Positions 1 to 64,000 of a DNA stretch of 64,000 nucleotides are shown here, one piece after another. The stretch is from NCBI GenBank assembly GCA_902582845.1, contig CACHTQ010000001.1, positions 61,059 to 125,058 on the forward strand, given 5' to 3'. The notes under the pieces are model-generated. The model ran no database searches. It was not told the origin of the DNA and saw nothing but the letters and a program-made list of their open reading frames with translations. The position numbers were made by a program, and so were the translations under genes. How positions within the stretch are numbered: position 1 is the stretch's first letter; the number at the start of each line of letters is the position of its first letter. The stretch comes from an uncultured Pelagibacteraceae bacterium (GTDB lineage Bacteria; Pseudomonadota; Alphaproteobacteria; Pelagibacterales; Pelagibacteraceae).

Positions 1-1242
1 ATCGATCATCAATTCAAAAACAGTTTTTGCTATCTTTCCTGAGATAGTTCCATTCTTAATTAGATTTATCAAAATAGCGAAATTCTTAGCACTCACAGGA
101 CTTTGAGAAATTTCTAAACCTTTGCTATTTAAAACAGCAAATAGTTCTCCTGTAATCCAATTGACTGCTAACTTGATATCTTTGTTTTTACCCATTTTAG
201 CTACAACCTCTTCAAAGTATTTCGCTGTATCAATATCAGACACTAAAATATTTGCTTCATAAGGAGACAATTTAAACTCCTCAATAAATCTTTTCTTTTT
301 ATCATCTGGAAGTTCTGGAATATCATTTCTAAGTTCTTCAATAAATTTTTCTGAAACCTCCAAAGGTAACAAATCCGGATCAGGAAAATATCTGTAATCA
401 TGAGCATCTTCTTTTGATCTCATTGATCTTGTCTCATTTTTTTTCGTATCAAATAGTCTAGTTTCTTGATCAATAGTTTTACCCTCTTCTATTAAATCAA
501 CTTGCCTATTAGCCTCATATTCTATGGCCATCTGCATAAACTTTATTGAATTAACATTTTTAATTTCACATCGTGTACCAAATTCTTTTGACCCTTTTGG
601 TCTGACAGAAACATTAACATCAGCTCTTAAAGAACCTTCTTGCATATTACCATCACAAGTTCCTAGATACCTCATTATAGATCGTAGTTTTTTGATATAA
701 GCATTAACCTCATCTGGTGATCTTAGATCAGGTTTGCTCACTATTTCCATTAAAGCTACCCCTGATCTATTTAAATCTACAAAGGTATTTTGTGGGTCGA
801 GATCATGAATACTTTTCCCAGCATCTTGCTCTAAATGTAATCTCTCTATACCGACTTCTTTTTGACCATTAGGCATATCCAAAATAACTTTGCCCTCACC
901 TACTATTGGATCTTTAAATTGTGAAATTTGATATCCTTGAGGTAAATCAGCATAAAAATAATTTTTTCTATCAAATACTGAACGTTTATTAATTTTTGCG
1001 TTAAGGCCAATACCAGTTTTAATAGCTTGTTTGACACAAAATTCGTTTATTACAGGCAACATTCCTGGAAATGCAGCATCAACTAAACTAACCTGTGTAT
1101 TAGGTTCTGCCCCAAATTTTGTTGCTGAGGTAGAAAATAATTTAGACTCAGATAAAACTTGAGCATGAACTTCTAAACCAATTACTACTTCATATTGATT
1201 ATCTTTTCGATTGATCAAATATTCTGAATCTTTTTTACTCAT
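1..1242 (-). CDS. gatB: Asp-tRNA(Asn)/Glu-tRNA(Gln) amidotransferase subunit B (runs off window start)
   Basis: Manual translation from ATG at 1242: [29 protein letters not shown]...[19 protein letters not shown]...HLEQDAGKS...[13 protein letters not shown]; ATGA overlap with gatA stop. Confidence 0.97.
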
Positions 1243-2696
1243 TTTATCCACCAATCAGTAATTTTGTTTTTAAAGTTGATCTTTTCTTCCATGGCATAAG
1301 CTATATTCAATATATTTTGTTCATCAAAAGCTTTGCCAATAATTTGTAAACCTAAAGGATAACCTTTAGAGTCATGTCCTGCTGGTATTGAGATACCTGG
1401 AAGTCCAGCTAAGTTAACAGGAACTGTAAATATATCGTTTAGATACATTGAAACTGGATCATTTGTTTTTTCACCTATTTTAAATGCTGAGCTAGGTGTT
1501 GATGGAGTTAAAATTGCATCGACTTTTTTATAAGCCTCATCAAAATCATTTTTAATAAGTTTCCTTACCTTTTGAGCTTTAAGATAATATGCATCGTAGT
1601 AACCAGAAGATAAAACATAAGTTCCAATCATAATTCTTCTTTGAACCTCAGCTCCAAAACCCTCTGATCTAGTTTTTTCGTACATATCAATTAAATTTTC
1701 ACCTTTAGCTCTAAATCCATACTTAACACCATCATATCTTGCTAAGTTTGATGATGCCTCTGCTGGAGCAACTATATAATATGTTGGTAATGCATAACTT
1801 GTATTTGGAAGAGAAATATCAATAGTTTCAGCTCCACAATCTTTAATATATTGAATACCTTTTTGCCAAAGATCTTCAATTTCTTTTGGCATACCATCAA
1901 CTCTATATTCTTTTGGTATTCCAATTTTTTTTCCTTTTATGTTGTTAGTAAGTTCCTTACCGTAATGATTTCTTTTGAAATCTATTGAAGTAGAGTCTTT
2001 AGCATCATAGGAACTAATCACTTCATGTAATAAAGCACAATCCTTAACATTTTGTGCCATTGGTCCTGCTTGATCCAATGATGAGGCAAAAGCAACTATT
2101 CCATATCTTGAACAACTTCCGTATGTAGGTTTCAATCCAACAATTCCAGTGAAAGAAGCTGGTTGTCTAATTGATCCACCAGTATCGGTACCAATTGTAA
2201 CAGGTGTTAATTGTCCAGCTACAGCTGAGGCTGAACCACCAGATGATCCACCTGGAACTAAATTCTTATCAATGGGACTTTGAACATTGCCAAAAAAACT
2301 TGTTTCATTTGATGAACCCATTGCAAACTCATCACAGTTTAACTTGCCCAGAAGTATTGCACCTTCATTCCAAATATTTTCAGTTACTGTTGACTCATAA
2401 GTTGGTACAAAGTTATTTAAAATCTTGCTACCAGCAGTTGTTTTAATATTTTTTGTACAAAATAAATCCTTAACTGCCATTGGAATACCAGGCAGTTTTA
2501 AATTAAAATTAGGTTTTTGATCAAATTTTTTTGCTTTATCCAAAGCCGATGTAAAGTCATTTGTAATATAAGCATTCAATTTCTCGGATTTTTCAGATCT
2601 ATCAATAAATGCTTTAGTCACATCTGTTGAGCAAAGTTTTTTATTTTTAATATTTTCAACCAGTTCTGTAAGGGATTGTTTTGTAATATCTGACAT
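1239..2696 (-). CDS. gatA: Glu-tRNA(Gln) amidotransferase subunit A
   Basis: Amidase signature [32 protein letters not shown]; between gatC and gatB. Confidence 0.98.
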
Positions 2697-2983
2697 TATT
2701 CAATCACCTTGGGTACTACAAAATAATCTTCATTTTCCTGAGGAGAATTTTTAATAATCTGTTCTCTGATATTTTTACTTTTTACTTCATCAGATCTTAA
2801 TTTTAAGGTTGTTTCTGCAATAGAAGTTAAAGGTTCTACATTGTCAGTTTTTAATTCATTAAGTTTTTCAATAAAATCAAAAATAGAATTTAAATCACCA
2901 GCTAATTTTTTAGCTCTTTGCTCATCAACTGAAATTCTTGCCAATTTAGATATATGTTTTATTGTTTTAAGATCTATACTCAT
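2696..2983 (-). CDS. gatC: Amidotransferase subunit C
   Basis: 95 aa, HISKLARI...VEPL...YFVVPKVIE; upstream of gatA. Confidence 0.96.
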   Translation of the reverse strand: MSIDLKTIKHISKLARISVDEQRAKKLAGDLNSIFDFIEKLNELKTDNVEPLTSIAETTLKLRSDEVKSKNIREQIIKNSPQENEDYFVVPKVIE

Positions 2984-3033
2984 ATGCTATTTAAATATGA
3001 CGCAAAGTATCACTTAAGTTTAAAATATACAAT

Positions 3034-3489
3034 ATGATCACTTTAGAGGAATTTAAAAAAAAACACTCAGATAAGTGTAGATTGATAGGTTTAGACCTTG
3101 GATCTAAAAGAATTGGTGTGTCAATCTGTGATGACAAACAACTAATAGCCACTCCATTAAAAACAATAAATAGAAATTCGTTAAAAGATCTCATTGATGA
3201 ACTAAGATTAATCATTAATGAAAATGATATAAAAGGAATTATTATTGGAAATCCTTTGAATATGGACGGATCATCAGGTAGATCTGCTCAATCGGTAAAA
3301 GATACAACTGAAAATATTGAAAAAAACTTGGATATTCCTATTTGTCTCTGGGATGAGAGACTCTCAACTGTTGGTGCTTTTAATCTGTCTAGCCAGTTAG
3401 ATATTAATGTGAGTAAAAGAGAAAAAAAGATCGACGAAAACGCTGCTGCTTTTATATTACAAGGAGCTTTAGATTTTTTGAATAATTAA
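3034..3489 (+). CDS. yqgF: YqgF/RuvX pre-16S rRNA nuclease / Holliday junction resolvase-like protein
   Basis: GLDLGSKRIGVS, GNPLNMDG, WDERLST, IDENAAAFILQ motifs. Confidence 0.93.
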   Translation: MITLEEFKKKHSDKCRLIGLDLGSKRIGVSICDDKQLIATPLKTINRNSLKDLIDELRLIINENDIKGIIIGNPLNMDGSSGRSAQSVKDTTENIEKNLDIPICLWDERLSTVGAFNLSSQLDINVSKREKKIDENAAAFILQGALDFLNN

Positions 3490-3492
3490 TAC

Positions 3493-3521
3493 TTGCTATT
3501 ATAGAGGTTTATAGTTATAGA
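3493..3521 (+). promoter_or_regulatory. Putative sigma70 promoter for pyrB operon
   Basis: TTGCTA-N17-TATAGA, 10 nt upstream of pyrB ATG (3532). Confidence 0.35.
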
Positions 3522-3531
3522 GTTGGTTTTA

Positions 3532-4473
3532 ATGGCAATTAAATCGAATCAGGCTATTAAAATTTCTCAAAAACATCTATTAGGAATTCAAGATTTATCA
3601 ATAAATGATGTTAACCTAATACTTGATGAGGCAAATTCATTTATTAAAGTAAATCAAAGTAAAAATAAGAAAGTTGATGTTTTAAGAGGTAAAACTCAAA
3701 TTAATTTATTTTTTGAACCTTCCACTAGAACTCAAAGCTCTTTTGAATTAGCCGGTAAAAGACTTGGGGCTGATGTTATGTCAATGAATATTAGCAACTC
3801 TGCAATTAAAAAAGGTGAAACATTAATAGATACAGCAATGACTCTTAATGCGATGCATCCTGATATTATTGTAATTAGACATCAAGACTCTGGGGCATGT
3901 AATCTACTTTCACAAAAAGTAAACTGCTCAGTTCTTAATGCTGGTGATGGCAGAAGAGAGCACCCTACTCAAGCTTTATTAGATGCATTAACAATCATAA
4001 CTCGTAAAAAAAAGATAGAAGGATTAAAAATTGCAATCTGTGGAGATATTCTTCATTCAAGAGTTGCTAGATCAAATATTTACTTACTTAGTATGTTGGG
4101 AGCAGAAGTGAACATAATCGCTCCAACAAATCTTATGCCAAAAGAAATTGAAAAATTTGGTGTTAATACTTTTACTGATATGAAAAAAGGATTGAAAGAT
4201 TGTGATATTGTTATGATGTTGAGATTACAGAATGAGCGAATGACAAGTTCATATCTTTCATCCAATAGAGAATATTATGAATATTACGGATTAACTCCCG
4301 ACAAATTAGAACATGCTAAATCTGATGCCTTAATTATGCATCCCGGTCCAATGAACAGAGGTATAGAAATAGATACAATGCTAGCAGATGATATCAACAA
4401 AAGTGTAATTAAAGAGCAAGTTGAATTGGGTGTCGCAGTAAGGATGGCTTGTCTTAAAATATTTTGTACATAA
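3532..4473 (+). CDS. pyrB: Aspartate carbamoyltransferase catalytic subunit
   Basis: [25 protein letters not shown]; ATG at 3532 preferred over TTG at 3523. Confidence 0.97.
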
Positions 4474-5759
4474 TGAAAAAACAATATTTTATAAACGCTA
4501 ATATAATTGATCCTTATAACTCCATGAATGAAAATGGGGGTCTGATTATAAGTGAAGAAGGAAAAATTGAAGCTATAGGAAAAAAAGTAAATATTAATAA
4601 TTTACCCAGTAGAGAAAAACCTACTGATTTAAAAGGTAAATATATTTTTCCTGGTTTAATCGATATGCGAGTTTTTGTTGGTGAACCGGGCTATGAGTAT
4701 AAAGAAAATTTTAGAACTTTAAGTAATGCAGCACTCGCTGGAGGTGTCACTTCTGTAGTAACAATGCCTAATACAGATCCAATCATTGATAACGTTTCTA
4801 TAGTCGATTTTCTTAAAAGAAGAGGAAGAGATAAATCAAAGATAAATATTTTTCCATGCGCCTCCTTAACAAAAAATACTGAGGGTACAAACATGACTGA
4901 ATTTGGTTTGTTACAAGGTAAAGGAATAATTGCATTCACCGATGGTGTTAAAACAATTCAAAACCCAAGATTGATGTCTAGAATAATGAACTCTGCTAAA
5001 GATTTGGGTAGTTTAATAATGCAGCACGCTGAAGATTATGAGCTAGCAAAAAATGGTATGATAAACTCTGGAATAATTGCTTCAAAATTAGGTCTATCTG
5101 GTATACCTGAAATCGCTGAGCGTATTCTGATCGAGAGAGATTTAACATTATTGGAAAAGGTTAAATGCAGATATCATATCTCTCAATTATCATCACAAAA
5201 GTCTATTGAAGTGATTAAACAAAGAAAGGAAATAGTAAAATTCACATGTGGTGTTTCAGTTAATAACTTATCTTTAAATGAAAACGACATAGGAGATTTC
5301 AAAACATTTTTGAAATTATCTCCACCATTAAGAAGAGAAGAAGATAGACTAGCTTTAGTACAAGGTTTAAAGGACGATTTAATTGACGTAATAGTTTCAG
5401 ATCACAAGCCTGAAGATGAAGAGTCAAAAAGGTTAACATTTGCTCAAGCAGCAACAGGTGCATCAGGGATAGAAACTTTGCTGTCTCTAAGTTTAGAATT
5501 ATATCATAATGGATCACTCAAATTAGAGACCATAATTAAAGCACTAACATCAAACCCTGCTAAAATATTAAAAATAAATAAAGGAAATCTATCTATTGGT
5601 AATGATGCCGATCTTTGTATAGTAGACATAGATAAACCTTGGATTGTAAAAAAAGATAAGCTTATCTCAAAATCAAAAAATACATCTATAGAAGATAAAA
5701 AACTTCAAGGCAAAGTCACAAATACATTTGTAAACGGAAAAGAATTATTTAAGCTATAG
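4473..5759 (+). CDS. pyrC: Dihydroorotase-family protein, probably an inactive PyrC'-type ATCase partner
   Basis: AALAGGVTSVVTMPNTDP, KLSPPLR, SDHKP; metal-binding DxHxH replaced by DMRVF; TAATG coupling to pyrB. Confidence 0.85.
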   Translation: MKKQYFINANIIDPYNSMNENGGLIISEEGKIEAIGKKVNINNLPSREKPTDLKGKYIFPGLIDMRVFVGEPGYEYKENFRTLSNAALAGGVTSVVTMPNTDPIIDNVSIVDFLKRRGRDKSKINIFPCASLTKNTEGTNMTEFGLLQGKGIIAFTDGVKTIQNPRLMSRIMNSAKDLGSLIMQHAEDYELAKNGMINSGIIASKLGLSGIPEIAERILIERDLTLLEKVKCRYHISQLSSQKSIEVIKQRKEIVKFTCGVSVNNLSLNENDIGDFKTFLKLSPPLRREEDRLALVQGLKDDLIDVIVSDHKPEDEESKRLTFAQAATGASGIETLLSLSLELYHNGSLKLETIIKALTSNPAKILKINKGNLSIGNDADLCIVDIDKPWIVKKDKLISKSKNTSIEDKKLQGKVTNTFVNGKELFKL

Positions 5760-5760
5760 C

Positions 5761-6339
5761 ATGGACACTTTTATCATAGGTATAATTTCATATTTAATGG
5801 GTTCAATTCCATTTGGATTGATACTAACCAAAATTTTTTTGAAAAAAGATATAAGAGATATTGGATCTGGAAATATTGGGGCTACAAATGTACTTAGAGC
5901 TGGTAATAAGACTATTGGTTACATCACGCTAGCTCTTGATATTTTAAAAGCTGTTATTCCTGTAATATTTGTTAAAATTTATTACACAGATTTTTTATAT
6001 TTAGCATCATTATGCGCGTTTATAGGTCATGTATTTCCTGTATGGCTTAAATTTAAAGGAGGGAAAGGTGTTGCAACATATGTTGGTATTTTATTTGCTA
6101 TAAATATTTATTTTGGAATTATCTTTGCTTTATCTTGGTTTGTAATTTTTGCTATAACAAAATTTTCATCTTTATCTTCATTAGTTGCTTCAGTATCAGT
6201 TCCTGCTTATTTACTAGTCACAGGTCAATTTAAAGATATATTTTTTTTTATAATCATGTTTGTGCTAATATTTTTTACCCATCGAGAAAATATTAAAAGA
6301 TTGAAAAATAAAGAAGAAACTAAGACAAAAATTTATTAA
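5761..6339 (+). CDS. plsY: Glycerol-3-phosphate acyltransferase PlsY
   Basis: GSIPFG, GSGNIGATNVLR, GHVFPVWLKFKGGKGVAT, HRENIKRL. Confidence 0.96.
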   Translation: MDTFIIGIISYLMGSIPFGLILTKIFLKKDIRDIGSGNIGATNVLRAGNKTIGYITLALDILKAVIPVIFVKIYYTDFLYLASLCAFIGHVFPVWLKFKGGKGVATYVGILFAINIYFGIIFALSWFVIFAITKFSSLSSLVASVSVPAYLLVTGQFKDIFFFIIMFVLIFFTHRENIKRLKNKEETKTKIY

Positions 6340-6340
6340 T

Positions 6341-6368
6341 TTGACTATCTAACTCTTTTAGGTAGTTT
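6341..6368 (+). promoter_or_regulatory. Putative sigma70 promoter for topA
   Basis: TTGACT-N16-TAGTTT just upstream of ATG at 6376. Confidence 0.35.
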
Positions 6369-6375
6369 GTCATTT

Positions 6376-8955
6376 ATGAACTTGGTCATTGTAGAAAGTC
6401 CAGCTAAAGCTAAAACTATCAATAAATATTTAGGTGATAACTATAAAGTATTAGCTAGTTATGGGCATATTAGAGATTTACCTTCTAAAAATGGTTCTGT
6501 TGATCCTGACAAAGATTTTAAAATGGAATGGGAGATTGATAGTTTTTCTAAAAAATATCTTAAAGAAATTACAGACGCAGCCAAAGACTCTTCAAAAATA
6601 ATATTAGCTACCGATCCTGATCGTGAGGGTGAGGCAATAGCTTGGCATGTAAAAGAGTATCTAAATGAAAAAAAACTTCTCAAAGATAAAGAAATAGAAA
6701 GAGTTGTGTTTAACGAAATTACAAAAAAAGCAGTAATTCATGGTATTGAAAATCCAAGACAAATTGAACCGCTTTTAGTTGATGCTTACATGGCTCGAAG
6801 AGCCTTGGATTACTTGGTTGGCTTTAATATTTCACCAATATTATGGACAAAACTTCCAGGCTCTAAATCTGCAGGTAGAGTTCAATCAGTAGCTTTAAAA
6901 TTAATAACTGAACGAGAACATGAAATTGAATCTTTTAAGCCAGAAGAGTTTTGGACTTTAAGTGTCAAATTTAAAGATGAAAAAAATCAAAATATTCTAG
7001 CAAGTATTAGTCAACTAGATAACAATAAAGTTGAAAAGTTCTCTTTTAGAAATAAAGATGAGATTAATAATGCCATTTCAAGTATCAGTCAAAAAAAATT
7101 TAATATTACTGATATATCTAGTAAAGTGGTAAATCGTAATCCATCAGGGCCATTTACTACATCAACTCTTCAACAAACAGCTTCAAGTCGGTTAGGTTTT
7201 GGTGCATCAAGAACTATGCAAATTGCTCAAAAGCTTTACCAAGGAGTCGAAATTGAAGGAGAAACTATAGGTTTGATCACATATATGAGAACAGATGGTA
7301 CTAATTTATCCAAAGATGCTGTTGTGGCTTTTAGAGATTATATCAAAAAAGAAATCGGCAATGAATATTTACCTGAAAGTGCTTTAAATTACTCTGGCAA
7401 AAAGGCAAAAAATGCACAAGAGGCACATGAAGCGATTAGACCCACAGATGTTATTAGAACACCCCAAAGTGTAAAAAAGTATCTAAGCACAGATCAAAAT
7501 AAACTTTATGATTTAATATGGAGTAGAGCTTTATCTTCTCAAATGCAATCTGCCAAATTTGATAGAAATACTATAACGATTACATCAAATAATAATGACA
7601 CAGTATGCAAAGCAAGTGGATCAGTTCTAAAATTTGATGGATTTTTAAAGATATATAATAATCAAAGTAAAGATGATGACGAAAACATTCTACCATCTGT
7701 GTCTAAAGGACTTGTTAATATTGAGTCCTTAATAGATGAACAGCATTTTACACAACCTCCTCCAAGATATTCTGAGGCTAGCTTAGTAAAAAAACTAGAG
7801 GAATTGGGAATAGGAAGACCATCTACTTACGCAAGTATAATTTCTACAATAGCAAATAGAGGTTATGCAGAGATATTGAATAAAAGATTTTTTCCAACTG
7901 ATAGAGGAAAACTTATTTCAGCTTTTCTTGAAAAATTGTTCTCAAAATATGTGGATTATAACTTTACTGCCGGTTTAGAGGATCAATTAGACGAAATTAC
8001 AACTGGTAAAGAAAGTTGGATAAAAGTTTTAGAACTGTTTTGGAAAGACTTCAATAGTAATGTGGCTGAAGTAAAAGAAAAAAGAACAAGAGAGGTCTTA
8101 GATCTTTTAAATGATAGTTTAGGAGATTTAGTTTTCGAAAAGGATGATAAAGGAAATATTGTAAGAAAGTGTCAATTATGTAATTCGGGGACACTAAGCT
8201 TAAAAAATAGCTTTAGGGGTGGTGCGTTTATTGGTTGTTCAAATTACCCTGAATGTAAATTTACAAGACCTTTATCTAAAGCTAAAGCGGCGGCACAAGC
8301 ACAGTTAGCTGAACCAAAATTTATTGGAAAGCATGAGAACGGCAATGATATATACCTTAAAAATGGAAGATTTGGTCCATATTTACAATATGAAAAACTT
8401 CTGGAAGATACAAAGGTTGAAAAGACACAAAAGAAAAAAAAGAAAACAAAAAAACTTAAATCGGATGTAAATGAGCTTTTAAAAAATGTTTCTATACCAA
8501 AAGGTTTGGAGCTAGACAATATAGATTTAGAAAAAGCACAATTTTTATGCTCACTACCAAAATCTTTAGGAATAAACCCTGATAATCAAAAAGAAATTAC
8601 TTTAAATACTGGAAGATTTGGTCCTTACCTAAAGTGTGAAAATAAATCTGCACGAATAGAAAATATTGAAGAAATCTTCTCTATTGGGTTAAATAGAGCG
8701 ATAACATTAATTGCTGAGGCTAAACCAGGTAGAATGTCCTCTTCAATGATCAAAGATTTAGGTGAACACCCTGAGGATAAAAAACCAGTTAGAATTATGA
8801 AGGGACAATACGGACCATATATCAAGTATAAATCTCTAAATGCGACAATACCTGAAGAAAAGGATCCTACAGAGCTTACAATGGAAGAAGCATTAATATT
8901 GATTGAGAAAAGAAAAGAATACGATAAAACAAAGAAGAAAAAAAAGAAAAAATGA
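6376..8955 (+). CDS. topA: DNA topoisomerase I
   Basis: VIVESPAKAKTI, ATDPDREGEAI, SAGRVQS, ITYMRTD, one C4 zinc ribbon and C-terminal GRFGPY repeats. Confidence 0.98.
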   Translation: MNLVIVESPAKAKTINKYLGDNYKVLASYGHIRDLPSKNGSVDPDKDFKMEWEIDSFSKKYLKEITDAAKDSSKIILATDPDREGEAIAWHVKEYLNEKKLLKDKEIERVVFNEITKKAVIHGIENPRQIEPLLVDAYMARRALDYLVGFNISPILWTKLPGSKSAGRVQSVALKLITEREHEIESFKPEEFWTLSVKFKDEKNQNILASISQLDNNKVEKFSFRNKDEINNAISSISQKKFNITDISSKVVNRNPSGPFTTSTLQQTASSRLGFGASRTMQIAQKLYQGVEIEGETIGLITYMRTDGTNLSKDAVVAFRDYIKKEIGNEYLPESALNYSGKKAKNAQEAHEAIRPTDVIRTPQSVKKYLSTDQNKLYDLIWSRALSSQMQSAKFDRNTITITSNNNDTVCKASGSVLKFDGFLKIYNNQSKDDDENILPSVSKGLVNIESLIDEQHFTQPPPRYSEASLVKKLEELGIGRPSTYASIISTIANRGYAEILNKRFFPTDRGKLISAFLEKLFSKYVDYNFTAGLEDQLDEITTGKESWIKVLELFWKDFNSNVAEVKEKRTREVLDLLNDSLGDLVFEKDDKGNIVRKCQLCNSGTLSLKNSFRGGAFIGCSNYPECKFTRPLSKAKAAAQAQLAEPKFIGKHENGNDIYLKNGRFGPYLQYEKLLEDTKVEKTQKKKKKTKKLKSDVNELLKNVSIPKGLELDNIDLEKAQFLCSLPKSLGINPDNQKEITLNTGRFGPYLKCENKSARIENIEEIFSIGLNRAITLIAEAKPGRMSSSMIKDLGEHPEDKKPVRIMKGQYGPYIKYKSLNATIPEEKDPTELTMEEALILIEKRKEYDKTKKKKKKK

Positions 8956-9170
8956 AAAATGTAATTTTTATAGTGATTTTGTTTTCTTTAAATTTTAATA
9001 CTTACTCTTTTTCCAATGAAATTAATTGTAATGAATTTAAAAAACTTTCAGTAAATTATATGAAATGTAAAGCTAATTCTGTAAAAAAAAAAGCAATATC
9101 TAAAACTAAAAATTTTGTAGATGATACAAAAAGTTTTCAGAAGAAAGAATGGTCAAAAGAGAAAAATTAA
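8952..9170 (+). CDS. Small hypothetical protein with signal-peptide-like N-terminus
   Basis: 72 aa, ATGA overlap with topA stop, hydrophobic N-terminus, two Cys; fills gap before RidA gene. Confidence 0.6.
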   Translation: MKNVIFIVILFSLNFNTYSFSNEINCNEFKKLSVNYMKCKANSVKKKAISKTKNFVDDTKSFQKKEWSKEKN

Positions 9171-9197
9171 ATAATAAAATATAAAGATTTATAAAAA

Positions 9198-9659
9198 ATG
9201 AATTATCAAGAAAATTTAAATAAGTTAGGTCTAAAGTTACCTGAAGCTAAGGCACCTGTAGGAAATTATGTTGCAACTAAAATTTCAGGAAAAATGCTTT
9301 TTGTATCTGGTCAAATTTCAATTGACGAAAAAGGTGAATTAATTAAAGGAAAAGTTGGAAAAGATTTAGATGTAGAATCTGGATATAACGCTGCTAAAAG
9401 ATGCGCATTAAGTATAATTTCTCAATTAATGAAAGCTTGCGATAATGATCTCACAAAAATTAAATCTTGCATAAAACTTACTGGTTTTGTTAATTCCACT
9501 GATAATTTTAATGATCAACCTAAAATAATAAATGGTGCATCTGACTTAATTGCATCTATTTTTGGTGATTCAGGTATGCATACAAGAGCAGCTGTTAGCG
9601 TTAATAGTCTTCCATTAGGTGTTGCTGTTGAAGTAGATGCAGTATTTGAACTTAATTAA
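9198..9659 (+). CDS. RidA/YjgF/YER057c family protein
   Basis: APVGNYV, VSGQI, INGASDL, HTRAAVSVNSLPLGVAVEVD. Confidence 0.92.
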   Translation: MNYQENLNKLGLKLPEAKAPVGNYVATKISGKMLFVSGQISIDEKGELIKGKVGKDLDVESGYNAAKRCALSIISQLMKACDNDLTKIKSCIKLTGFVNSTDNFNDQPKIINGASDLIASIFGDSGMHTRAAVSVNSLPLGVAVEVDAVFELN

Positions 9660-9662
9660 AAA

Positions 9663-10961
9663 TTATCTACCAATACTAAAATATCTAAAGCCTTGTTTTC
9701 TTATTTTTGATGGAGAATAGATATTTCTCATATCATAAATGATAAATTTTTTACCTTTTACTAAATTTTTAAAGTTAATTGATTTAAAATCATTCCATTC
9801 CGTGTGGATGATTACAAGATCGGTGTTTTGAACTGAATCTTTTATATTTTCGAAATTTTGAACATTCTTTAATTTTGAAAATTCTTTTTTGTATCCAGTT
9901 GGATCAAAATATCTAATTTTAGCACCTTTTTTTGATAAAGCAGGTATCATCGAAAGACTAGAAGAGTCCCTCATATCATCAGTATTTGCTTTGAAGGTAA
10001 CACCTAAAAAAGTGATTTTTTTATTTTTTACTCTATTATTTAAAATTTTATATATTCTATTTAGTAAAAGATTTGATCTACTTTCATTTGATTTAATTAC
10101 AGACTTAATAACAGATAAATTTGTTTTAAAATTATCAGCAGTTGAAGTTATAGCTTTTGTATCTTTGGGAAAACATGATCCACCATATGCTGGGCCAGCT
10201 CTTAAAAATCGTCCACCTATTCTTTTATCTAAGCCCATTCCAATTGAAATATCCTCTACGTTTATACCTGTATTTTCACAAAGATTAGCTATTTCATTTA
10301 TAAATGTAATCTTAGTTGCCAAAAAGGCATTTGAAGCATATTTAATTAATTCTGCTGCTCTTCTTGATGTATTAATATATTGTGCCCCTTTTGAAATTAA
10401 AGGTGCGTATAAAGAGTTCATTAAACGATTAGATTTTTTATCATTTGATCCCACAACTATTCTATCTGGATAAATAAAATCTCTTATAGCCTCACCTTCT
10501 CTTAAAAACTCTGGATTTGATACAACAGAAAATTTTTTACTTGAATTTTTTTTTCTTAGAATTTTTTCAATTTGATCACCAGTAGTTACAGGCACTGTGG
10601 ATTTAGTTACAATTATTTTAAACTTGTTAATTGATAAACTAATTTCTTTTGCAGCGTTAAAAATCTGACTTAAATCTGCAGAACTACCATTTTTTTTAGT
10701 TGGTGTGCCTACACATATAAAAATTATATCAGATTCTATAATTGATTTTTTTAAATTTGTGGAAAATTTTAATCTTTTATTTCTATAATTTTTATTTACT
10801 AATTCAGTCAAACCTGGTTCATAAATTGGGATTTTCCCTTTTGAAAGTAGATCAATTTTTTTGGTATCTTTATCAACACATATTACATTGTTACCCAAAT
10901 CAGCAAAACAAACACCACTGACTAACCCAACATAACCTGTTCCTATCATACAAAGTTTCAT
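9663..10961 (-). CDS. ugd: UDP-glucose 6-dehydrogenase
   Basis: IGTGYVGL, CVGTP, KSTVPV, SNPEFLREG, GGSCFPKD. Confidence 0.94.
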   Translation of the reverse strand: MKLCMIGTGYVGLVSGVCFADLGNNVICVDKDTKKIDLLSKGKIPIYEPGLTELVNKNYRNKRLKFSTNLKKSIIESDIIFICVGTPTKKNGSSADLSQIFNAAKEISLSINKFKIIVTKSTVPVTTGDQIEKILRKKNSSKKFSVVSNPEFLREGEAIRDFIYPDRIVVGSNDKKSNRLMNSLYAPLISKGAQYINTSRRAAELIKYASNAFLATKITFINEIANLCENTGINVEDISIGMGLDKRIGGRFLRAGPAYGGSCFPKDTKAITSTADNFKTNLSVIKSVIKSNESRSNLLLNRIYKILNNRVKNKKITFLGVTFKANTDDMRDSSSLSMIPALSKKGAKIRYFDPTGYKKEFSKLKNVQNFENIKDSVQNTDLVIIHTEWNDFKSINFKNLVKGKKFIIYDMRNIYSPSKIRKQGFRYFSIGR

Positions 10962-11773
10962 GATTTTGCTATTTCTATTGTTGATTTGATATAACCACTC
11001 ATGCTTCCACAGTCTAAATATTTTCCGGTGAAGTTATGAGCAATAAATTTTTCGTCATTTTGTATTAATGATTGTATTGCATCAGTAATATGAATCTCAC
11101 CACCTTTACCTGGTTTTTGATTTAGCAATTTAGAAAATATTTTTTTTGGAAGAATATATCGTCCTATTACAGCTTTATTTGATGGTGCTGTTGAGATTGA
11201 AGGTTTTTCGATAACATCACTTATAACATAATTATTTTTATTTATTTTTTTTCCTAATTTATATATTCCCCATCTTGAGACAGTTTTTTTTGGGACATTA
11301 ATACTTGCCATTACAGATGATTTATAGCGATTATGTATATTAATCATCGACTTCGAGCAATTTTTCTTAATTATAAGATCATCTGGTAATAACATCAGAA
11401 AAAAATCATCTGTGATAAATTTTTTTGTTTTTAATACTGCATCACCTGTTCCAAGAGGTTTATTTTGATAAACAAATTTAATCATCTTTTTATATTTCAA
11501 AATTTTTTTATATTCTTTAATAACCCTAGGATCTTTTTTCTTTTTTATTATCTTTTGATAAAAGCTATCCTTGTAAAAATAATCTTTTATCATTTGTTTT
11601 TTTTTTGAAATTATAAAAACTATTTTTTTAATACCAGCATCTGCGCATTCATCTAGAATATACTCAATTCCCGGTTTTCCATTAATAGGAAGAAGTTCTT
11701 TAGCAAATACACTGGTTAAAGGTAATAACCTTGTACCTAGACCAGCTAATGGAATAATTGCTTGTTTAATCAT
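10958..11773 (-). CDS. galU: UTP-glucose-1-phosphate uridylyltransferase
   Basis: PLAGLGTRLLP, KELLPI, LGTGDA, IEKP, GRYIL, GGEIHITDA; coupled to ugd. Confidence 0.88.
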   Translation of the reverse strand: MIKQAIIPLAGLGTRLLPLTSVFAKELLPINGKPGIEYILDECADAGIKKIVFIISKKKQMIKDYFYKDSFYQKIIKKKKDPRVIKEYKKILKYKKMIKFVYQNKPLGTGDAVLKTKKFITDDFFLMLLPDDLIIKKNCSKSMINIHNRYKSSVMASINVPKKTVSRWGIYKLGKKINKNNYVISDVIEKPSISTAPSNKAVIGRYILPKKIFSKLLNQKPGKGGEIHITDAIQSLIQNDEKFIAHNFTGKYLDCGSMSGYIKSTIEIAKS

Positions 11774-11807
11774 TTAAATGTTTTACTTATTAAAATGTTT
11801 TATACAA

Positions 11808-12620
11808 ATGAAAACTTTATTAAACAATATTGATTTAAATGAGGCATTATTTGGCAATTCAAATATTGGGTTTGTACCTACTATGGGCAGCCTTCATGAT
11901 GGTCATATCTCATTAATTAAAAAATCACTAAAATTATCCAATAAAACCATTGTAAGTATATTTGTAAATCCTAAACAATTTAATAACAAAGAAGACTACA
12001 AGAAATACCCTAGAAATATAAAAAAAGATCTGAAAATTTTAAAAAAACTAAAAGTGGATTATGTTTATTTACCTAAAGTCAAAGATATCTATAAAGCTAA
12101 AAACAAAATAAAGATTAAACTCAACAAACAAGATAAAATACTGTGTGCCAAGTATAGAAAAGGTCATTTTGAAGGGGTGATTGAGGTAATGACTCGTTTA
12201 ACAAAAATAGTGAATCCATCAAAAATATTTATGGGTGAAAAAGATCTTCAACAGTTATTATTAGTAAAGAGATTTGTTGAAAAAAATTTTAAATCTAAAA
12301 TAATTTATTGTAAAACAATTAGAGATAAAAATAAATTGGCACTATCTTCTAGAAATATTCTTTTAAATAAAAGTAATTTAAACAAAGCAGGAAAAATAGC
12401 AAAGAATCTTATTATCTTTAAAAAAAAATTATTTAAAAATAAAAATTTAAAAGATTTGATTTTTAAAAAAAAGAATGAACTAAAAAAAAGGTATGATATT
12501 AAAATAGATTATCTTGAATTAAGAGATACAAAAAATCTTAAATTAGCTAATAAAATTAAAAATGCCAAAATTTTTATTGCATATTATATTAATAAGGTAA
12601 GACTTATTGATAACTTTTAA
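11808..12620 (+). CDS. panC: Pantoate-beta-alanine ligase
   Basis: FVPTMGSLHDGH, SIFVNPKQF, RKGHFEGV, GEKD, LALSSRN, RLIDN; ATG at 11808 preferred. Confidence 0.95.
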   Translation: MKTLLNNIDLNEALFGNSNIGFVPTMGSLHDGHISLIKKSLKLSNKTIVSIFVNPKQFNNKEDYKKYPRNIKKDLKILKKLKVDYVYLPKVKDIYKAKNKIKIKLNKQDKILCAKYRKGHFEGVIEVMTRLTKIVNPSKIFMGEKDLQQLLLVKRFVEKNFKSKIIYCKTIRDKNKLALSSRNILLNKSNLNKAGKIAKNLIIFKKKLFKNKNLKDLIFKKKNELKKRYDIKIDYLELRDTKNLKLANKIKNAKIFIAYYINKVRLIDNF

Positions 12621-12623
12621 TGT

Positions 12624-13997
12624 TTACAAAAAGTAAGCTCCAACACCTAAAAATGATACGAACCCAATAACATCAGTTATAGTTGTTACAAAAACACTTG
12701 ATGCTATAGCTGGATCTATATTCATCTTTTTTAATGTGACAGGCACCAATATCCCAAACAATCCTGCAACGATCATTGTCAAAATCATTGAGATTGAAAT
12801 TATTAAAGAGAGTATAATATCCTGAAACCATAACTGAACAATAAAAGAACTTATAATTGCAAAAATAATTCCATTTAAAATCCCAATGTTAAATTCTTTA
12901 AAAATATTCTGATTAAAATTATTTTTTGTTAAATCATTAGTGGCAAGAGTTCTAACTGTTACAGCTAATGTTTGCATTCCAGCATTGCCACCCATTGATG
13001 CAACTATTGGCATCAAGAAAGCTAAAACAACCATTTGTTCAATAGTTGCTCCAAATAAACTGATACAATATGTAGCTAAAAATGCAGTGAAGAGATTTAA
13101 TAACAACCAATTAAATCTTCTTTTCGTTTTTGTTATTACTCCATCTGTAATTTCCTCATCACCTACACCGGCTAATCTTAATGCATCTTCTTCTGCCTCT
13201 TCTTTTAAAACTGTTAGAACATCATCTGAGGTAATCATTCCAACTAATTTATTATTTTTATCAATAACACATGCTGAATTTAAATTATAATTTTCGAATG
13301 AGTTACCAACTTCTTCTCTATCCATATCTACAGGAACTAAAAAAATAGAGTCATCCATAATTGATGACATCTTTGTTTCTCTTGGTGTTCTCAGAACTTT
13401 AGATGATGGTACAGCACCAATAGGTTTAAAATTTTCATCGACAATATAAATTTCTAGAAATTGTTCCGGTAAATCTTTATTTTCTCTTAAATAATCAATA
13501 GTTTGACCAACAGACCAGTTACTGGGTATTGCAGTAAATTCTCTCTGCATTATTCTAGCTGCACTATCCTCAGGGTAACTAAGACCTTCCAATAAAGCAA
13601 AACGATCTTTAGGTGGTAGTAAACTTAAAATAGAATTTTTATTTTTTTCATCTACATTTTCAAGAATGGCTATAGCATCGTCAGACTCCAGGTTTTTCAA
13701 TATTCTTACTATCGCATCAGAGGAAAGATATTTTATAATTTCAGTTTGGACTGACTCATTTAACTCAACAAAAACCTCAGGATCTATTTTGAAATTATTA
13801 AGTTTAATTAAATTTTCTCTATCATTTTGCCCTAAGTGTTCTATGATATCAGCAGCATCAGCAGGGTGCATTTCTTTAAAAGAATTTGTGATAAAAGCTG
13901 CATCATTATTTGAAATTTTATCAGTGACTACTTTTATGTACTCTTTATTAAATTCAAAATTGACTTTTTTATCTTTGATTTTTTTAATTAAAGTCAT
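12624..13997 (-). CDS. mgtE: Magnesium transporter MgtE
   Basis: N-domain (MHPADAAD), CBS pair, MGGNAGMQT, DPAIASSVFVTTITDV. Confidence 0.96.
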   Translation of the reverse strand: MTLIKKIKDKKVNFEFNKEYIKVVTDKISNNDAAFITNSFKEMHPADAADIIEHLGQNDRENLIKLNNFKIDPEVFVELNESVQTEIIKYLSSDAIVRILKNLESDDAIAILENVDEKNKNSILSLLPPKDRFALLEGLSYPEDSAARIMQREFTAIPSNWSVGQTIDYLRENKDLPEQFLEIYIVDENFKPIGAVPSSKVLRTPRETKMSSIMDDSIFLVPVDMDREEVGNSFENYNLNSACVIDKNNKLVGMITSDDVLTVLKEEAEEDALRLAGVGDEEITDGVITKTKRRFNWLLLNLFTAFLATYCISLFGATIEQMVVLAFLMPIVASMGGNAGMQTLAVTVRTLATNDLTKNNFNQNIFKEFNIGILNGIIFAIISSFIVQLWFQDIILSLIISISMILTMIVAGLFGILVPVTLKKMNIDPAIASSVFVTTITDVIGFVSFLGVGAYFL

Positions 13998-14057
13998 AAA
14001 TTTTTCTATTATTTAGGTCGATCTTTTAATACATAATCAAGAGATTACAATTTTTAA

Positions 14058-14678
14058 ATGAGTATAGAAATTAAAAAGTCTGAAAAACCTGTCATTTATG
14101 AGGACGCTAAAAAAATGATGGAAGAAAGATTGTTAAATGTAGATCAAAATAAATCAAATGAATTAATTTGGACTTTAGAACATCCAGACATTTATACAGC
14201 TGGGACAAGCTATAATGAAAGCGATATCTTAGATAAATCAATTAAGATTTTAGAGACAAATAGAGGGGGTAAAATTACTTATCACGGACCAGGTCAACTA
14301 ATTTGTTATTTCGTAATAGACCTAAAAAAAAGAAAAAAAGATATAAGAAACTTTATTACAATTATAGAAAAAACAATAATAGATACTTTACAATTTTTTA
14401 GTATAAAAACTTTTTCAGATAAAGAAAATATTGGAATATGGTACAAAGATAACAAACAAACAAAAAAAGTAGCTGCAATTGGAGTAAGAATTAGTAAATG
14501 GATAGCTTATCATGGTTTTTCAATTAACATTAATAACAATTTAGATAAATATAGTGCGATAATTCCATGTGGTATTAAAGATAAAGGAGTCACAAATCTA
14601 AAAGAAATCAAAGATCAAGATTATAAAGAATTAGACAAAAAACTAGTTGAAATCTTTATTTCAAATTTGAATAAGTAA
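14058..14678 (+). CDS. lipB: Lipoyl(octanoyl) transferase
   Basis: [33 protein letters not shown]. Confidence 0.96.
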
Positions 14679-15573
14679 GTCTTTTAATTTTTAATAATTT
14701 TCTAAAATATTCAGGTAGTAAAGCTTTATAAGTATATTTTTTGTCTTTAATCATGAATTTTATTTCGTAAGCATGAAGCATTAATTCTTTGTTAATACCA
14801 ATCGTTTTGGTGAAAGATTTATATTTATTATCCCCATAAATTGAGTGACCAATATTAAAAAGTTGTTTTCTTAATTGATGTTTCCTACCAGTAATAGGTT
14901 TCATCTCAACAAGACTAGAATTTGAGTTTTTATCAATAACTTTATAAATTGTTTTTGCTTTTTCAATAATTTTTTTTCCGTTATCATAACGAACTAAATC
15001 ATCATTCCATTCTCCTGAATTTTTTTCAAGTTCACCATGACATATAGCTAGATAAGTTTTGTGCACTTTTCTTAATCTAAACAATGATGTTAATAATTGT
15101 GCTGTCTCTCTGTTTTTAGCCATTAAAAAAACACCTGATGTATCTTTGTCTAATCTGTGGACAGAAAAAGGTTTTGAGTATGAAAAAATTTCACTTTTTT
15201 TGAATATATCAATTAAGTTTTTTTTTGATTTGGTTCCACCCTGAACAGAAATACCAGCACTCTTATTTAAAACGATAAAATTTTCATTATTATCTATTAT
15301 TAAATCTTCATTTGCTTTTATTATTTGATTAGAGGGATTAAAACTTATTTTTTTTTGATGAATTCTTTCTTCAAATTTAAAGTCATAAAAATAAATTTTG
15401 TCATTAGATTTTACCTTATGGGAACTTTTTATTTTTTTTTTGTTTACTTTAATTTTCCCTGATCTTAGAGATTTTTCAATTAGTCCTTGAGGAATTTTTC
15501 CAATTGTATACCTTATCCATCTATCAACGCGCATATTATTACACGTTGAGTCAACGATGTAACTTTTTAACAT
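14656..15573 (-). CDS. RluA-family 23S rRNA pseudouridine synthase with S4 domain (RluC-like)
   Basis: N-terminal S4-like region, [21 protein letters not shown]. Confidence 0.92.
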
Positions 15574-15581
15574 AAAAAATA

Positions 15582-16031
15582 TTATTTTGATGCAGTGACT
15601 GGTTTTTTATCTTCTTTTTTTTCAGGTTCTTTTGAAGAAGTTTTTTTCTTTTTATCTACTTTTTTTGCCTCAATATCTCTGTCTACAAACTCTATTATTG
15701 CCATCGGAGCATTATCACCGTATCTGAAACCTGCTTTAATTATTCTTGTATACCCACCAGATCTTTTTTCATATCTCTTAGATAGAGTTTTTTTAACTTT
15801 GTTTGCAGATTTTATATCTTGTAATTGTGAAACTAAAATTTTTGTATTATGAAGGGAATCTTTCTTACCTAAAGTAATTATCTTGTCAGCTTGAGGTTTT
15901 AAAAATTTTGCTTTTGGTAATGTTGTTTTAATTTGCTCATACTTTATAAGGGAATTCAGCATGTTTTTTAACAACGCTTTTCTATGCTCGGATGTTCTAT
16001 TAAGTTTTTTATTTGCAAATCCATGTCTCAT
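15582..16031 (-). CDS. rplQ: 50S ribosomal protein L17
   Basis: MRHG...LNRTSEHRKALL, GGYTRI, GDNAPMA. Confidence 0.98.
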   Translation of the reverse strand: MRHGFANKKLNRTSEHRKALLKNMLNSLIKYEQIKTTLPKAKFLKPQADKIITLGKKDSLHNTKILVSQLQDIKSANKVKKTLSKRYEKRSGGYTRIIKAGFRYGDNAPMAIIEFVDRDIEAKKVDKKKKTSSKEPEKKEDKKPVTASK

Positions 16032-17060
16032 CTAAATAGCTTCCTCAAGTTTTTTAGACATCTCAGCAATGTTGTCTGGCGGCCAATTTGGTATTTCCAT
16101 CCCTAGATATAAGGACATGCCAGTTAACACTTCTTTAATTTCATTTAATGATTTTCTACCAAAATTTGGAGTTCTGAGCATTTCTCCTTCTGATTTTTGA
16201 ACAAGATCACCTATATAAATTATATTGTCATTTTTTAAACAATTCATAGATCTAACAGATAATTCTAGTTCATCCACTTTTCTTAATAAATTTTTATTAA
16301 ACTCTGGCTCAGAAGAAACCTCTTTTACAGGAGCTTCAACTGGCTCATCAAAGTTAATAAACATTTTTAATTGATCTTGGAATATTCTAGCAGAATAAGC
16401 CACGGCATCTTCTGCAGAAATTGAACCATCTGTCTCTACTTCCATTATCAATTTGTCATAGTCAAGTGCCTTACCCTCCCTTGCAGTGCTTACTGAGTAA
16501 GAAACTTTTTTGACCGGACTATACAAAGAATCTATTGCAATTAAGCCTAATGGTGGTTCTTCAGGCTTATTAAGCTCTGCTGGTACATATCCTTTTCCGG
16601 TATTAACATTCATTTCCATATGGAAAGATGTATTCTCATCTAAATTGCAGATCACTAAATCTGGATTTAAAATCTCTACATCGTTGACAGGAGTTATGTC
16701 TGAAGCTTTTATTTCTCCTGGACCTTTAGCGTCTAAAATTAACTTCTTTGTTCCCTCAGATGATGATTTTAATGCTAAAGATTTTACGTTTAGAACAATA
16801 TCAGTCACATCCTCACGTACACCTTTGATAGATGTAAATTCATGTAATACACCATCTATTTGTATCGAAGTAACTGCTGCACCTCTTATAGACGAAAGTA
16901 ATATTCTTCTTAAAGAATTTCCTAAAGTTAATCCATAACCTTTTTCGAGAGGTTCGGCTATAATTTTAGCTCTAGATAAGTCGTCACTTAACTGTACATC
17001 AATTTTCGATGGTTTTATTAAAGATTTCCAATTTTTTATATTTACATTTTCAGTTTCCAT
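16032..17060 (-). CDS. rpoA: RNA polymerase alpha subunit
   Basis: [42 protein letters not shown]. Confidence 0.99.
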
Positions 17061-17509
17061 TAAACTCTCCTTTTTTTTGGTGGTCTAGTTCCATTATGCG
17101 GCATAGGCGTTGTATCTTTAATTGATAAAATTTTAAAACCTCTTGCCTGTAAAGCCCTTAATGCAGTTTCTCGCCCAGAGCCTGGGCCTTTAACTTCAAC
17201 TGATAAAGTTTTCATTCCAAACTCCAAAGCTTTAGATGCTGCAGCATCTGCAGCTATTTGTGCAGCATAGGGTGTAGATTTTCTTGAACCTTTAAATCCT
17301 TTTTGTCCTGATGAAGCCCATGAAATTACGTTTCCATTAGTGTCTGCTATTGATATAATCGTATTATTAAACGTTGATTGTACATAAGCGATACCATTTA
17401 AAATATTTTTTTTTATTTTTTTCTTTTTTGAATAAGAGCTTTTCTTAGTTTTGCTTGCTGTCTTTTCATTTTTTTGGTCTTGTTTCTCTACCTTTTCAAT
17501 CTTAGCCAT
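17060..17509 (-). CDS. rpsK: 30S ribosomal protein S11
   Basis: [29 protein letters not shown]. Confidence 0.98.
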
Positions 17510-17511
17510 AA

Positions 17512-17895
17512 TTATTTCTTTAGTGGAGTTAATTTTTTTCCTGCGATCGCTATTGCTTTACCTTTTCTAGTTCTAGCATTACATCTTGTTCTTTGTCCTC
17601 TCACAGGTAATTTTTTTCTATGTCTTGATCCTCTGTAAGAAGCTAAATCAATTAATCTTTTAATACTTAATGAATAATCTCTTCTTAGATCACCCTCCAC
17701 TTTAAAATTTTGATCTATGTACTCACGTATTTTTAAAATCTCATCATCGGTTAATTGGTTTACTCTTTTTTCTTTAGGTATATTCAGTGATGAACAAATT
17801 TGTGAAGAAAACTTATTACCAATCCCATAAATATAGGTCAGACCTACATGCACAAGCTTATTTTGTGGAATATTTATACCTGCAATACGAGCCAT
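17512..17895 (-). CDS. rpsM: 30S ribosomal protein S13
   Basis: [18 protein letters not shown]. Confidence 0.98.
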
Positions 17896-17919
17896 ATATT
17901 TAGTGATAATTTTCAGCCT

Positions 17920-17947
17920 TTTATATAAGAAGATCTTTTAAAGTCAA
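17920..17947 (-). promoter_or_regulatory. Putative sigma70 promoter for alpha operon (rpsM)
   Basis: Minus strand TTGACT-N16-TATAAA in adk-rpsM spacer. Confidence 0.45.
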
Positions 17948-17951
17948 CGGC

Positions 17952-18515
17952 TTAAACATTGATAAAATTGTCTATTTTCGCGGTTATTTCAGTAATTTCA
18001 GAACTTCCATCTATTTCATAAAATTTTGGATTTTTTGAGTAGAAATCTAAAACCGGTTTTGTTGTAGCCATGTAAGTATCATATCTTTTAATAAAGGTTT
18101 TAAGATCATCATCTGATCTTTTCTCAATTAATTTTCTATTTTCTATTCTTTTAATAATTACATCTTTATCTACATTAAGAAAAAAAATAAAATCTATAAC
18201 TTGATTTGTTTTTTTGAGTAATTCCTCTAAATTTTTTGCCTGACTTAAAGATCTTGGATATCCATCAAAAATTAGTCTATTTTTTTTATCAGGATCAGAC
18301 AATTTTTTTTCAATCAAAGTATTTACTATTTGGTCACTCACAAATTTTCCTTCATTCATATCATTTACAATTTTTTTACCAATTTCAGAATTATTTTGTA
18401 TTTCTTCTCTAAGCATTTCGCCGGTTGATATTTGAAAATTATTTAGTTTCTGAACCAAATATTTAGCCTGTGTCCCTTTGCCTGCTCCCGGAGGTCCAAA
18501 TAAAATTAAATTCAC
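17952..18515 (-). CDS. adk: Adenylate kinase (short-LID type)
   Basis: GPPGAGKGTQA, FDGYPR, RSDD; downstream of secY. Confidence 0.96.
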   Translation of the reverse strand: MNLILFGPPGAGKGTQAKYLVQKLNNFQISTGEMLREEIQNNSEIGKKIVNDMNEGKFVSDQIVNTLIEKKLSDPDKKNRLIFDGYPRSLSQAKNLEELLKKTNQVIDFIFFLNVDKDVIIKRIENRKLIEKRSDDDLKTFIKRYDTYMATTKPVLDFYSKNPKFYEIDGSSEITEITAKIDNFINV

Positions 18516-18524
18516 TTTTTCTTG

Positions 18525-19805
18525 TTATTTACCAAATTTAGTTTTCTTTATTAACTGCTCATATTGTGAGCTCATTAATCTTGTTTGAATTTGAGTTACA
18601 GTGTCAATGGCTACAACAACTACAATCAAAATTGAAGTTCCACCTAAATAAAATGGAATAGGATAATTTGCAATTAAAAATTCAGGCATTAGACAAACCA
18701 AAGTTAAATATAATGCACCGATAGTGGTTAATTTTGTTAAAATATTTTCTATATAAAGCGCTGTGCTTTCTCCTGGTCTAATACCTGGAACAAATCCTCC
18801 ATATTTTCTTAAATTGTCAGCTGTTTCAGTTGGATTAAAAGTTATTGATGTATAAAAAAATGTAAAAAATATTATTCCTGAAGCGTAAAGTAACATATAA
18901 AGAGGTTGTCCTTGAGTAAAATAAGAACTTAAATTTAGAAAAGTTTCACTTTCAGAAACATTAAAATTTGAGAATGTTACAGGTAATAAAAGTAAAGCAG
19001 AAGCAAAAATTGCAGGTATTACTCCTGCTTGATTAATCTTCAGAGGTAAATGAGACGACTCTCCTCCATACATTTTATTTCCCATTTGTCTTTTAGGATA
19101 ATTTATTAAAATTTTACGTAAAGCTCTTTCCATAAAAACAATAAACAATATAGTTAGAATCAGTAGAACAAATATTGCAATAATCATTAATGTTGAAATT
19201 GCCCCTGTTCTTCCTAATTCAAAAGTAGTAACTAGTGCTCTAGGTATTTCAGCAACAATCCCTGCAAAAATAATTAAAGATATACCGTTTCCAATTCCTC
19301 TTTGAGTGATTTGTTCACCTAGCCACATTAAGAAAATCGTGCCTGCAACAATTGTTGTTACTGTTGATATTTTAAAAAAAATTCCTGGATTGATAACTAA
19401 ATTAGCTGATGACTCTAAACCAACTGACAAACCATACCCTTGGACAGTTGCTAATAAAACAGTTCCGTATCTTGTAATCTGAGTTATTTTTGCTCGCCCA
19501 GTTTCACCCTGTGCTTTGAGATTTTTAAAATAATCAGAAACTCCTGTTAATAGCTGCACGATAATTGATGAGGAAATGTATGGCATTATTCCTAAAGCGA
19601 AAATTGCCATTCTACTTACAGCTCCACCAGCAAATACATTGAACATACCAAGCAGACCTTTCTGATTTCCATCCATAAGAATTTTTAATTGTTCTGGGTC
19701 AATTCCTGGTAGTGGAACAAAAGTGCCAAATCTGTAAACAGCTAAAATTGCTATAGTGAATATTATTCTATTTCTTAAATCACTACTTGAAGATGAAGAA
19801 CTCAT
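18525..19805 (-). CDS. secY: Preprotein translocase SecY
   Basis: FALGIMPYISSSII, GIGNGISL, GVIPAIFAS, PGIRPG, GGTSILIVV. Confidence 0.99.
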   Translation of the reverse strand: MSSSSSSSDLRNRIIFTIAILAVYRFGTFVPLPGIDPEQLKILMDGNQKGLLGMFNVFAGGAVSRMAIFALGIMPYISSSIIVQLLTGVSDYFKNLKAQGETGRAKITQITRYGTVLLATVQGYGLSVGLESSANLVINPGIFFKISTVTTIVAGTIFLMWLGEQITQRGIGNGISLIIFAGIVAEIPRALVTTFELGRTGAISTLMIIAIFVLLILTILFIVFMERALRKILINYPKRQMGNKMYGGESSHLPLKINQAGVIPAIFASALLLLPVTFSNFNVSESETFLNLSSYFTQGQPLYMLLYASGIIFFTFFYTSITFNPTETADNLRKYGGFVPGIRPGESTALYIENILTKLTTIGALYLTLVCLMPEFLIANYPIPFYLGGTSILIVVVVAIDTVTQIQTRLMSSQYEQLIKKTKFGK

Positions 19806-19817
19806 TTATCTAAAATA

Positions 19818-20270
19818 TTATTTTTTTAATTGTATTGATCCACCAATTTTTTCAAGTTTCTCTAATGCTGATTTTGATGCAAGATCGGCCTCTATATTAA
19901 TTTTGTCTTTTATTTCACCAGATCCTAAAATCTTTAATTTTTTAGAATTTTTATTAATTAAATTTAATTTTTTTAGAGATGATGTATTTAATATTTCAGT
20001 ATTTGTAATTGTTTTTTTATCAATAAAAGATTGAATTTTATCTAAATTAAGAATTGCAATTTTTTCTTTTTTGACTGGATTAAACCCTCTTTTTGGTAAA
20101 CGTCTATAAAGCGGCATTTGTCCGCCTTCAAAACTTTTAATTGCAACTCCAGATCTAGATTTTTGTCCCTTAACACCCCTACCAGATGTTTTTCCTTTAC
20201 CTGAACCTATTCCTCTACCAACTCTGATTTTGGACTTATTAATTCTAGGTCTGTTATTTAATTTTATCAT
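19818..20270 (-). CDS. rplO: 50S ribosomal protein L15
   Basis: RVGRGIGSGKGKTSGRG, FEGGQMPLYRRLPKRGF. Confidence 0.98.
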   Translation of the reverse strand: MIKLNNRPRINKSKIRVGRGIGSGKGKTSGRGVKGQKSRSGVAIKSFEGGQMPLYRRLPKRGFNPVKKEKIAILNLDKIQSFIDKKTITNTEILNTSSLKKLNLINKNSKKLKILGSGEIKDKINIEADLASKSALEKLEKIGGSIQLKK

Positions 20271-20785
20271 TACCCTCTTTTCTCTATTACCTCGGAAATC
20301 TTAATGTTTCTTATTGATGAAATTTGTTTGGGTGAGTTTTGTTTTTTTAAAGCCTTTATAGTTGCTCTTATTACATTATGAGCATTAGATGTACCCATAG
20401 ATTTTGCAACAATATCTTTTACACCTAAAACTTCACAAACCGCTCGGACTGGTCCCCCAGCAATAATACCTGTCCCTTTTGAGGCTGACCTTAAAACTAT
20501 TCTACCAGAACCATCTTTTGCTTTTACATCATGATGAATTGTTCTGCCCTCTCTTAAAGGAATATGTATTAATTTTCTTCTTGCAATTTCGTTCGCTTTT
20601 TTAATTGCATCCGGAACTTGTTTTGCTTTAGCATGAGCAATACCAATTTTTCCTGCTTGATTTCCAACAACAACTAAAGCTGAAAAACCAAATCTTCTAC
20701 CACCTTTTACAACTTTAGTAATCCTATTTATGTGAACTAGTTTTTCTAAAATATCATCAGATTTTTTTTCTTTAAAGTTTTCCAT
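20270..20785 (-). CDS. rpsE: 30S ribosomal protein S5
   Basis: RITKVVKGGRRF, GTGIIAGG; ATG at 20785 follows rplR stop. Confidence 0.98.
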   Translation of the reverse strand: MENFKEKKSDDILEKLVHINRITKVVKGGRRFGFSALVVVGNQAGKIGIAHAKAKQVPDAIKKANEIARRKLIHIPLREGRTIHHDVKAKDGSGRIVLRSASKGTGIIAGGPVRAVCEVLGVKDIVAKSMGTSNAHNVIRATIKALKKQNSPKQISSIRNIKISEVIEKRG

Positions 20786-20786
20786 A

Positions 20787-21143
20787 TTAAAAATCCATCC
20801 CATTTTTTCTTAAAGTTTCAGCGAAAATTTTAATTCTTCCGTGGTATTTATAAATTCCTCTATCAAAATAAATTTTACTGATCTTTTTTTCTTGAGCTTT
20901 TTTGGCCAATTTTTCTGCAACAATTTTTGAAAGCTCAGACTTATTTTTAGTTTGAGAGCTCTTTACATCTTTTTCAACTGATGAAGCAGACAATATAGTA
21001 ATATTTTGTGTATCATCTATAATTTGTGCAGAAATATTTTTTGAAGACCTAAAAATACTCAATCTTAATCTACCTGTTTTAGCAACCTTTTTTAATCTAT
21101 TCGTTACTCTAAATTTTTTTCTAGTGCTCGTATCAAGTTTCAT
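20787..21143 (-). CDS. rplR: 50S ribosomal protein L18
   Basis: [30 protein letters not shown]. Confidence 0.97.
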
Positions 21144-21682
21144 TATTTCTTTTTACCTTCTTTTTTCAAAATATATTGACCTTTTTCTCTTATTCCTTTT
21201 CCTTTATAAGGTTCAATTTTTCTAAACGTTTTAATTTTAGATACAACTAACCCAACTAATTGTTTATCAAATCCAGAAATTTTTAAGGTGGTTTGTTTTT
21301 CTACTGAAATTTTAATACCCTCTGGAATGTCATAATTTATATCGTGACTATAACCTAATTGTAAATTTAATTGATTACCTTTCAAGGCTGCTCTATAACC
21401 CACCCCAACCAGTTCTAATATTTTTTCGTATCCTTTGACAGAGCCAATTACTGCATTATTGATTAGACTTCTATTCATTCCCCATAACCTTTTTGAGTTT
21501 TGGTCAATTTTTTTTGGTTTAAGTGATATTTCTTTACCGTCTTTAATATCAAGATTAAACATTTCCAAATCAATATTTAATGATTTTTTACCAAGAGGTC
21601 CCTCGATATTTAAAATATTTCCAGCAATTGCAACTTTTACTTTTTCTGGAATTGAGATATTAATTTTACCAATTTTAGACAT
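21143..21682 (-). CDS. rplF: 50S ribosomal protein L6
   Basis: [25 protein letters not shown]. Confidence 0.98.
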
Positions 21683-21683
21683 A

Positions 21684-22079
21684 TTAAAAAACCTTACAGA
21701 TTATTTCTCCGCCCACTCTTTGTTTTCTTGCATCAATATCTGTCATTACACCTTTAGGTGTTGACAAAATTGCTATACCAAGACCATTATTTATTTTTGG
21801 TAGACTATCAGCACTTGAAAAAATTCTTCTTCCTGGTTTTGATACTCTTTCAAAGTTACTTATAACTGGATTTCCTGAGTGATATTTTAATTCCAAAGAT
21901 AAGATATTCTTTTTTTCATTACTTGAAACTTTGAAATCTTTAATAAATCCCTCATTTTTTAATATATCAGCTATTTTACTTTTAAAATTTGAAGAGGGTA
22001 ATTCAACTTTTCTATGATTTCTAGCTTGAGCATTTTTAACTCTTGCTATCATATCTCCAATAGGGTCACTTAAACTCAT
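21684..22079 (-). CDS. rpsH: 30S ribosomal protein S8
   Basis: DPIGDMIAR, SKPGRR, STPKGVMT, GGEII. Confidence 0.98.
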   Translation of the reverse strand: MSLSDPIGDMIARVKNAQARNHRKVELPSSNFKSKIADILKNEGFIKDFKVSSNEKKNILSLELKYHSGNPVISNFERVSKPGRRIFSSADSLPKINNGLGIAILSTPKGVMTDIDARKQRVGGEIICKVF

Positions 22080-22091
22080 AATTAATCCTTT

Positions 22092-22397
22092 CTACCAACT
22101 TGATTTTACAAGGCCTGGAATTTTTCCTTGTAATCCAAGTTGTCTTAATGCAATTCTTGATATTTTTAGTTTTCTATAAACTCCATGAGGCCTTCCTGTT
22201 ATTTGACATCTATTCATTACTCTTACTTTCGCAGAATTTCTTGGTAATTTTGAAAGCTTTTGTTGCGCTTTAAATCTTTCCTCTAGTGGAATCTTTTTAT
22301 CCATGACAATTTTTTTTAATTTAGCTCTTTTATTAAACAATCTATCTGAAAGTTTTATTCTCCTGTTGTTTTTGTTAATAGAACTTAGCTTAGCCAT
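22092..22397 (-). CDS. rpsN: 30S ribosomal protein S14 (long, Zn-independent form)
   Basis: 101 aa, [10 protein letters not shown], ...GLVKSSW. Confidence 0.97.
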
Positions 22398-22398
22398 T

Positions 22399-22953
22399 TC
22401 AATTATCTCCTTTTTTTATAAATGGAAAATTCATTTTATTTAATAGGGCAAAACTGTGATCTTTGTTTAAAGATGATATAACAATTATAACATCTAAACC
22501 TCTGACTTTGTCAGCTCTATCAAAACTTACTTCTGGGAATATTATATGTTCTTTAATTCCAAATGTATAATTACCAAATTTATCAAATCCTTTTGGTGAC
22601 AATCCTCTAAAATCTTTAACTCTTGGTAAAGCTATATTTATAAGTCTATCAATAAATTCATACATTTTATTTTTTCTTAAAGTTACTTTTAATCCAGCGT
22701 TAGAACCTTTTCTTGTTTTAAAATTAGCAACAGACTTTTTGAATTTTGTTATAACTGGCTTTTGACCAGTAATCTTACCTAAATCTTCTTCACAAGATTT
22801 AAGAATTTTAGAGTCATTTCCATCCAAACCTAATCCCATATTCAAAACAACTTTTTCAATTTTGGGACCCATATTTAGATTTTTAAAACCAAATTCAGTT
22901 TTTAGTGAAGGTTGTATTTCTTTAAAAAAAAGTTCTTTTAATCTTGGTGTCAT
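22399..22953 (-). CDS. rplE: 50S ribosomal protein L5
   Basis: [29 protein letters not shown]. Confidence 0.98.
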
Positions 22954-23201
22954 TATTTTTTAGCTTCTATTTTTTTTGTTTTTTTTTGTTCATTTACTAA
23001 TTTTAAATTTGACATATGAATAAAGTTTTCTTTTGAAAATATTCCACCTTTTTTTTCTTTTGTAGTTTTTACGTGTTTTTTTATCATATTGAGATCTTTA
23101 ACCTTAGCTCTATTATTTGACCTATCTATTTCAATAACTTCACCTTCTTTAGCTTTATCCTTGCCAGTTAATATTTTTACTTTTAAACCTTTCTTAATCA
23201 T
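22953..23201 (-). CDS. rplX: 50S ribosomal protein L24 (short)
   Basis: KOW motif [19 protein letters not shown]; between rplN and rplE. Confidence 0.95.
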
Positions 23202-23569
23202 TATATTACCTCTGGAGCCAATGAAATTATCTTCATTTGCCCTCTTGTTCGTAATTCTCTTGTCACAGGTCCAAAAATTCTTGTTCCAACTGGTTCTCCT
23301 TTATCATCAACTAATACTGCTGCATTATTATCAAATCTAACTTTTGAACCATCATCTCTGTGGATACCTTTTTTTACTCTTACTACTACTGCTTTATGCA
23401 CTGACCCTTTCTTTACTTTACCCTTGGGAATTGCTTCTTTAACTGCAATTACTATAGTATCACCAATACTAGCATATCTTCGTTTAGAGCCGCCTAGAAC
23501 TTTAATACATTCTATTTTTTTTGCTCCTGTATTGTCAGCAACTAATAGCTCAGTTTGAACTTGTATCAT
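23201..23569 (-). CDS. rplN: 50S ribosomal protein L14
   Basis: [22 protein letters not shown]. Confidence 0.99.
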
Positions 23570-23805
23570 GACTTCAAATTCTCCATCACTTGAAATTTTT
23601 TATTTTTCGAAAAAGGTTTACTTTCGATAATAGAAACTTTATCACCTGTTTTAAATCTATTGTTTTCATCATGTGCGTTATATTTTTTTCTTACTTTAAC
23701 AATTTTTTTAAGTATTGGGTGTGAATATTTTCTCTCAATTAATACAGTGATTGTTTTATTGGGTTTGTCACTCACAACAACACCAGTTAATATTTTTTTA
23801 GGCAT
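23566..23805 (-). CDS. rpsQ: 30S ribosomal protein S17
   Basis: [27 protein letters not shown]. Confidence 0.97.
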
Positions 23806-23989
23806 TAATTTTCCCCTTTAAAATAGTTTTTAATCTTGCAATTGTCTTTTTAGTTTCATTAATTTTAGAAGGATTAGTTACCTGCGAATTAATTTTTTGA
23901 AACCTAAAATTAAATAAATCTTTTTTAAATTTATCTATGTTTTTCAAAATTTCATCTTTTGATAATTTTTTTATTTCTTGTTTTTTCAT
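23798..23989 (-). CDS. rpmC: 50S ribosomal protein L29
   Basis: ATG at 23989 ([10 protein letters not shown]), LFNFRFQ, IARLKT. Confidence 0.95.
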
Positions 23990-23990
23990 A

Positions 23991-24401
23991 TTATAGAAAT
24001 CTCTTAATGGTTTTTGTTTTAATTGGAAGCTTTGCAGAGGCCTTGTATAAAGCTTCTTTGGCAATTTGTTCAGACACACCATCAACTTCAAATAAAATTC
24101 GTCCAGGTTTTACTCGACACGCATAATATTCAGGTGATCCTTTTCCTTTACCCATACGAACCTCGATTGGTTTTTTTGAAACTGGTATATTTGGAAATAT
24201 TCTCGTCCAAACTCTGCCTTGCCTTTTCATATGTCTTGTTAAAGCTACTCTAGCAGCCTCAATTTGTTTTCCGGTTACTCTATCAGGAGATAATGCTTTT
24301 AATGCATAAGCACCATAATTGATGAAGTTCGCTCTAGAAGCTGTTCCGTGTATTCTTCCTTTATGAGCTTTTCGCCATTTTGTTCTTACTGGTTGTAACA
24401 T
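23991..24401 (-). CDS. rplP: 50S ribosomal protein L16
   Basis: MLQP, QIEAAR, RMGKGKG. Confidence 0.98.
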
Positions 24402-25082
24402 TTATTCTTTATCCTCTTTTAAAATTACTTTGTTTGTTTCTTGACTAAATTCTTTTGCAAATACTTCACCTTTGTAAATCCAAACTTTAATACCAATTAT
24501 ACCATATGTGGTTAATGCTTCAGCTTCAGCATAATCTATATCTGCTCTAAGAGTATGGGATGGAATGCTACCATCTCTTAACCACTCGGTTCTTGCTATT
24601 TCATTACCTCCTAGTCTACCACTTACTGATACCTTTATTCCTTTAGCTCCAAGTCTCAGACAAGATTGCATCGCTCTTTTCATCGCACGCCTATAAGAAA
24701 TTCTTTTTACTAACTGTTGAGCAATATTTTCAGCTACTAGATATGCATTTGTTTCAGGCTTTTTTACTTCCTTTATGTTTAATGTAACCTCATTTTTGGT
24801 AAATTTAGAAAGATTATTTTTAATTTTATCAATATCACTTCCTTTTTTACCTATAACAAAGCCTGGTCTAGATGTGTAAATTGTAACATAACATTTGTTA
24901 GAAGTTCTTTCTATCATGACCTTTGAAACTCCTGAATTAATAACATTCTTTTTTATATATTCTCTTATCTTAAAATCTTCGATAAGGTAATTTCCAAAAT
25001 CTTTCTTTTTAGCATACCAGACAGAGTCCCAACCTCTGTTGACACCTAATCTAAAACCTACTGGATTAACTTTTTGACCCAT
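24402..25082 (-). CDS. rpsC: 30S ribosomal protein S3
   Basis: [31 protein letters not shown]. Confidence 0.99.
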
Positions 25083-25464
25083 GACTCTCCATTTTTTGTG
25101 CTTCAGTTAGTATAATTGTAACGCTTGAATAAGGTTTTAATATTGGTGCAGCTCTTCCTTTAGCTCTTGGTCTAAATCGTTTCATCATAATTTTTTTTCC
25201 ACAATAAGCCTCTTTAACAATCAGTTTATCAATGTCATATTGGAAATTATTTTCTGCATTTGCTACTGCAGAATTAAGAGTTTTTTTAATATCTTTTGTA
25301 ATTCTTTTCTCTGAAAACTCTAAATCTCTAATTGCTACATCAACTTTTTTACCAACAATTCCCTTTAAAATAGGATTGAGCTTCCTCACACTAGATCTAA
25401 TGTTGTTATTAATTGATCTAACTGTTTTATCTTTATTTATTTCTTTTTTATTTTTTTTACTCAT
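25066..25464 (-). CDS. rplV: 50S ribosomal protein L22
   Basis: [17 protein letters not shown]. Confidence 0.97.
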
Positions 25465-25466
25465 AA

Positions 25467-25766
25467 TTATTTTTTTACCTCTGCTTCAGCAGGTTTTGCT
25501 TTTTTGTCTGCTGGTGTATGACCAAAGAAAGTTCGAGTTGGTGCAAATTCTCCTAACTTATGACCAACCATATCTTCAGATACAGTTATAGGAATAAACT
25601 TTTTTCCGTTATAGATTAAAAAACTCACACCAACAAAATCTGGCAAAATTGTTGATTTTCTTGACCATGTTTTAATTGGAATTTTTTTTGGGTCAGTTTT
25701 ATATTTATCAACTTTCCTCATTAGGCTTTCTTCAACAAAAGGTCCTTTCCAAACTGCTCTAGCCAT
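25467..25766 (-). CDS. rpsS: 30S ribosomal protein S19
   Basis: [25 protein letters not shown]. Confidence 0.98.
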
Positions 25767-26605
25767 TATTTTGTATCCTTCCTTTTGTTTCTTCTTTTTA
25801 TTATAAATTTATCTGTACGTTTATTATCTCTTGTCTTTAATCCTTTAGCTGATTGACCTTTTGGAGATACTGGATGTCTTCCACCTGCGCTTTTTCCTTC
25901 ACCACCTCCATGTGGGTGATCAACAGGGTTTTTAACAACACCTCTTGTATGAGGTCTTCTACCAAGCCATCTTGATCTTCCTGCTTTCCCAATTTTAACA
26001 TTTTTTTGATCAGGATTACTCAATACTCCTATAGTGGCTAGTGATCTTGAATCTATCTTTCTAACCTCTCCAGAGGCAAGTTTAATTAGACTGTAATTTC
26101 CATCTAATCCGCTTATAGTTACTGAAGTTCCAGCTGATCTGGCAATTTTACCACCTCCACCTGGTTGAATTTCAACATTATGAATATTTATACCAACAGG
26201 GATATCCTGTAACGGCATACAATTACCAACTTTGATCTCTTTTTTTGATCCATTTTCAACTGTATCACCTACTTTTATTTTTTGAGGAGCCAAATAATAT
26301 GCATGAGAATTATCTTCAAATTTTACTAACATTATGTAACAAGATCTGTTTGGGTCATATTCAATTCTCTCTACAGTGGCAGGGGTATCAAATTTTTTTC
26401 TGTAAAAATCAATATGTCTATACATTTTTTTATGTCCACCCGCTCTATTAATAGATGTAATATGTCCGTTATTATTTCTTCCCTTCATTGCATTTTTCGG
26501 AGAAACTAAAGACTTAAAAGGTTTACCTTTCCAAAGACCAGTTCTGTCTACTAGAATGGTTCCCCGGGTTGATTTTGTGTAAGGTTTAAAAGTTTTTAGT
26601 GCCAT
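25766..26605 (-). CDS. rplB: 50S ribosomal protein L2
   Basis: [25 protein letters not shown]. Confidence 0.99.
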
Positions 26606-26606
26606 A

Positions 26607-26900
26607 TTAAATTCCAGTTGTTAGATCAATAGTTTGACCTTTTTTAAGTGTGATAATTGCTTTTTTGAAACCAGAGATCTTGACTTTTCTGCCTCTAGTT
26701 AACTTAGTTCTGTTTTGTTTATTTATAATATTTATCTTTGTAACATTTACCTTAAAAATTTTTTCAATATTAGTTTTTATATTTTTTTTGTTTGCGTTTT
26801 TATGTACTTTAAAAATAATCTTGTTTTGTTCTGATAAATTAGTTGATTTTTCAGTTAATAGAGGAGACAAAATTTTATCGTATAAATGAATTTTTTCCAT
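26607..26900 (-). CDS. rplW: 50S ribosomal protein L23
   Basis: PLLTEKS, FKVNVTKINI, KKAIITL. Confidence 0.96.
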   Translation of the reverse strand: MEKIHLYDKILSPLLTEKSTNLSEQNKIIFKVHKNANKKNIKTNIEKIFKVNVTKINIINKQNRTKLTRGRKVKISGFKKAIITLKKGQTIDLTTGI

Positions 26901-26901
26901 T

Positions 26902-27525
26902 TTAAGCGTACCTTTTCTCTAATTCTTTCACTGAACTTTCTGTAAAAACAATCTTTTCAAATTTAACAATATCGAAAGCACTAAAATGGTTAATATCAGT
27001 CACTTTTGTATTCGGTATATTTCTTATTGATCTCTCAATTTTATCTTTTGAAGATTTATCTAAAATTAATAAAGAATTCAAAATTTCAAACTTTTTAAGT
27101 ATAGAACTCATTTCTTTTGTTTTTTTTATTTCATTTTTAAAATCACCCAAAATAATCAAATCTTTATTCTGAGTTTTTTCAGTTATTAATGATGCAATAC
27201 TTTTCTTTTTTTCAGTTTTATTTAATTTTCTAACTTTATAAGAAAGTTGGCCTTTAGGACCATGAGCTATACCACCACCAACAAATATTGGGGCCTTTCT
27301 ACTAGCATGTCTTGCATTACCAGTACCTTTTTGAGCATAAATTTTAGATGTAGGACCTCTAACTTCATTTTGTTGTTTTGTCTTAGCATGTCGTCCTTTA
27401 TAATTAGCGTTCGTCTTGTACAAAACACTGCTAACTAATTTATTATTTATTTTTGCAGAAAAAATTTTATCTAAAACCTCAATAGAGGTTTTTTTTCCAT
27501 CTAAATTTAATTTATCAATTTTCAT
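26902..27525 (-). CDS. rplD: 50S ribosomal protein L4
   Basis: QKGTGNARH, GGGIAHGPK. Confidence 0.97.
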   Translation of the reverse strand: MKIDKLNLDGKKTSIEVLDKIFSAKINNKLVSSVLYKTNANYKGRHAKTKQQNEVRGPTSKIYAQKGTGNARHASRKAPIFVGGGIAHGPKGQLSYKVRKLNKTEKKKSIASLITEKTQNKDLIILGDFKNEIKKTKEMSSILKKFEILNSLLILDKSSKDKIERSIRNIPNTKVTDINHFSAFDIVKFEKIVFTESSVKELEKRYA

Positions 27526-28235
27526 TACTTTTTCTTTTTGTCTGGTATTTTCTTAGCTTGTTCGGCAGCATTTATTTTTTCACTAATTGTTAGTTTTTTA
27601 ATATTCTTAACAGATCCTTGGACAAGTACTTCTGAATTTTTAGAACCTGGGATAGAACCTTTTAAATAAAGTAGTTCATTTTCTATATCGGTCTTTATAA
27701 TTTCAATATTTTGCATAGTTCTTAATTTATCTCCCATATGTCCAGCCATTTTCTTTCCTTTAAAAACTTTTCCTGGATCTTGTCTTTGACCAGTTGAACC
27801 ATGTGATCTGTGCGATATCGAAACACCATGTGTGGCTCTTAATCCACCAAAATTATGTCTTTTCATTGCTCCTGCAAAACCCTTACCAATAGTCTTTGAT
27901 TTAGTGTCTACAAATTTAATATCTTTAAATATTTCGAGACCAAACTCATTTCCTTCTTTATAGTTTTCTAAGTTTTCAATCCTGAATTCTTTTAATTTTT
28001 TTTTGGCCTCTGTATTTTTTTTAGCAAAATATCCTTTCATTGCTTTTGTTAATTTAGAACTTTTAATTTTTCCAAAACCTAGCTGAACAGCTTTGTAACC
28101 TCTTTTTTCATTATCTATTACTTGTATAACCCTAGCTTTCTCTACTTTGAGAACAGTCACAGGAACTAACTGACCAGTTTTATAAAACTCCCTAGTCATT
28201 CCAATTTTTTTTCCAATTAATGCTATTTCTCTCAT
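27525..28235 (-). CDS. rplC: 50S ribosomal protein L3
   Basis: GKKIGMT, GKGFAGAMKRH, PGKVFKGKKMAGHMG. Confidence 0.98.
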   Translation of the reverse strand: MREIALIGKKIGMTREFYKTGQLVPVTVLKVEKARVIQVIDNEKRGYKAVQLGFGKIKSSKLTKAMKGYFAKKNTEAKKKLKEFRIENLENYKEGNEFGLEIFKDIKFVDTKSKTIGKGFAGAMKRHNFGGLRATHGVSISHRSHGSTGQRQDPGKVFKGKKMAGHMGDKLRTMQNIEIIKTDIENELLYLKGSIPGSKNSEVLVQGSVKNIKKLTISEKINAAEQAKKIPDKKKK

Positions 28236-28237
28236 GG

Positions 28238-28546
28238 TTAAATCTTAATCTCCACATCTACTCCAGAAGCAAGGTCTAATTTCATTAAAGCTTCAACAGT
28301 TTGGGGTGTAGGTTCTATTATATCAATTAATCTTTTATGTGTTCTAGACTCGAATTGTTCTCTACTTTTCTTGTCTATATGAGGTGATCTTAAAACTGTA
28401 TATCTTTCTATTTTGGTAGGAAGAGGTATAGGACCTTTAATCGTAGCCCCAGTTCTTTTAACTGTGTTAACTATTTCCTCTGTGGATGCATCTAGAACTT
28501 TGTTATCGTAAGCTCGCAATTTTATTCTTATATTTTGTTTTTCCAT
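28238..28546 (-). CDS. rpsJ: 30S ribosomal protein S10
   Basis: [29 protein letters not shown]; ATG at 28546. Confidence 0.99.
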
Positions 28547-28547
28547 T

Positions 28548-30626
28548 TTAGCCTGCAATCTTTTTAGTTACTTCATCCTGAACGTTTTGAGGAACTTTTG
28601 AGTAATGATCAAAAAACATAGAATATTGAGCTCTACCTTGTGACATAGACCTTAAACTGTTTATATAACCAAACATATTTGCTAATGGTACCATTGCAGT
28701 TATCACTGTTGCATTACCTCTTTGCTCCTGTGTACTAATTTGACCTCTTCTACTATTCAAATCACCAATTACATCACCCATATAATCTTCCGGGGTTACC
28801 ACTTCAACTCTCATAACTGGCTCTAAAAGTTTTAACCCACCCTTAGTACATGCCTCTTTAAAACATGCTCTACTGGCTAACTCAAAAGCTAAAACACTAG
28901 AGTCTACGTCATGATGTAATCCATCAAGTATTGTTACTTTATAGTCAATCATTGGAAATCCTGCTAAAATTCCACCATCCGAAACAGTCTCAATACCTTT
29001 TTCAACACCTGGTATAAACTCTTTAGGAATAGCACCACCTTTAATTTTACTTTCGACTTCTCTTCCTTTGCCTGCTTCTTGTGGCTCAACTAATAATTTA
29101 ACTTTAGCAAATTGTCCTGCTCCACCACTTTGTTTTTTATGCGTATACTCAACCTCTGAGGGGCTCTCTATTGTTTCTCTGTAGGCTACTTGAGGTGCTC
29201 CAACGTTTGCTTCAACCTTAAATTCTCTTTTCATTCTATCAACAATGATATCTAAATGTAATTCACCCATACCTTTGATGATTGTTTGACCTGACTCCTC
29301 GTCTGAGGTAACTCTAAATGAAGGATCTTCTTTTGCCAATCTTCCTAATGCTTCACCCATTTTTTCTTGATCAGCTTTTGTTTTTGGCTCAACAGCAATT
29401 TCGATTACAGGATCTGGAAATTCCATAGGTTCTAATAAAACGCTATTTTCTTTATCACACAGAGTATGACCAGTGATTGTATTCTTTAAGCCTGCCAATG
29501 CTACTATATCCCCTGCATTAGCCTCTTTAATGTCCTCCCTAGAATTTGCGTGCATCAAAAGCATTCTACCTACTCTTTCCTCTTTTTCTTTTGAGGAGTT
29601 AAATACTGCTGTGCCTGTTTTAATGGTTCCAGAGTAAATTCTGATAAAAGTTAGTGACCCAACAAAAGGATCATTTGCAACTTTGAAAGCTAAAGCAGAA
29701 AATGGCGCATTATCCTCAAATTTCATCTCTAATTCTTCCTCGGTTCCAAGCTTAGTTCCCTTAATTGAGCCTATATCTACGGGACTAGGAAGATAATTTA
29801 CAACAGCATCTAAAAGTGGTTGAACTCCCTTGTTTTTAAAAGCTGAACCAGTCATTACTGGTACAAAACTAAAATTTAATGTGCCTTTTCTTATACATTT
29901 TACAAGATCTTCCTCTTTAATTTCTTCACCATTCAGGTATGATTCCATCAATTTTTCATCTTGCTCAACTGCCGCTTCGACTAATTCAGTTCTATATTTT
30001 TGAGATATTTCTTTTAGATCTTCTGGTATTTCTTTATATTCCCACTCTGCCCCTAAAGCCTCATTTTTCCATACTTGTGCTTTCATTTTAACTAAATCAA
30101 CAACACCTGTTAGTGATGCCTCGATACCTATCGGAACCTGTATAACTAGAGGTTTAGCACCTAATCTATCTTTAATCATATCTACACATCTAAAAAAATC
30201 AGCACCTGTTCTATCTAATTTATTTACAAAACAAATTCTTGGAACTTTATATTTATCAGCCTGTCTCCATACGGTTTCTGACTGTGGCTCAACACCCGCA
30301 ACACCATCAAAAACTGCTACAGCACCGTCAAGAACTTTTAATGATCTCTCTACTTCAATTGTAAAATCCACATGGCCAGGAGTATCAATAATATTTATTC
30401 TGTGATCTTGCCAAAAACACGTAGTAGCGGCAGACGTAATTGTGATTCCTCTCTCTTGCTCTTGTTCCATCCAGTCCATCGTTGCTGCACCGTCATGAAC
30501 TTCTCCAATTTTGTGACTTTTACCTGTGTAATATAAGATTCTTTCCGTAGTGGTTGTTTTTCCAGCATCTATATGAGCCATTATCCCAATGTTTCTATAT
30601 TTATCTAATGTATGAGTTCTAGCCAT
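28548..30626 (-). CDS. fusA: Elongation factor G
   Basis: [25 protein letters not shown]. Confidence 0.99.
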
Positions 30627-30632
30627 AATGTT

Positions 30633-31103
30633 CTACCATCTGAAATGTGCAAAAGCTTTATTTGACTCTGCCATTTTATGCACATCTTCCTTTTTTTTCA
30701 CCGCCGCGCCCTTTCTCTCATAAGCATCATAAAGTTCATTAAAAATTTTATCTGACATATGCTTGTCTTTTCTTTTTCTTGCTGACTCTACTAACCACCT
30801 GATTGCTAGAGCTTGAGCTCTTTTACTTTTAACTTCTACAGGAACCTGATAAGTTGCCCCACCTACTCTCCTTGATCTTACTTCAACTGTTGGTTTAATG
30901 TTATTTATTGCTTCATTAAAAATATTAATTGGCTCATCTTTTGATTTAGTTTTAATTTTTTCAATAGCATCGTAAACTATCTTAGCAGCAATACCTCTTT
31001 TTCCATCATACATTATATTATTTATAAGTTTTGGAATTATTGTTGAATTAAATTTGGGATCAGGAATAATATTTTTTTTCGGTTGAGATTTTTTTCTAGA
31101 CAT
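30633..31103 (-). CDS. rpsG: 30S ribosomal protein S7
   Basis: RRVGGATYQVP, MAESNKAFAHFRW. Confidence 0.99.
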   Translation of the reverse strand: MSRKKSQPKKNIIPDPKFNSTIIPKLINNIMYDGKRGIAAKIVYDAIEKIKTKSKDEPINIFNEAINNIKPTVEVRSRRVGGATYQVPVEVKSKRAQALAIRWLVESARKRKDKHMSDKIFNELYDAYERKGAAVKKKEDVHKMAESNKAFAHFRW

Positions 31104-31108
31104 TTTTT

Positions 31109-31480
31109 TTACTTACCTTTTTTTGTTCCGTATAAAGATCTTCTTTTTTTTCTATTTGCTACACCTTGAGTATCTAAATTTCCTCTAAGTATATGATATC
31201 TAACGCCTGGAAGATCTTTAACTCTTCCACCTCTAATTAAAACAACAGAGTGTTCTTGAAGATTATGACCTTCACCTGGTATGTAAGCAGTAACCTCAAA
31301 ACCATTAGACAATCTAACTCTAGCAACCTTTCTGAGAGCGGAGTTTGGCTTTTTAGGTGTTGTTGTATACACCTTTACGCAAACGCCTCTTTTTAAAGGT
31401 TGTTTTTGCAAAGCAGGAACTTTGTTCCTCTTTGATTGTTTAACTCTTTTTTTTCTCAACAATTGATTAATTGTAGGCAT
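31109..31480 (-). CDS. rpsL: 30S ribosomal protein S12
   Basis: [20 protein letters not shown]. Confidence 0.99.
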
Positions 31481-31578
31481 AAATTCTATATTATTAAATT
31501 TTTGATGAAATAACTGACAGGTTAATCATGGCAGCGTTTAGCACATTAAATAAGTACTACATTCCAACCAAAAACTAC
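31481..31578 (-). ncRNA. Putative structured rpsL 5' leader (cis-regulatory RNA)
   Basis: ~100 nt leader, long for this window; possible pairings GGTT/AACC and GTAGT/GCTGC; an rpsL leader RNA is described for Pelagibacter/Rickettsiales (recalled, not aligned). Confidence 0.4.
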
Positions 31579-31581
31579 GAC

Positions 31582-31609
31582 AAAATACTTATTAATCTCA
31601 CTTTGTCAA
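31582..31609 (-). promoter_or_regulatory. Putative sigma70 promoter for str operon
   Basis: Minus strand TTGACA-N16-TATTTT between rpoC and rpsL. Confidence 0.5.
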
Positions 31610-31639
31610 ATTAAAACCTTTAATTAAAACGTGTATTTT

Positions 31640-34600
31640 TTATTGATTTGCTTGACTTTCTGAAGCCTCAATCTTTTCTTGGTCTGACAAGAATTTGTTG
31701 TCATCTTCTAGGGCTTTTTTATTCCATTTATTCTTAATATTACCTGTGCCAGCTGGGACTAATCTACCGACAATTACATTTTCTTTTAGTCCACTTAATG
31801 GATCAATTTTTCCTTTTATAGCAGCATCAGTTAAAACTCTAGTTGTCTCTTGGAATGAAGCTGCAGATATAAATGACTCAGTTTGTAGTGAAGCTTTAGT
31901 AATTCCCATTAATACTCGCTCACCCACCGCTGGTGTCTTATTTTCTGCTTTAAGTTTCTCATTCATATTATCGAATTTTATTTTATCTACTATCTCTCCA
32001 GGTAAATATGTAGAGTCACCTGAGGATTTTACCTCTATTTTCTTAAGCATTTGTCTTAATATAGTTTCAATATGTTTATCATTGATAATAACACCTTGAA
32101 GCCTATAAACTTCTTGGACCTGGTTAACAAAATATTCAGTTAAATCTTTGATACCCATTATTCTTAAAATATCATGAGGCAAAGGCTGACCATCTAATAA
32201 ATATTCACCTTTTTTAATTTTTTCACCTTGATTAAAATTTATATGTTTTCCTTTTGGTATTAAGTAATTGGAAGGTTCACTGCCATCCTCTGGTACTATA
32301 GAAACTCTTTGTTTGCCTCTTACTTCTTTACCAAAAATAACCTGACCATCGTTTTCAGCTATTATCGCGCTATCTTTTGCTTTTCTAGCCTCAAATAATT
32401 CAGCAACCCTCGGAAGACCACCTGTAATATCTTTTGTTTTAGTTGTTTCTTTAGGAAGTCTTGCAATAACATCACCAGCAGAAACTTTTTGACCATCTTT
32501 AACTGACAAAATTGAGTCAGGAACTAAATAATATCTTGCTTCATTATCGTCTGCTTTTTTAATGACATTTCCTTTTTCATCTCTAAGTGTAATTCGTGGT
32601 TTCAAATCTGTAGTTTTTGATTGAGATCTCCAGTCAACAACAGATTTAGAAGATATACCAGTTGCATCGTCTGTAGTTTCTTGAATGGAAACTCCATCAA
32701 TTAAATCAACGTAACTAGCTATACCACTTTTTTCTGCAATTACTGGTGTTGTGTAAGGATCCCATTCACAAATTTTTGTATTTGCTTTTATTTTATCACC
32801 ATTTTTAAAAAATAATTTTGAACCATAAGCTACTTTATAAACGGCAACTTGAACACCATTGTCGTCCTCGATTGATAACTGTGTATTTCTTCCCATAACA
32901 ATTAGATTTTTTTTAGAGTCCTCTAAAATATTTGAATTAATAATTTTTAAAACACCATCATTTTTCGTTACTATTTGTGAGTCTTGTTTTACTGAGGCTG
33001 TTCCACCAACGTGGAAGGTTCTCATTGTTAGCTGGGTGCCAGGTTCTCCGATTGATTGAGCGGAAATCATACCAATTGCTTCTCCAACATGAACCATTTT
33101 ACCTCTAGACAAATCTCTTCCATAACAAGTAGCACATACTCCTTCTTTTGAGCTACAAGTCATCACTGAATAAACTTTAAGTGATTTTATTCCAGCAGAG
33201 TCAATTTTATCACAACCAGCCTCATCTATCATAGTCGATTTTTTTAAAATAATTTCACCTGTTAAAGGATGTTTGACATCTGAAGCTGTAACTCTACCTA
33301 AAGATCTCTCGGATAAACTGACAACAACATTTCCACCCTCTAAAATTTCAGAAAGTTCTATAAATCCTGGTTTGTCACAATTCTTTTTGGTAATTGTTAA
33401 ATCTTGCGCTACATCACATAATCTTCTAGTTAAGTATCCTGAACTTGCTGTTTTTAATGCTGTATCAGCTAAACCTTTTCTAGCTCCATGGGTAGAGTTA
33501 AAATATTCTAAAGCAGTTAATCCCTCTTTAAAATTTGAAGTTATTGGACTTTCAATAATTTCACCAGATGGTTTTGCAATAAGACCTCTCATGCCAGCTA
33601 ATTGTTTCATTTGAGCAGCTGAACCTCTAGCACCACTGTCAGCCATCATAAATACTGAGTTAATCTTTAAACCTTCTGCAGTTTTTTCAGTTGCAGAAAT
33701 ACCTTTCATCATTTCACCAGCCACACGATCAGTACATTTTGACCAAGCATCAACAACTTTATTATATTTTTCACCTCTAGTGATTAGTCCCTCAGCATAT
33801 TGAGTTTCATAATCTGAAATCAATTTTTTGGTATCATTTATTAATTGGGTTTTACTTTCTGGTATAACTAAGTCATCTTTACCAAAAGAAATTCCAGCTT
33901 TAAAAGCGTGTTTAAAGCCTAAATCCTTTAATTTATCACAGAAAATAACTGTTGTTTTTTGACCACAAAATCTAAAAACAATATCGATCACCTCAGAAAC
34001 AACTTTTTTTGGAAGCAATCTATCTACCAATGAAAATTTAATATCTTTGTTTTTTGGTAATAAGTTAGCTAATAGAAATCTACCAGCTGTTGATGTATAT
34101 TTTTCAAATTTTTTATTTCCTTTTTCATCAATAGTTTCAAATCTTGAGATAATTGTGCTATGAACTTTTAGTTGTCCTGAAGACAAAGCGAATTCTATTT
34201 GATCAGCATCTAAAAAATATCCTTGGGGTTTGTCTGTTAAAGGCTCTTGAGATAAATAATAAATACCTAATATCATGTCCTGACTTGGAACAATTATCGG
34301 TTTACCATTAGAAGGTGACAAAATATTATTAGTTGATAACATCAATATTCTTGCCTCTAGTTGAGCTTCTAAACTTAAAGGAACGTGCACTGCCATTTGA
34401 TCCCCATCAAAATCAGCATTGAATGCTGCGCATGTTAATGGGTGTAATTCAATAGCATCTCCCTCTATCAATTTTGGTTCAAAAGCTTGAACACCTAATC
34501 TATGAAGTGTTGGAGCTCTATTCAATAAAACTGGGTGTTCTCTTACAATTAATTCTAAAGCATCCCAAACTGCATTTGTTTCTTTTTCAACAAGTTTTTT

Positions 34601-35803
34601 TGCTTGTTTAATAGTTGATGCTAAACCAAGTTTATTAAGCCTTGCATATAAAAATGGTTTGAACAATTCTAAGGCCATTTTTTTTGGTAAACCGCATTCA
34701 TGTAATTTTAAGTCAGGCCCGACGACAATTACAGATCTTCCTGAATAATCTACACGTTTTCCTAATAAATTTTGTCTAAATCTTCCTTGTTTACCTTTCA
34801 ACATTTCTGCTAAAGATTTTAAAGGTCTCTTACCTGTTCCAGTTATAACTCTTCCTCTTCGCCCATTATCAAATAAAGCATCAACCGACTCCTGTAACAT
34901 TCTTTTTTCATTCCTTACGATTATGTCTGGAGCTTTTAAATCCATTAATCTTTTTAACCTATTATTTCTATTAATTACTCTTCTATAAAGATCATTTAAA
35001 TCAGAAGTAGCAAAACGACCTCCATCTAATGGCACTAGGGGTCTTAATTCAGGTGGAATTACTGGAACAACTGTCATGATCATCCATTCAGGTTTTTGAC
35101 CCGTCTCAATAAATGACTCAATCAATTTTAATCTTTTTATTGCTCTTTCCTCATTAACTTTTGATTTTGTTTCTTTAATATAGCTAACTAAATTTTTTCT
35201 CTCTAAGTCTAAATCAAGGTTTTTTAACATTTCTAAGACTGCCTCTGCTCCTATTCCAGCTGTAAAAGCCTCTTCTCCAAATTCATCTTGATATTTCGCC
35301 AATTCCTCTTCATTCAATAATTGATTCTTTTTTAATCCGGTTAGACCAGGCTCAATTACAATAAAGTTTTCAAAATATAGTACTCTCTCAATTTCTTTTA
35401 ATTTCATATCAACTGCCAAAGCAATTCTACTAGGCAATGATTTTAAAAACCAAATATGTGCTACCGGTGTTGCAAGATTAATATGACCCATTCTTTCTCT
35501 TCGAACATTAGATTTTGTTACTTCTACTCCACATTTCTCACAAATGATGCCTCTGAACTTCATTCTTTTATATTTGCCACATAAACATTCGTAATCTTTA
35601 ATGGGTCCAAATATTCTCGCACAAAATAATCCATCTTTTTCTGGTCTAAAAGTCCTGTAATTAATTGTTTCAGGTTTTTTAATTTCTCCATAAGTCCAAG
35701 ACTTAATTTTTTCAGGGCTTGCTAAAGAAATCTTTATACTGTTAAAATTTTGAGCTTCTGAAATTTCTGAATTCTTAAACAGGTCTGTAAGTTCTTTACT
35801 CAT
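31640..35803 (-). CDS. rpoC: RNA polymerase beta' subunit
   Basis: [22 protein letters not shown]-like QLTMRTFH. Confidence 0.99.
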
Positions 35804-35805
35804 AA

Positions 35806-38800
35806 TTAATTTAATTCCACATTTAATGCTAATGATTTTATTTCTTTTACTAAAACATTGAAAGATTCTGGAATACCTGACTCAAAGTTTTCTTCACCTT
35901 TAACTATTGTCTCATAGACTTTAACTCTACCTGCTACATCATCAGATTTTACAGTCAAAATTTCTTGTAAGGTATACGAGGCTCCGTATGCCTCCAAAGC
36001 CCAAACTTCCATTTCCCCAAATCTTTGTCCACCTAATTGAGCTTTTCCACCTAAAGGTTGTTGTGTAACCAAACTGTATGGTCCAGTAGATCTTGCGTGA
36101 ATTTTATCTTCCACTAAATGATGTAGTTTTAGCATATATATAATTCCAACTGTTACAGGTCTATCAAATTTTTCCCCTGTTCTTCCATCCCATAAATATG
36201 TTTGACCAGATCCAGGTAAATTTGCCAATTCCAACATCTCTGTAACATCTTTTTCTTTTGCTCCATCAAACACTGGAGTGGAAATTGCTATTCCAGACTG
36301 AAGGTTTTCACATAAATCCTCAAATTCAGTTTTGCTTAACTTATCAACTTTTTGATTGTAAATTTCATCCCCGTAAACAGATTTTAAAAATTTAGATATT
36401 TTTTCATTTTTTTCAATTTTTTTATTATTTTCATCAACTAAGTTTTTTACTTTTTCACCAAACTCCTTACAAGCCCAGCCTAAATGCGTCTCTAAAATTT
36501 GACCCACATTCATACGGCTTGGAACTCCAAGTGGATTTAAGACAATATCTACTGGTCTTCCATCTTCTCTGTAGGGCATATCCTCCACAGGCACAATCTT
36601 ACTAACTACTCCTTTATTTCCATGTCTTCCTGACATTTTGTCACCAGGTCTTAGTCTTCTTTTAATTGCTACAAATACTTTAACCATTTTCATAACACTT
36701 GGTAAAAGATCATCACCACTTCGTATTTTTAAAACTTTGTCCTCAAATCTTTCGATGATATCTTGCTCAGCTTTACTAAATTGATCTTTAAGCTGACTAA
36801 TAGCTGCATCGTTTTTTACATTTCCATCTGTAATTTTAAATACATCATTTATTGATAATTTATTAATTGTTTCAAAGTCTAGCTTTGTTCCAATATCAAG
36901 ATTTTTGATTTTCTTTGATAATGTAGAACCATTTAAAATTTGAGAAGCTCTTTGCTTAATACTTCTTTCTAAAATTTCTTCTTCAACAATTTTATCTTGT
37001 TGAACCTGATCAATTTCAGCTCTTTCAATTGTTATTGATCTTTCATCTTTTTCAATACCATGTCGATTAAAAACTTTTACATCAACTACTGTTCCACTAC
37101 TTCCTCTTGACATTCTTAAAGATGTATCTGTAACATCTATTGCTTTTTCTCCAAATATCGATCTTAATAATTTTTCTTCTGGACCAGAAGCTGAATCTCC
37201 TTTAGGTGTAACCTTGCCAACTAAAATATCACCAGCATTAACCTCTGCTCCAATATATACTATGCCAGACTCGTCTAAGTTTTTTAATGCCTCTTCATTT
37301 ACATTCGGAATATCTCTTGTTATCTCCTCTTCACCCAATTTTGTATCTCTAGCCATTATTTCATATTCAACTATATGAACAGATGTAAAAACATCATCTG
37401 TAACACATCTTTCAGAAATTAAAATTGAGTCCTCAAAATTGTATCCTTGCCAAGGCATAAATGCTACAGTCACATTTTTTCCTAAAGCTAATTCTCCCAA
37501 CCTAGTTGATGGACCATCTGCAATAATATCTCCATTTTTAACTTTATCACCAACTCTGACCAGTGGTCTTTGGTTAATACATGTATTTTGATTAGATCTT
37601 TTAAATTTTTGTAAGTTGTAAATATCGACCGTAGATTTATTAAAATCAGTCTCTTCTGTAACCTTCACAACTATTCTTTTGCCGTCAATTTTATCAACTA
37701 TACCATCTCTCTTTGCAACAATTGTCACTCCAGAGTCCAAAGCCACATCACTTTCAATACCAGTTCCAACTAGTGGAGCCTCAGGTTTAAGAAGTGGCAC
37801 TGCTTGTCTCATCATATTTGAACCCATCAATGCTCTATTTGCATCATCATTCTCTAAAAAAGGGATTAAAGAAGCTGCAACAGATACTAATTGTTTTGGA
37901 GATACATCGATATAGTCGATCGTATCAGGCTTAGCTAATAAAAAATTTAAATTTTGTCTACATGACACAAGTTCTTCAACAATCTTGTTATTCTTATCAA
38001 TTTTTGTATTAGCCTGTGCGATTGTATATTTAGTCTCCTCCATTGCAGAGAGATATTCAACGTTTTCCTGAACGACGCCGTTTTTAACTCTTTTATATGG
38101 ACTTTCAATAAAACCATATTTATTTATTTTTGCATAAGTGGATAAACTATTAATTAATCCAATATTTGGACCTTCAGGAGTTTCTATTGGACAAATTCTT
38201 CCATAATGAGTTGGATGTACATCTCGTACTTCGAAACCTGCTCGTTCTCTAGTTAAGCCTCCAGGACCTAAAGCAGAAACTCTTCTTTTATGTGTGATTT
38301 CTGATAACGGATTAGTTTGATCCATAAACTGTGATAGTTGTGAACTAGCAAAGAAATCTTTTAATGAAACTGTTAGTGGCTTAGCATTAATTAAATCTTG
38401 CGGCATTGCTGACTCAATATCTAAAGTGGTCATTTTTTCTTTAATTGCTCTCTCCATTCTGTAAACACCAATTCTAGCTTGATTTTCAACTAATTCTCCT
38501 ACTGAACGAACTCTTCGGTTACCTAGGTGATCAATATCATCTACATCATCTTTACCATCTCTCAAATCTAGCATTTTGTGAATAATAGCTATTATGTCAT
38601 CATTCCTCAAAATTGTAATTTTATCAGAGCATTCGAGATTCAGTCTTGAATTCATTTTTACTCTACCTACATCCGAAAGATCATATCTATCAGAACTAAA
38701 AAACAAGTTATTGAATATTTGGGTCGCAATTTCTATAGTTGGTGGTTCACCAGGTCGTAACATTTTATAGATTTCTGTTATAGCTTCATCTTTTGTGTTA

Positions 38801-39894
38801 TTTTTATCAGCAAAGATCGTGGTCAGCATATAACCACCTTTATTTATTGAATTTGTTACAGAAATTTCCAACGAGTGGATCTTAGCATCTAAAATTTGAT
38901 CTATAATAGTTTCATTTAATTCCGTTCCAATCTTAAAAATACCATTTTCTTCATCGTTTATTTTCACATCACTATGCAAAAATTTTCCATATAAAGATTC
39001 TTTGGAAACTAAAATATCCTTAAGTCCATCATTTGAAAGTTTTTTAGCATTAAGGTAATTTATTTTATCACCTAGTTTAATTACAACTTTCCCACTTTTG
39101 GCATCAACTACTTCCTCAGAAAAATTTTTAGCTTTGTAATTGTCTGGATTAAATTTTGTTTTCCATTTTTGAGATTGAGAGTCAAAAGAAAATTTTTCAC
39201 TTTCATAAAACTCTTTTACTATATCAGATTTTGTAAAATCAAGGGCAAGCAATAAGGTGGAAGCTAGAATTTTTTTCTTTCTATCAATCTTAAAATATAG
39301 AAAATCTTTAACGTCATATTCAAAATCTAACCATGACCCTCTATTAGGTATAACCCTGCAATTAAATAAAAGTTTTCCACTTGCGTGTGTTTTTCCTTTA
39401 TCATGATCAAAAAAAACACCTGGACTTCTGTGCATTTGATTTACTACAACTCTTTGAACTCCATTAGTAATGAAAGTTCCGCTGTTAGTCATCATTGGAA
39501 CTTCACCCATGTAAACTTCTTGCTCTTTTGCAGATAAAATATCTTTTGTATTATTTTCTTGGTTTATTTCATACACTACTAACCGTAGAGTACATTTTAA
39601 GGCAGAGGAATAAGTTAAACCTCTGGCAATACACTCATCGACATCAAATTTTGGTTTTTCTAGTCTATATGAAACATATTCTAAAGTTGCTTTGTCATTT
39701 AAATCTTCTATTGGAAAAATACTTTTAAAAACTCTATCGAAACCTTTGGATAATTCTAGGTTTTCCGGATTAAAATCTGTTAACTCATTATAAGAATTTT
39801 TTTGAACTTCAATTAGATTTGGTATGGATAAACTTTCTTTAAGTTTACCAAAGCTTTTTCTAATATTCTTTTTTTCAGTAAAAGATATTTGCAT
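35806..39894 (-). CDS. rpoB: RNA polymerase beta subunit
   Basis: [33 protein letters not shown]. Confidence 0.99.
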
Positions 39895-39907
39895 CTATGT
39901 TTTAAAA

Positions 39908-39928
39908 CTGATTAAAAAAATTAATCAG
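39908..39928 (-). terminator. Weak hairpin (attenuator-like) between rplL and rpoB
   Basis: CTGATTAA-N5-TTAATCAG inverted repeat followed by TTTT on the minus strand. Confidence 0.4.
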
Positions 39929-39951
39929 CTTTTGAATTCTTTCTAATTAAT

Positions 39952-40317
39952 TTATTTTAATTCTACTTTTGCGCCTGCAGCTTCTAATTTAGCTTTGATT
40001 TCTTCAGCTTCTTTTTTAGGAACACCTGTTTTGACCTCTTTCGGTGCACCTTCAACTAAATCTTTTGCTTCTTTTAAACCAAGTGAAGTAGCTGCTCTTA
40101 CTTCCTTGATAACATTAATTTTTTTATCACCTGCTGATACTAGCATAATAGTAAAATCATCTTTATCTGCTGCTGCTTCCCCACCAGCTGCTGCTGCTGG
40201 AGCTGCTGCTGCCATAGGAGTTACACCCCATTTTTCCTCTAATTGCTTAGAAAGATCTGCTGCTTCTGCAACAGTCAGTTTCGATAAATCATCTATAATT
40301 TTATTTAGGTCTGGCAT
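39952..40317 (-). CDS. rplL: 50S ribosomal protein L7/L12
   Basis: Ala-rich hinge, [20 protein letters not shown]. Confidence 0.98.
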
Positions 40318-40320
40318 AAT

Positions 40321-40842
40321 CTACTCTTTAGGTTGTGTTTCTGAATTTTCTGAAGGTAAATTACTCATTTTTTCTGAACGTGCAAGTAAAATACTTACTA
40401 ATTTTGATGCTGACGCGTTTAAAATACCAACAATATTGGCTCTAGCCTCATCCAATGTTGGTAAATTTGCTACATTTTGTACTCCCGCCTGATCTAAAAC
40501 CTCATTGTCCATAATACCACCAATTAGTTTTAGATTTTCGTGATCTTTTGCAAATTTTGATAAAATTCTTGCAGACATAATTGCATCTTCACCAAATGCT
40601 ACAGCTGTAGGTCCAGTGAAAAGATTCGATAAATCTTTACACTTAGTTTTTTCTAGCGCTAATTTTGTAATTCTGTTTTTTGTAATTTTAAAAACTATAC
40701 CATGTTCTCTCATTTTAGATCTTAATTCATCTAACTGAGGCATTGTTAAACCTTGATAATGAGTAACCATTATAGCTTTACTATTTTCAAACTGACTAGT
40801 CATTTCCTCAATATAACTTTTCTTTTGTTCTTTATTCATCAT
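40321..40842 (-). CDS. rplJ: 50S ribosomal protein L10
   Basis: YQGLT, KNRITKLAL, GPTAVAF, LPTLDE. Confidence 0.97.
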   Translation of the reverse strand: MMNKEQKKSYIEEMTSQFENSKAIMVTHYQGLTMPQLDELRSKMREHGIVFKITKNRITKLALEKTKCKDLSNLFTGPTAVAFGEDAIMSARILSKFAKDHENLKLIGGIMDNEVLDQAGVQNVANLPTLDEARANIVGILNASASKLVSILLARSEKMSNLPSENSETQPKE

Positions 40843-40844
40843 AA

Positions 40845-41534
40845 CTATATTGCTTTTCCTAATTTAACTTTATATGAAATGCCCATGGTTGAAGTGGCAA
40901 ATACACTTCTAATTAAATCACCTTTTAAAGTATTGTTTGATTTCTCTTTTTCTAAAGCTTCTAGAATAGCAGTATAATTCTTTAGTAATTGTTCATCACT
41001 AAAAGATTTTTTACCAATACTAACACCTATATTTCCATCTTTATCATTTCTAATTTCGACTTGACCCGACTTGGCATTTGTCACAGCTTCTTTAATATTT
41101 TCTGAAACCGACCCAAGCTTAGGATTAGGCATTAATCCTTTTGGTCCCAAAACTTTTCCTAATTTTGAAAGTTTAATCATCATTCCAGGAGTACAAATTA
41201 ATTTCTCAAAACTTAATTCACCTCCTTTAATTTTTTCTACAAACTCATCACCACCTACTATGTCGGCACCAGCATCTTTTGCATCTTGCATTTTATTGTC
41301 TTCACAAACAACAGCAACCTTTACTTTTTTACCAGTACCTCCTGGCAAATTAACTACTGTTCTTATATTAACTTCACTTTTCTTTTGCTTATTATTTATT
41401 CGAAAACTTAAATCTAAAGATTCATCAAATTTAGTTGTGCAGTTTTTTTTAAGCGCTGGTAATAATTTCTCTAAAGTCTCCACATTAATATCTTTTGTTT
41501 TTTCAGGTAATTTTTTATATCTTTTAGAAACCAT
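40845..41534 (-). CDS. rplA: 50S ribosomal protein L1
   Basis: KFDES, LGPKGLMPNPKLGS, STMG. Confidence 0.98.
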   Translation of the reverse strand: MVSKRYKKLPEKTKDINVETLEKLLPALKKNCTTKFDESLDLSFRINNKQKKSEVNIRTVVNLPGGTGKKVKVAVVCEDNKMQDAKDAGADIVGGDEFVEKIKGGELSFEKLICTPGMMIKLSKLGKVLGPKGLMPNPKLGSVSENIKEAVTNAKSGQVEIRNDKDGNIGVSIGKKSFSDEQLLKNYTAILEALEKEKSNNTLKGDLIRSVFATSTMGISYKVKLGKAI

Positions 41535-41965
41535 TATTCTTTTACCTCAATACCCATTGACCTTGCTGAACCTGCAATGATTTTAACTGCTTCATCTAAA
41601 TCAAAAGCATTTAAATCATTCATTTTTTGTTTCGCAATTTCTTCAGCTTGTTTTTTTGTTATAGAAGCTACAATATTTCTACCAGGCTCTTTTGAACCAC
41701 TTTTTAATTTTGCAGCCTCTCTTATAAAAAAGGATGCAGGCGGTGATTTTATTTTAAAATCAAATTTTTTATCTTTGTAGACTGTAATTTCTACGGGAAC
41801 AGGTTTGCCTGCCATTGATTTTGTTTTGTCATTAAAAGCCTTACAGAACTCCATAATGTTTACACCTCGCTGACCAAGTGCAGGACCTACAGGAGGTGCA
41901 GGATTTGCTTGACCACCTTTTATTTGTAATTTTATAAATCCACTAATTTCTTTTTTTGCAGCCAT
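41534..41965 (-). CDS. rplK: 50S ribosomal protein L11
   Basis: [19 protein letters not shown]. Confidence 0.99.
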
Positions 41966-42495
41966 TAACTTATTTTCTCCACTTGATTGTACTCCAATTC
42001 AACCGGTGTTGGTCTTCCAAATATGGAAACCGAGACTTTTAATCTAGATTTTTCCTCATCGATCCCCTCTACCATTCCGCTAAATGAAGCAAATGGTCCA
42101 TCCACAACTTGGACTTTTTCACCAACGCTGTACTCTATACCAGATTTTGGCTGAGCTACACCATCTTTTATTTGTCCTAAAATCTTTTCTATTTCTTTGT
42201 CAGAAACAGGGACTGGTATCCCTTTTGTACCCAAAAAACCACTTACTTTTTTTATATTCTTAATCATGTGGTAAATACTATTATCCATCTCACTTTTTAT
42301 AAGTACATAACCTGGAAAATATTTTTTTTTTCTTTGAACTCTTTTTCCTCTTTTAACTTCAGTAATATCGTGTGTTGGAACAATAATTTCATCAAATTTG
42401 TCTGAAATTTTTGCTTTTTCAGCCTCTTCTTTAATTAAGCCTGCAACTTTATTTTCAAAACTTGAGTGAGATTGAACAATGTACCAATTTTTCAT
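41965..42495 (-). CDS. nusG: Transcription antitermination factor NusG
   Basis: [31 protein letters not shown]. Confidence 0.98.
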
Positions 42496-42686
42496 TATAT
42501 GCTTACCTTTAGTAATATTTCTAAGAAAAATTTTAAAACCTGATCAAGAAGTAAAAAGAATATAGACATAACCACAGCCATAGCGAAAACCATAAGCGCA
42601 CCTTGTAAAGTTTCTTTACCTGTGGGCCAAGTAACTTTAAAAGCTTCCTGTTTTACTTCTTGTATAAATTTAATAGGGTTTTTCAT
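42495..42686 (-). CDS. secE: Preprotein translocase SecE
   Basis: FIQEVKQEAFKVTWP plus one TM helix; between tRNA-Trp and nusG. Confidence 0.96.
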   Translation of the reverse strand: MKNPIKFIQEVKQEAFKVTWPTGKETLQGALMVFAMAVVMSIFFLLLDQVLKFFLEILLKVSI

Positions 42687-42703
42687 AATTCAATTTATTT
42701 TAT

Positions 42704-42779
42704 TGGCAGGAGCGGAGGGACTCGAACCCTCAGCCTCCGGTTTTGGAGACCGGCGCTCTACCAATTGAGCTACACTCCT
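42704..42779 (-). tRNA. tRNA-Trp (CCA)
   Basis: AGGAGTGTAGCTCAATTGGTAGAGCGCCGGTCTCCAAAACCGG...GGTTCGAGTCC...CCTGCCA, 76 nt. Confidence 0.97.
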
Positions 42780-42788
42780 ATAGAGAGT

Positions 42789-43979
42789 TTACTCTATAAT
42801 TTTTGTTACAACTCCTGCTCCTACAGTTCTACCACCTTCCCTAATTGCAAAGTTTAGTTTTTCTGACATTGCAATAGGAGTAATCAATTTCACTGTAAAT
42901 TTAGCATCATCACCCGGCATTACCATTTCTGTTCCTGCAGGTAATTCAACTTCACCTGTAACATCTGTAGTTCTAAAGTAAAATTGTGGTCTGTATTTAG
43001 TAAAGAAAGGTGTATGTCTTCCTCCCTCTTCTTTTTTTAATACATAAGCTTGAGCTTCAAATTTAGTGTGTGGTGTAACCGAACCTGGTTTACAAAGAAC
43101 CTGTCCTCTTTCAATATCAGTTCTTTCAACACCTCTTAATAAAACACCAACGTTGTCACCCGCTTCACCCGAATCTAAAAGTTTCCTGAACATTTCAACA
43201 CCAGTACAAACTGATTTTTTAGTTTCTCTAATTCCAACTATTTCAATTTCGTCTCCAGTTTTTAGAACACCTGACTCTACTCTGCCAGTAGCAACTGTAC
43301 CTCTTCCAGATATAGAAAATACATCCTCAACAGGCATAAGAAAATCTTTATCTTTTGGTCTATCTGGTTGTGGAATGAACTCATCAACATTTTTCATTAA
43401 CTCTAAAATTGATTTTTTTCCTATTTCCTCATCTCTTCCCTCTACGGCAGCAAGTGCAGAACCCTTTGCTATTGGGGTTTTATCACCTGGAAATTTGTAT
43501 GAAGTTAACAATTCTCTTATTTCTTCTTCAACAAGATCTATCATTTCTTTATCATCAACTTGGTCTACTTTATTTAGGTAAACACAAATTGCAGGGACAC
43601 CTACTTGTCTTGCTAAGAGAATATGTTCTCTTGTTTGGGGCATAGGTCCATCAGCAGCATTTACAACTAAAATTGCACCATCCATTTGCGCCGCACCTGT
43701 AATCATATTTTTTACGTAGTCAGCGTGACCAGGACAATCTACGTGAGCGTAATGTCTTTTCTCAGTTTCATATTCTACATGAGCCGTAGATATAGTAATA
43801 CCCCTCTCTTTTTCTTCTGGAGCTTTATCAATTTGATCATATGCAATAGCTTGTGCACCACCAGTTTCAGATAAAACTTTCGTGATAGCTGCAGTTAAAG
43901 TTGTTTTACCATGATCGACATGACCAATTGTACCAATGTTACAATGTGGTTTATTTCTTACAAATTTTTCTTTCGACAT
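42789..43979 (-). CDS. tuf: Elongation factor Tu
   Basis: [28 protein letters not shown]. Confidence 0.99.
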
Positions 43980-44019
43980 TACTTTTTTTCCTCACTTTTC
44001 AAATTTAAATTTATTTTCT

Positions 44020-44093
44020 TGGAGCGGGTAAAGGGAATCGAACCCTTACATCCAGCTTGGAAGGCTAGCGTTCTACCATTGAACTACACCCGC
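44020..44093 (-). tRNA. tRNA-Gly (TCC)
   Basis: GCGGGTGTAGTTCAATGGTAGAACGCTAGCCTTCCAAGCTGG...GGTTCGATTCC...CGCTCCA, 74 nt. Confidence 0.97.
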
Positions 44094-44137
44094 ACAACCC
44101 CAAGAGTAACACTCCAGTATTGTTTAAATATATTGAA

Positions 44138-44223
44138 TGGTGGAGGGGGAAAGATTCGAACTTTCGAAGACCGAAGTCAACGGGTTTACAGCCCGCCCCA
44201 TTTGACCGCTCTGGAACCCCTCC
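44138..44223 (-). tRNA. tRNA-Tyr (GTA)
   Basis: GGAGGGGTTCCAGAGCGGTCAAATGGGGCGGGCTGTAAACCCG, long variable arm, ...CCTCCACCA, 86 nt. Confidence 0.97.
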
Positions 44224-44352
44224 CTTAGGGGAAGTGTCCCCTTGTTCAATAAAGCTTCAAACAACACGCGTTTTATATATTTTATTTATGTAATTGCAAT
44301 ATGAGAATTATTAAGAAAATATAGTAAAAACCTATAAAAATGAGCAAAATTT

Positions 44353-45096
44353 ATGAATAAATCAACGTTTTTTATTATTGGTCAGCATGCAGTAGTTGAA
44401 GCTCTTAAGAATCCAAAAAGAAAGGTTTTAAGAGTATTTTTAACAGAGGAAAGTAAAAAAAATATTCATAAAAAAAATCCAAATAAAAATCTACTCCAAG
44501 ATGTAAAAGTATATTTCAAAACAAAAAAAGAACTAGATAAATATTCAACTAAAGAAAACTTACTACATCAAGGATATGTTGCTGAAATTGAGCATTTGGA
44601 AAAACCAATCTTAAAAGAATTTATTAAAAAAAAAAATGAAATCACATTAGTTTGTTTAGACGGTGTATTGGATCCAAGAAATATTGGGTCACTTATAAGA
44701 AGTGCAGCATCTTTCAATATAGATGGGGTTATCATTAAACAAAGGCATTTTCCAAGTGAAAGTAAACTTATGTATAAGGCGGCAAGTGGTGCAATGGAAT
44801 ATTTAAATATATTTGAAGTATCTAATATCAATTCAACCCTCAAAAATTTAAAAGATAAAAATTTTTGGGTCTATGGCTTTGATGGTGAAGGTGATCAAAA
44901 CTTTGCAAATTTAGAATGGAAAGGAAACAATATACTTTTATTTGGATCTGAGGGATCAGGAATGCGCGAACATACATATAAGTATGCAGATTTTATTGTT
45001 AAAATAAGCATTAATGATAAAGTTGAAAGCCTTAATATATCAAATAGTGCTGCTATAGTTTTTCATCATTTAAGTTTTTTAAAAAATAAGAAATAA
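44353..45096 (+). CDS. rlmB: 23S rRNA (G2251-2'-O)-methyltransferase, TrmH family
   Basis: GQHAVVEAL, HQG, DPRNIGSLIRSA, GSEGSG, ESLNISNSA; usual position divergent from tRNA-Tyr. Confidence 0.92.
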   Translation: MNKSTFFIIGQHAVVEALKNPKRKVLRVFLTEESKKNIHKKNPNKNLLQDVKVYFKTKKELDKYSTKENLLHQGYVAEIEHLEKPILKEFIKKKNEITLVCLDGVLDPRNIGSLIRSAASFNIDGVIIKQRHFPSESKLMYKAASGAMEYLNIFEVSNINSTLKNLKDKNFWVYGFDGEGDQNFANLEWKGNNILLFGSEGSGMREHTYKYADFIVKISINDKVESLNISNSAAIVFHHLSFLKNKK

Positions 45097-45121
45097 TTTT
45101 TTTAATTAAATAGCAAAATAA

Positions 45122-46144
45122 TTATAGTTCATTTTTAATCATATCCGAAATTAAATGATCGATAGATGTTTTTGGTTTCCAATTTAAATATTTTTTAATT
45201 TTATTGCTGTTAGCTCGTAAGTTATCAACTTCTTTTTCTCTAAAATATTTTTTACTTACTTTAATAATTACTTTATTAGTTTTTGCATCTACCCCTATTT
45301 GATTTAAACCTTTACCTTTATATATTATCTTAATACCCAACTGTTTAGCTGTTTTATTCAAAAATTGTTTAACAGAGTAGGATTTACCTGTTCCTACAAC
45401 ATAATCTCTCGGTATAGGAGCTTGAAGTATTTTCCACATTGATTCAACATATTCTTTAGCATGACCCCAGTCTCTTGTGGCATCTAGATTTCCTAGAAAT
45501 AAGATTTTTTGTTTTTTTTTTTTAATTCTTAGTAAACCATTAATAATTTTTTTTGTAACAAAATTAACTCCTCGTCGAGGAGATTCATGATTAAATAAAA
45601 TTCCATTACATGCATGAATTTTATAAGCATCTCTGTAATATTTTACTGTATGAAATGAAAAAATTTTTGAAATAGCGTATATGGAACATGGTGAGAATGT
45701 AGTAGTTTCACTTTGTGGAGGTTTTGATGAACCAAACATTTCAGAACTTGATGCTTGATAAAACTTAATTTTCTTTTTTTTATAAAATCTTATAATTTCA
45801 AGTATCCTTAAAGATCCTAATCCTGTTATATTTGCAGTATACTCAGGTATAGTTGCTGAAATTTTTACATGACTCTGAGCTGCTAAATTATAAATTTCAT
45901 CTGGGTTTGTTTTGTAAATTATACTATATAGAGAAGTAACATCCGACAAATCTCCATAATGTAAAAAAATATTCTTACTTTGAAAATTTACGCTATCAAA
46001 AATATGATCTATTCTTTCTGTGTTAGGTGAAGAAGATCTTCTTTTGACACCATGAACTATATAGTTTTTTTTAATCAAAAGTTCTGCAAGATATGAGCCA
46101 TCTTGACCAGTTATTCCAAAAATTAATGCTATTTTTTTCTTCAT
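45122..46144 (-). CDS. gmd: GDP-mannose 4,6-dehydratase
   Basis: GITGQDGSYLAE, YNLAAQSHV, YQASSSEMFG, LFNHESPRRG, GNLDATRDWGHA. Confidence 0.95.
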   Translation of the reverse strand: MKKKIALIFGITGQDGSYLAELLIKKNYIVHGVKRRSSSPNTERIDHIFDSVNFQSKNIFLHYGDLSDVTSLYSIIYKTNPDEIYNLAAQSHVKISATIPEYTANITGLGSLRILEIIRFYKKKKIKFYQASSSEMFGSSKPPQSETTTFSPCSIYAISKIFSFHTVKYYRDAYKIHACNGILFNHESPRRGVNFVTKKIINGLLRIKKKKQKILFLGNLDATRDWGHAKEYVESMWKILQAPIPRDYVVGTGKSYSVKQFLNKTAKQLGIKIIYKGKGLNQIGVDAKTNKVIIKVSKKYFREKEVDNLRANSNKIKKYLNWKPKTSIDHLISDMIKNEL

Positions 46145-46248
46145 ACTTTCATTTAGCACTTATATGAAATCAAACGAAATTTCTATAAGAAATCACACTG
46201 AAATAATAATATTAAAAAATACAAAAAATTAATCAATCTATTTTAAAT

Positions 46249-46962
46249 TTATTTTTTAATATTTTTAATTAAAAACAACTTAATCAAACCAAAAAATGAT
46301 TGAAGTATTAAAATAAAATTAACAGAGCTCTCTCCCCTCACTCTATTAGTAAAAATAGAATTTATTTCCATTATTTTCAGATTTGATTGATGAATTTTAA
46401 GTAAGATTTCTGAAAGAACAATAAAACCATCTCCAATCTTTCCACAATCTTTAATAATTATTTTTACTGCTCTTTTGGAATATATTCTAAATCCATTGGT
46501 ATAATCACTTATTTTTATTCTAAGAAAAAATCTAGCTAATAGATTTGCTAATTTTGAAAAAATTCTTCTTTTAATACTCCAATTATTAATTCTACTACTT
46601 GGTAAATATCTACTGGCGATTAATAGGTCGCAATTATTTTTTAAAAAAAAATCAATATTTCTTTTTAATTCACTTGGTTTATGAGAAAAATCAGCATCCA
46701 TTTCAACAAAAATTTGATTATTGGAATTTTGCATAGCTTTTTTTAAACCAAACAAAACTGCTGAACCTCTACCTTTTTTATTTTTTCTAACAATAAATCT
46801 AATTTTACCATTTTTTTTAAATATTTTATTAATTGATGAGTTCTTCGTATCATCAATAATTAAAATTTTACAATTTGGAACAAACTTGTGTATTTGATTT
46901 GTGAGTTTTAAAATATTCTTTTCCTCGTTAAAAGTTGGAATTACAATTATTAAATTTTTCAT
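46249..46962 (-). CDS. GT2 glycosyltransferase, DPM1/polyprenol-phosphate sugar synthase-like
   Basis: IPTFNEEKNI, KKGRGSA, EMDADFSH, ASRY, DYTNGFRIY, FTNRVRGESS. Confidence 0.85.
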   Translation of the reverse strand: MKNLIIVIPTFNEEKNILKLTNQIHKFVPNCKILIIDDTKNSSINKIFKKNGKIRFIVRKNKKGRGSAVLFGLKKAMQNSNNQIFVEMDADFSHKPSELKRNIDFFLKNNCDLLIASRYLPSSRINNWSIKRRIFSKLANLLARFFLRIKISDYTNGFRIYSKRAVKIIIKDCGKIGDGFIVLSEILLKIHQSNLKIMEINSIFTNRVRGESSVNFILILQSFFGLIKLFLIKNIKK

Positions 46963-46963
46963 T

Positions 46964-47794
46964 TTAATAAAAATAGCTTAAATTATTTCTAAAATTTTTT
47001 TTACTAAAGTTATATATTCTAGAAATTTTTTTTATATCAGCTATTAAAAAAGTAGGAGAATCTTTTTTTTTTGTTTTTTTTATTATCTTATTATTTTTTT
47101 TACATAATAAGTAAGCAATTTTCTCTAAATGAATGGGTTTACCAGTTGCAATATTGAACACGCCTTCGGATTTTTTTTTAAATAATTGATAAATAGTTTT
47201 TGTAATATGATTTGTGCTTGAAAAATCTCTGTAATGGTTAAGGTTTGAGAATTGAATTTTTTTTGATTTATTTTTTTTAATTTTATCAATTAAAGACGGA
47301 ACTATAAATGGTTTTTTTTGTTTTTTATCTGTAAAACTAAAAATTCTTCCAATACACAAAGAAATTTTTTTATTTCTTAATTTGTTTGTTAAATATCTTT
47401 CTGCAATAAGTTTAGTTTTACCATAGTAATTTTGAGGCTTAGCTTTTTCATTTTCTTGTGTCAATTTCATCTTTTTGTTTAATTTGTAAACATGAGATGA
47501 TGATGAATAAAAAAACCATTTTGGTTTATTTTTCTTTTTAAGTAAACTATTAACTAAATTTTTTGTTCCACCTACATTTACCTTATAAGCTCTTTTATTA
47601 TTCTTCTTTACCTCTTTTATGGCAACAATTGCCGCTAAATGAATAATTAAATCAAAATTATTTTTATTAACCCAGTTTTGCACTTCATTAAAATTAGTTA
47701 TATCTTTCTTAAATTGATGAAATTTAAAAGGTAAATTTTGAATAACTTTTTTACCTAAAGTTCCAGTAGATCCAGTTATTCCACATTTTAACAT
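46964..47794 (-). CDS. Extended SDR NDP-4-keto-sugar reductase/epimerase
   Basis: GITGSTGTLG, HLAA, SSSHVY, YGKTK (YxxxK), NLNHYRDF. Confidence 0.85.
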   Translation of the reverse strand: MLKCGITGSTGTLGKKVIQNLPFKFHQFKKDITNFNEVQNWVNKNNFDLIIHLAAIVAIKEVKKNNKRAYKVNVGGTKNLVNSLLKKKNKPKWFFYSSSSHVYKLNKKMKLTQENEKAKPQNYYGKTKLIAERYLTNKLRNKKISLCIGRIFSFTDKKQKKPFIVPSLIDKIKKNKSKKIQFSNLNHYRDFSSTNHITKTIYQLFKKKSEGVFNIATGKPIHLEKIAYLLCKKNNKIIKKTKKKDSPTFLIADIKKISRIYNFSKKNFRNNLSYFY

Positions 47795-48985
47795 TTAGAT
47801 ACTGTCAATTTTTAATAATAACTTTGATAACCTATTTATATTCTCTTTGCTTAATTTTTTTGTAGGTAGGCCTATAAAAAAACCTCTATCATCAATTTCT
47901 TGTGAATTTATAAGATTTCTAGATCTAATTTTTATCTTTAATAACTTTATAGCAGGTTGATTTGCAAAGTTTCCACTAATTATAGGTCTTGTTTCAACTT
48001 TATTTTTTTTTAAAAAATTTAAAAATTTTTTTTTTTTATAAATATATTTTTTTTTGACCAATAAAGGCAAACCAAACCAACTAGGTTTTAAGTTTTTTTG
48101 AGGTTCAAAAAAGTCAAATTGATTGTTCCAATTATCAAAACCTCTTAAATTTTTCAAAATCTTATTTCGATTATAAGACCTTATTTTCATCATTTTATCT
48201 AATCTTTTTAATTGACTGGTAGCAATAGCAGCAGATACTTCTAAAGGCCTTAAATTAAATCCTTGATTTATAAAATTAAACTTATTCATATTTCTTTTAT
48301 TAATTTCTCTATCCCATCCATGAGCTCTTAAAGATTTAAGTATTTTAAAATCTTTTTCAGATTTACATGCAATCATGCCTCCCTCTCCAGCAGTAATTTG
48401 ATGTGAGAAATAAAATGAAAAAGAACTAAAGTCTCCAAAAGTACCTAAATTTTTTTTTTTATATATTGATCCTAAAGACTCACAATTATCCTCAATTAAT
48501 AAAATTTTTTTTTTGTCAGCAAAACTTCTTATTTTATCTAGTTCAGCACAATTACCTAAAACATTTATAATCATAATTGCTTTAGTTTTTTTTGTAATAT
48601 TTTTTTTGATAGTACTTAGATCTAGAGAAAAGGTATTAATATTTACATCTAAAAGTTTTGGTTTTAATCCTGCTTGAATTATAGGCCACAATGATGTTGA
48701 CCAACATACGGCTGGAACTAAACATTCATCTCCTTTTTTAAGATGATTTTTTCTTAAAGGATTAACTGCACAAAATAAAGCAAGTAAATTAGCAGAGGAG
48801 CCTGAGTTTACCATTAGACAATATTTGGTTCCAATTTTTTTTGCAAAATATTTCTCAAAATATCTTGTCTTTTTTGACATGGTTAATTGACCACTTTTTA
48901 GAACTTTAATACCTGAATTTATATCCTCTCGGCTATAATCGTCAGGATGAAGTGGGTAACTAAATATTTTATTTTTATTTTTCAA
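47795..48985 (-). CDS. DegT-family PLP enzyme, ColD-like GDP-4-keto-6-deoxymannose 3-dehydratase
   Basis: MVNSGSSANLL, WSTSLWP, EDNCESLG, SFYFSHQITAGEGG (His at the usual Schiff-base Lys), LRAHGW, ETRPIISGNF; TTG start. Confidence 0.8.
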   Translation of the reverse strand: MKNKNKIFSYPLHPDDYSREDINSGIKVLKSGQLTMSKKTRYFEKYFAKKIGTKYCLMVNSGSSANLLALFCAVNPLRKNHLKKGDECLVPAVCWSTSLWPIIQAGLKPKLLDVNINTFSLDLSTIKKNITKKTKAIMIINVLGNCAELDKIRSFADKKKILLIEDNCESLGSIYKKKNLGTFGDFSSFSFYFSHQITAGEGGMIACKSEKDFKILKSLRAHGWDREINKRNMNKFNFINQGFNLRPLEVSAAIATSQLKRLDKMMKIRSYNRNKILKNLRGFDNWNNQFDFFEPQKNLKPSWFGLPLLVKKKYIYKKKKFLNFLKKNKVETRPIISGNFANQPAIKLLKIKIRSRNLINSQEIDDRGFFIGLPTKKLSKENINRLSKLLLKIDSI

Positions 48986-49071
48986 ATTAAAAAACTTTGT
49001 ATTTTTATTAATAATTATTTTTTAATTGAAATCTACAAACTTTTCACCTAAAACCCAACTTAATATCATGT

Positions 49072-49147
49072 GCCCTTGTAGCTCAGCTGGTAGAGCAATT
49101 GATTTGTAATCAATAGGTCCGCGGTTCGAATCCGTGCGGGGGCACCA
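49072..49147 (+). tRNA. tRNA-Thr (TGT)
   Basis: GCCCTTGTAGCTCAGCTGGTAGAGCAATTGATTTGTAATCAAT...GGTTCGAATCC...GGCACCA, 76 nt. Confidence 0.97.
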
Positions 49148-49918
49148 TTAAGAGGTTTCCCTTCTTAATTGCTCTAATTTAATCTTCTTCTGAAGGCTCC
49201 GATTTTGATCATATAAAAGATTAAATTTTATTTTTTGACTAGTTTTTATAGAAATATTTTTCGCGTTTCTAACTTCAATATTATCAGCAACAGAACTAAT
49301 TGGTCTTTTTTTTGAATTTAAATTTTTAATCACTATTTTTGCTTTATCACTAACAACTTTTCCTTTCCATCTTCTTGGTCTAAAAGGACTTATTGGTGAA
49401 ATAGAGAGTTTTTTTGAATTTAAACTTAATATTGGTCCATGAACAGACAAATTATAAGCAGTACTTCCAGCTGGAGTTGATACTAAAACGCCGTCAGAAA
49501 CTAATTCTTTAATAATTTGTTTTGAACCATGATTGATTGATAATGATGCTGCTTGTCTACTTTGTCTCAAAATTGATACTTCATTAATAGCTATATATTT
49601 CTTTTTGATATTCTTATTATTTTTAACAGTCATTTCTAAAGGTGAAATAGAAACTGTTTTTGATTTGGTAAAGTTGTTTATAAAATTTTTTGAAGAAAAT
49701 TTATTCATTAAAAAACCATAATTACCTGAATTGACGCCATAAAATAACTTTTTTGATCTTTTATTTTTTTTTAAAGTTTGTAGCATAAATCCATCTCCGC
49801 CAATAACGATTATAACGTTTGTTTTTTTTGGTTTAGACTTTTTAATTATATTAAGTAAAGACTTCTTAATTTTTAATGATCTTAAGTTTTTATCAGAAAT
49901 AATTTGTATTTTATTCAT
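49148..49918 (-). CDS. nadK: NAD kinase
   Basis: GGDGFML, GNYGFLMN, AINEV, DGVLVSTPAGSTAYNLS.HGP. Confidence 0.95.
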   Translation of the reverse strand: MNKIQIISDKNLRSLKIKKSLLNIIKKSKPKKTNVIIVIGGDGFMLQTLKKNKRSKKLFYGVNSGNYGFLMNKFSSKNFINNFTKSKTVSISPLEMTVKNNKNIKKKYIAINEVSILRQSRQAASLSINHGSKQIIKELVSDGVLVSTPAGSTAYNLSVHGPILSLNSKKLSISPISPFRPRRWKGKVVSDKAKIVIKNLNSKKRPISSVADNIEVRNAKNISIKTSQKIKFNLLYDQNRSLQKKIKLEQLRRETS

Positions 49919-49922
49919 TTAA

Positions 49923-50008
49923 TGGTGCCCTCGGCCAGACTCGAACTGGCACTCCGCAAGCGGCAAGGATTTTAAGTCCTTTGTGTCTACCAATTTCACC
50001 ACGAGGGC
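49923..50008 (-). tRNA. tRNA-Leu (TAA)
   Basis: GCCCTCGTGGTGAAATTGGTAGACACAAAGGACTTAAAATCCTT...GTTCGAGTC...GAGGGCACCA, 86 nt with variable arm. Confidence 0.97.
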
Positions 50009-50080
50009 ATGAGTTATTTTCATGAGTGTTTATGCTAATATTTATAATTGAACAAGATGAATAAGTAAATTTTTTTTATT
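49970..50080. repeat. Direct repeat copy 1 (tRNA-Leu 5' half from anticodon loop plus upstream promoter region)
   Basis: Aligns ungapped to 52933-53043: first 41 bp identical, 8 mismatches in the remaining 70 bp. Confidence 0.95.
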
Positions 50081-50081
50081 T

Positions 50082-50132
50082 TATCTCTTTATGCTCTGGT
50101 CTTGCTCTGGTTATCCTATAAAATCCTACAAA
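50082..50132. repeat. att-arm-like motifs, left inner end
   Basis: TGCTCTGGT twice (11-bp period) then ATCCTA(T/C)AAA twice; counterparts at 52777-52807 (direct) and 52868-52881 (inverted). Confidence 0.7.
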
Positions 50133-50139
50133 AAATTTA

Positions 50140-50526
50140 TTAATTATATATTTGTCTTTTTTTTTTTCTTTTTCTTGTAGCTCTTTTTAGTGAATCTGGA
50201 CCAAATCTATTTTTACCTTTTGTACCCTCTGGTATTAAAAAGAATAAAAGAACTAATCCACCAATGAATGGAATAAAGCTTATTAATAAAAAAAACCCCG
50301 ATCTATTTGTGTCATGCAATCTTCTTACACCAACAGAAATTGCAGGAATTAATGTAAATAAAGTTATTCCAAGAAAAAAATAACCAATTTCATTTTCTAT
50401 AATTGTAGAAATAAAATATGAGGGTGAAACGATTAATTGAAACCACCAATATTCTGATCTACTAGCTCTACCTTGAAAGACAAAATACTTTTTTAAACAT
50501 GTAGATACAGACTCACTAAAAGTCAT
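50140..50526 (-). CDS. DUF805 (YhaH-like) inner membrane protein
   Basis: KKYFVFQGRASRSEYWWF, VRRLHDTNRSG, IPFIG, GKNRFGPD. Confidence 0.92.
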   Translation of the reverse strand: MTFSESVSTCLKKYFVFQGRASRSEYWWFQLIVSPSYFISTIIENEIGYFFLGITLFTLIPAISVGVRRLHDTNRSGFFLLISFIPFIGGLVLLFFLIPEGTKGKNRFGPDSLKRATRKRKKKRQIYN

Positions 50527-50529
50527 CTT

Positions 50530-52059
50530 TTACCTTACCATTGCCCAACTCAAAGCGTCAATTGTATTTTCAGGTACATTGCTAACACTTATAATAATTA
50601 TAATTAAAACAAACATTAAATAAGAAAAAATCCCATATCTTTTACTATATTCATCAATTTTTGAATTTAAGAGTCTTTGTTTGGAATTTAATCCTAGCTG
50701 ATAACTAATTATAGCTAAAATATTTGGAGCAGCTGCATATAAATAGGATAATAAAATAATCCAATCCATTATAGTTAGATAGTTTAGTTTTGGTATTTCA
50801 TTATCAATAACAAAATTATATGCTATTAAAGATAATAGACACACAATCGTAATAGTCAATTTTGACTCAACTTCCTTTCTATTTAGCCAAACAGATGACC
50901 AACAAATAAATAATATTAAGATTATTGGTAATATTATTTTGAAAATATAATAAAAATACTCTCTTTCAATATGAATCTCATACTCCAGCTTTGAAAATAT
51001 AACATCCCTTAAAATTAAATTAGAATTGTTCAATTTTATATTTTTAAGATCCCATCCTGGAATAGAAATTTTATTTTTTGAATAATCAATCAATCTATAT
51101 GCAGAGTCATTATAGTCTAAAATTGATTCTTCAATATCTTCACCAATAATTGAAATTTTAATTATCTGTTTATCAAATGGAAAAGATGACAAATTAAAAT
51201 CATTTTTAATCTCCCAAGTGCCGACAGAATTTCCAGTAAATTTTATCAGTTTATCTTCACCATCTTTATGAGGGGAAATATCAACAAGCTCCTCAGTTAA
51301 ATTTTTATTTTCCTCAATTAAATTTTCAAATCCTATAATTTCTATCGGATTTGGAATTCTATTTTCTTTTGAATAATCATAGTTTAAACCTATACATGGT
51401 GTCCCCGCGTATGTGCCATCATCTTGAAGTGGCATTATCGTTTTTTTTGCTAAATCTATGATTTGTGGATAGGTAGACTCATAATAGGATAGATCACTAC
51501 CTATATATGCAGAAAAAGTTACAGAGGAATTGATTACATCAATTTCTTTAATACTCTCTAATGAGAAATCTACTCCATACCACGCTATTTCATATTTTTG
51601 AGGTTTAATTTTAAATTTAATTTCTTTATTGTCACGTAACAAAATAATCTGACTTTCTTTATTAATATCTGGAAAATAAACAATATCAAAAATTTCTTTA
51701 TCACTCATTTTACTCAGATCGACATCATCTACTGAAATCAAAATATCACCCTTTCTAAACAAATCGTAAGATTTATATGTCCATACATTTGCAATAACTG
51801 GATAATTATTACTTCTTCGAATTTTTGATGTTAAATCTTCTGAATATAAGCTTATATCCTTATCTGGAGGGTCCATATTAAATGAAAAGCCGAAATCCTT
51901 AAAGATATCAAGAGGTGTTTGCACACTAAGCTTATCAAATTTCAAATTTTTATATTGATCTACAAAATCATAGCATTGAAAAGGTATAGAAGCATTAATT
52001 CTAACAATTGATAATAAAATAAGGATAACACAATAAATAAAAAAATTTATGATTTTCAT
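50530..52059 (-). CDS. Pentameric ligand-gated ion channel (GLIC/ELIC superfamily) with N-terminal PDZ-like domain
   Basis: Signal peptide; PDZ-like KGDILISVDD...ILLRDNKEI; Pro-loop FNLSSFPFDKQ; IPGW; IER-YYIFKIILP (M1); M2 ESKLTITIVCLLSLIAYNF; IPKLNYLTIMD; M3 and M4. Confidence 0.88.
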   Translation of the reverse strand: MKIINFFIYCVILILLSIVRINASIPFQCYDFVDQYKNLKFDKLSVQTPLDIFKDFGFSFNMDPPDKDISLYSEDLTSKIRRSNNYPVIANVWTYKSYDLFRKGDILISVDDVDLSKMSDKEIFDIVYFPDINKESQIILLRDNKEIKFKIKPQKYEIAWYGVDFSLESIKEIDVINSSVTFSAYIGSDLSYYESTYPQIIDLAKKTIMPLQDDGTYAGTPCIGLNYDYSKENRIPNPIEIIGFENLIEENKNLTEELVDISPHKDGEDKLIKFTGNSVGTWEIKNDFNLSSFPFDKQIIKISIIGEDIEESILDYNDSAYRLIDYSKNKISIPGWDLKNIKLNNSNLILRDVIFSKLEYEIHIEREYFYYIFKIILPIILILFICWSSVWLNRKEVESKLTITIVCLLSLIAYNFVIDNEIPKLNYLTIMDWIILLSYLYAAAPNILAIISYQLGLNSKQRLLNSKIDEYSKRYGIFSYLMFVLIIIIISVSNVPENTIDALSWAMVR

Positions 52060-52757
52060 ATCTTTTTAATTTCATTTTCTTTTTTTTTTAATTTTTGTTT
52101 CTTCTTAAGCTCGCTATGTAAGTAAAAAGAAACAATAACTAAAATTCCAATAATTATCATTGGATTTGGCCATACTAAGAAATTATAAAAACCATGAAAT
52201 AAGTATGGTAAGGCTAGTGATAATATTAAAAATTTTTTATTGCCTGTAAAAGCATACATCCCAAAATAATAACCCATAACCGCACCATTTAGGCCGTGCA
52301 TAGGTATAGCTGAATAAGATCTTCCCAATGCTATTAAATATGACAACTCAGCATAATCAACATTCTCTTCTTTTGCTATTACTTCTGCCCATTCATATAC
52401 ATAAGTATAATTTTCATATGTCGCAAAACCTAATGAAACAACAACTCCATAAACTAAGCCGTCCATAGGTTCGTTAAATTCATTTCTTTTCAAAACTATT
52501 AAATACAGAATTGAAAATTTTAATAATTCTTCTGCCCATGCAGGACCTAAAAAACTACTAGTAAGATTTTCTGAATATTTTGATCCGTCATAAAAAAAAT
52601 CATGACTTAAACCATTTAAAATTCCCGCGGGTAAACATATTAAAAACCCAAGAAAAAAAATTAATACTATTGTTCCTTTAGGTTCCTTAAACCTATCTGA
52701 TAATGTAAAATATAGTAATAAAACTATTGGTGGAATAAAGGTTAATAAAATTGTCAT
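52056..52757 (-). CDS. PrsW-family intramembrane protease
   Basis: DRFKEP, AEELLKF, GFATYEN, AIPMH, LFHGFYN; multiple TM helices. Confidence 0.92.
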   Translation of the reverse strand: MTILLTFIPPIVLLLYFTLSDRFKEPKGTIVLIFFLGFLICLPAGILNGLSHDFFYDGSKYSENLTSSFLGPAWAEELLKFSILYLIVLKRNEFNEPMDGLVYGVVVSLGFATYENYTYVYEWAEVIAKEENVDYAELSYLIALGRSYSAIPMHGLNGAVMGYYFGMYAFTGNKKFLILSLALPYLFHGFYNFLVWPNPMIIIGILVIVSFYLHSELKKKQKLKKKENEIKKI

Positions 52758-52776
52758 TATAGCCTTGTAATAATAC

Positions 52777-52910
52777 TATCTCTCCATGCTCTTGTCTTGC
52801 TCTTGTTTGAGCAAATTAATTGAGCTTTATTTTCTAATCGTAATTGAAAGCTAAATTAAAATTATATGATTTTATAGGATATTTAGACTACCTTGGACTA
52901 ATATGAACTA
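52777..52910. repeat. att-arm-like motifs, right inner end
   Basis: TGCTCTTGT twice (52787-52806); GATTTTATAGGATA (52868-52881, inverted copy of 50112-50125); AGACTA/GGACTA/GAACTA at 10-bp period (52885-52910). Confidence 0.65.
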
Positions 52911-52932
52911 ACTCGTCTGTGAATCCCTCGTC

Positions 52933-53043
52933 TTTTAAGTCCTTTGTGTCTACCAATTTCACCACGAGGGCATAAATGAATTTCATGAGTATTTATTATA
53001 ATATTTATAATTGAACAAGCTGAATAAGTAAATTTTTTTTATT
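52933..53043. repeat. Direct repeat copy 2: displaced tRNA-Leu 5' fragment (52933-52971) plus promoter region
   Basis: ttttaagtcctttgtgtctaccaatttcaccacgagggcat identical to 49970-50010; no variable arm, T arm or 3' acceptor strand. Confidence 0.95.
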
Positions 53044-54232
53044 CTTTAACACTACCTGCGGTTAAACCACTGACTAAGTATTTTTCAAAATATATGAAAA
53101 TAAAAAGAACAGGTAAAGTAACTATCACAGAACCTGCCATTAAATATTGGCGAGGTGTTTCTGCATCTCCACTTAAATATTGGATAGCTCTAGATAAAGT
53201 AAATGATTTAGGACTGTCTAAAAACATCAATGAAAAAAGGAATTCATTCCAAGCTATCATAAAAACATAAAGTGCAACGGATGCGATAGCTGGTAAACTT
53301 AAAGGAATAATAATCTTTAAAATTATACCAAACCAATTCTGACCATCCATAATACCTGCATCTTCAATTTCTTTTGGAATGCTTTTGAAATATCCTTGCA
53401 ACATATAAATAGCAACTGGCAAGGTTGTAGCTGTGTAAACAATCAATAGACCAAAGATTGAATTTCTTAAGCCAAGCTGACTAAACACAGTATATAAAGG
53501 GATCACTAAAACTATAGCTGGAAACATATAGATAATTAAAATTGATGTTGATAAAAAGTTTTTGCCAAAGAAATTTAATCTTGCAACAGCGTAAGCTGCA
53601 GGGATTGCAAATAATAATGTGACAATAACAGTTCCAATTGAAACAGCTGAGCTTATTAAGATGTATCTGCCAAAATTATAAGTTTCAAAGATTACAAAAT
53701 AAGATTTAAACAACTCAGCTAAGCTTTTTGTAATATCTAAACTAAAATCTAAAGGATTTACCAATAAAGCGATCTGTGTTTTAAAACTAGTAACCAGCAT
53801 AATGTAAAATGGAAATAAAATTACAAATGCAAAGAAAACAATGCCAAAAAAGGTGATAAAATCAAAAATAACTTTTTCAGAAATGAAATCTTCCTTTAAA
53901 GATTGCATACTATATTTTTTGAGTTTGTTCGTAAAAAGTAAAGAGATTAAGAAAACTCCAAATATATACCAGTATGGAGAGGCCTCATTAGAGTAAAAAT
54001 ATAAAATCGAAAATATAAAAGATAATAAAAAAATCTTAATTAAGTGATTAATTTTATTACCAATCAAGACAAATGCTAAAGATAACAAGATACCAATTAA
54101 GAAAATAGTTGTGATGTTTAAATTATTAAAACTTAAACCTTGTAGTGTAGCCATGATCTTCCAAATTGACAAAATACATGTCAGAAAAAAAGACGATATG
54201 ATTAAAAATATTGCAAGAGATTTAAACTTCAT
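53039..54232 (-). CDS. Carbohydrate ABC transporter permease (MalG-like) with extra N-terminal TM segments
   Basis: AAYAVARL, EAA loop IPKEIEDAGIMDG, AWNEFLF; ATG at 54232. Confidence 0.92.
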   Translation of the reverse strand: MKFKSLAIFLIISSFFLTCILSIWKIMATLQGLSFNNLNITTIFLIGILLSLAFVLIGNKINHLIKIFLLSFIFSILYFYSNEASPYWYIFGVFLISLLFTNKLKKYSMQSLKEDFISEKVIFDFITFFGIVFFAFVILFPFYIMLVTSFKTQIALLVNPLDFSLDITKSLAELFKSYFVIFETYNFGRYILISSAVSIGTVIVTLLFAIPAAYAVARLNFFGKNFLSTSILIIYMFPAIVLVIPLYTVFSQLGLRNSIFGLLIVYTATTLPVAIYMLQGYFKSIPKEIEDAGIMDGQNWFGIILKIIIPLSLPAIASVALYVFMIAWNEFLFSLMFLDSPKSFTLSRAIQYLSGDAETPRQYLMAGSVIVTLPVLFIFIYFEKYLVSGLTAGSVKE

Positions 54233-55481
54233 TAGCTCTCTTTCCAATTAATCTAAAATAAATAACCATAAAACTAAGAAGTAACATGACAATGACTATT
54301 GAAACTGCAGAGCCCATCCCAATATCTGATACAGCAAACCCTTGCTGATAAACATTAATGGGTAAAGTTCTTGTACCTGATGCCCCACCTGTTAATAAAA
54401 AGATATCTTCAAATTTATTAAAGTTCCAAATAAACCTAATCATAAATAAAATCGAAATGATGGCTGTAATTTGTGGCAATGTAATATGGATAAATTTTTG
54501 GATTGGACTTGCTCCATCAACCTCCGCAGCTTCATACAAACTCTGTGGTATCGCTTGTAATCTTGCTAAAACAAAAAGGAAAACGAGTGGAAAATAGCGC
54601 CAAATTTCAAAAAATATAACCGTTGTTAAAGCCAACCTTAACTTAAATTCAAATCCTAAAATACTTATAGTTATATATTTTTGGCCTAATAAATTTATTG
54701 GTTGTTCTATGATATTAAAATTAACTAATAATGCATTTAAAGTTCCACTATTAGGATCTAACAATAAAGTCCAAGTATATGCTAAAGCAACCACAGGACC
54801 CACATACGGAAAGAGTAAAATACCACGCATATATATTCGACCTTGCATATTTTGATTGACTAATTGTGCTGCTAAAATTCCGAAAATGATTGCACCTACT
54901 GTTCCAAAAAAAGTGAAGTAAAATGTCGTTAAAAGTAATTCAACAAAATTATTTTCATAAAATACTTTTTTAAAATTTTCTAAAGTGAAATTAGTAGTCA
55001 ATAATGGATTATCTGCTTTCCCACTTAAAATTGGTTTTTGGGATTTGATTATTTTTTTGTCAATTATTTCACCATTGTTATTCTGTATAGTTATCTCAAA
55101 ATTTTCTCTAAATTTTGCCTGCCAATTTCCAAAATTGCAAACAACTTTTTTAGATTGAAAATTGCATCTTGGGTCTAAATTGATCGGTGAAACATTTGTT
55201 GGAAATTTATCTTGAAATTGAACATTTCTTATTTCTTGAATTAAAGAACTATTTCGTAATTTATAAATAATTTTTAATTCTGATTGATTTTCTGAAATTG
55301 ATTTAACAATTTTCTTTGCCCTTGGTTCAGGAATTCTAATATCTTTTAATTCAATGTCCTTAAAACTGATCCAAACATTTGCAAATATAGGAAATAATAC
55401 GATGGCAAAAACTAATAGAACTGCAGGTAAAACTAAAGTGTAAGCAGTTCTTTTTTCTAATTTTGATAATGAATCACTCAT
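54222..55481 (-). CDS. Carbohydrate ABC transporter permease (MalF-like) with periplasmic insertion
   Basis: LQAIPQSLYEAAEVDGA, ITLPQ, LLTGG; ~125 aa soluble insert after TM1. Confidence 0.92.
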   Translation of the reverse strand: MSDSLSKLEKRTAYTLVLPAVLLVFAIVLFPIFANVWISFKDIELKDIRIPEPRAKKIVKSISENQSELKIIYKLRNSSLIQEIRNVQFQDKFPTNVSPINLDPRCNFQSKKVVCNFGNWQAKFRENFEITIQNNNGEIIDKKIIKSQKPILSGKADNPLLTTNFTLENFKKVFYENNFVELLLTTFYFTFFGTVGAIIFGILAAQLVNQNMQGRIYMRGILLFPYVGPVVALAYTWTLLLDPNSGTLNALLVNFNIIEQPINLLGQKYITISILGFEFKLRLALTTVIFFEIWRYFPLVFLFVLARLQAIPQSLYEAAEVDGASPIQKFIHITLPQITAIISILFMIRFIWNFNKFEDIFLLTGGASGTRTLPINVYQQGFAVSDIGMGSAVSIVIVMLLLSFMVIYFRLIGKRANEV

Positions 55482-55489
55482 AAATAAAA

Positions 55490-55514
55490 AGCGGATAATA
55501 AAATATTATCCGCT
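55490..55514 (-). terminator. Stem-loop after the solute-binding protein gene (terminator or mRNA stabiliser)
   Basis: AGCGGATAATA-AAA-TATTATCCGCT perfect 11-bp inverted repeat followed by a T run on the minus strand. Confidence 0.8.
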
Positions 55515-55531
55515 CTTTATAAATTTATTAT

Positions 55532-56860
55532 TTAAAACTTAGCCAATTCAGCGTTAATCTTAGCTACCGCTTCATCAACTGAGATTTGATCATCAATATA
55601 TTCTCTAGTGATTCTGTTTAAGAATTGAGAATTAATAATTTTTGATGCTCGAGATAGTTCACCCTCTTTAACACCCCATCTGTTTGCAGTATCTAAACCT
55701 GCAACGATGTTATCAATAACATCCGCAGAATAAAGATCTGTTAAAGGAGCTTTTCTGTCAACACCTACTGGTAATTTACTCCACGCTTTAGTATAAGCAC
55801 TAGGATCACTCTTATTTCCTCTTCTTACTGGAAATTTTCCTTCTGGAGCAATTCCTAATGTAGCTGTATACCCTTCACTCATAGAGTACTCTATGAATTT
55901 TTTAGCTTCATCAGTATCTGCATCCGCAGTAATACCAAAATATCTTACATCAGCCCAAGCAGCGCCTTTTCTATTGTTCGGTCCACTAAAATTTGTAATG
56001 AAACCAGTTTTAGAGGCTAATTCTGGAGATGTTGGATCGCTATTTATTGTTGGCGGAGCAGAGTCTCTTAAGCCTGCTAACTCGTCCATAATAAATGGTG
56101 ACCAAATTATCATTGGCGTTTTTCCAGCAAAATACAAAGCTCTAGATTGTTTCCAGAATAATTCTCCTGGAGGACTTGCTTTAGCAATTACTTTATAAAA
56201 TTCTAAAGAATTCTTTAAAGCTTTACCTTGCTTTTTAGTTCCACCCTTTTTTACAAAATTCACTCCATTAGCTAAAAGTACATGTTCAAGTACTTGACTC
56301 ATAAAGTTTTCATCTGTTTTAGTGGCGGCAACAAAACCAAACATATCATTGCTTGATAATGCATTCACTGCTTTAACTATGTTTGCATATGAAGTTGGTG
56401 GCTCTAAACCAGCTGCAGCAAACAAGTCTTTTCTATAAACAACCATTTGCGTCCAACCATCAACTGGAACAGCTGCAATTTTTCCACCCTTCTTAGCCAT
56501 ATTTAATGCGCCTGGTGCAAATGTTTTCTTACCTAACGACTTAACCACAGCATTATTTGCATCAACATCTAATATGCCTGCTTCGGCCCATGGTAAAACA
56601 TATTGCAAGGTATGATAAATCACATCTGGAAGATCTCCTGCTGCTGCTGCTGCAGTAGCTCTTGTTCCAAGATCTTTTTCTTCAATTGGTATAACTTCAA
56701 CTTTAATACCTGTTTTAGCTTCAAAAGCTTTAGCCATCTCCTCTTGCTTTGCCATTCTTGCAGGCTGGACCTCTGTAGTCCAAAATTTAATATCTGCAAA
56801 ACTAGTATTTGAAATTAAAAAAACTAGAACAGATATTTTTATTATCATTTTTTTAAACAT
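55532..56860 (-). CDS. Carbohydrate ABC transporter solute-binding protein (family 1)
   Basis: Signal peptide, FEAKTGIKVEV, AAGDLPDV, YRKDLF; RBS GAGGGG. Confidence 0.92.
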   Translation of the reverse strand: MFKKMIIKISVLVFLISNTSFADIKFWTTEVQPARMAKQEEMAKAFEAKTGIKVEVIPIEEKDLGTRATAAAAAGDLPDVIYHTLQYVLPWAEAGILDVDANNAVVKSLGKKTFAPGALNMAKKGGKIAAVPVDGWTQMVVYRKDLFAAAGLEPPTSYANIVKAVNALSSNDMFGFVAATKTDENFMSQVLEHVLLANGVNFVKKGGTKKQGKALKNSLEFYKVIAKASPPGELFWKQSRALYFAGKTPMIIWSPFIMDELAGLRDSAPPTINSDPTSPELASKTGFITNFSGPNNRKGAAWADVRYFGITADADTDEAKKFIEYSMSEGYTATLGIAPEGKFPVRRGNKSDPSAYTKAWSKLPVGVDRKAPLTDLYSADVIDNIVAGLDTANRWGVKEGELSRASKIINSQFLNRITREYIDDQISVDEAVAKINAELAKF

Positions 56861-56988
56861 ATTCCCCTCTTTCTTTTCTATAACTCAAAATATCCCTCTA
56901 TATCTCAGTTTATTATTGCTATAAATTTAGCAGTGTAATAAATTTTTCTCAACAATTAATGAGTAGTTAAAATCCTCTAAAATTGCAA

Positions 56989-58041
56989 ATGTCGAAAATT
57001 GTTATTAAAAATCTGGAAAAATCTTTTGGTGATAATAAAGTTATTAACAAATTTAACATAAATATAAAGGATGGTGAATTTATAGTTTTGGTAGGCCCGT
57101 CAGGCTGTGGAAAATCAACTTTAATAAGAATGGTTTCAGGATTAGAAAGTATCGATCAAGGAGAAATATTTTTAGATACAAAATTAATTAATAATTTAAT
57201 TCCTTCTAAGCGTGAAATTGCAATGGTCTTTCAATCTTATGCTTTATATCCGCATATGAATGTTTTTGAAAATATGTCATTTGGTTTAAAAATGGAGAAA
57301 ATTCCAAAAAATGAAATTAAAGAAAAAGTTTATAATGCAGCTGCTATACTTCAAATTGAGGATTTACTAAATAGAAAACCTAAACAACTTTCAGGTGGAC
57401 AAAGACAAAGAGTTGCAATTGGTAGGGCAATTACAAGAAATCCAAAAGTATTTTTGTTTGATGAACCATTATCTAATTTAGATGCAGCTTTAAGATCTGA
57501 AATGAGAGTTGAAATTTCAAAATTACACAGAAAATTAAAATCAAATATAATTTACGTAACACACGATCAAATAGAGGCGATGACACTAGCTGATAGGATT
57601 GTGGTTCTAAATAAAGGAATTATTGAACAGTTTGGAACACCGAATGAAATTTATAATGATCCCAATAACATTTTTGTTGCGGAATTTATTGGTTCCCCAA
57701 AAATGAATATTATTAAAATTAATAAAGAACAGATTATTAATTCAAATACAATAAATTTATTTAAAAATAAAATTACTTTTGAGAATTTTAATTTTAAAGA
57801 TGAGATTTATCTTGGTATCAGGCCCGAAGATATAAGTATTAACAAAAATCATGAAGTCCAATTAGAGGTAAAAATAGAACATACAGAGAATTTAGGATTT
57901 GAAAAAATTATTCATACCAAACTATCTGACGCTAATATTATAATTAAATCTTCAGAAAATATGAAAAAAGGATCACTGAAGATTTCTTTTGCCAAAAATA
58001 AAGTGTTATTTTTTGACAAATCTAAAAATAGGATGAGATAG
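56989..58041 (+). CDS. Carbohydrate ABC transporter ATP-binding protein (MalK/UgpC-like)
   Basis: GPSGCGKST, FQSYALYPHM, LSGGQRQRVA, DEPLSNLD, VTHDQ. Confidence 0.95.
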   Translation: MSKIVIKNLEKSFGDNKVINKFNINIKDGEFIVLVGPSGCGKSTLIRMVSGLESIDQGEIFLDTKLINNLIPSKREIAMVFQSYALYPHMNVFENMSFGLKMEKIPKNEIKEKVYNAAAILQIEDLLNRKPKQLSGGQRQRVAIGRAITRNPKVFLFDEPLSNLDAALRSEMRVEISKLHRKLKSNIIYVTHDQIEAMTLADRIVVLNKGIIEQFGTPNEIYNDPNNIFVAEFIGSPKMNIIKINKEQIINSNTINLFKNKITFENFNFKDEIYLGIRPEDISINKNHEVQLEVKIEHTENLGFEKIIHTKLSDANIIIKSSENMKKGSLKISFAKNKVLFFDKSKNRMR

Positions 58042-58046
58042 ATCAA

Positions 58047-58847
58047 TTGAAAAAAAAATTTACAGTTGTAATTTTTACTGATTTAGACGGATCTCTTTTG
58101 CATAGAGATACCTTTAAATTCGATACTATTAAAGATTATATAAAAAGTCTTGTAAGTAAGGGGGTAATCATTATTCCAAACTCTAGCAAAACAGAAAAAG
58201 AAATTGAAAAATTTAATGAGGAGCTTGGAGTAGATCTTCCTTTTATATCAGAAAATGGATCATCTATTCATGGATTAAATTTAATTACCTCTAATTTTCC
58301 GGATAAACTTGTTCTCAGTAGAGAAAAAGAAGAGCTAATTGAGATTTTTGAAAATAAAGTTCCTGAAAAGATAAAAGAAAAATGTTTTCAAATTTCAAAA
58401 ATTAGTAAAAAAGAGCAAGAGAATATATTGGGTCAAAAGGATATAAAACTCAAAGATGCTTTAAATAGAAAGTATACTTTACCTTTTTTATTTAAAGGAA
58501 ACAAAGGTGAGAAAAATAAATTATTAAAAGTTTTAAATTCCAATTCATTAACGCTTCAAGAAGGTGGCCGTGTTTTAAACCTTTGTGATAATATTAACAA
58601 AGTTAAATCAATGAATAGAGTTATAAAAATTTTAAAAAAAACTGAGGAAAAAATTAAGACAATTGCAGTTGGCGACAATTACAACGATCTAGATATGTTA
58701 AAAAATTGTGACATCCCTTGTTTAGTATTCAATGATCAATTTATTCAAGACCAAATAAACATTGATAATCTTATATTTTCAAACAAGCCATCACCTGAAG
58801 GCTGGGCTGATGTGATCAAAACGGCACTACTTAAATTGAACTATTAG
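58047..58847 (+). CDS. HAD-IIB phosphatase, glucosyl/mannosyl-3-phosphoglycerate phosphatase (GpgP/MpgP-like)
   Basis: FTDLDGSLL, SSKT, FISENG, GGR, GDNYNDLDML, PEGW; next to gpgS-like gene. Confidence 0.85.
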   Translation: MKKKFTVVIFTDLDGSLLHRDTFKFDTIKDYIKSLVSKGVIIIPNSSKTEKEIEKFNEELGVDLPFISENGSSIHGLNLITSNFPDKLVLSREKEELIEIFENKVPEKIKEKCFQISKISKKEQENILGQKDIKLKDALNRKYTLPFLFKGNKGEKNKLLKVLNSNSLTLQEGGRVLNLCDNINKVKSMNRVIKILKKTEEKIKTIAVGDNYNDLDMLKNCDIPCLVFNDQFIQDQINIDNLIFSNKPSPEGWADVIKTALLKLNY

Positions 58848-58861
58848 GATAAAAACCCGCC

Positions 58862-60082
58862 ATGGGTGACTTTTCACAAAATGGAATAATCTCAACTTTA
58901 CATGACTTTGGAACTAAATCCACATCAGTCATAGAAAGTGAATTGTCAAAATTTTCCGAACAAAGAAAAATGGAATTGATTTTACCATGTCTTTATTCTG
59001 AATTGGAGGGAGAAGCTTTACCAAAAATTGTTGATGAAATAAGTAAAACCAAATATTTAGATCATATAATTATTGGTTTAGATAAAGCAAATGAAGTTCA
59101 AGCAAAAAAAGCTTGGAAATTTTTTAAAAAATTAAAAACCCCCTTTTCCATTCTTTGGAATGATGGTCCAGCTTTAAAAAAACTTGATCAAGAATTAAAA
59201 AAAAATAATCTTGCTCCTAGTGAACTAGGTAAAGGAAGAAATGTTTGGTATTGCATAGGCATGTGTATTGCAAGAGACAGTGCTCGTTCTGTTGCTTTGC
59301 ATGACTGTGATATAAAGACTTATGATAGAAGAATGCTTGCAAAACTTTTTTATCCGGTTGTAAATCCTCTTTTCAACTTTGAGTTTTGTAAGGGGTACTA
59401 TCCAAGGGTGGCCAATAACAAAATGAATGGTAGAGTTGCAAGATTACTTGTTTTTCCATTATTAACAGCTTTAGAGAAAACGATTGGTAAAAGTGATTAC
59501 TTAAACTTTATGAAATCATTTAAATACCCTTTAGCTGGAGAGTTTTCATTTAGAAGAAATGTTTTACCAGAGTTAAGAATTTCATCTGATTGGGGAATTG
59601 AAGTAGGAATTTTATCTGAAATGCAAAGAAGTTTCTCGCCCCAAAATATTTGCCAGGTTGATTTAGCTGATACCTACGATCATAAACATCAAGTTTTATC
59701 TTTAGATGATGAAACTAAAGGACTATCCAGAATGTCTATAGATATAATTAAAACATTCATTAAGAAATTAGCTACTCAAGGTAATACCTTTAGTAGAGAA
59801 AAATTTAGATCATTGAAAGCGACATATTATAGATCTGCCTTAGATCTAATTGATATTTATAGAAGTGATGCAGCAATGAATGGTCTAGAATTGGACTCAC
59901 ACACGGAGGAAAAAGCTGTTGAATTATTTGCAATAAATATAATGAAAGCTGGAGAAGCATTTATCCAAAATCCAATGGATACACCTTTTATACCTACATG
60001 GAGCAGAGTGAAAAGTGCAATACCAGATTTTCTTGGAAGACTTGAAAAAGTAGTTAATGATGATAATAAAAAACATTCTTAA
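58862..60082 (+). CDS. Glucosyl-3-phosphoglycerate synthase-like glycosyltransferase
   Basis: DFSQNGIISTLHD, GKGRNVW, HDCDI, KGYYPR, GRVARL, YPLAGEF, DWGIEVG, YDHKHQ (GpgS-type GT-A motifs). Confidence 0.8.
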   Translation: MGDFSQNGIISTLHDFGTKSTSVIESELSKFSEQRKMELILPCLYSELEGEALPKIVDEISKTKYLDHIIIGLDKANEVQAKKAWKFFKKLKTPFSILWNDGPALKKLDQELKKNNLAPSELGKGRNVWYCIGMCIARDSARSVALHDCDIKTYDRRMLAKLFYPVVNPLFNFEFCKGYYPRVANNKMNGRVARLLVFPLLTALEKTIGKSDYLNFMKSFKYPLAGEFSFRRNVLPELRISSDWGIEVGILSEMQRSFSPQNICQVDLADTYDHKHQVLSLDDETKGLSRMSIDIIKTFIKKLATQGNTFSREKFRSLKATYYRSALDLIDIYRSDAAMNGLELDSHTEEKAVELFAINIMKAGEAFIQNPMDTPFIPTWSRVKSAIPDFLGRLEKVVNDDNKKHS

Positions 60083-61806
60083 TGCTATTTCAAAAAAACC
60101 AAAAAAAAATTAGTTCTATACTAAGGACTATTTACAAACCCTCTTTAAATGAAAGAGGTATTGATCATTTAAAAGATCAAATAATACAAATAATCAAAAA
60201 ATTTAATCAAAATAATTCAAAAAAAAAACTTACTATCTCAGAAAAAACTTCATTAGTAATATGTTATGGCGATAACATAAATTCAAATCAAAAAAGTTCT
60301 ATTCAAGTTTTTCAAAATTTTTTTAAAAAAAATTTAAATAAATACTTTAATGCTATTCATTTTTTACCTTTCTATCCTTCCAGTAGTGATAGTGGTTTTG
60401 CTGTAAAAGATCATTATAAGATTGAAAGAAGAATAGGTAGTTGGTCCGATATAAAAAAGATTTCAAAATCTAATCATGTGATGGCCGATATTGTAATTAA
60501 TCACTCATCAGCTAGAGGTTTGTGGTTTAAAAATTTTCTTAAAAAAAAAAGACCTGGCAAAGATTATTTTTTAACTGTTAATTCTAAATTTAATACATCA
60601 AAAGTGGTAAGACCAAGAGATCATAAACTATTAAAAAAAATAGATATCTTTAGAAAATCCGATTATTTATGGCGAACTTTTAGTGCTGATCAAATAGACT
60701 TGGATTTTAAGAATCCATCAGTGCTTCTTAGATTTATTAAAATCATGGTTCACCTCGTTAGTAATGGTGTCACGATTTTTAGATTAGATGCAATTGCTTA
60801 TCTTTGGAAAAAAAATGGTACCAACTGTATAAATTTAAAACAAACTCATGAAATAGTAAAACTACTTAGACTTATTAGTAATCTATTGAACGTTGAAACT
60901 ATAATCATTACAGAAACAAATTTGCCAGAAAAAGAAAATTTAAGTTATTTTGGTAAAAACGATGAAGCTAACTGGATTTATAATTTTTCTCTTCCGCCCT
61001 TATTAATCCATGCTTTTTTATTTGAAAATAGTTCTTATCTCAAAAAATGGAGTAAAAAACTCCCCAATACTAAATTCCAGAATAGTTATTTAAATTTCAT
61101 TGCATCACATGACGGTATTGGCATAAGGCCTACAGAAGGAATATTGAACGAAAAATCACTAAATAATTTTCTTAAAAGATTAAAAAAAAATGGATCAAAA
61201 TTTTCGTATAGAAAAGTTCAAAATAAATCTAGAAAAGTTTATGAAGCTAACATCACTGTTTTTGATGCATTAAAAAAATCAGATACTGATCCTAATGGAA
61301 AATTTTTTTTAGAGCGATATATTGCAGCTCATGCAATAATGATTTCGTTTGAGGGTATTCCAGCTATTTATTTCAACTCTTTATTTGGCAAGTCTAATGA
61401 TGAAGCTAAATATGTAATCACTGGAAATAATAGAGACATTAATAGATATAAATGGAGTTATGAAAATATTACAAAAAAATTAAAAGATAAAAACTCTAAA
61501 CAAAGTATTTTTTATCAAAATCTTGGAAAATTATTAGAAACAAGGAGAAAACAAAAGGCGTTTCATCCTAATGCTAAAAGATTAAATATCAATCTAGGGT
61601 CTAAAATTTTTTGTTATGAAAGAATTAGTTTAGATAAAAAACAATCTATAATCTGTATCACAAATCTTTCTACTAAATTACAATATATTAAAATTAACAA
61701 AAATTTAAATAAATATAGAGATTTACTTGGTGGAAAAATTTTTTTTACACTTGATAAAAAAATTAAACTAGATCCTTGTCAAACAATCTGGTTATCTAAT
61801 AGATAA
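60082..61806 (+). CDS. GH13_18 sucrose-phosphorylase family, probable glucosylglycerate phosphorylase
   Basis: HFLPFYPSSSDSGF, WRTFSADQIDL, RLDAIAYLWK, ITETN, ASHDGIG, YEANIT. Confidence 0.85.
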   Translation: MLFQKNQKKISSILRTIYKPSLNERGIDHLKDQIIQIIKKFNQNNSKKKLTISEKTSLVICYGDNINSNQKSSIQVFQNFFKKNLNKYFNAIHFLPFYPSSSDSGFAVKDHYKIERRIGSWSDIKKISKSNHVMADIVINHSSARGLWFKNFLKKKRPGKDYFLTVNSKFNTSKVVRPRDHKLLKKIDIFRKSDYLWRTFSADQIDLDFKNPSVLLRFIKIMVHLVSNGVTIFRLDAIAYLWKKNGTNCINLKQTHEIVKLLRLISNLLNVETIIITETNLPEKENLSYFGKNDEANWIYNFSLPPLLIHAFLFENSSYLKKWSKKLPNTKFQNSYLNFIASHDGIGIRPTEGILNEKSLNNFLKRLKKNGSKFSYRKVQNKSRKVYEANITVFDALKKSDTDPNGKFFLERYIAAHAIMISFEGIPAIYFNSLFGKSNDEAKYVITGNNRDINRYKWSYENITKKLKDKNSKQSIFYQNLGKLLETRRKQKAFHPNAKRLNINLGSKIFCYERISLDKKQSIICITNLSTKLQYIKINKNLNKYRDLLGGKIFFTLDKKIKLDPCQTIWLSNR

Positions 61807-61807
61807 A

Positions 61808-62533
61808 TTATTTTTCCCAATCAAATCTTGGGAAAGAGTTAAAAATTTTAAAAATACTATCTGACCATTGATTGCATACTTTTGAATATTCATCATCGGT
61901 AATATTTAAGCATTTTTGGGAAAGAATTTTATATCCATTTTTTTTATAAACCACAAAATCAATTGGTGGCCCAACAGTCAAATCACTTTTTAAAGTTGAG
62001 TCAATTGAAATTAAGGCACATCTAGAAGCATCTCCAATTGAAACATCAGGTTTAATTACTCTATCTAAAATTGGCTTACCATATTTAACCTCGCCAATTA
62101 CTAAATATGGTTTGCTGTCTGCTGGTTTGATATAATTACCCTGTGGATAAACTAAATAAAGTTCCATAGGTTGATCTTTAATTTGTCCACCGACTATAAA
62201 AGTTGATCCTAATAAAACTGTATCCGTATTAATTCCTTTTGGCATTGAATGTTCAACATTTAAGGATCCAACATAGGAAGCAATTTGATCAAAATCTTTA
62301 CAAGTATTTAAATTTATTATTCCAGACGTATCTTTTAAATCTTTTTCAATAGACTTATATACTGCTTGTGAGGTACCTAAATTTCCTGAAGTAACAATAA
62401 TTATTGTTCTATCACCAACATCATAAGTAAACATTTTAGAATAAATATTTACGTTATCTAAGCCAGCGTTCGTTCTTGAGTCTGAAGCAAAAACAAGGCC
62501 ATCGTTTGCTTTTATACCGATACAATAAGTCAT
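61808..62533 (-). CDS. Anbu proteasome-type (Ntn-hydrolase) protease
   Basis: Start MTYCIG (Thr1 after Met removal), FASDSRTNAG.D, SGNL, YPQGN, IGEVKYGKPILDR, DSTLKSDLTVGPP. Confidence 0.9.
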   Translation of the reverse strand: MTYCIGIKANDGLVFASDSRTNAGLDNVNIYSKMFTYDVGDRTIIIVTSGNLGTSQAVYKSIEKDLKDTSGIINLNTCKDFDQIASYVGSLNVEHSMPKGINTDTVLLGSTFIVGGQIKDQPMELYLVYPQGNYIKPADSKPYLVIGEVKYGKPILDRVIKPDVSIGDASRCALISIDSTLKSDLTVGPPIDFVVYKKNGYKILSQKCLNITDDEYSKVCNQWSDSIFKIFNSFPRFDWEK

Positions 62534-62642
62534 AATTTTTAAGCAATATTTATAAATTTGCTTAATGTATAATCTATTTCTTACATAACAGGTATAACAA
62601 TTATACAATTGAATTAATTAATTTTAAATTTGAAAATACTGA

Positions 62643-64000
62643 ATGACTTCTAAATTATGGAAAGATTATAACGCTAAAAATGCATATGATGGTTATTTTA
62701 CTGCAGATAACAAACTTAGAAAACACGCAAAAATAATATCTGGAATTTTAGAAAAATACGGCAAAAAGAAATTACAAGAAATTGAAAAAAATTGTCAGAG
62801 TACGATTAGCGCAAGGGGAATAAATTTTAGAGTATATGCTGCCAATAATAGAGCTGAAGAAAAAAAATGGCCTTTAGATATTATTCCAAGAATAATACCT
62901 AAATCTGCTTGGAACAAAATTTCAAAAGGCTTAAAACAAAGAGCTAAAGCTTTAAATCTTTTTATTGATGACATCTACAATCAAAAAAAAATTTTTAAAG
63001 ACAAAATAATCCCTGAAGATATCATTCTTAAATCACCATACTATATAAAACAGTGTGAAGGTTTTTCACCAAAATTTAAAGCTTGGTCAAATATATCTGG
63101 GATCGATTTGATTAGAAACAAAAATGGAGAATACCTAGTTCTTGAAGACAATTTAAGAGTACCATCAGGTGTTTCATATATGCTGGAGAACAGAATGGTT
63201 ATGAGAGATGTTTTCCCAGAGTTATTTACTAGATACAAAGTTTCATCAATCCACCAATACACTAATAAATTATATAATTGTATGGTTGAATGTATTCCAA
63301 AAAAGACTGCTAATCCCCATATGGTTGTTTTAACTCCAGGAATTTATAACTCTGCTTACTTTGAACACTCATTTTTAGCAGAGCAAATGGGAATAGCTTT
63401 AGTTGAAGGTAAAGATCTTTTTGTTGAAGATGATAATGTTTATATGAAAACTGTTAAAGGGCCTCTTAAAGTTGACTGTATATACAGAAGACTTGATGAC
63501 AGTTTTCTAGATCCCAAAGTATTTAATAAAGAGTCTTTAATTGGAGTACCAGGTTTATTTAAGTGCTGGTTAAAAAAAAATGTTGGTATCTTAAATGCAA
63601 TAGGAACAGGTGTTGCAGATGATAAAGTTGTCTATTCATATGTTAATAAAATGATAACTTATTATCTGGGTGAACAACCTCTATTAAATCAAGTAGAAAC
63701 ATATTTATGTCATGAAGAACAACAAAAAAAATATGTTTTAGAAAATCTATCCAAGTTAGTTGTAAAACCGGCAAATGCCTCAGGTGGTTATGGATTAATG
63801 ATAGGACCCAAGGCGCCTAAAAAAGAAATTGAAGAGGTAAAACAAAAAATTTTAAAAAATCCAAGAGAATTTATTGCTCAACCATTAGAAGTACTGTCAA
63901 CAGGACCAACCATTACCGATAATAATATCGAACCAAGGCATGTTGATTTAAGACCATTCGTTTTAACAGGAAAATCAAATTATGTAACTTCAGGTGGACT
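62643..64000 (+). CDS. Circularly permuted ATP-grasp type 2 ligase (runs off window end)
   Basis: Manual translation from ATG 62643: WPLDIIPRII, GLKQRAKALNLFIDDIY, GIDLIR, VLEDNLRVPSGVSYMLENR, LTPGIYNSAYFEHSFLA, YRRLDD, GTGVADDK, PRHVDLRPF. Confidence 0.92.
   Translation, partial: MTSKLWKDYNAKNAYDGYFTADNKLRKHAKIISGILEKYGKKKLQEIEKNCQSTISARGINFRVYAANNRAEEKKWPLDIIPRIIPKSAWNKISKGLKQRAKALNLFIDDIYNQKKIFKDKIIPEDIILKSPYYIKQCEGFSPKFKAWSNISGIDLIRNKNGEYLVLEDNLRVPSGVSYMLENRMVMRDVFPELFTRYKVSSIHQYTNKLYNCMVECIPKKTANPHMVVLTPGIYNSAYFEHSFLAEQMGIALVEGKDLFVEDDNVYMKTVKGPLKVDCIYRRLDDSFLDPKVFNKESLIGVPGLFKCWLKKNVGILNAIGTGVADDKVVYSYVNKMITYYLGEQPLLNQVETYLCHEEQQKKYVLENLSKLVVKPANASGGYGLMIGPKAPKKEIEEVKQKILKNPREFIAQPLEVLSTGPTITDNNIEPRHVDLRPFVLTGKSNYVTSGG

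What the first reader, a model, noticed from the sequence alone, without database searches (positions are those of the whole stretch)
50140..52757. Mobile three-gene membrane module: PrsW protease + PDZ-fused pentameric ligand-gated ion channel + DUF805
Seen: three co-oriented membrane-protein genes are tightly coupled (ATGA overlap prsW/channel; 3-nt gap channel/DUF805) and are the only cargo of a tRNA-Leu islet. Established: PrsW is a site-1 intramembrane protease in envelope-stress signalling, PDZ domains bind peptide C-termini, and bacterial pLGICs mostly have no known physiological role. Inference: a proteolysis-gated channel circuit, in which the protease creates a peptide or new C-terminus (from DUF805, or from a host or phage protein) that the PDZ reads to open the pore. 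It could act in envelope-stress signalling or in abortive anti-phage depolarisation. I know no described system with this combination, and no ECF sigma/anti-sigma pair is present to explain PrsW conventionally.
Basis: partly seen in the sequence, partly recalled or inferred. Interest (0 to 1): 0.85.

Follow-up and report, generated by a model that had tools for sequence, protein, structure and literature searches.

The report
PrsW protease paired with PDZ-capped channel
A small mobile cassette in a SAR11-type ocean bacterium carries a membrane protease gene overlapping a gene for a neurotransmitter-receptor-type ion channel capped by a peptide-binding PDZ domain; this pairing recurs across SAR11 and I found no paper describing it, so it may be an unstudied protease-controlled channel.

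Summary
Observation confirmed. Three co-oriented minus-strand genes are present: PrsW (52757-52056), a 509-aa PDZ-capped pentameric ligand-gated channel (52059-50530) and DUF805 (50526-50140). They have an ATGA overlap and a 3-nt gap. They are the only genes between 111-nt direct repeats of the tRNA-Leu 5' half.

The conserved unit is the PrsW + PDZ-channel pair, not the trio. PrsW lies within three genes upstream on the same strand in 40 of 43 loci (directly adjacent in 32), in several genomic contexts, with channel identity down to about 30%. DUF805 is a facultative accessory (8 of 43).

- A phage-186-CII-like regulator joins the module in 30 of 43 loci, but was not found in this genome.
- PDZ-channels without PrsW sit beside exported trypsin-like and caspase-like peptidases.
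- PrsW also heads cassettes that have no channel.

PrsW catalytic residues, the PDZ carboxylate-binding loop and the pore helix are all invariant. The assembled genome has no ECF sigma or anti-sigma.

No paper was found on this pairing. This scan has met the same module before on other DNA. Verdict: new variant of a known kind, interest 0.7.

The parts
52056..52757 (-). PrsW-family glutamic-type intramembrane protease, 233 aa
   Evidence: PF13367 115 bits against a cut-off of 23.5. E76 E77 K80, F111 A112 E115, H154 and H188 are invariant in 36 homologues. It scores below the NCBIfam equivalog cut-off (113.9 against 225).
50530..52059 (-). PDZ-capped pentameric ligand-gated ion channel homologue, 509 aa (signal peptide, PDZ, beta-sandwich ECD, four TM helices)
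   Evidence: NF033918 3e-27. AF2 pLDDT 83.6. Foldseek GLIC 5e-18. Profile against PDB: ELIC, GLIC and DeCLIC at about 5e-22.
51604..51912 (-). PDZ domain of the channel (about residues 50-152), with a DFGF carboxylate-binding-type loop (G57 invariant, F58 in at least 90%)
   Evidence: Profile A2 against PDB PDZ domains: Aquifex RseP-homologue PDZ 9.4e-13, also PSD-95 and DegP. Foldseek DegS/HtrA/CtpA. Conservation.
50962..51600 (-). Extracellular beta-sandwich domain (about residues 154-366) with an invariant FPFD Pro-loop (293-296)
   Evidence: Secondary structure; invariant columns; alignment to ELIC FPFDRQ.
50578..50958 (-). Transmembrane domain M1-M4 (about residues 368-494). In M2, 18 of the 22 residues 398-419 are invariant and two more are at least 90% conserved, with an acidic ring at E398.
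50140..50526 (-). DUF805 small membrane protein, 128 aa; a facultative accessory of the module
   Evidence: PF05656 E 1.6e-26; phrog_12855 1e-25. Present in 8 of 43 loci. A copy lies beside PrsW or the channel in 9 other genomes of the order sample.
49923..50008 (-). Intact tRNA-Leu(taa), anchor of the islet
   Evidence: ARAGORN.
49970..50080 (.). Left copy of the 111-nt direct repeat (5' 39 nt of tRNA-Leu plus 72 nt upstream)
   Evidence: the repeat finder D1; sequence read.
52933..53043 (.). Right copy of the 111-nt direct repeat (partial tRNA-Leu plus upstream-like sequence), 93% identical
   Evidence: the repeat finder D1; sequence read.
50082..50112 (.). Inner 31-nt direct repeat, left copy; function unknown
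   Evidence: the repeat finder D3, 87% identity with 52777-52807.
52777..52807 (.). Inner 31-nt direct repeat, right copy, just upstream of the PrsW start
   Evidence: the repeat finder D3.

Best explanation
What it is (high confidence): a 2.96-kb tRNA-Leu-linked cassette in a SAR11-type genome. Its functional core is a translationally coupled pair. One gene encodes a catalytically intact PrsW-family membrane protease. The other encodes a GLIC/ELIC-like, probably cation-selective, pentameric ligand-gated channel whose extracellular domain is capped by a bacterial-type PDZ domain. DUF805 is an optional third membrane component. In most other genomes a phage-186-CII-like regulator is part of the module.

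How it most likely works (inferred, not shown): proteolysis at the outer face of the inner membrane controls the channel. PrsW cuts a membrane or periplasmic protein, which could be a co-encoded accessory such as DUF805, the channel precursor itself, or a host protein. This creates or exposes a peptide C-terminus. The PDZ crown binds that C-terminus through its conserved carboxylate-binding loop, as the PDZ of DegS does. Binding is passed to the gate of the pore and cations flow, giving an ion signal or depolarisation.

Shown here: gene identities, conserved linkage, intact catalytic, PDZ-loop and pore residues, and lack of a sigma/anti-sigma partner. Inferred: the substrate, the order of events, ion selectivity and physiological role.
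For: Linkage: PrsW is within three genes upstream on the same strand in 40 of 43 loci and directly adjacent in 32. In all 32 the spacing is overlapping or at most 3 nt. This holds in different contexts: the tRNA-Leu islet, the tRNA-Val/tRNA-Met islet and others. It also holds in one SAR86 SAG and in unclassified alphaproteobacterial SAGs, and once in the reversed order channel-then-PrsW. PrsW and channel distances co-vary (Mantel r 0.56, 0 of 2000 permutations).

Functional residues are conserved: PrsW EExxK, FAxxE, H and H; PDZ G57/F58; the Pro-loop FPFD; and the M2 helix.

The PDZ is of the peptide-sensing bacterial type, matching DegS, HtrA, CtpA and RseP PDZ domains.

The protease theme recurs independently. 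PDZ-channels that lack an adjacent PrsW sit next to an exported trypsin-like peptidase and an exported caspase-like peptidase in 5 species.

The conventional PrsW role is unavailable in this genome: only two sigma-70-family genes and no zf-HC2 anti-sigma were found in the assembly.
Against: There is no direct evidence of cleavage, binding or gating. PrsW also heads cassettes without any channel: pairs of bitopic coiled-coil membrane proteins, DUF805 alone, or nothing. So PrsW is not dedicated to the channel. A few PDZ-channels have no protease nearby (L010/L011, L051). No conserved substrate gene exists across all loci. The PDZ sits on top of the extracellular domain, far from a membrane-embedded active site, so a membrane-tethered stub may not reach it. 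Many of the loci are kin, so the counts overstate independence. This genome is 76.5% complete.
Confidence: 0.4

Rival explanations
1. Sensor-protease-regulator cascade. The PDZ-channel is the periplasmic sensor and PrsW is the transducer. The output is the stability or activity of the CII/CP76-like transcriptional activator, in the way membrane proteases FtsH and RseP control phage 186 CII.
For: A CII-like gene (PF06892 26-27 bits, phrog_101) is present in 30 of 43 loci, usually overlapping the PrsW start by 1 nt. It also pairs divergently with PDZ-channels lacking PrsW and closes PrsW cassettes lacking channels. 186 CII is degraded by FtsH and RseP (PMC7708051 abstract).
Against: This window's genome has no CII-like gene in its assembled 76.5%, and about 10 other loci lack it. 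The protein is soluble, with no membrane anchor. It could simply be the transcription factor of the operon or of a neighbouring mobile element.
Confidence: 0.2
2. PrsW is a maturation or quality-control protease for whatever membrane proteins are co-encoded in its cassette. The channel gates on some other ligand, and the PDZ has a structural or assembly role.
For: PrsW is the first gene of cassettes with unrelated membrane cargo: paired 255-309-aa bitopic proteins, DUF805, DUF2167 neighbours.
Against: This does not explain why PDZ-channels without PrsW have other exported proteases beside them. It also does not explain why the PDZ carboxylate-binding loop is invariant.
Confidence: 0.15
3. Anti-phage abortive-infection module. 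A phage cue activates the protease, the channel opens and the cell depolarises.
For: The module lies in tRNA-linked variable islets. It is present in only about 10% of SAR11 genomes sampled. DUF805 matches a phage 'moron' family. Neighbours in some loci include CII-like, PDDEXK and SNF2 genes. The protease-plus-pore logic resembles bacterial gasdermin systems (from memory).
Against: The three proteins have no PADLOC match. Neighbour hits are generic at the domain level only. No integrase or known defence system is adjacent in the window. SAR11 flexible islands mostly carry transport and envelope genes (PMC11796062).
Confidence: 0.12
4. The genes are functionally independent and merely travel together in cassettes.
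For: Each gene family also occurs alone in SAR11.
Against: Start/stop overlap or spacing of at most 3 nt in all 32 directly adjacent pairs. The pairing is kept across contexts and down to about 30% identity, and the distances co-vary.
Confidence: 0.05

Closest known systems
DeCLIC (Desulfofustis pLGIC with an N-terminal domain; PDB 9ftg and others)
   Same: Prokaryotic pentameric ligand-gated channel with an extra periplasmic N-terminal domain thought to modulate gating. It matches the family profile at 5e-20 over the ECD/TMD.
   Different: The DeCLIC NTD is not a PDZ. Its modulator is calcium (PMC9897478), and no partner protease is described for it. Here the cap is a single PDZ with a conserved peptide-binding loop.
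ELIC and GLIC (canonical bacterial pLGICs)
   Same: Best sequence and fold matches for residues about 280-455. Shared features are the Pro-loop, four TM helices, and an M2 helix with an acidic ring at its cytoplasmic end, as in cation-selective members.
   Different: They have no N-terminal domain and no conserved protease neighbour. Identity is only about 20%.
DegS / RseP envelope-stress cascade (E. coli sigma-E)
   Same: A periplasmic PDZ reads peptide C-termini and allosterically switches the attached module. Site-1 cleavage creates a C-terminus relevant to a PDZ-bearing downstream component. The NTD's best structural and sequence matches are DegS and RseP-homologue PDZ domains.
   Different: Here the PDZ is fused to an ion channel, not a protease, and no sigma/anti-sigma pair exists in the assembly.
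B. subtilis PrsW-RsiW-sigmaW
   Same: Same protease family, with all catalytic motifs.
   Different: Below the NCBIfam equivalog cut-off. No RsiW-type anti-sigma or ECF sigma was found. The conserved neighbour is a channel.
SAR11 flexible genomic islands with partial tRNA repeats (Microbiome 2025, PMC11796062)
   Same: [quoted passage not shown]
   Different: That paper does not mention PrsW or ion channels (0 occurrences).

Membership tests
Pentameric ligand-gated ion channel (Pro-loop/Cys-loop superfamily) | Beta-sandwich extracellular domain followed by four transmembrane helices | tested here: met
   AF2 model pLDDT 83.6, with strands at 154-366 and helices at 368-494. Foldseek GLIC/GABA-A at 5e-18, probability 1.00.
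Pentameric ligand-gated ion channel (Pro-loop/Cys-loop superfamily) | Pro-loop motif (aromatic-P-x-D) between beta6 and beta7 | tested here: met
   F293 P294 F295 D296 are invariant in 52 sequences and align to ELIC FPFDRQ.
Pentameric ligand-gated ion channel (Pro-loop/Cys-loop superfamily) | Conserved pore-lining M2 helix with a mid-pore hydrophobic residue and a charged ring at the cytoplasmic end | tested here: met
   In M2, 18 of the 22 residues 398-419 are invariant and two more are at least 90% conserved, and the helix aligns to ELIC M2. The assignment of E398 as the selectivity ring and L409 as 9' is by inference.
Pentameric ligand-gated ion channel (Pro-loop/Cys-loop superfamily) | Pentameric assembly and ligand-gated conductance | not testable with these tools
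This needs biochemistry or electrophysiology.
PDZ domain | PDZ fold (beta strands plus two helices) | tested here: met
   NTD model pLDDT 88. Foldseek DegS, HtrA, CtpA and DegQ PDZ regions, probability 1.00. Profile against PDB PDZ domains at 9.4e-13.
PDZ domain | Carboxylate-binding loop (x-hydrophobic-G-hydrophobic) | tested here: met
   D55 F56 G57 F58; G57 is invariant and F58 is in at least 90% of 52 sequences.
PDZ domain | Binding of a peptide C-terminus | not testable with these tools
   Needs peptide arrays or ITC.
PrsW family (PF13367, glutamic-type intramembrane protease) | Family profile match above the curated cut-off | tested here: met
   115 bits against 23.5.
PrsW family (PF13367, glutamic-type intramembrane protease) | Catalytic motifs EExxK, FxxxE and two His motifs | tested here: met
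   E76 E77 K80, F111 A112 E115, H154 and H188 are invariant.
B. subtilis PrsW equivalog (site-1 protease of the sigmaW pathway) | NCBIfam equivalog score, and a cognate RsiW-type anti-sigma with an ECF sigma | tested here: not met
   NF033739 113.9 bits against a cut-off of 225. Only two sigma-70-family genes (615 and 302 aa) and no zf-HC2 were found in G000, which is 76.5% complete.
DUF805 | Family profile match above the cut-off | tested here: met
   93.4 bits against 25.7.
SAR11 tRNA-linked flexible cassette | [quoted passage not shown] | tested here: met
   111-nt repeat, 93% identical, including 39 nt of tRNA-Leu. The criterion is taken from PMC11796062.
Known anti-phage defence systems (PADLOC 2.0) | Match of any module protein to a defence-system model | tested here: not met
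   No hits for PrsW, the channel, DUF805 or the CII-like protein.

The most novel reading that the evidence does not exclude
The PrsW protease, the PDZ-capped Cys-loop-type channel and (where present) the CII-like activator form a self-contained signalling device of a kind not yet described. In it, regulated proteolysis at the membrane gates an ion channel through a PDZ 'reader', or the channel controls the protease and through it a labile transcription factor. This would give SAR11, which has very few classical signalling systems, a modular and horizontally exchangeable sensor. It would also give bacterial pLGICs a first physiological context.
Probability: 0.25. Interest if true: 0.9.

Novelty: new variant of a known kind. 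Interest (0 to 1): 0.7.

Why it matters
Bacterial relatives of neurotransmitter receptors are heavily used structural models, yet their natural ligands and roles are largely unknown. This family has more than 760 homologues. It occurs in roughly a tenth of sampled SAR11 genomes. It has a recognisable ligand-reading domain (PDZ) and a conserved enzymatic partner (PrsW, or exported Ser/Cys peptidases). That turns 'what gates a bacterial pLGIC' into a testable question. Two cultured strains carry the module (HIMB4 and HIMB1456). It would also extend PrsW biology beyond anti-sigma cleavage, and it would add a functional class to the cargo of SAR11 tRNA-linked flexible cassettes.

Tried and rejected
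No result, and no inference is drawn from it.
- Tested whether B107, the small membrane protein found in 22 loci, is a divergent DUF805. hhalign gave probability 0.3%, so this was rejected.
- PADLOC on the three proteins and on neighbours gave nothing specific.
- Phage origin: no relative in IMG/VR by pattern plus tblastn and none in INPHARED phages by tblastn.
- Fused or longer forms (892 aa and above): none found. This is weak evidence, and a PrsW-channel fusion of about 740 aa would not have been visible in the listed top 120.
- Wider distribution: in 400 evenly drawn genomes of the phylum, 21 had pLGIC-like matches. None covered the PDZ region, and none had a PrsW (by my SAR11-derived HMM) within 1.5 kb.
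- CII-like gene in the window's own genome: not found with Pfam or with a local HMM.
- The channel's own periplasmic C-tail as the PDZ ligand: the tail is conserved (a S-W-M/A motif) but ends in K or R in 40 of 52 sequences, which is atypical for PDZ ligands. Left open and unsupported.
- The promoter/terminator scan of the islet was no better than shuffles.
Full report
**Observation.** Reading the junctions directly confirms the ATGA stop/start overlap between the first two genes and a 3-nt (AAG) spacer before the third. tRNA-Leu(taa) is at 49923-50008 on the same strand. A 111-nt direct repeat (49970-50080 and 52933-53043, 93% identical) consists of the first 39 nt of the tRNA plus 72 nt of upstream sequence, and it brackets only these three genes. 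A second, inner 31-nt repeat (50082-50112 and 52777-52807, 87%) sits just inside. I did not explain it.

**Identities.**
- Gene 1 is a PrsW-family protease (PF13367, 115 bits against a cut-off of 23.5). It is far below the NCBIfam equivalog threshold for B. subtilis PrsW (113.9 against 225). Its catalytic signature (E76 E77 K80; F111 A112 E115; H154; H188) is invariant in 36 aligned homologues.
- Gene 3 is DUF805. It also matches a phage 'moron' membrane-protein PHROG.
- Gene 2 matches the bacterial ligand-gated channel subfamily NF033918 (3e-27). An AlphaFold2 model built on 52 homologues (pLDDT 83.6, pTM 0.75) shows a signal peptide, an N-terminal alpha/beta domain, a beta-sandwich and four long helices. 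Foldseek places it with GLIC and GABA-A receptors (5e-18). The family profile finds ELIC, GLIC and DeCLIC in the PDB at about 5e-22. The Pro-loop FPFD (293-296) is invariant, as are 18 of the 22 M2 residues 398-419. The acidic residue at the cytoplasmic end of M2 fits a cation-selective pore, but this is an inference.
- The N-terminal domain is only a marginal PDZ hit for the single sequence (E 0.042). A profile of residues 24-165 from 52 homologues hits solved PDZ domains at 9.4e-13, with an Aquifex RseP-homologue PDZ best, then PSD-95 and DegP. A separate model (pLDDT 88) matches the PDZ parts of DegS, HtrA, CtpA and DegQ. The loop D-F-G-F (G57 invariant, F58 in at least 90%) occupies the position of the carboxylate-binding GLGF loop. 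C29 and C222 are also invariant, which suggests a disulfide tying the N-terminal helix to the extracellular domain. I could not inspect coordinates to check this.

**Linkage.** A scan of one genome per species (GTDB) returned 42 loci. Nearly all come from Pelagibacteraceae single-cell genomes. The rest are HIMB4, HIMB1456, one SAR86 SAG and several unclassified alphaproteobacterial SAGs.
- Counting the window plus these 42 loci, PrsW lies within three genes upstream on the same strand in 40 of 43 and is directly adjacent in 32. In all 32 the spacing is overlapping or at most 3 nt. Two of the three exceptions are cut by contig ends.
- The pairing holds across channel identities down to about 30% and in different settings: the tRNA-Leu site, a site between tRNA-Val(gac) and tRNA-Met(cat), and others. 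In one genome the order is reversed.
- Four independent look-ups of metagenome/SAG contigs gave the same picture.
- PrsW and channel pairwise distances co-vary (Mantel r 0.56, 0 of 2000 permutations). Since kin share history, this shows co-inheritance and nothing more.
- DUF805 is in only 8 of 43 loci. Even so, in a 300-genome sample of the order, a DUF805 copy lies beside a PrsW or channel gene in 9 genomes other than this one, sometimes beside PrsW with no channel present. It is therefore a recurrent but optional accessory.

1. A 153-168-aa cytoplasmic protein of the phage 186 CII (CP76) family (PF06892, 26-27 bits, just above the cut-off; phrog_101) is present in 30 of 43 loci. It either overlaps the PrsW start by 1 nt, forming a three-gene operon, or sits convergently at the far end of the cassette. 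It was not found in the window's own genome, which is 76.5% complete.
2. In the order sample, 34 other genomes carry PrsW, 29 carry a pLGIC match and 16 carry both. I fetched the PrsW loci of the 18 genomes that gave no channel match. In the 15 with enough flanking sequence to judge, PrsW is followed by other cargo: pairs of 255-309-aa bitopic coiled-coil membrane proteins, DUF805, or nothing. Several of these cassettes are again closed by the CII-like gene. The other three lie at contig ends, where a channel could have been cut off.
3. PDZ-type channels that lack an adjacent PrsW are, in five species, divergently paired with the CII-like gene. They are followed by an exported trypsin-like peptidase (PF13365, 2.7e-28) and an exported caspase-like peptidase (PF00656, 2.2e-19). 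Four of these five share flanking genes, so they represent at most two independent contexts.
4. Nine loci add a flavin amine oxidase and a second, canonical pLGIC of about 400 aa.

**Interpretation.** PDZ-capped channels keep company with proteases of unrelated classes that act in or at the periplasm. This argues that proteolysis is functionally tied to the channel. PrsW also serves other membrane cargo, which argues that it acts on co-encoded partners rather than on one universal host substrate. The conventional PrsW job is not available here. The assembly has only two sigma-70-family genes, of RpoD and RpoH size, and no zf-HC2 anti-sigma, although an M50 site-2 protease exists.

The closest mechanistic precedent is the E. 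coli sigma-E pathway, which I cite from established knowledge. There the DegS PDZ is switched by peptide C-termini, and site-1 cleavage produces the C-terminus relevant to the PDZ-bearing RseP. The substrate and the order of events are unknown.

The main rival (0.2) reverses the flow: channel as sensor, PrsW as transducer, CII-like activator as output. This is motivated by the reported degradation of 186 CII by FtsH and RseP (PMC7708051). A housekeeping maturation role for PrsW (0.15), an abortive-infection role (0.12) and mere hitch-hiking (0.05) follow. Nothing specific supports defence. The module proteins have no PADLOC match, neighbours give only generic domain hits, and no relatives appear in the phage collections.

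**Comparison with known systems and novelty.** NTD-bearing prokaryotic pLGICs are a known kind. DeCLIC is described as the only one with a solved structure, and such NTDs are called 'of unclear structure and function' (PMC9897478; bioRxiv 10.1101/2025.02.24.640012). Full-text searches gave no relevant paper. PrsW with 'pentameric ligand-gated ion channel' returned none, PrsW with 'ligand-gated' returned one unrelated paper, and a four-term search for pLGIC, prokaryotic, N-terminal domain and PDZ returned only two pharmacology guides. The DeCLIC papers retrieved contain no mention of PDZ.

The islet architecture itself is a described feature of SAR11 flexible islands (PMC11796062). In 400 evenly drawn genomes of the phylum, no PDZ-type match and no PrsW-adjacent pLGIC was found. 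As sampled, the module is therefore a SAR11-centred invention. This scan has already met the same pairing on other DNA (notes e1-1174998 and e1-2209904). My results agree with those notes and add the CII-like partner, the alternative proteases and the channel-less PrsW cassettes. I class it as a new variant of a known kind, interest 0.7.

**Limits.** ORF starts in my locus analysis are the longest-ORF choice, so the exact overlaps are approximate. Many loci are related. Several genomes are incomplete SAGs.

Noticed in passing
L019:7905-10429 (also L021, L022, L028-L030, L032, L033, L039): In nine loci a flavin amine oxidase of about 445 aa, with a possible TAT signal, is immediately followed by a second, canonical pLGIC of about 400 aa (PF02931 + PF02932). 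From memory, ELIC is gated by primary amines, so this could be an amine-sensing channel paired with an amine-removing enzyme.
   Followed up: partly
L103-L107 (e.g. L104:5597-10326): PDZ-type pLGICs without an adjacent PrsW are divergently paired with a CII/CP76-like gene, followed by an exported trypsin-like (PF13365) peptidase and an exported caspase-like (PF00656) peptidase. The block is conserved in five species.
   Followed up: partly
L085:4562-6102, L088:5121-6910, L091:7452-9114, L099:4428-6214: PrsW-led cassettes without a channel carry tandem paralogous 255-309-aa proteins, each with an N-terminal and a C-terminal TM helix and a long coiled-coil-like middle. They have no Pfam match.
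   Followed up: partly
L042:4520-7407; also L028, L033, L008: A second hot spot: the module (B107-PrsW-channel, with or without CII-like, oxidase or second channel) exactly fills the space between tRNA-Val(gac) and tRNA-Met(cat). In L098 the same site holds PrsW alone.
   Followed up: partly
window 50082-50112 and 52777-52807; 50112-50131 and 52862-52881: Inside the tRNA repeats there is a 31-nt direct repeat (87%) and a 20-nt inverted repeat (90%) at the two cassette ends. Their function is unknown. No integrase gene lies in the islet.
   Followed up: no
L008:1008-1346 and 21 other loci: A small membrane protein of about 107 aa ('B107', no Pfam family) recurs upstream of the module. In L039 it sits directly beside a second PrsW copy. 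It is a candidate partner or substrate and is unrelated to DUF805 by hhalign.
   Followed up: partly
L015:6536-11112 (same in L020): Next to one PrsW-channel pair lies a convergent cluster of M48 peptidase, TerB-domain protein, HSP70-like ATPase and a 235-aa protein. It resembles Ter-type stress/conflict clusters. PADLOC gave only a weak capP-like hit.
   Followed up: partly
I did not examine them beyond Pfam on the adjacent permease and NadK.
   Followed up: no

Follow-up and report, generated by a model that had tools for sequence, protein, structure and literature searches.

The tRNA-Leu islet and its genes

The gene examined in the present work lies in a window of 64,000 nucleotides from a marine bacterium of the SAR11 type, by which we mean the whole stretch of DNA that was analysed. 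It encodes a relative of the neurotransmitter-gated channels of animals, a homologue of the pentameric channels of the pLGIC superfamily that carries a PDZ domain (called PDZ-pLGIC below). Together with a PrsW gene and a DUF805 gene, it makes up a 3-kb islet between 111-nt repeats of the 5′ half of tRNA-Leu. The features of the islet are:

49923..50080, minus strand: tRNA-Leu(taa), intact, with the right repeat copy (ARAGORN; repeat search D1); the tRNA spans 49923-50008 and the repeat copy 49970-50080
50140..50526, minus strand: gene for a DUF805 small membrane protein (Pfam DUF805, E 1.6e-26)
50530..52059, minus strand: PDZ-pLGIC gene, 509 aa plus stop (ORF list and translation)
52056..52757, minus strand: gene for a PrsW-family glutamic-type intramembrane protease (Pfam PrsW-protease, E 4e-33)
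52933..53043, no strand: left copy of the 111-nt direct repeat, with the tRNA-Leu promoter region and the tRNA 5′ half (repeat search family D1)

The two repeat copies are 93% identical, at a spacing of 2963. PrsW is located upstream of the channel, and its TGA stop overlaps the ATG of the channel gene (ATGA), while the DUF805 gene starts 3 nt past the channel stop. Since DUF805 stands beside the module in only 8 of 43 related loci, it is not considered a core part.

The channel and its pore

The assignments of domains and pore residues, the PrsW pairing and the island-borne status discussed here come from sequence searches and structure prediction. The parts of the channel protein, all on the minus strand, are:

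51988..52059, minus strand: Sec-type signal peptide, residues 1-24 (K2, hydrophobic core and INA/S cleavage-type site, from sequence)
51913..51987, minus strand: α1-like helix (27-36) and linker, residues 25-49 (invariant C29; model alignment)
51604..51912, minus strand: PDZ domain, residues 50-152 (about; profile, Pfam, predicted fold)
50959..51603, minus strand: pLGIC extracellular β-sandwich domain (ECD), residues 153-367, with Pro-loop FPFD 293-296, G335-W336, pre-M1 R366 and invariant C222 (GLIC alignment from residue 256; invariant columns; Foldseek/VIA)
50578..50958, minus strand: transmembrane domain (TMD) M1-M4, residues 368-494, with model helices 368-391, 397-421, 430-456 and 459-494 (AF2 helices and Pfam Neur_chan_memb)
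50788..50871, minus strand: M2 pore helix, residues 397-424 (residue-by-residue GLIC alignment; invariant in 34 homologues)
50533..50577, minus strand: periplasmic post-M4 tail, residues 495-509 (conserved columns P496, N498, W505)

An intact 509-aa reading frame and the signal peptide reported in the first-pass annotation can be read directly at this position, and the motifs of that annotation are all present, namely DFGFSF (55-60), YPVIANV, FRKGDILISVDDVDL, QIILLRDNKEIKFKIKP, FPFD, IPGW (333-336), R366 and ESKL (398-401). In the full-length AF2 model (mean pLDDT 80.6), the signal peptide forms a helix at residues 2-21, followed by a putative cleavage site, and the post-M4 tail has low confidence.

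The closest sequence match of the protein in the PDB is GLIC, with a phmmer E value of 8e-23 over residues 256-460. The full model matches pLGICs in Foldseek with E 2e-18 over ca 345 columns (TM ~0.7 by target), and pLGIC chains in VIA with Z 23.9 and an rmsd of 3.5-3.9 over 325 aligned residues. Both sets of matches span the whole ECD plus the TMD, and the predicted model is thus a β-sandwich ECD followed by four transmembrane helices. The full pLGIC that had been proposed for the C-terminal region is supported by these searches. Family profiles give scores below their cut-offs: NCBIfam LGIC_1 matches with E 3e-27 and 95.8 bits (curated cut-off 500 bits), TIGR00860 with E 3e-15, which is below its curated full-length cut-off, and Pfam Neur_chan_memb (PF02932) with 24.3 bits and E 4.5e-05 against a gathering cut-off of 28.1, a threshold that is an operational limit and not a biological criterion. 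Close relatives, and also the homologue from a non-SAR11 genome (G637), exceed the PF02932 cut-off. Pfam Neur_chan_LBD (PF02931) does not match the query sequence, and the first ca 95 residues of the ECD are divergent, with extra short helices in the AF2 model. No substitution of F293-P-F-D296, R366 or L409 occurs in 34 homologues, and the GW pair and M2 are equally invariant.

Relative to a 95%-identical homologue, dN/dS is 0.23, with values of 0.29 for the PDZ domain, 0.24 for the ECD and 0.10 for the TMD. This value, the intact frame and the invariant M2 rule out a chance ORF or a pseudogene, and it is also one of the reasons, along with the GLIC E value and the more than 700 homologous protein clusters found by sequence search, why chance similarity is excluded. 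Judged from its sequence, the gene is intact, functional and under purifying selection. That the predicted product is a PDZ-pLGIC we regard as almost certain. Because a single pLGIC gene was found in the 76.5%-complete genome, the channel probably assembles as a homopentamer.

The M2 rings were aligned to those of GLIC with HMMER, the ring numbering and ring roles of GLIC being those of PMC3590989. The pairs are E398=E222 (-2′), T402=T226 (2′), V406=S230 (6′), L409=I233 (9′), A413=A237 (13′), F416=I240 (16′), D419=E243 (19′) and P423=P247 (23′). The prime numbering given earlier for this protein (E-2′, T2′, V6′, L9′, A13′, F16′, P23′) is thus right, and its E-2′ does fall on the selectivity ring of GLIC. 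The resemblance of L9′/F16′ to the hydrophobic gate of ELIC, suggested at the same time, likewise agrees with the literature (PMC12637682, in whose numbering the selectivity glutamate of ELIC is labelled -1′). The pore mouth reads V-E398-S-K400 with E398 invariant, so the acidic ring is present and there is no Pro-Ala-Arg anion motif; further acidic rings are found at 19′ and 21′. By homology, the pore is likely to be cation-selective, and at rest it would be shut by the L9′/F16′ gate.

Compared with GLIC, the proton-gated channel of Gloeobacter violaceus (PDB 3EAM, 4HFI), the PDZ-pLGIC has the same Pro-loop, pre-M1 Arg, four-helix TMD and short M3-M4 loop, and the same Glu -2′, Thr 2′, Ala 13′, acidic 19′ ring and Pro 23′ in the pore. 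GLIC has Ser 6′, Ile 9′ and Ile 16′ where the PDZ-pLGIC has V6′, L9′ and F16′, and it lacks both the α1 helix and the accessory domain. The first half of the ECD is also remodelled relative to GLIC: it contains additional helices, and there is a conserved pair of Cys residues. ELIC (Erwinia/Dickeya, amine-gated), a cation-selective homopentameric prokaryotic channel to which the PDZ-pLGIC is likened by homology, shares the gate residues but has neither an accessory domain nor a PrsW partner.

The PDZ domain and its placement

A profile of the family's N-terminal domain (NTD) finds only PDZ domains among its best 60 matches in the PDB, the top one being the PDZ tandem of an Aquifex RseP homologue (E 3e-13). 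Pfam PDZ models are matched by 26 of the 34 family members (best E 3e-06); the query alone gives E 0.005-0.04, which is under the gathering threshold. The model of the isolated NTD has a pLDDT of 89.5, and in VIA its best match is the PDZ of CtpB, with Z 11.2 and rmsd 1.9 over 88 aligned residues. The PDZ domains of CtpB, Ctp and DegS lie in the range Z 8.7-11.2, and all 50 of the matches listed are PDZ proteins. Foldseek returns DegS/HtrA/CtpA, with E 2e-4 or higher. Family profile and predicted fold thus agree that the segment first described as PDZ-like models as a PDZ domain.

The domain is not a plain N-terminal prefix, as had been supposed. Since helix 27-36 precedes it and superposes on α1 of eukaryotic receptors, the PDZ is, in the predicted model, an insertion between α1 and β1. 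The full model can be aligned to the GABA-A β3 subunit from model residue 24-30 onwards, covering 325 of 330 target residues. C29 in this first segment is conserved in 100% of 119 homologues and C222 of the ECD in 100% of the 34-sequence alignment, and a predicted C29-C222 disulfide probably staples the PDZ to the ECD.

The carboxylate-binding loop (x-Φ-G-Φ) is D55-F-G57-F58, located between model strands 51-55 and 58-60. In a PDZ with a mean column identity of 26%, this loop is the best-conserved element (G57 100% and F58 94% in 119 homologues). The αB specificity helix has a conservation of 0.59 in the closest subfamily, the lowest of the secondary-structure elements, and of 0.46 family-wide, which is among the lowest in the 119 homologues. 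A functional peptide groove is suggested by this pattern, and it is from the invariant loop and the variable helix, and from these two features only, that gating or modulation by peptides might be proposed. That the PDZ binds a C-terminal ligand which modulates gating appears possible, at somewhat less than an even chance.

The nearest relatives of this PDZ in both sequence and structure are those of DegS/HtrA, Ctp/Prc (S41) and RseP. In these proteins, the PDZ reads free periplasmic C-termini to switch activity. It is fused to the protease there, whereas here it is part of an ion channel, and PrsW, a protease of another family, is made as a protein of its own by co-translation.

Two candidate ligands encoded at the locus itself were considered and rejected. 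The channel's own post-M4 tail is ruled out because the PDZ is placed at the apex of the model, a full ECD height above the membrane; the tail also terminates in Arg or Lys, which is a further point against it. The C-terminus of PrsW is conserved and Lys-rich in a 30-homologue alignment, with Ile, Leu or Val as the last residue, but it is ruled out on topology, as this poly-Lys tail should be cytoplasmic and the PDZ is periplasmic.

A different role of the domain has to be weighed at this point. The PDZ could be a structural or allosteric cap, or serve in assembly or anchoring, with no peptide ligand at all. Gating would then take place at the canonical ECD, with a small molecule, pH or divalent ions as the stimulus, and PrsW would be a mere neighbour on the mobile island. 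This reading, which we consider possible if on the doubtful side, has a precedent in DeCLIC (Desulfofustis), whose accessory NTD has a solved structure and modulates gating through Ca2+ and not through peptides. It also suits a PDZ that is tethered at both ends and probably disulfide-stapled, as expected for a rigid cap, and one whose sequence is poorly conserved overall. On the other hand, the one strictly conserved feature of the domain is precisely the carboxylate-binding loop, and because this loop is kept while the specificity helix varies, a pure scaffold is hard to reconcile with the data.

The likeness to DeCLIC, and to the PBP-I and Cache+MCP-N fusions of Tasneem et al. 2005, consists in an extra periplasmic domain before the ECD; such domains are thought to add allosteric regulation. 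The NTD1 and NTD2 lobes of DeCLIC are described as β-rich and Ca2+-binding, resembling the Ca2+-binding domains of Tk-SP and collagenase, and it is by these described lobes that the PDZ-pLGIC is set apart from DeCLIC. PDZ is not mentioned as an accessory domain in either the DeCLIC paper or Tasneem et al. 2005. In the PDZ-pLGIC, the PDZ follows an α1-like helix, and the gene is paired to that of a protease. The protein is not filed under the DeCLIC type. No characterised PDZ fusion of this kind was known to the first annotator, and our literature search found no published description of a PDZ-pLGIC.

PrsW, mobility and the proposed mechanism

The overlap with PrsW, which is absent from the first-pass annotation, is the strongest functional lead. 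The overlapping pair recurs in ca 25 loci where the channels are just 31-49% identical, and this retention of the stop/start overlap over deep divergence speaks against a PrsW that is only an island neighbour of a capped channel. The protease matches NCBIfam intramemb_PrsW with E 8e-33 and 113.9 bits, under the curated cut-off of 225 bits, and its catalytic motifs EExxK and FxxxE and two His are invariant in 30 homologues (E76, E77, K80, E115, H154 and H188). In a sample of 301 genomes, PrsW is present in 21 of 28 pLGIC-positive and in 13 of 273 pLGIC-negative ones, counts in which related SAR11 genomes are non-independent samples, and the co-occurrence could be explained by shared mobility. 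In some lineages PrsW lies ca 7 kb off on the opposite strand, and it is absent from two near-complete SAR11 genomes (G227, G255) and from the non-SAR11 carrier. At one locus (L003), PrsW is 97% identical while the PDZ and ECD of the adjoining channel are only 35-40% identical, and PrsW therefore cannot read a specific PDZ/ECD surface. The existence of PDZ-pLGICs without PrsW favours the cap reading. On the whole, we infer a functional link between PrsW and the channel, which we judge somewhat more probable than its absence.

PrsW-family enzymes are site-1 proteases that act on extracytoplasmic parts of membrane proteins, such as RsiW in Bacillus subtilis. It is therefore conceivable that the channel itself is the substrate, with site-specific cleavage of its periplasmic part or of its post-M4 tail activating or destroying it. 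Channel and PrsW would then amount to a PDZ-protease split over two proteins, in which the PDZ has the regulatory role. In favour of this are, besides the known activity of the family, the translational coupling of the two genes, the origin of the nearest PDZ structures, which belong without exception to proteases under PDZ control (Ctp, HtrA/DegS, RseP), and the conservation, where the ectodomain varies, of those parts that PrsW might touch within the membrane, namely the TMD and the post-M4 tail. The carriers without PrsW stand against it, and we consider this scenario improbable. The B. subtilis PrsW-RsiW-σW system has a PrsW-family protease with the catalytic motifs that are intact also here, but its partners are a sigma and an anti-sigma factor, and an ion channel takes their place here as the conserved neighbour. 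The islet, which consists only of PrsW, PDZ-pLGIC and DUF805, is without a gene for a sigma or anti-sigma factor, and none was seen in the longer islands.

The PDZ-pLGIC gene occurs in 27 of 300 Pelagibacteraceae species genomes (ca 9%). Outside SAR11, the PDZ-bearing form is found in one of 400 other alphaproteobacterial genomes (G637), the remaining 8 pLGIC matches there being without the NTD. Going by these genomes, the gene is an accessory, island-borne one. An ion channel of this class had been called unexpected cargo for a streamlined genome, a statement that has to be qualified: pLGICs of Pelagibacter are already listed in Jaiteh et al. 2016, and the gene is carried as an accessory on islands, here on a tRNA-Leu islet.

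These circumstances bring up the possibility that the module is cargo of a mobile element and serves the element or a phage-host conflict, for instance by depolarisation as abortive infection or exclusion. Consistent with this, tRNA-Leu repeats bound the islet, the context of the module differs between genomes, and most loci, that of the non-SAR11 carrier included, have a phage CII/CP76-like regulator beside it. Moreover, the ectodomain is hypervariable and the flanks are near-identical. Within the protein, the periplasmic half diverges fast while the pore is nearly invariant (TMD identity across the family 63-94%). Against it, the three islet proteins all lack a PADLOC match, relatives were found neither in IMG/VR viral contigs (pattern scan) nor in 50,697 phage records (tblastn), the islet contains no integrase, and the source genome, at its completeness of 76.5%, yielded no CP76-like gene. 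We thus rate such a role as very improbable.

In the longer islands, there are additional genes for an amine oxidase, a canonical pLGIC and a CII-like regulator. The first two form a pair that recalls the primary amines described as agonists of ELIC in PMC3119659 and points to small-molecule amines as signals in this neighbourhood, as the cap reading would have it. Among four marine/coral RNA libraries, which contain only ca 5% of the sampled words, a single 204-nt contig from one library falls on the channel gene, and most of the other contigs match either the tRNA-Leu repeat or portions of PrsW. These matches are weak with regard to transcription and are not counted as evidence of transcription or habitat. 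A promoter/terminator scan gave no signal, with 20 sites against 23 expected at chance level in this AT-rich DNA.

The explanation that we prefer, and to which we give an even chance overall, is a GLIC/ELIC-type channel with the PDZ as accessory sensor and PrsW as partner. The protein would form a periplasm-facing Pro-loop pentamer in which each ECD carries one PDZ at its apex. A periplasmic peptide or protein would be captured by its free C-terminus in the carboxylate-binding loop. The apex would move as a result, and this movement would, we infer, be coupled to the pore and shift its gating equilibrium, such that a proteolytic or envelope signal is converted into cation flux without transcription. 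The co-translated PrsW would be the likely partner, which may make or remove the C-terminal ligand or process the channel.

A more specific version, which we regard as rather unlikely, is a two-protein device in which cleavage by PrsW exposes a new C-terminus, the PDZ reads it and the cation pore opens. The substrate of PrsW would be periplasmic or in the membrane, and the trigger possibly envelope damage or phage attack. If true, a protein C-terminus would for the first time be the gating ligand of a pLGIC, and the ocean's most abundant bacteria would possess, on mobile islets, a switch for stress or abortive infection that operates free of transcription.

While pLGICs belong to the ion channels that have been studied most, little is known of what those of bacteria do in the cell and of the ligands that they naturally bind. 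With a PDZ in the receptor apex, the pLGIC superfamily would gain a new principle of regulation, and allosteric control exerted from the ECD top would have a tractable model. The conserved PrsW, coupled in translation, gives a concrete, testable hypothesis for the source of the ligand. Experiments are feasible because cultured carriers exist, HIMB4 (locus L022) and HIMB1456 (locus L015). The family comprises hundreds of protein clusters in marine metagenomes, in flexible SAR11 islands, and therefore bears on how streamlined, regulation-poor cells perceive their environment.

Domain identities of the channel

The gene studied here lies in a small islet of the window, with the following features:

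50530..52059 (-): intact 509-codon open reading frame of the channel
52056..52757, upstream of the channel: gene of a PrsW-family glutamic-type intramembrane protease (Pfam E 4e-33; NCBIfam E 8e-33)
49970-50080 and 52933-53043: 111-nt direct repeats, 93% identical, flanking PrsW, the channel and DUF805 (2.96-kb islet)

The window DNA has a G+C content of ca 27%, and its nearest genomic relatives are Pelagibacteraceae (SAR11) single-cell and isolate genomes. Its own assembly (0.92 Mb, 19 contigs, 76.5% complete) contains one pLGIC gene, the PDZ-bearing channel. Every motif quoted in the first-pass annotation was found in the reading frame; its observation of a PDZ segment joined to a Cys-loop-receptor homologue is confirmed, while its interpretation is supported in part.

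In a phmmer search of all PDB chains, the top match of the channel is GLIC (E 8e-23, residues 256-460 against GLIC 87-284), and NCBIfam LGIC_1 (E 3e-27) and TIGR00860 (E 3e-15) are matched as well. Pfam Neur_chan_memb reaches 24.3 bits, slightly below the cut-off of 28.1, and Neur_chan_LBD has no match in the channel sequence, which makes the protein a divergent pLGIC member. A full-length model, obtained with AlphaFold2 from 34 homologues (mean pLDDT 80.6), matches pLGIC chains both in Foldseek (E 2e-18 over ca 345 columns) and in VIA-align (Z 23.9, 325 residues aligned). The Pro-loop FPFD (293-296), G335-W336, the pre-M1 R366 and nearly the whole of M2 are invariant in the 34-sequence alignment.

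The HMMER alignment to GLIC, with the ring numbering of Sauguet et al. 2013 (PMC3590989), places E398 at -2', T402 at 2', V406 at 6', L409 at 9', A413 at 13', F416 at 16', D419 at 19' and P423 at 23'; the rings that had been numbered from the sequence alone agree exactly. L9' and F16' are the residues of the ELIC activation gates (PMC12637682). By homology, the pore is thus of the cation type with a hydrophobic gate, which bears out the earlier assignment, and selectivity for cations is quite probable.

The query sequence alone gives only weak Pfam PDZ matches (E 0.04 and 0.005). With a family profile of residues 25-165 from 34 homologues, on the other hand, the best 60 PDB matches are all PDZ domains, led by the PDZ tandem of the Aquifex RseP homologue (E 3e-13) and followed by PSD-95, ZO-1, DegP and others; Pfam PDZ models are matched by 26/34 family members. 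Modelled alone, the domain has a pLDDT of 89.5 and is matched in Foldseek to DegS, HtrA, CtpA and DegQ. The VIA search, which is independent of Foldseek, ranks the CtpB PDZ first (Z 11.2, rmsd 1.9, 88 aligned) and the Vibrio Ctp PDZ second (Z 11.0), and all 50 matches listed are PDZ-containing proteins. Residues 55-155 do therefore model as a PDZ domain, as had been proposed, and the identities of both domains can be considered practically certain.

Insertion of the PDZ domain at the receptor apex

The order of the domains had been described as a PDZ segment preceding the receptor. However, the alignment of the full model with GABA-A beta3 chains starts already at model residue 24-30 and covers 325 of ca 330 target residues, which means that helix 27-36 can be superposed on alpha1 of eukaryotic receptors. 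According to the model, the PDZ domain (ca 50-152) is looped out at the apex between alpha1 and beta1, and is thus an insertion rather than a prefix. GLIC and ELIC are not known to have an alpha1 helix. C29 in alpha1 and C222 in the extracellular domain (ECD) are invariant among the channel homologues, and cysteines at matching sequence positions are present in the distant homologue of G637, a non-SAR11 alphaproteobacterial genome. A putative C29-C222 disulfide would staple the helix to the ECD.

Among 119 full-length homologues, the best-kept PDZ element is the x-Phi-G-Phi carboxylate-binding loop (DFGF, strands 1-2), with G57 at 100% and F58 at 94%. In the closest subfamily, no secondary-structure element is less conserved than the alphaB specificity helix (0.59), which along with betaF is also among the least conserved family-wide (0.46). 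Such a pattern would be expected if the groove still bound C-termini while its specificity diverged, although this evidence is indirect. Alternatively, the domain could be a ligand-free structural or allosteric cap, a reading that we consider possible but doubtful.

Distribution and island context

Matches to the channel at E 0.001 or better in a word-indexed search comprise 762 protein clusters, which range from 279 to 891 aa. Of the best 120, nearly all have 480-560 aa, and most are unannotated sequences from marine metagenomes. Identity to the query is 12-76% for the PDZ domain, 22-86% for the ECD and 63-94% for M1-M3, the periplasmic parts diverging fast. Relative to a 95%-identical relative at locus L001, dN/dS is 0.29 (PDZ), 0.24 (ECD) and 0.10 (transmembrane domain), which from small counts indicates purifying selection. 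The gene is accessory, since homologues occur in 27/300 sampled Pelagibacteraceae species genomes; among high-quality ones the number is 11/123, the window's own genome included. Nine of 400 other alphaproteobacterial genomes have pLGICs, and one of these, G637 (different family), has the PDZ-bearing form.

The 111-nt repeats comprise the promoter region of tRNA-Leu(taa) together with the 5' half of this tRNA, the intact copy of which is at 49923-50008. An insertion 5' of a tRNA gene is uncommon. Directly inside both islet ends there is a second repeat pair (50082-50112 / 52777-52807, 31 nt, 87% identical), which may represent recombination or regulatory sites. Metatranscriptome contigs pile up at 52896-53002 on the duplicated tRNA half, and likewise on the real tRNA; this may be cross-mapping, or PrsW may truly be transcribed from the duplicated promoter, between which contigs cannot discriminate. 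Overall, the RNA data are too sparse to be drawn on. At 46001-48985 the G+C content falls to 22% beside a DegT-family sugar aminotransferase-like gene (47795-48985), and this stretch resembles a hypervariable region for surface glycans next to the islet.

The near-identical module of L001 is longer: past DUF805 it has a flavin amine oxidase, a canonical pLGIC of 399 aa and a phage CII/CP76-like regulator. Most SAR11 loci have such a regulator beside the module (e.g. L010:12-470, L001:8435-8938 (-)). The window islet is thus a minimal version of the island. In G637, a CII-like gene (L050:5476-5937; 30% identity, E 4e-20) lies directly upstream of the PDZ-pLGIC. A search of the window's own genome, which is 76.5% complete, gave no CP76-like gene. 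The islet contains no integrase, no relative was found in the viral contigs and phage genomes searched, and there was no match to a PADLOC model; that the module serves a mobile element or phage conflict appears very improbable.

The amine oxidase (Pfam Amino_oxidase E 7e-44) recurs in the longer islands (L001:5905-8429, L003, L004, L010-L012, L014, L015, L021, L038, L039). In L001 and L010, for which gene ends were read, the oxidase gene overlaps or directly adjoins the beginning of the canonical pLGIC without PDZ (ca 400 aa). The two look like an amine-sensing pair, recalling ELIC with its amine agonists.

PrsW as a probable partner and a possible C-terminal ligand

In the window, the PrsW TGA overlaps the channel ATG, and DUF805 starts 3 nt past the channel stop codon. 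PrsW is upstream in 41/43 loci with a channel homologue, and in ca 25 of these its reading frame overlaps or abuts the PDZ-type channel start, even at 31-49% channel identity. It is found in 21/28 pLGIC-positive as compared to 13/273 pLGIC-negative genomes of the same 301-genome sample, in which related genomes are not independent. The catalytic motifs of PrsW show no variation among 30 homologues. PrsW is absent from two near-complete SAR11 carriers and from G637, and in some lineages it lies ca 7 kb off on the opposite strand. In some SAR11 genomes (L008:3884-6996, L009:3884-6987, L017:3884-7001), a tandem pair of PDZ-type pLGIC paralogues lies 3' of a single PrsW gene. A functional link between PrsW and the channel is, on the whole, rather probable.

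Between L003 or L019 (both 3293-5551) and window 50530-52757, PrsW is 94-97% identical, as against 48-49% for the channel as a whole; the L003 channel (P0020) shares only 35-40% identity with that of the window in the PDZ domain and ECD. The nucleotide similarity to L003 ends precisely at the start codon of the channel, to return near residue 281, which suggests a cassette-like exchange of the periplasmic half. With a near-identical PrsW beside so diverged a channel, the protease cannot be matched to a particular PDZ or ECD surface. If the two proteins interact, contact would be via conserved parts or a third molecule. That the channel itself is the PrsW substrate we consider improbable. The PrsW C-terminus (window 52059-52120) is a conserved Lys-rich tail with a hydrophobic last residue (consensus ExEKK-I/L/V), which resembles a PDZ ligand, although the positive-inside rule would place it in the cytoplasm.

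Pelagibacter is already among the organisms with pLGICs given by Jaiteh et al. 2016, where extra domains are unmentioned, and the N-terminal domain described in the DeCLIC papers differs from the PDZ domain of the present channel. The fusions of Tasneem et al. 2005 carry PBP-I or Cache and MCP-N domains, with no mention of PDZ. Literature searches on this domain combination, on such channels in SAR11 and on a connection of them with PrsW gave nothing relevant, and no description of a PDZ-inserted pLGIC with a protease partner was found in the searchable literature. The channel is a pLGIC with an inserted PDZ domain and a conserved protease partner. It is most likely a homopentameric cation channel, the apical PDZ domains of which would bias gating upon sensing a free periplasmic C-terminus; such modulation by a C-terminal ligand is put forward tentatively. 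PrsW would then make, trim or remove this ligand, or process the channel.
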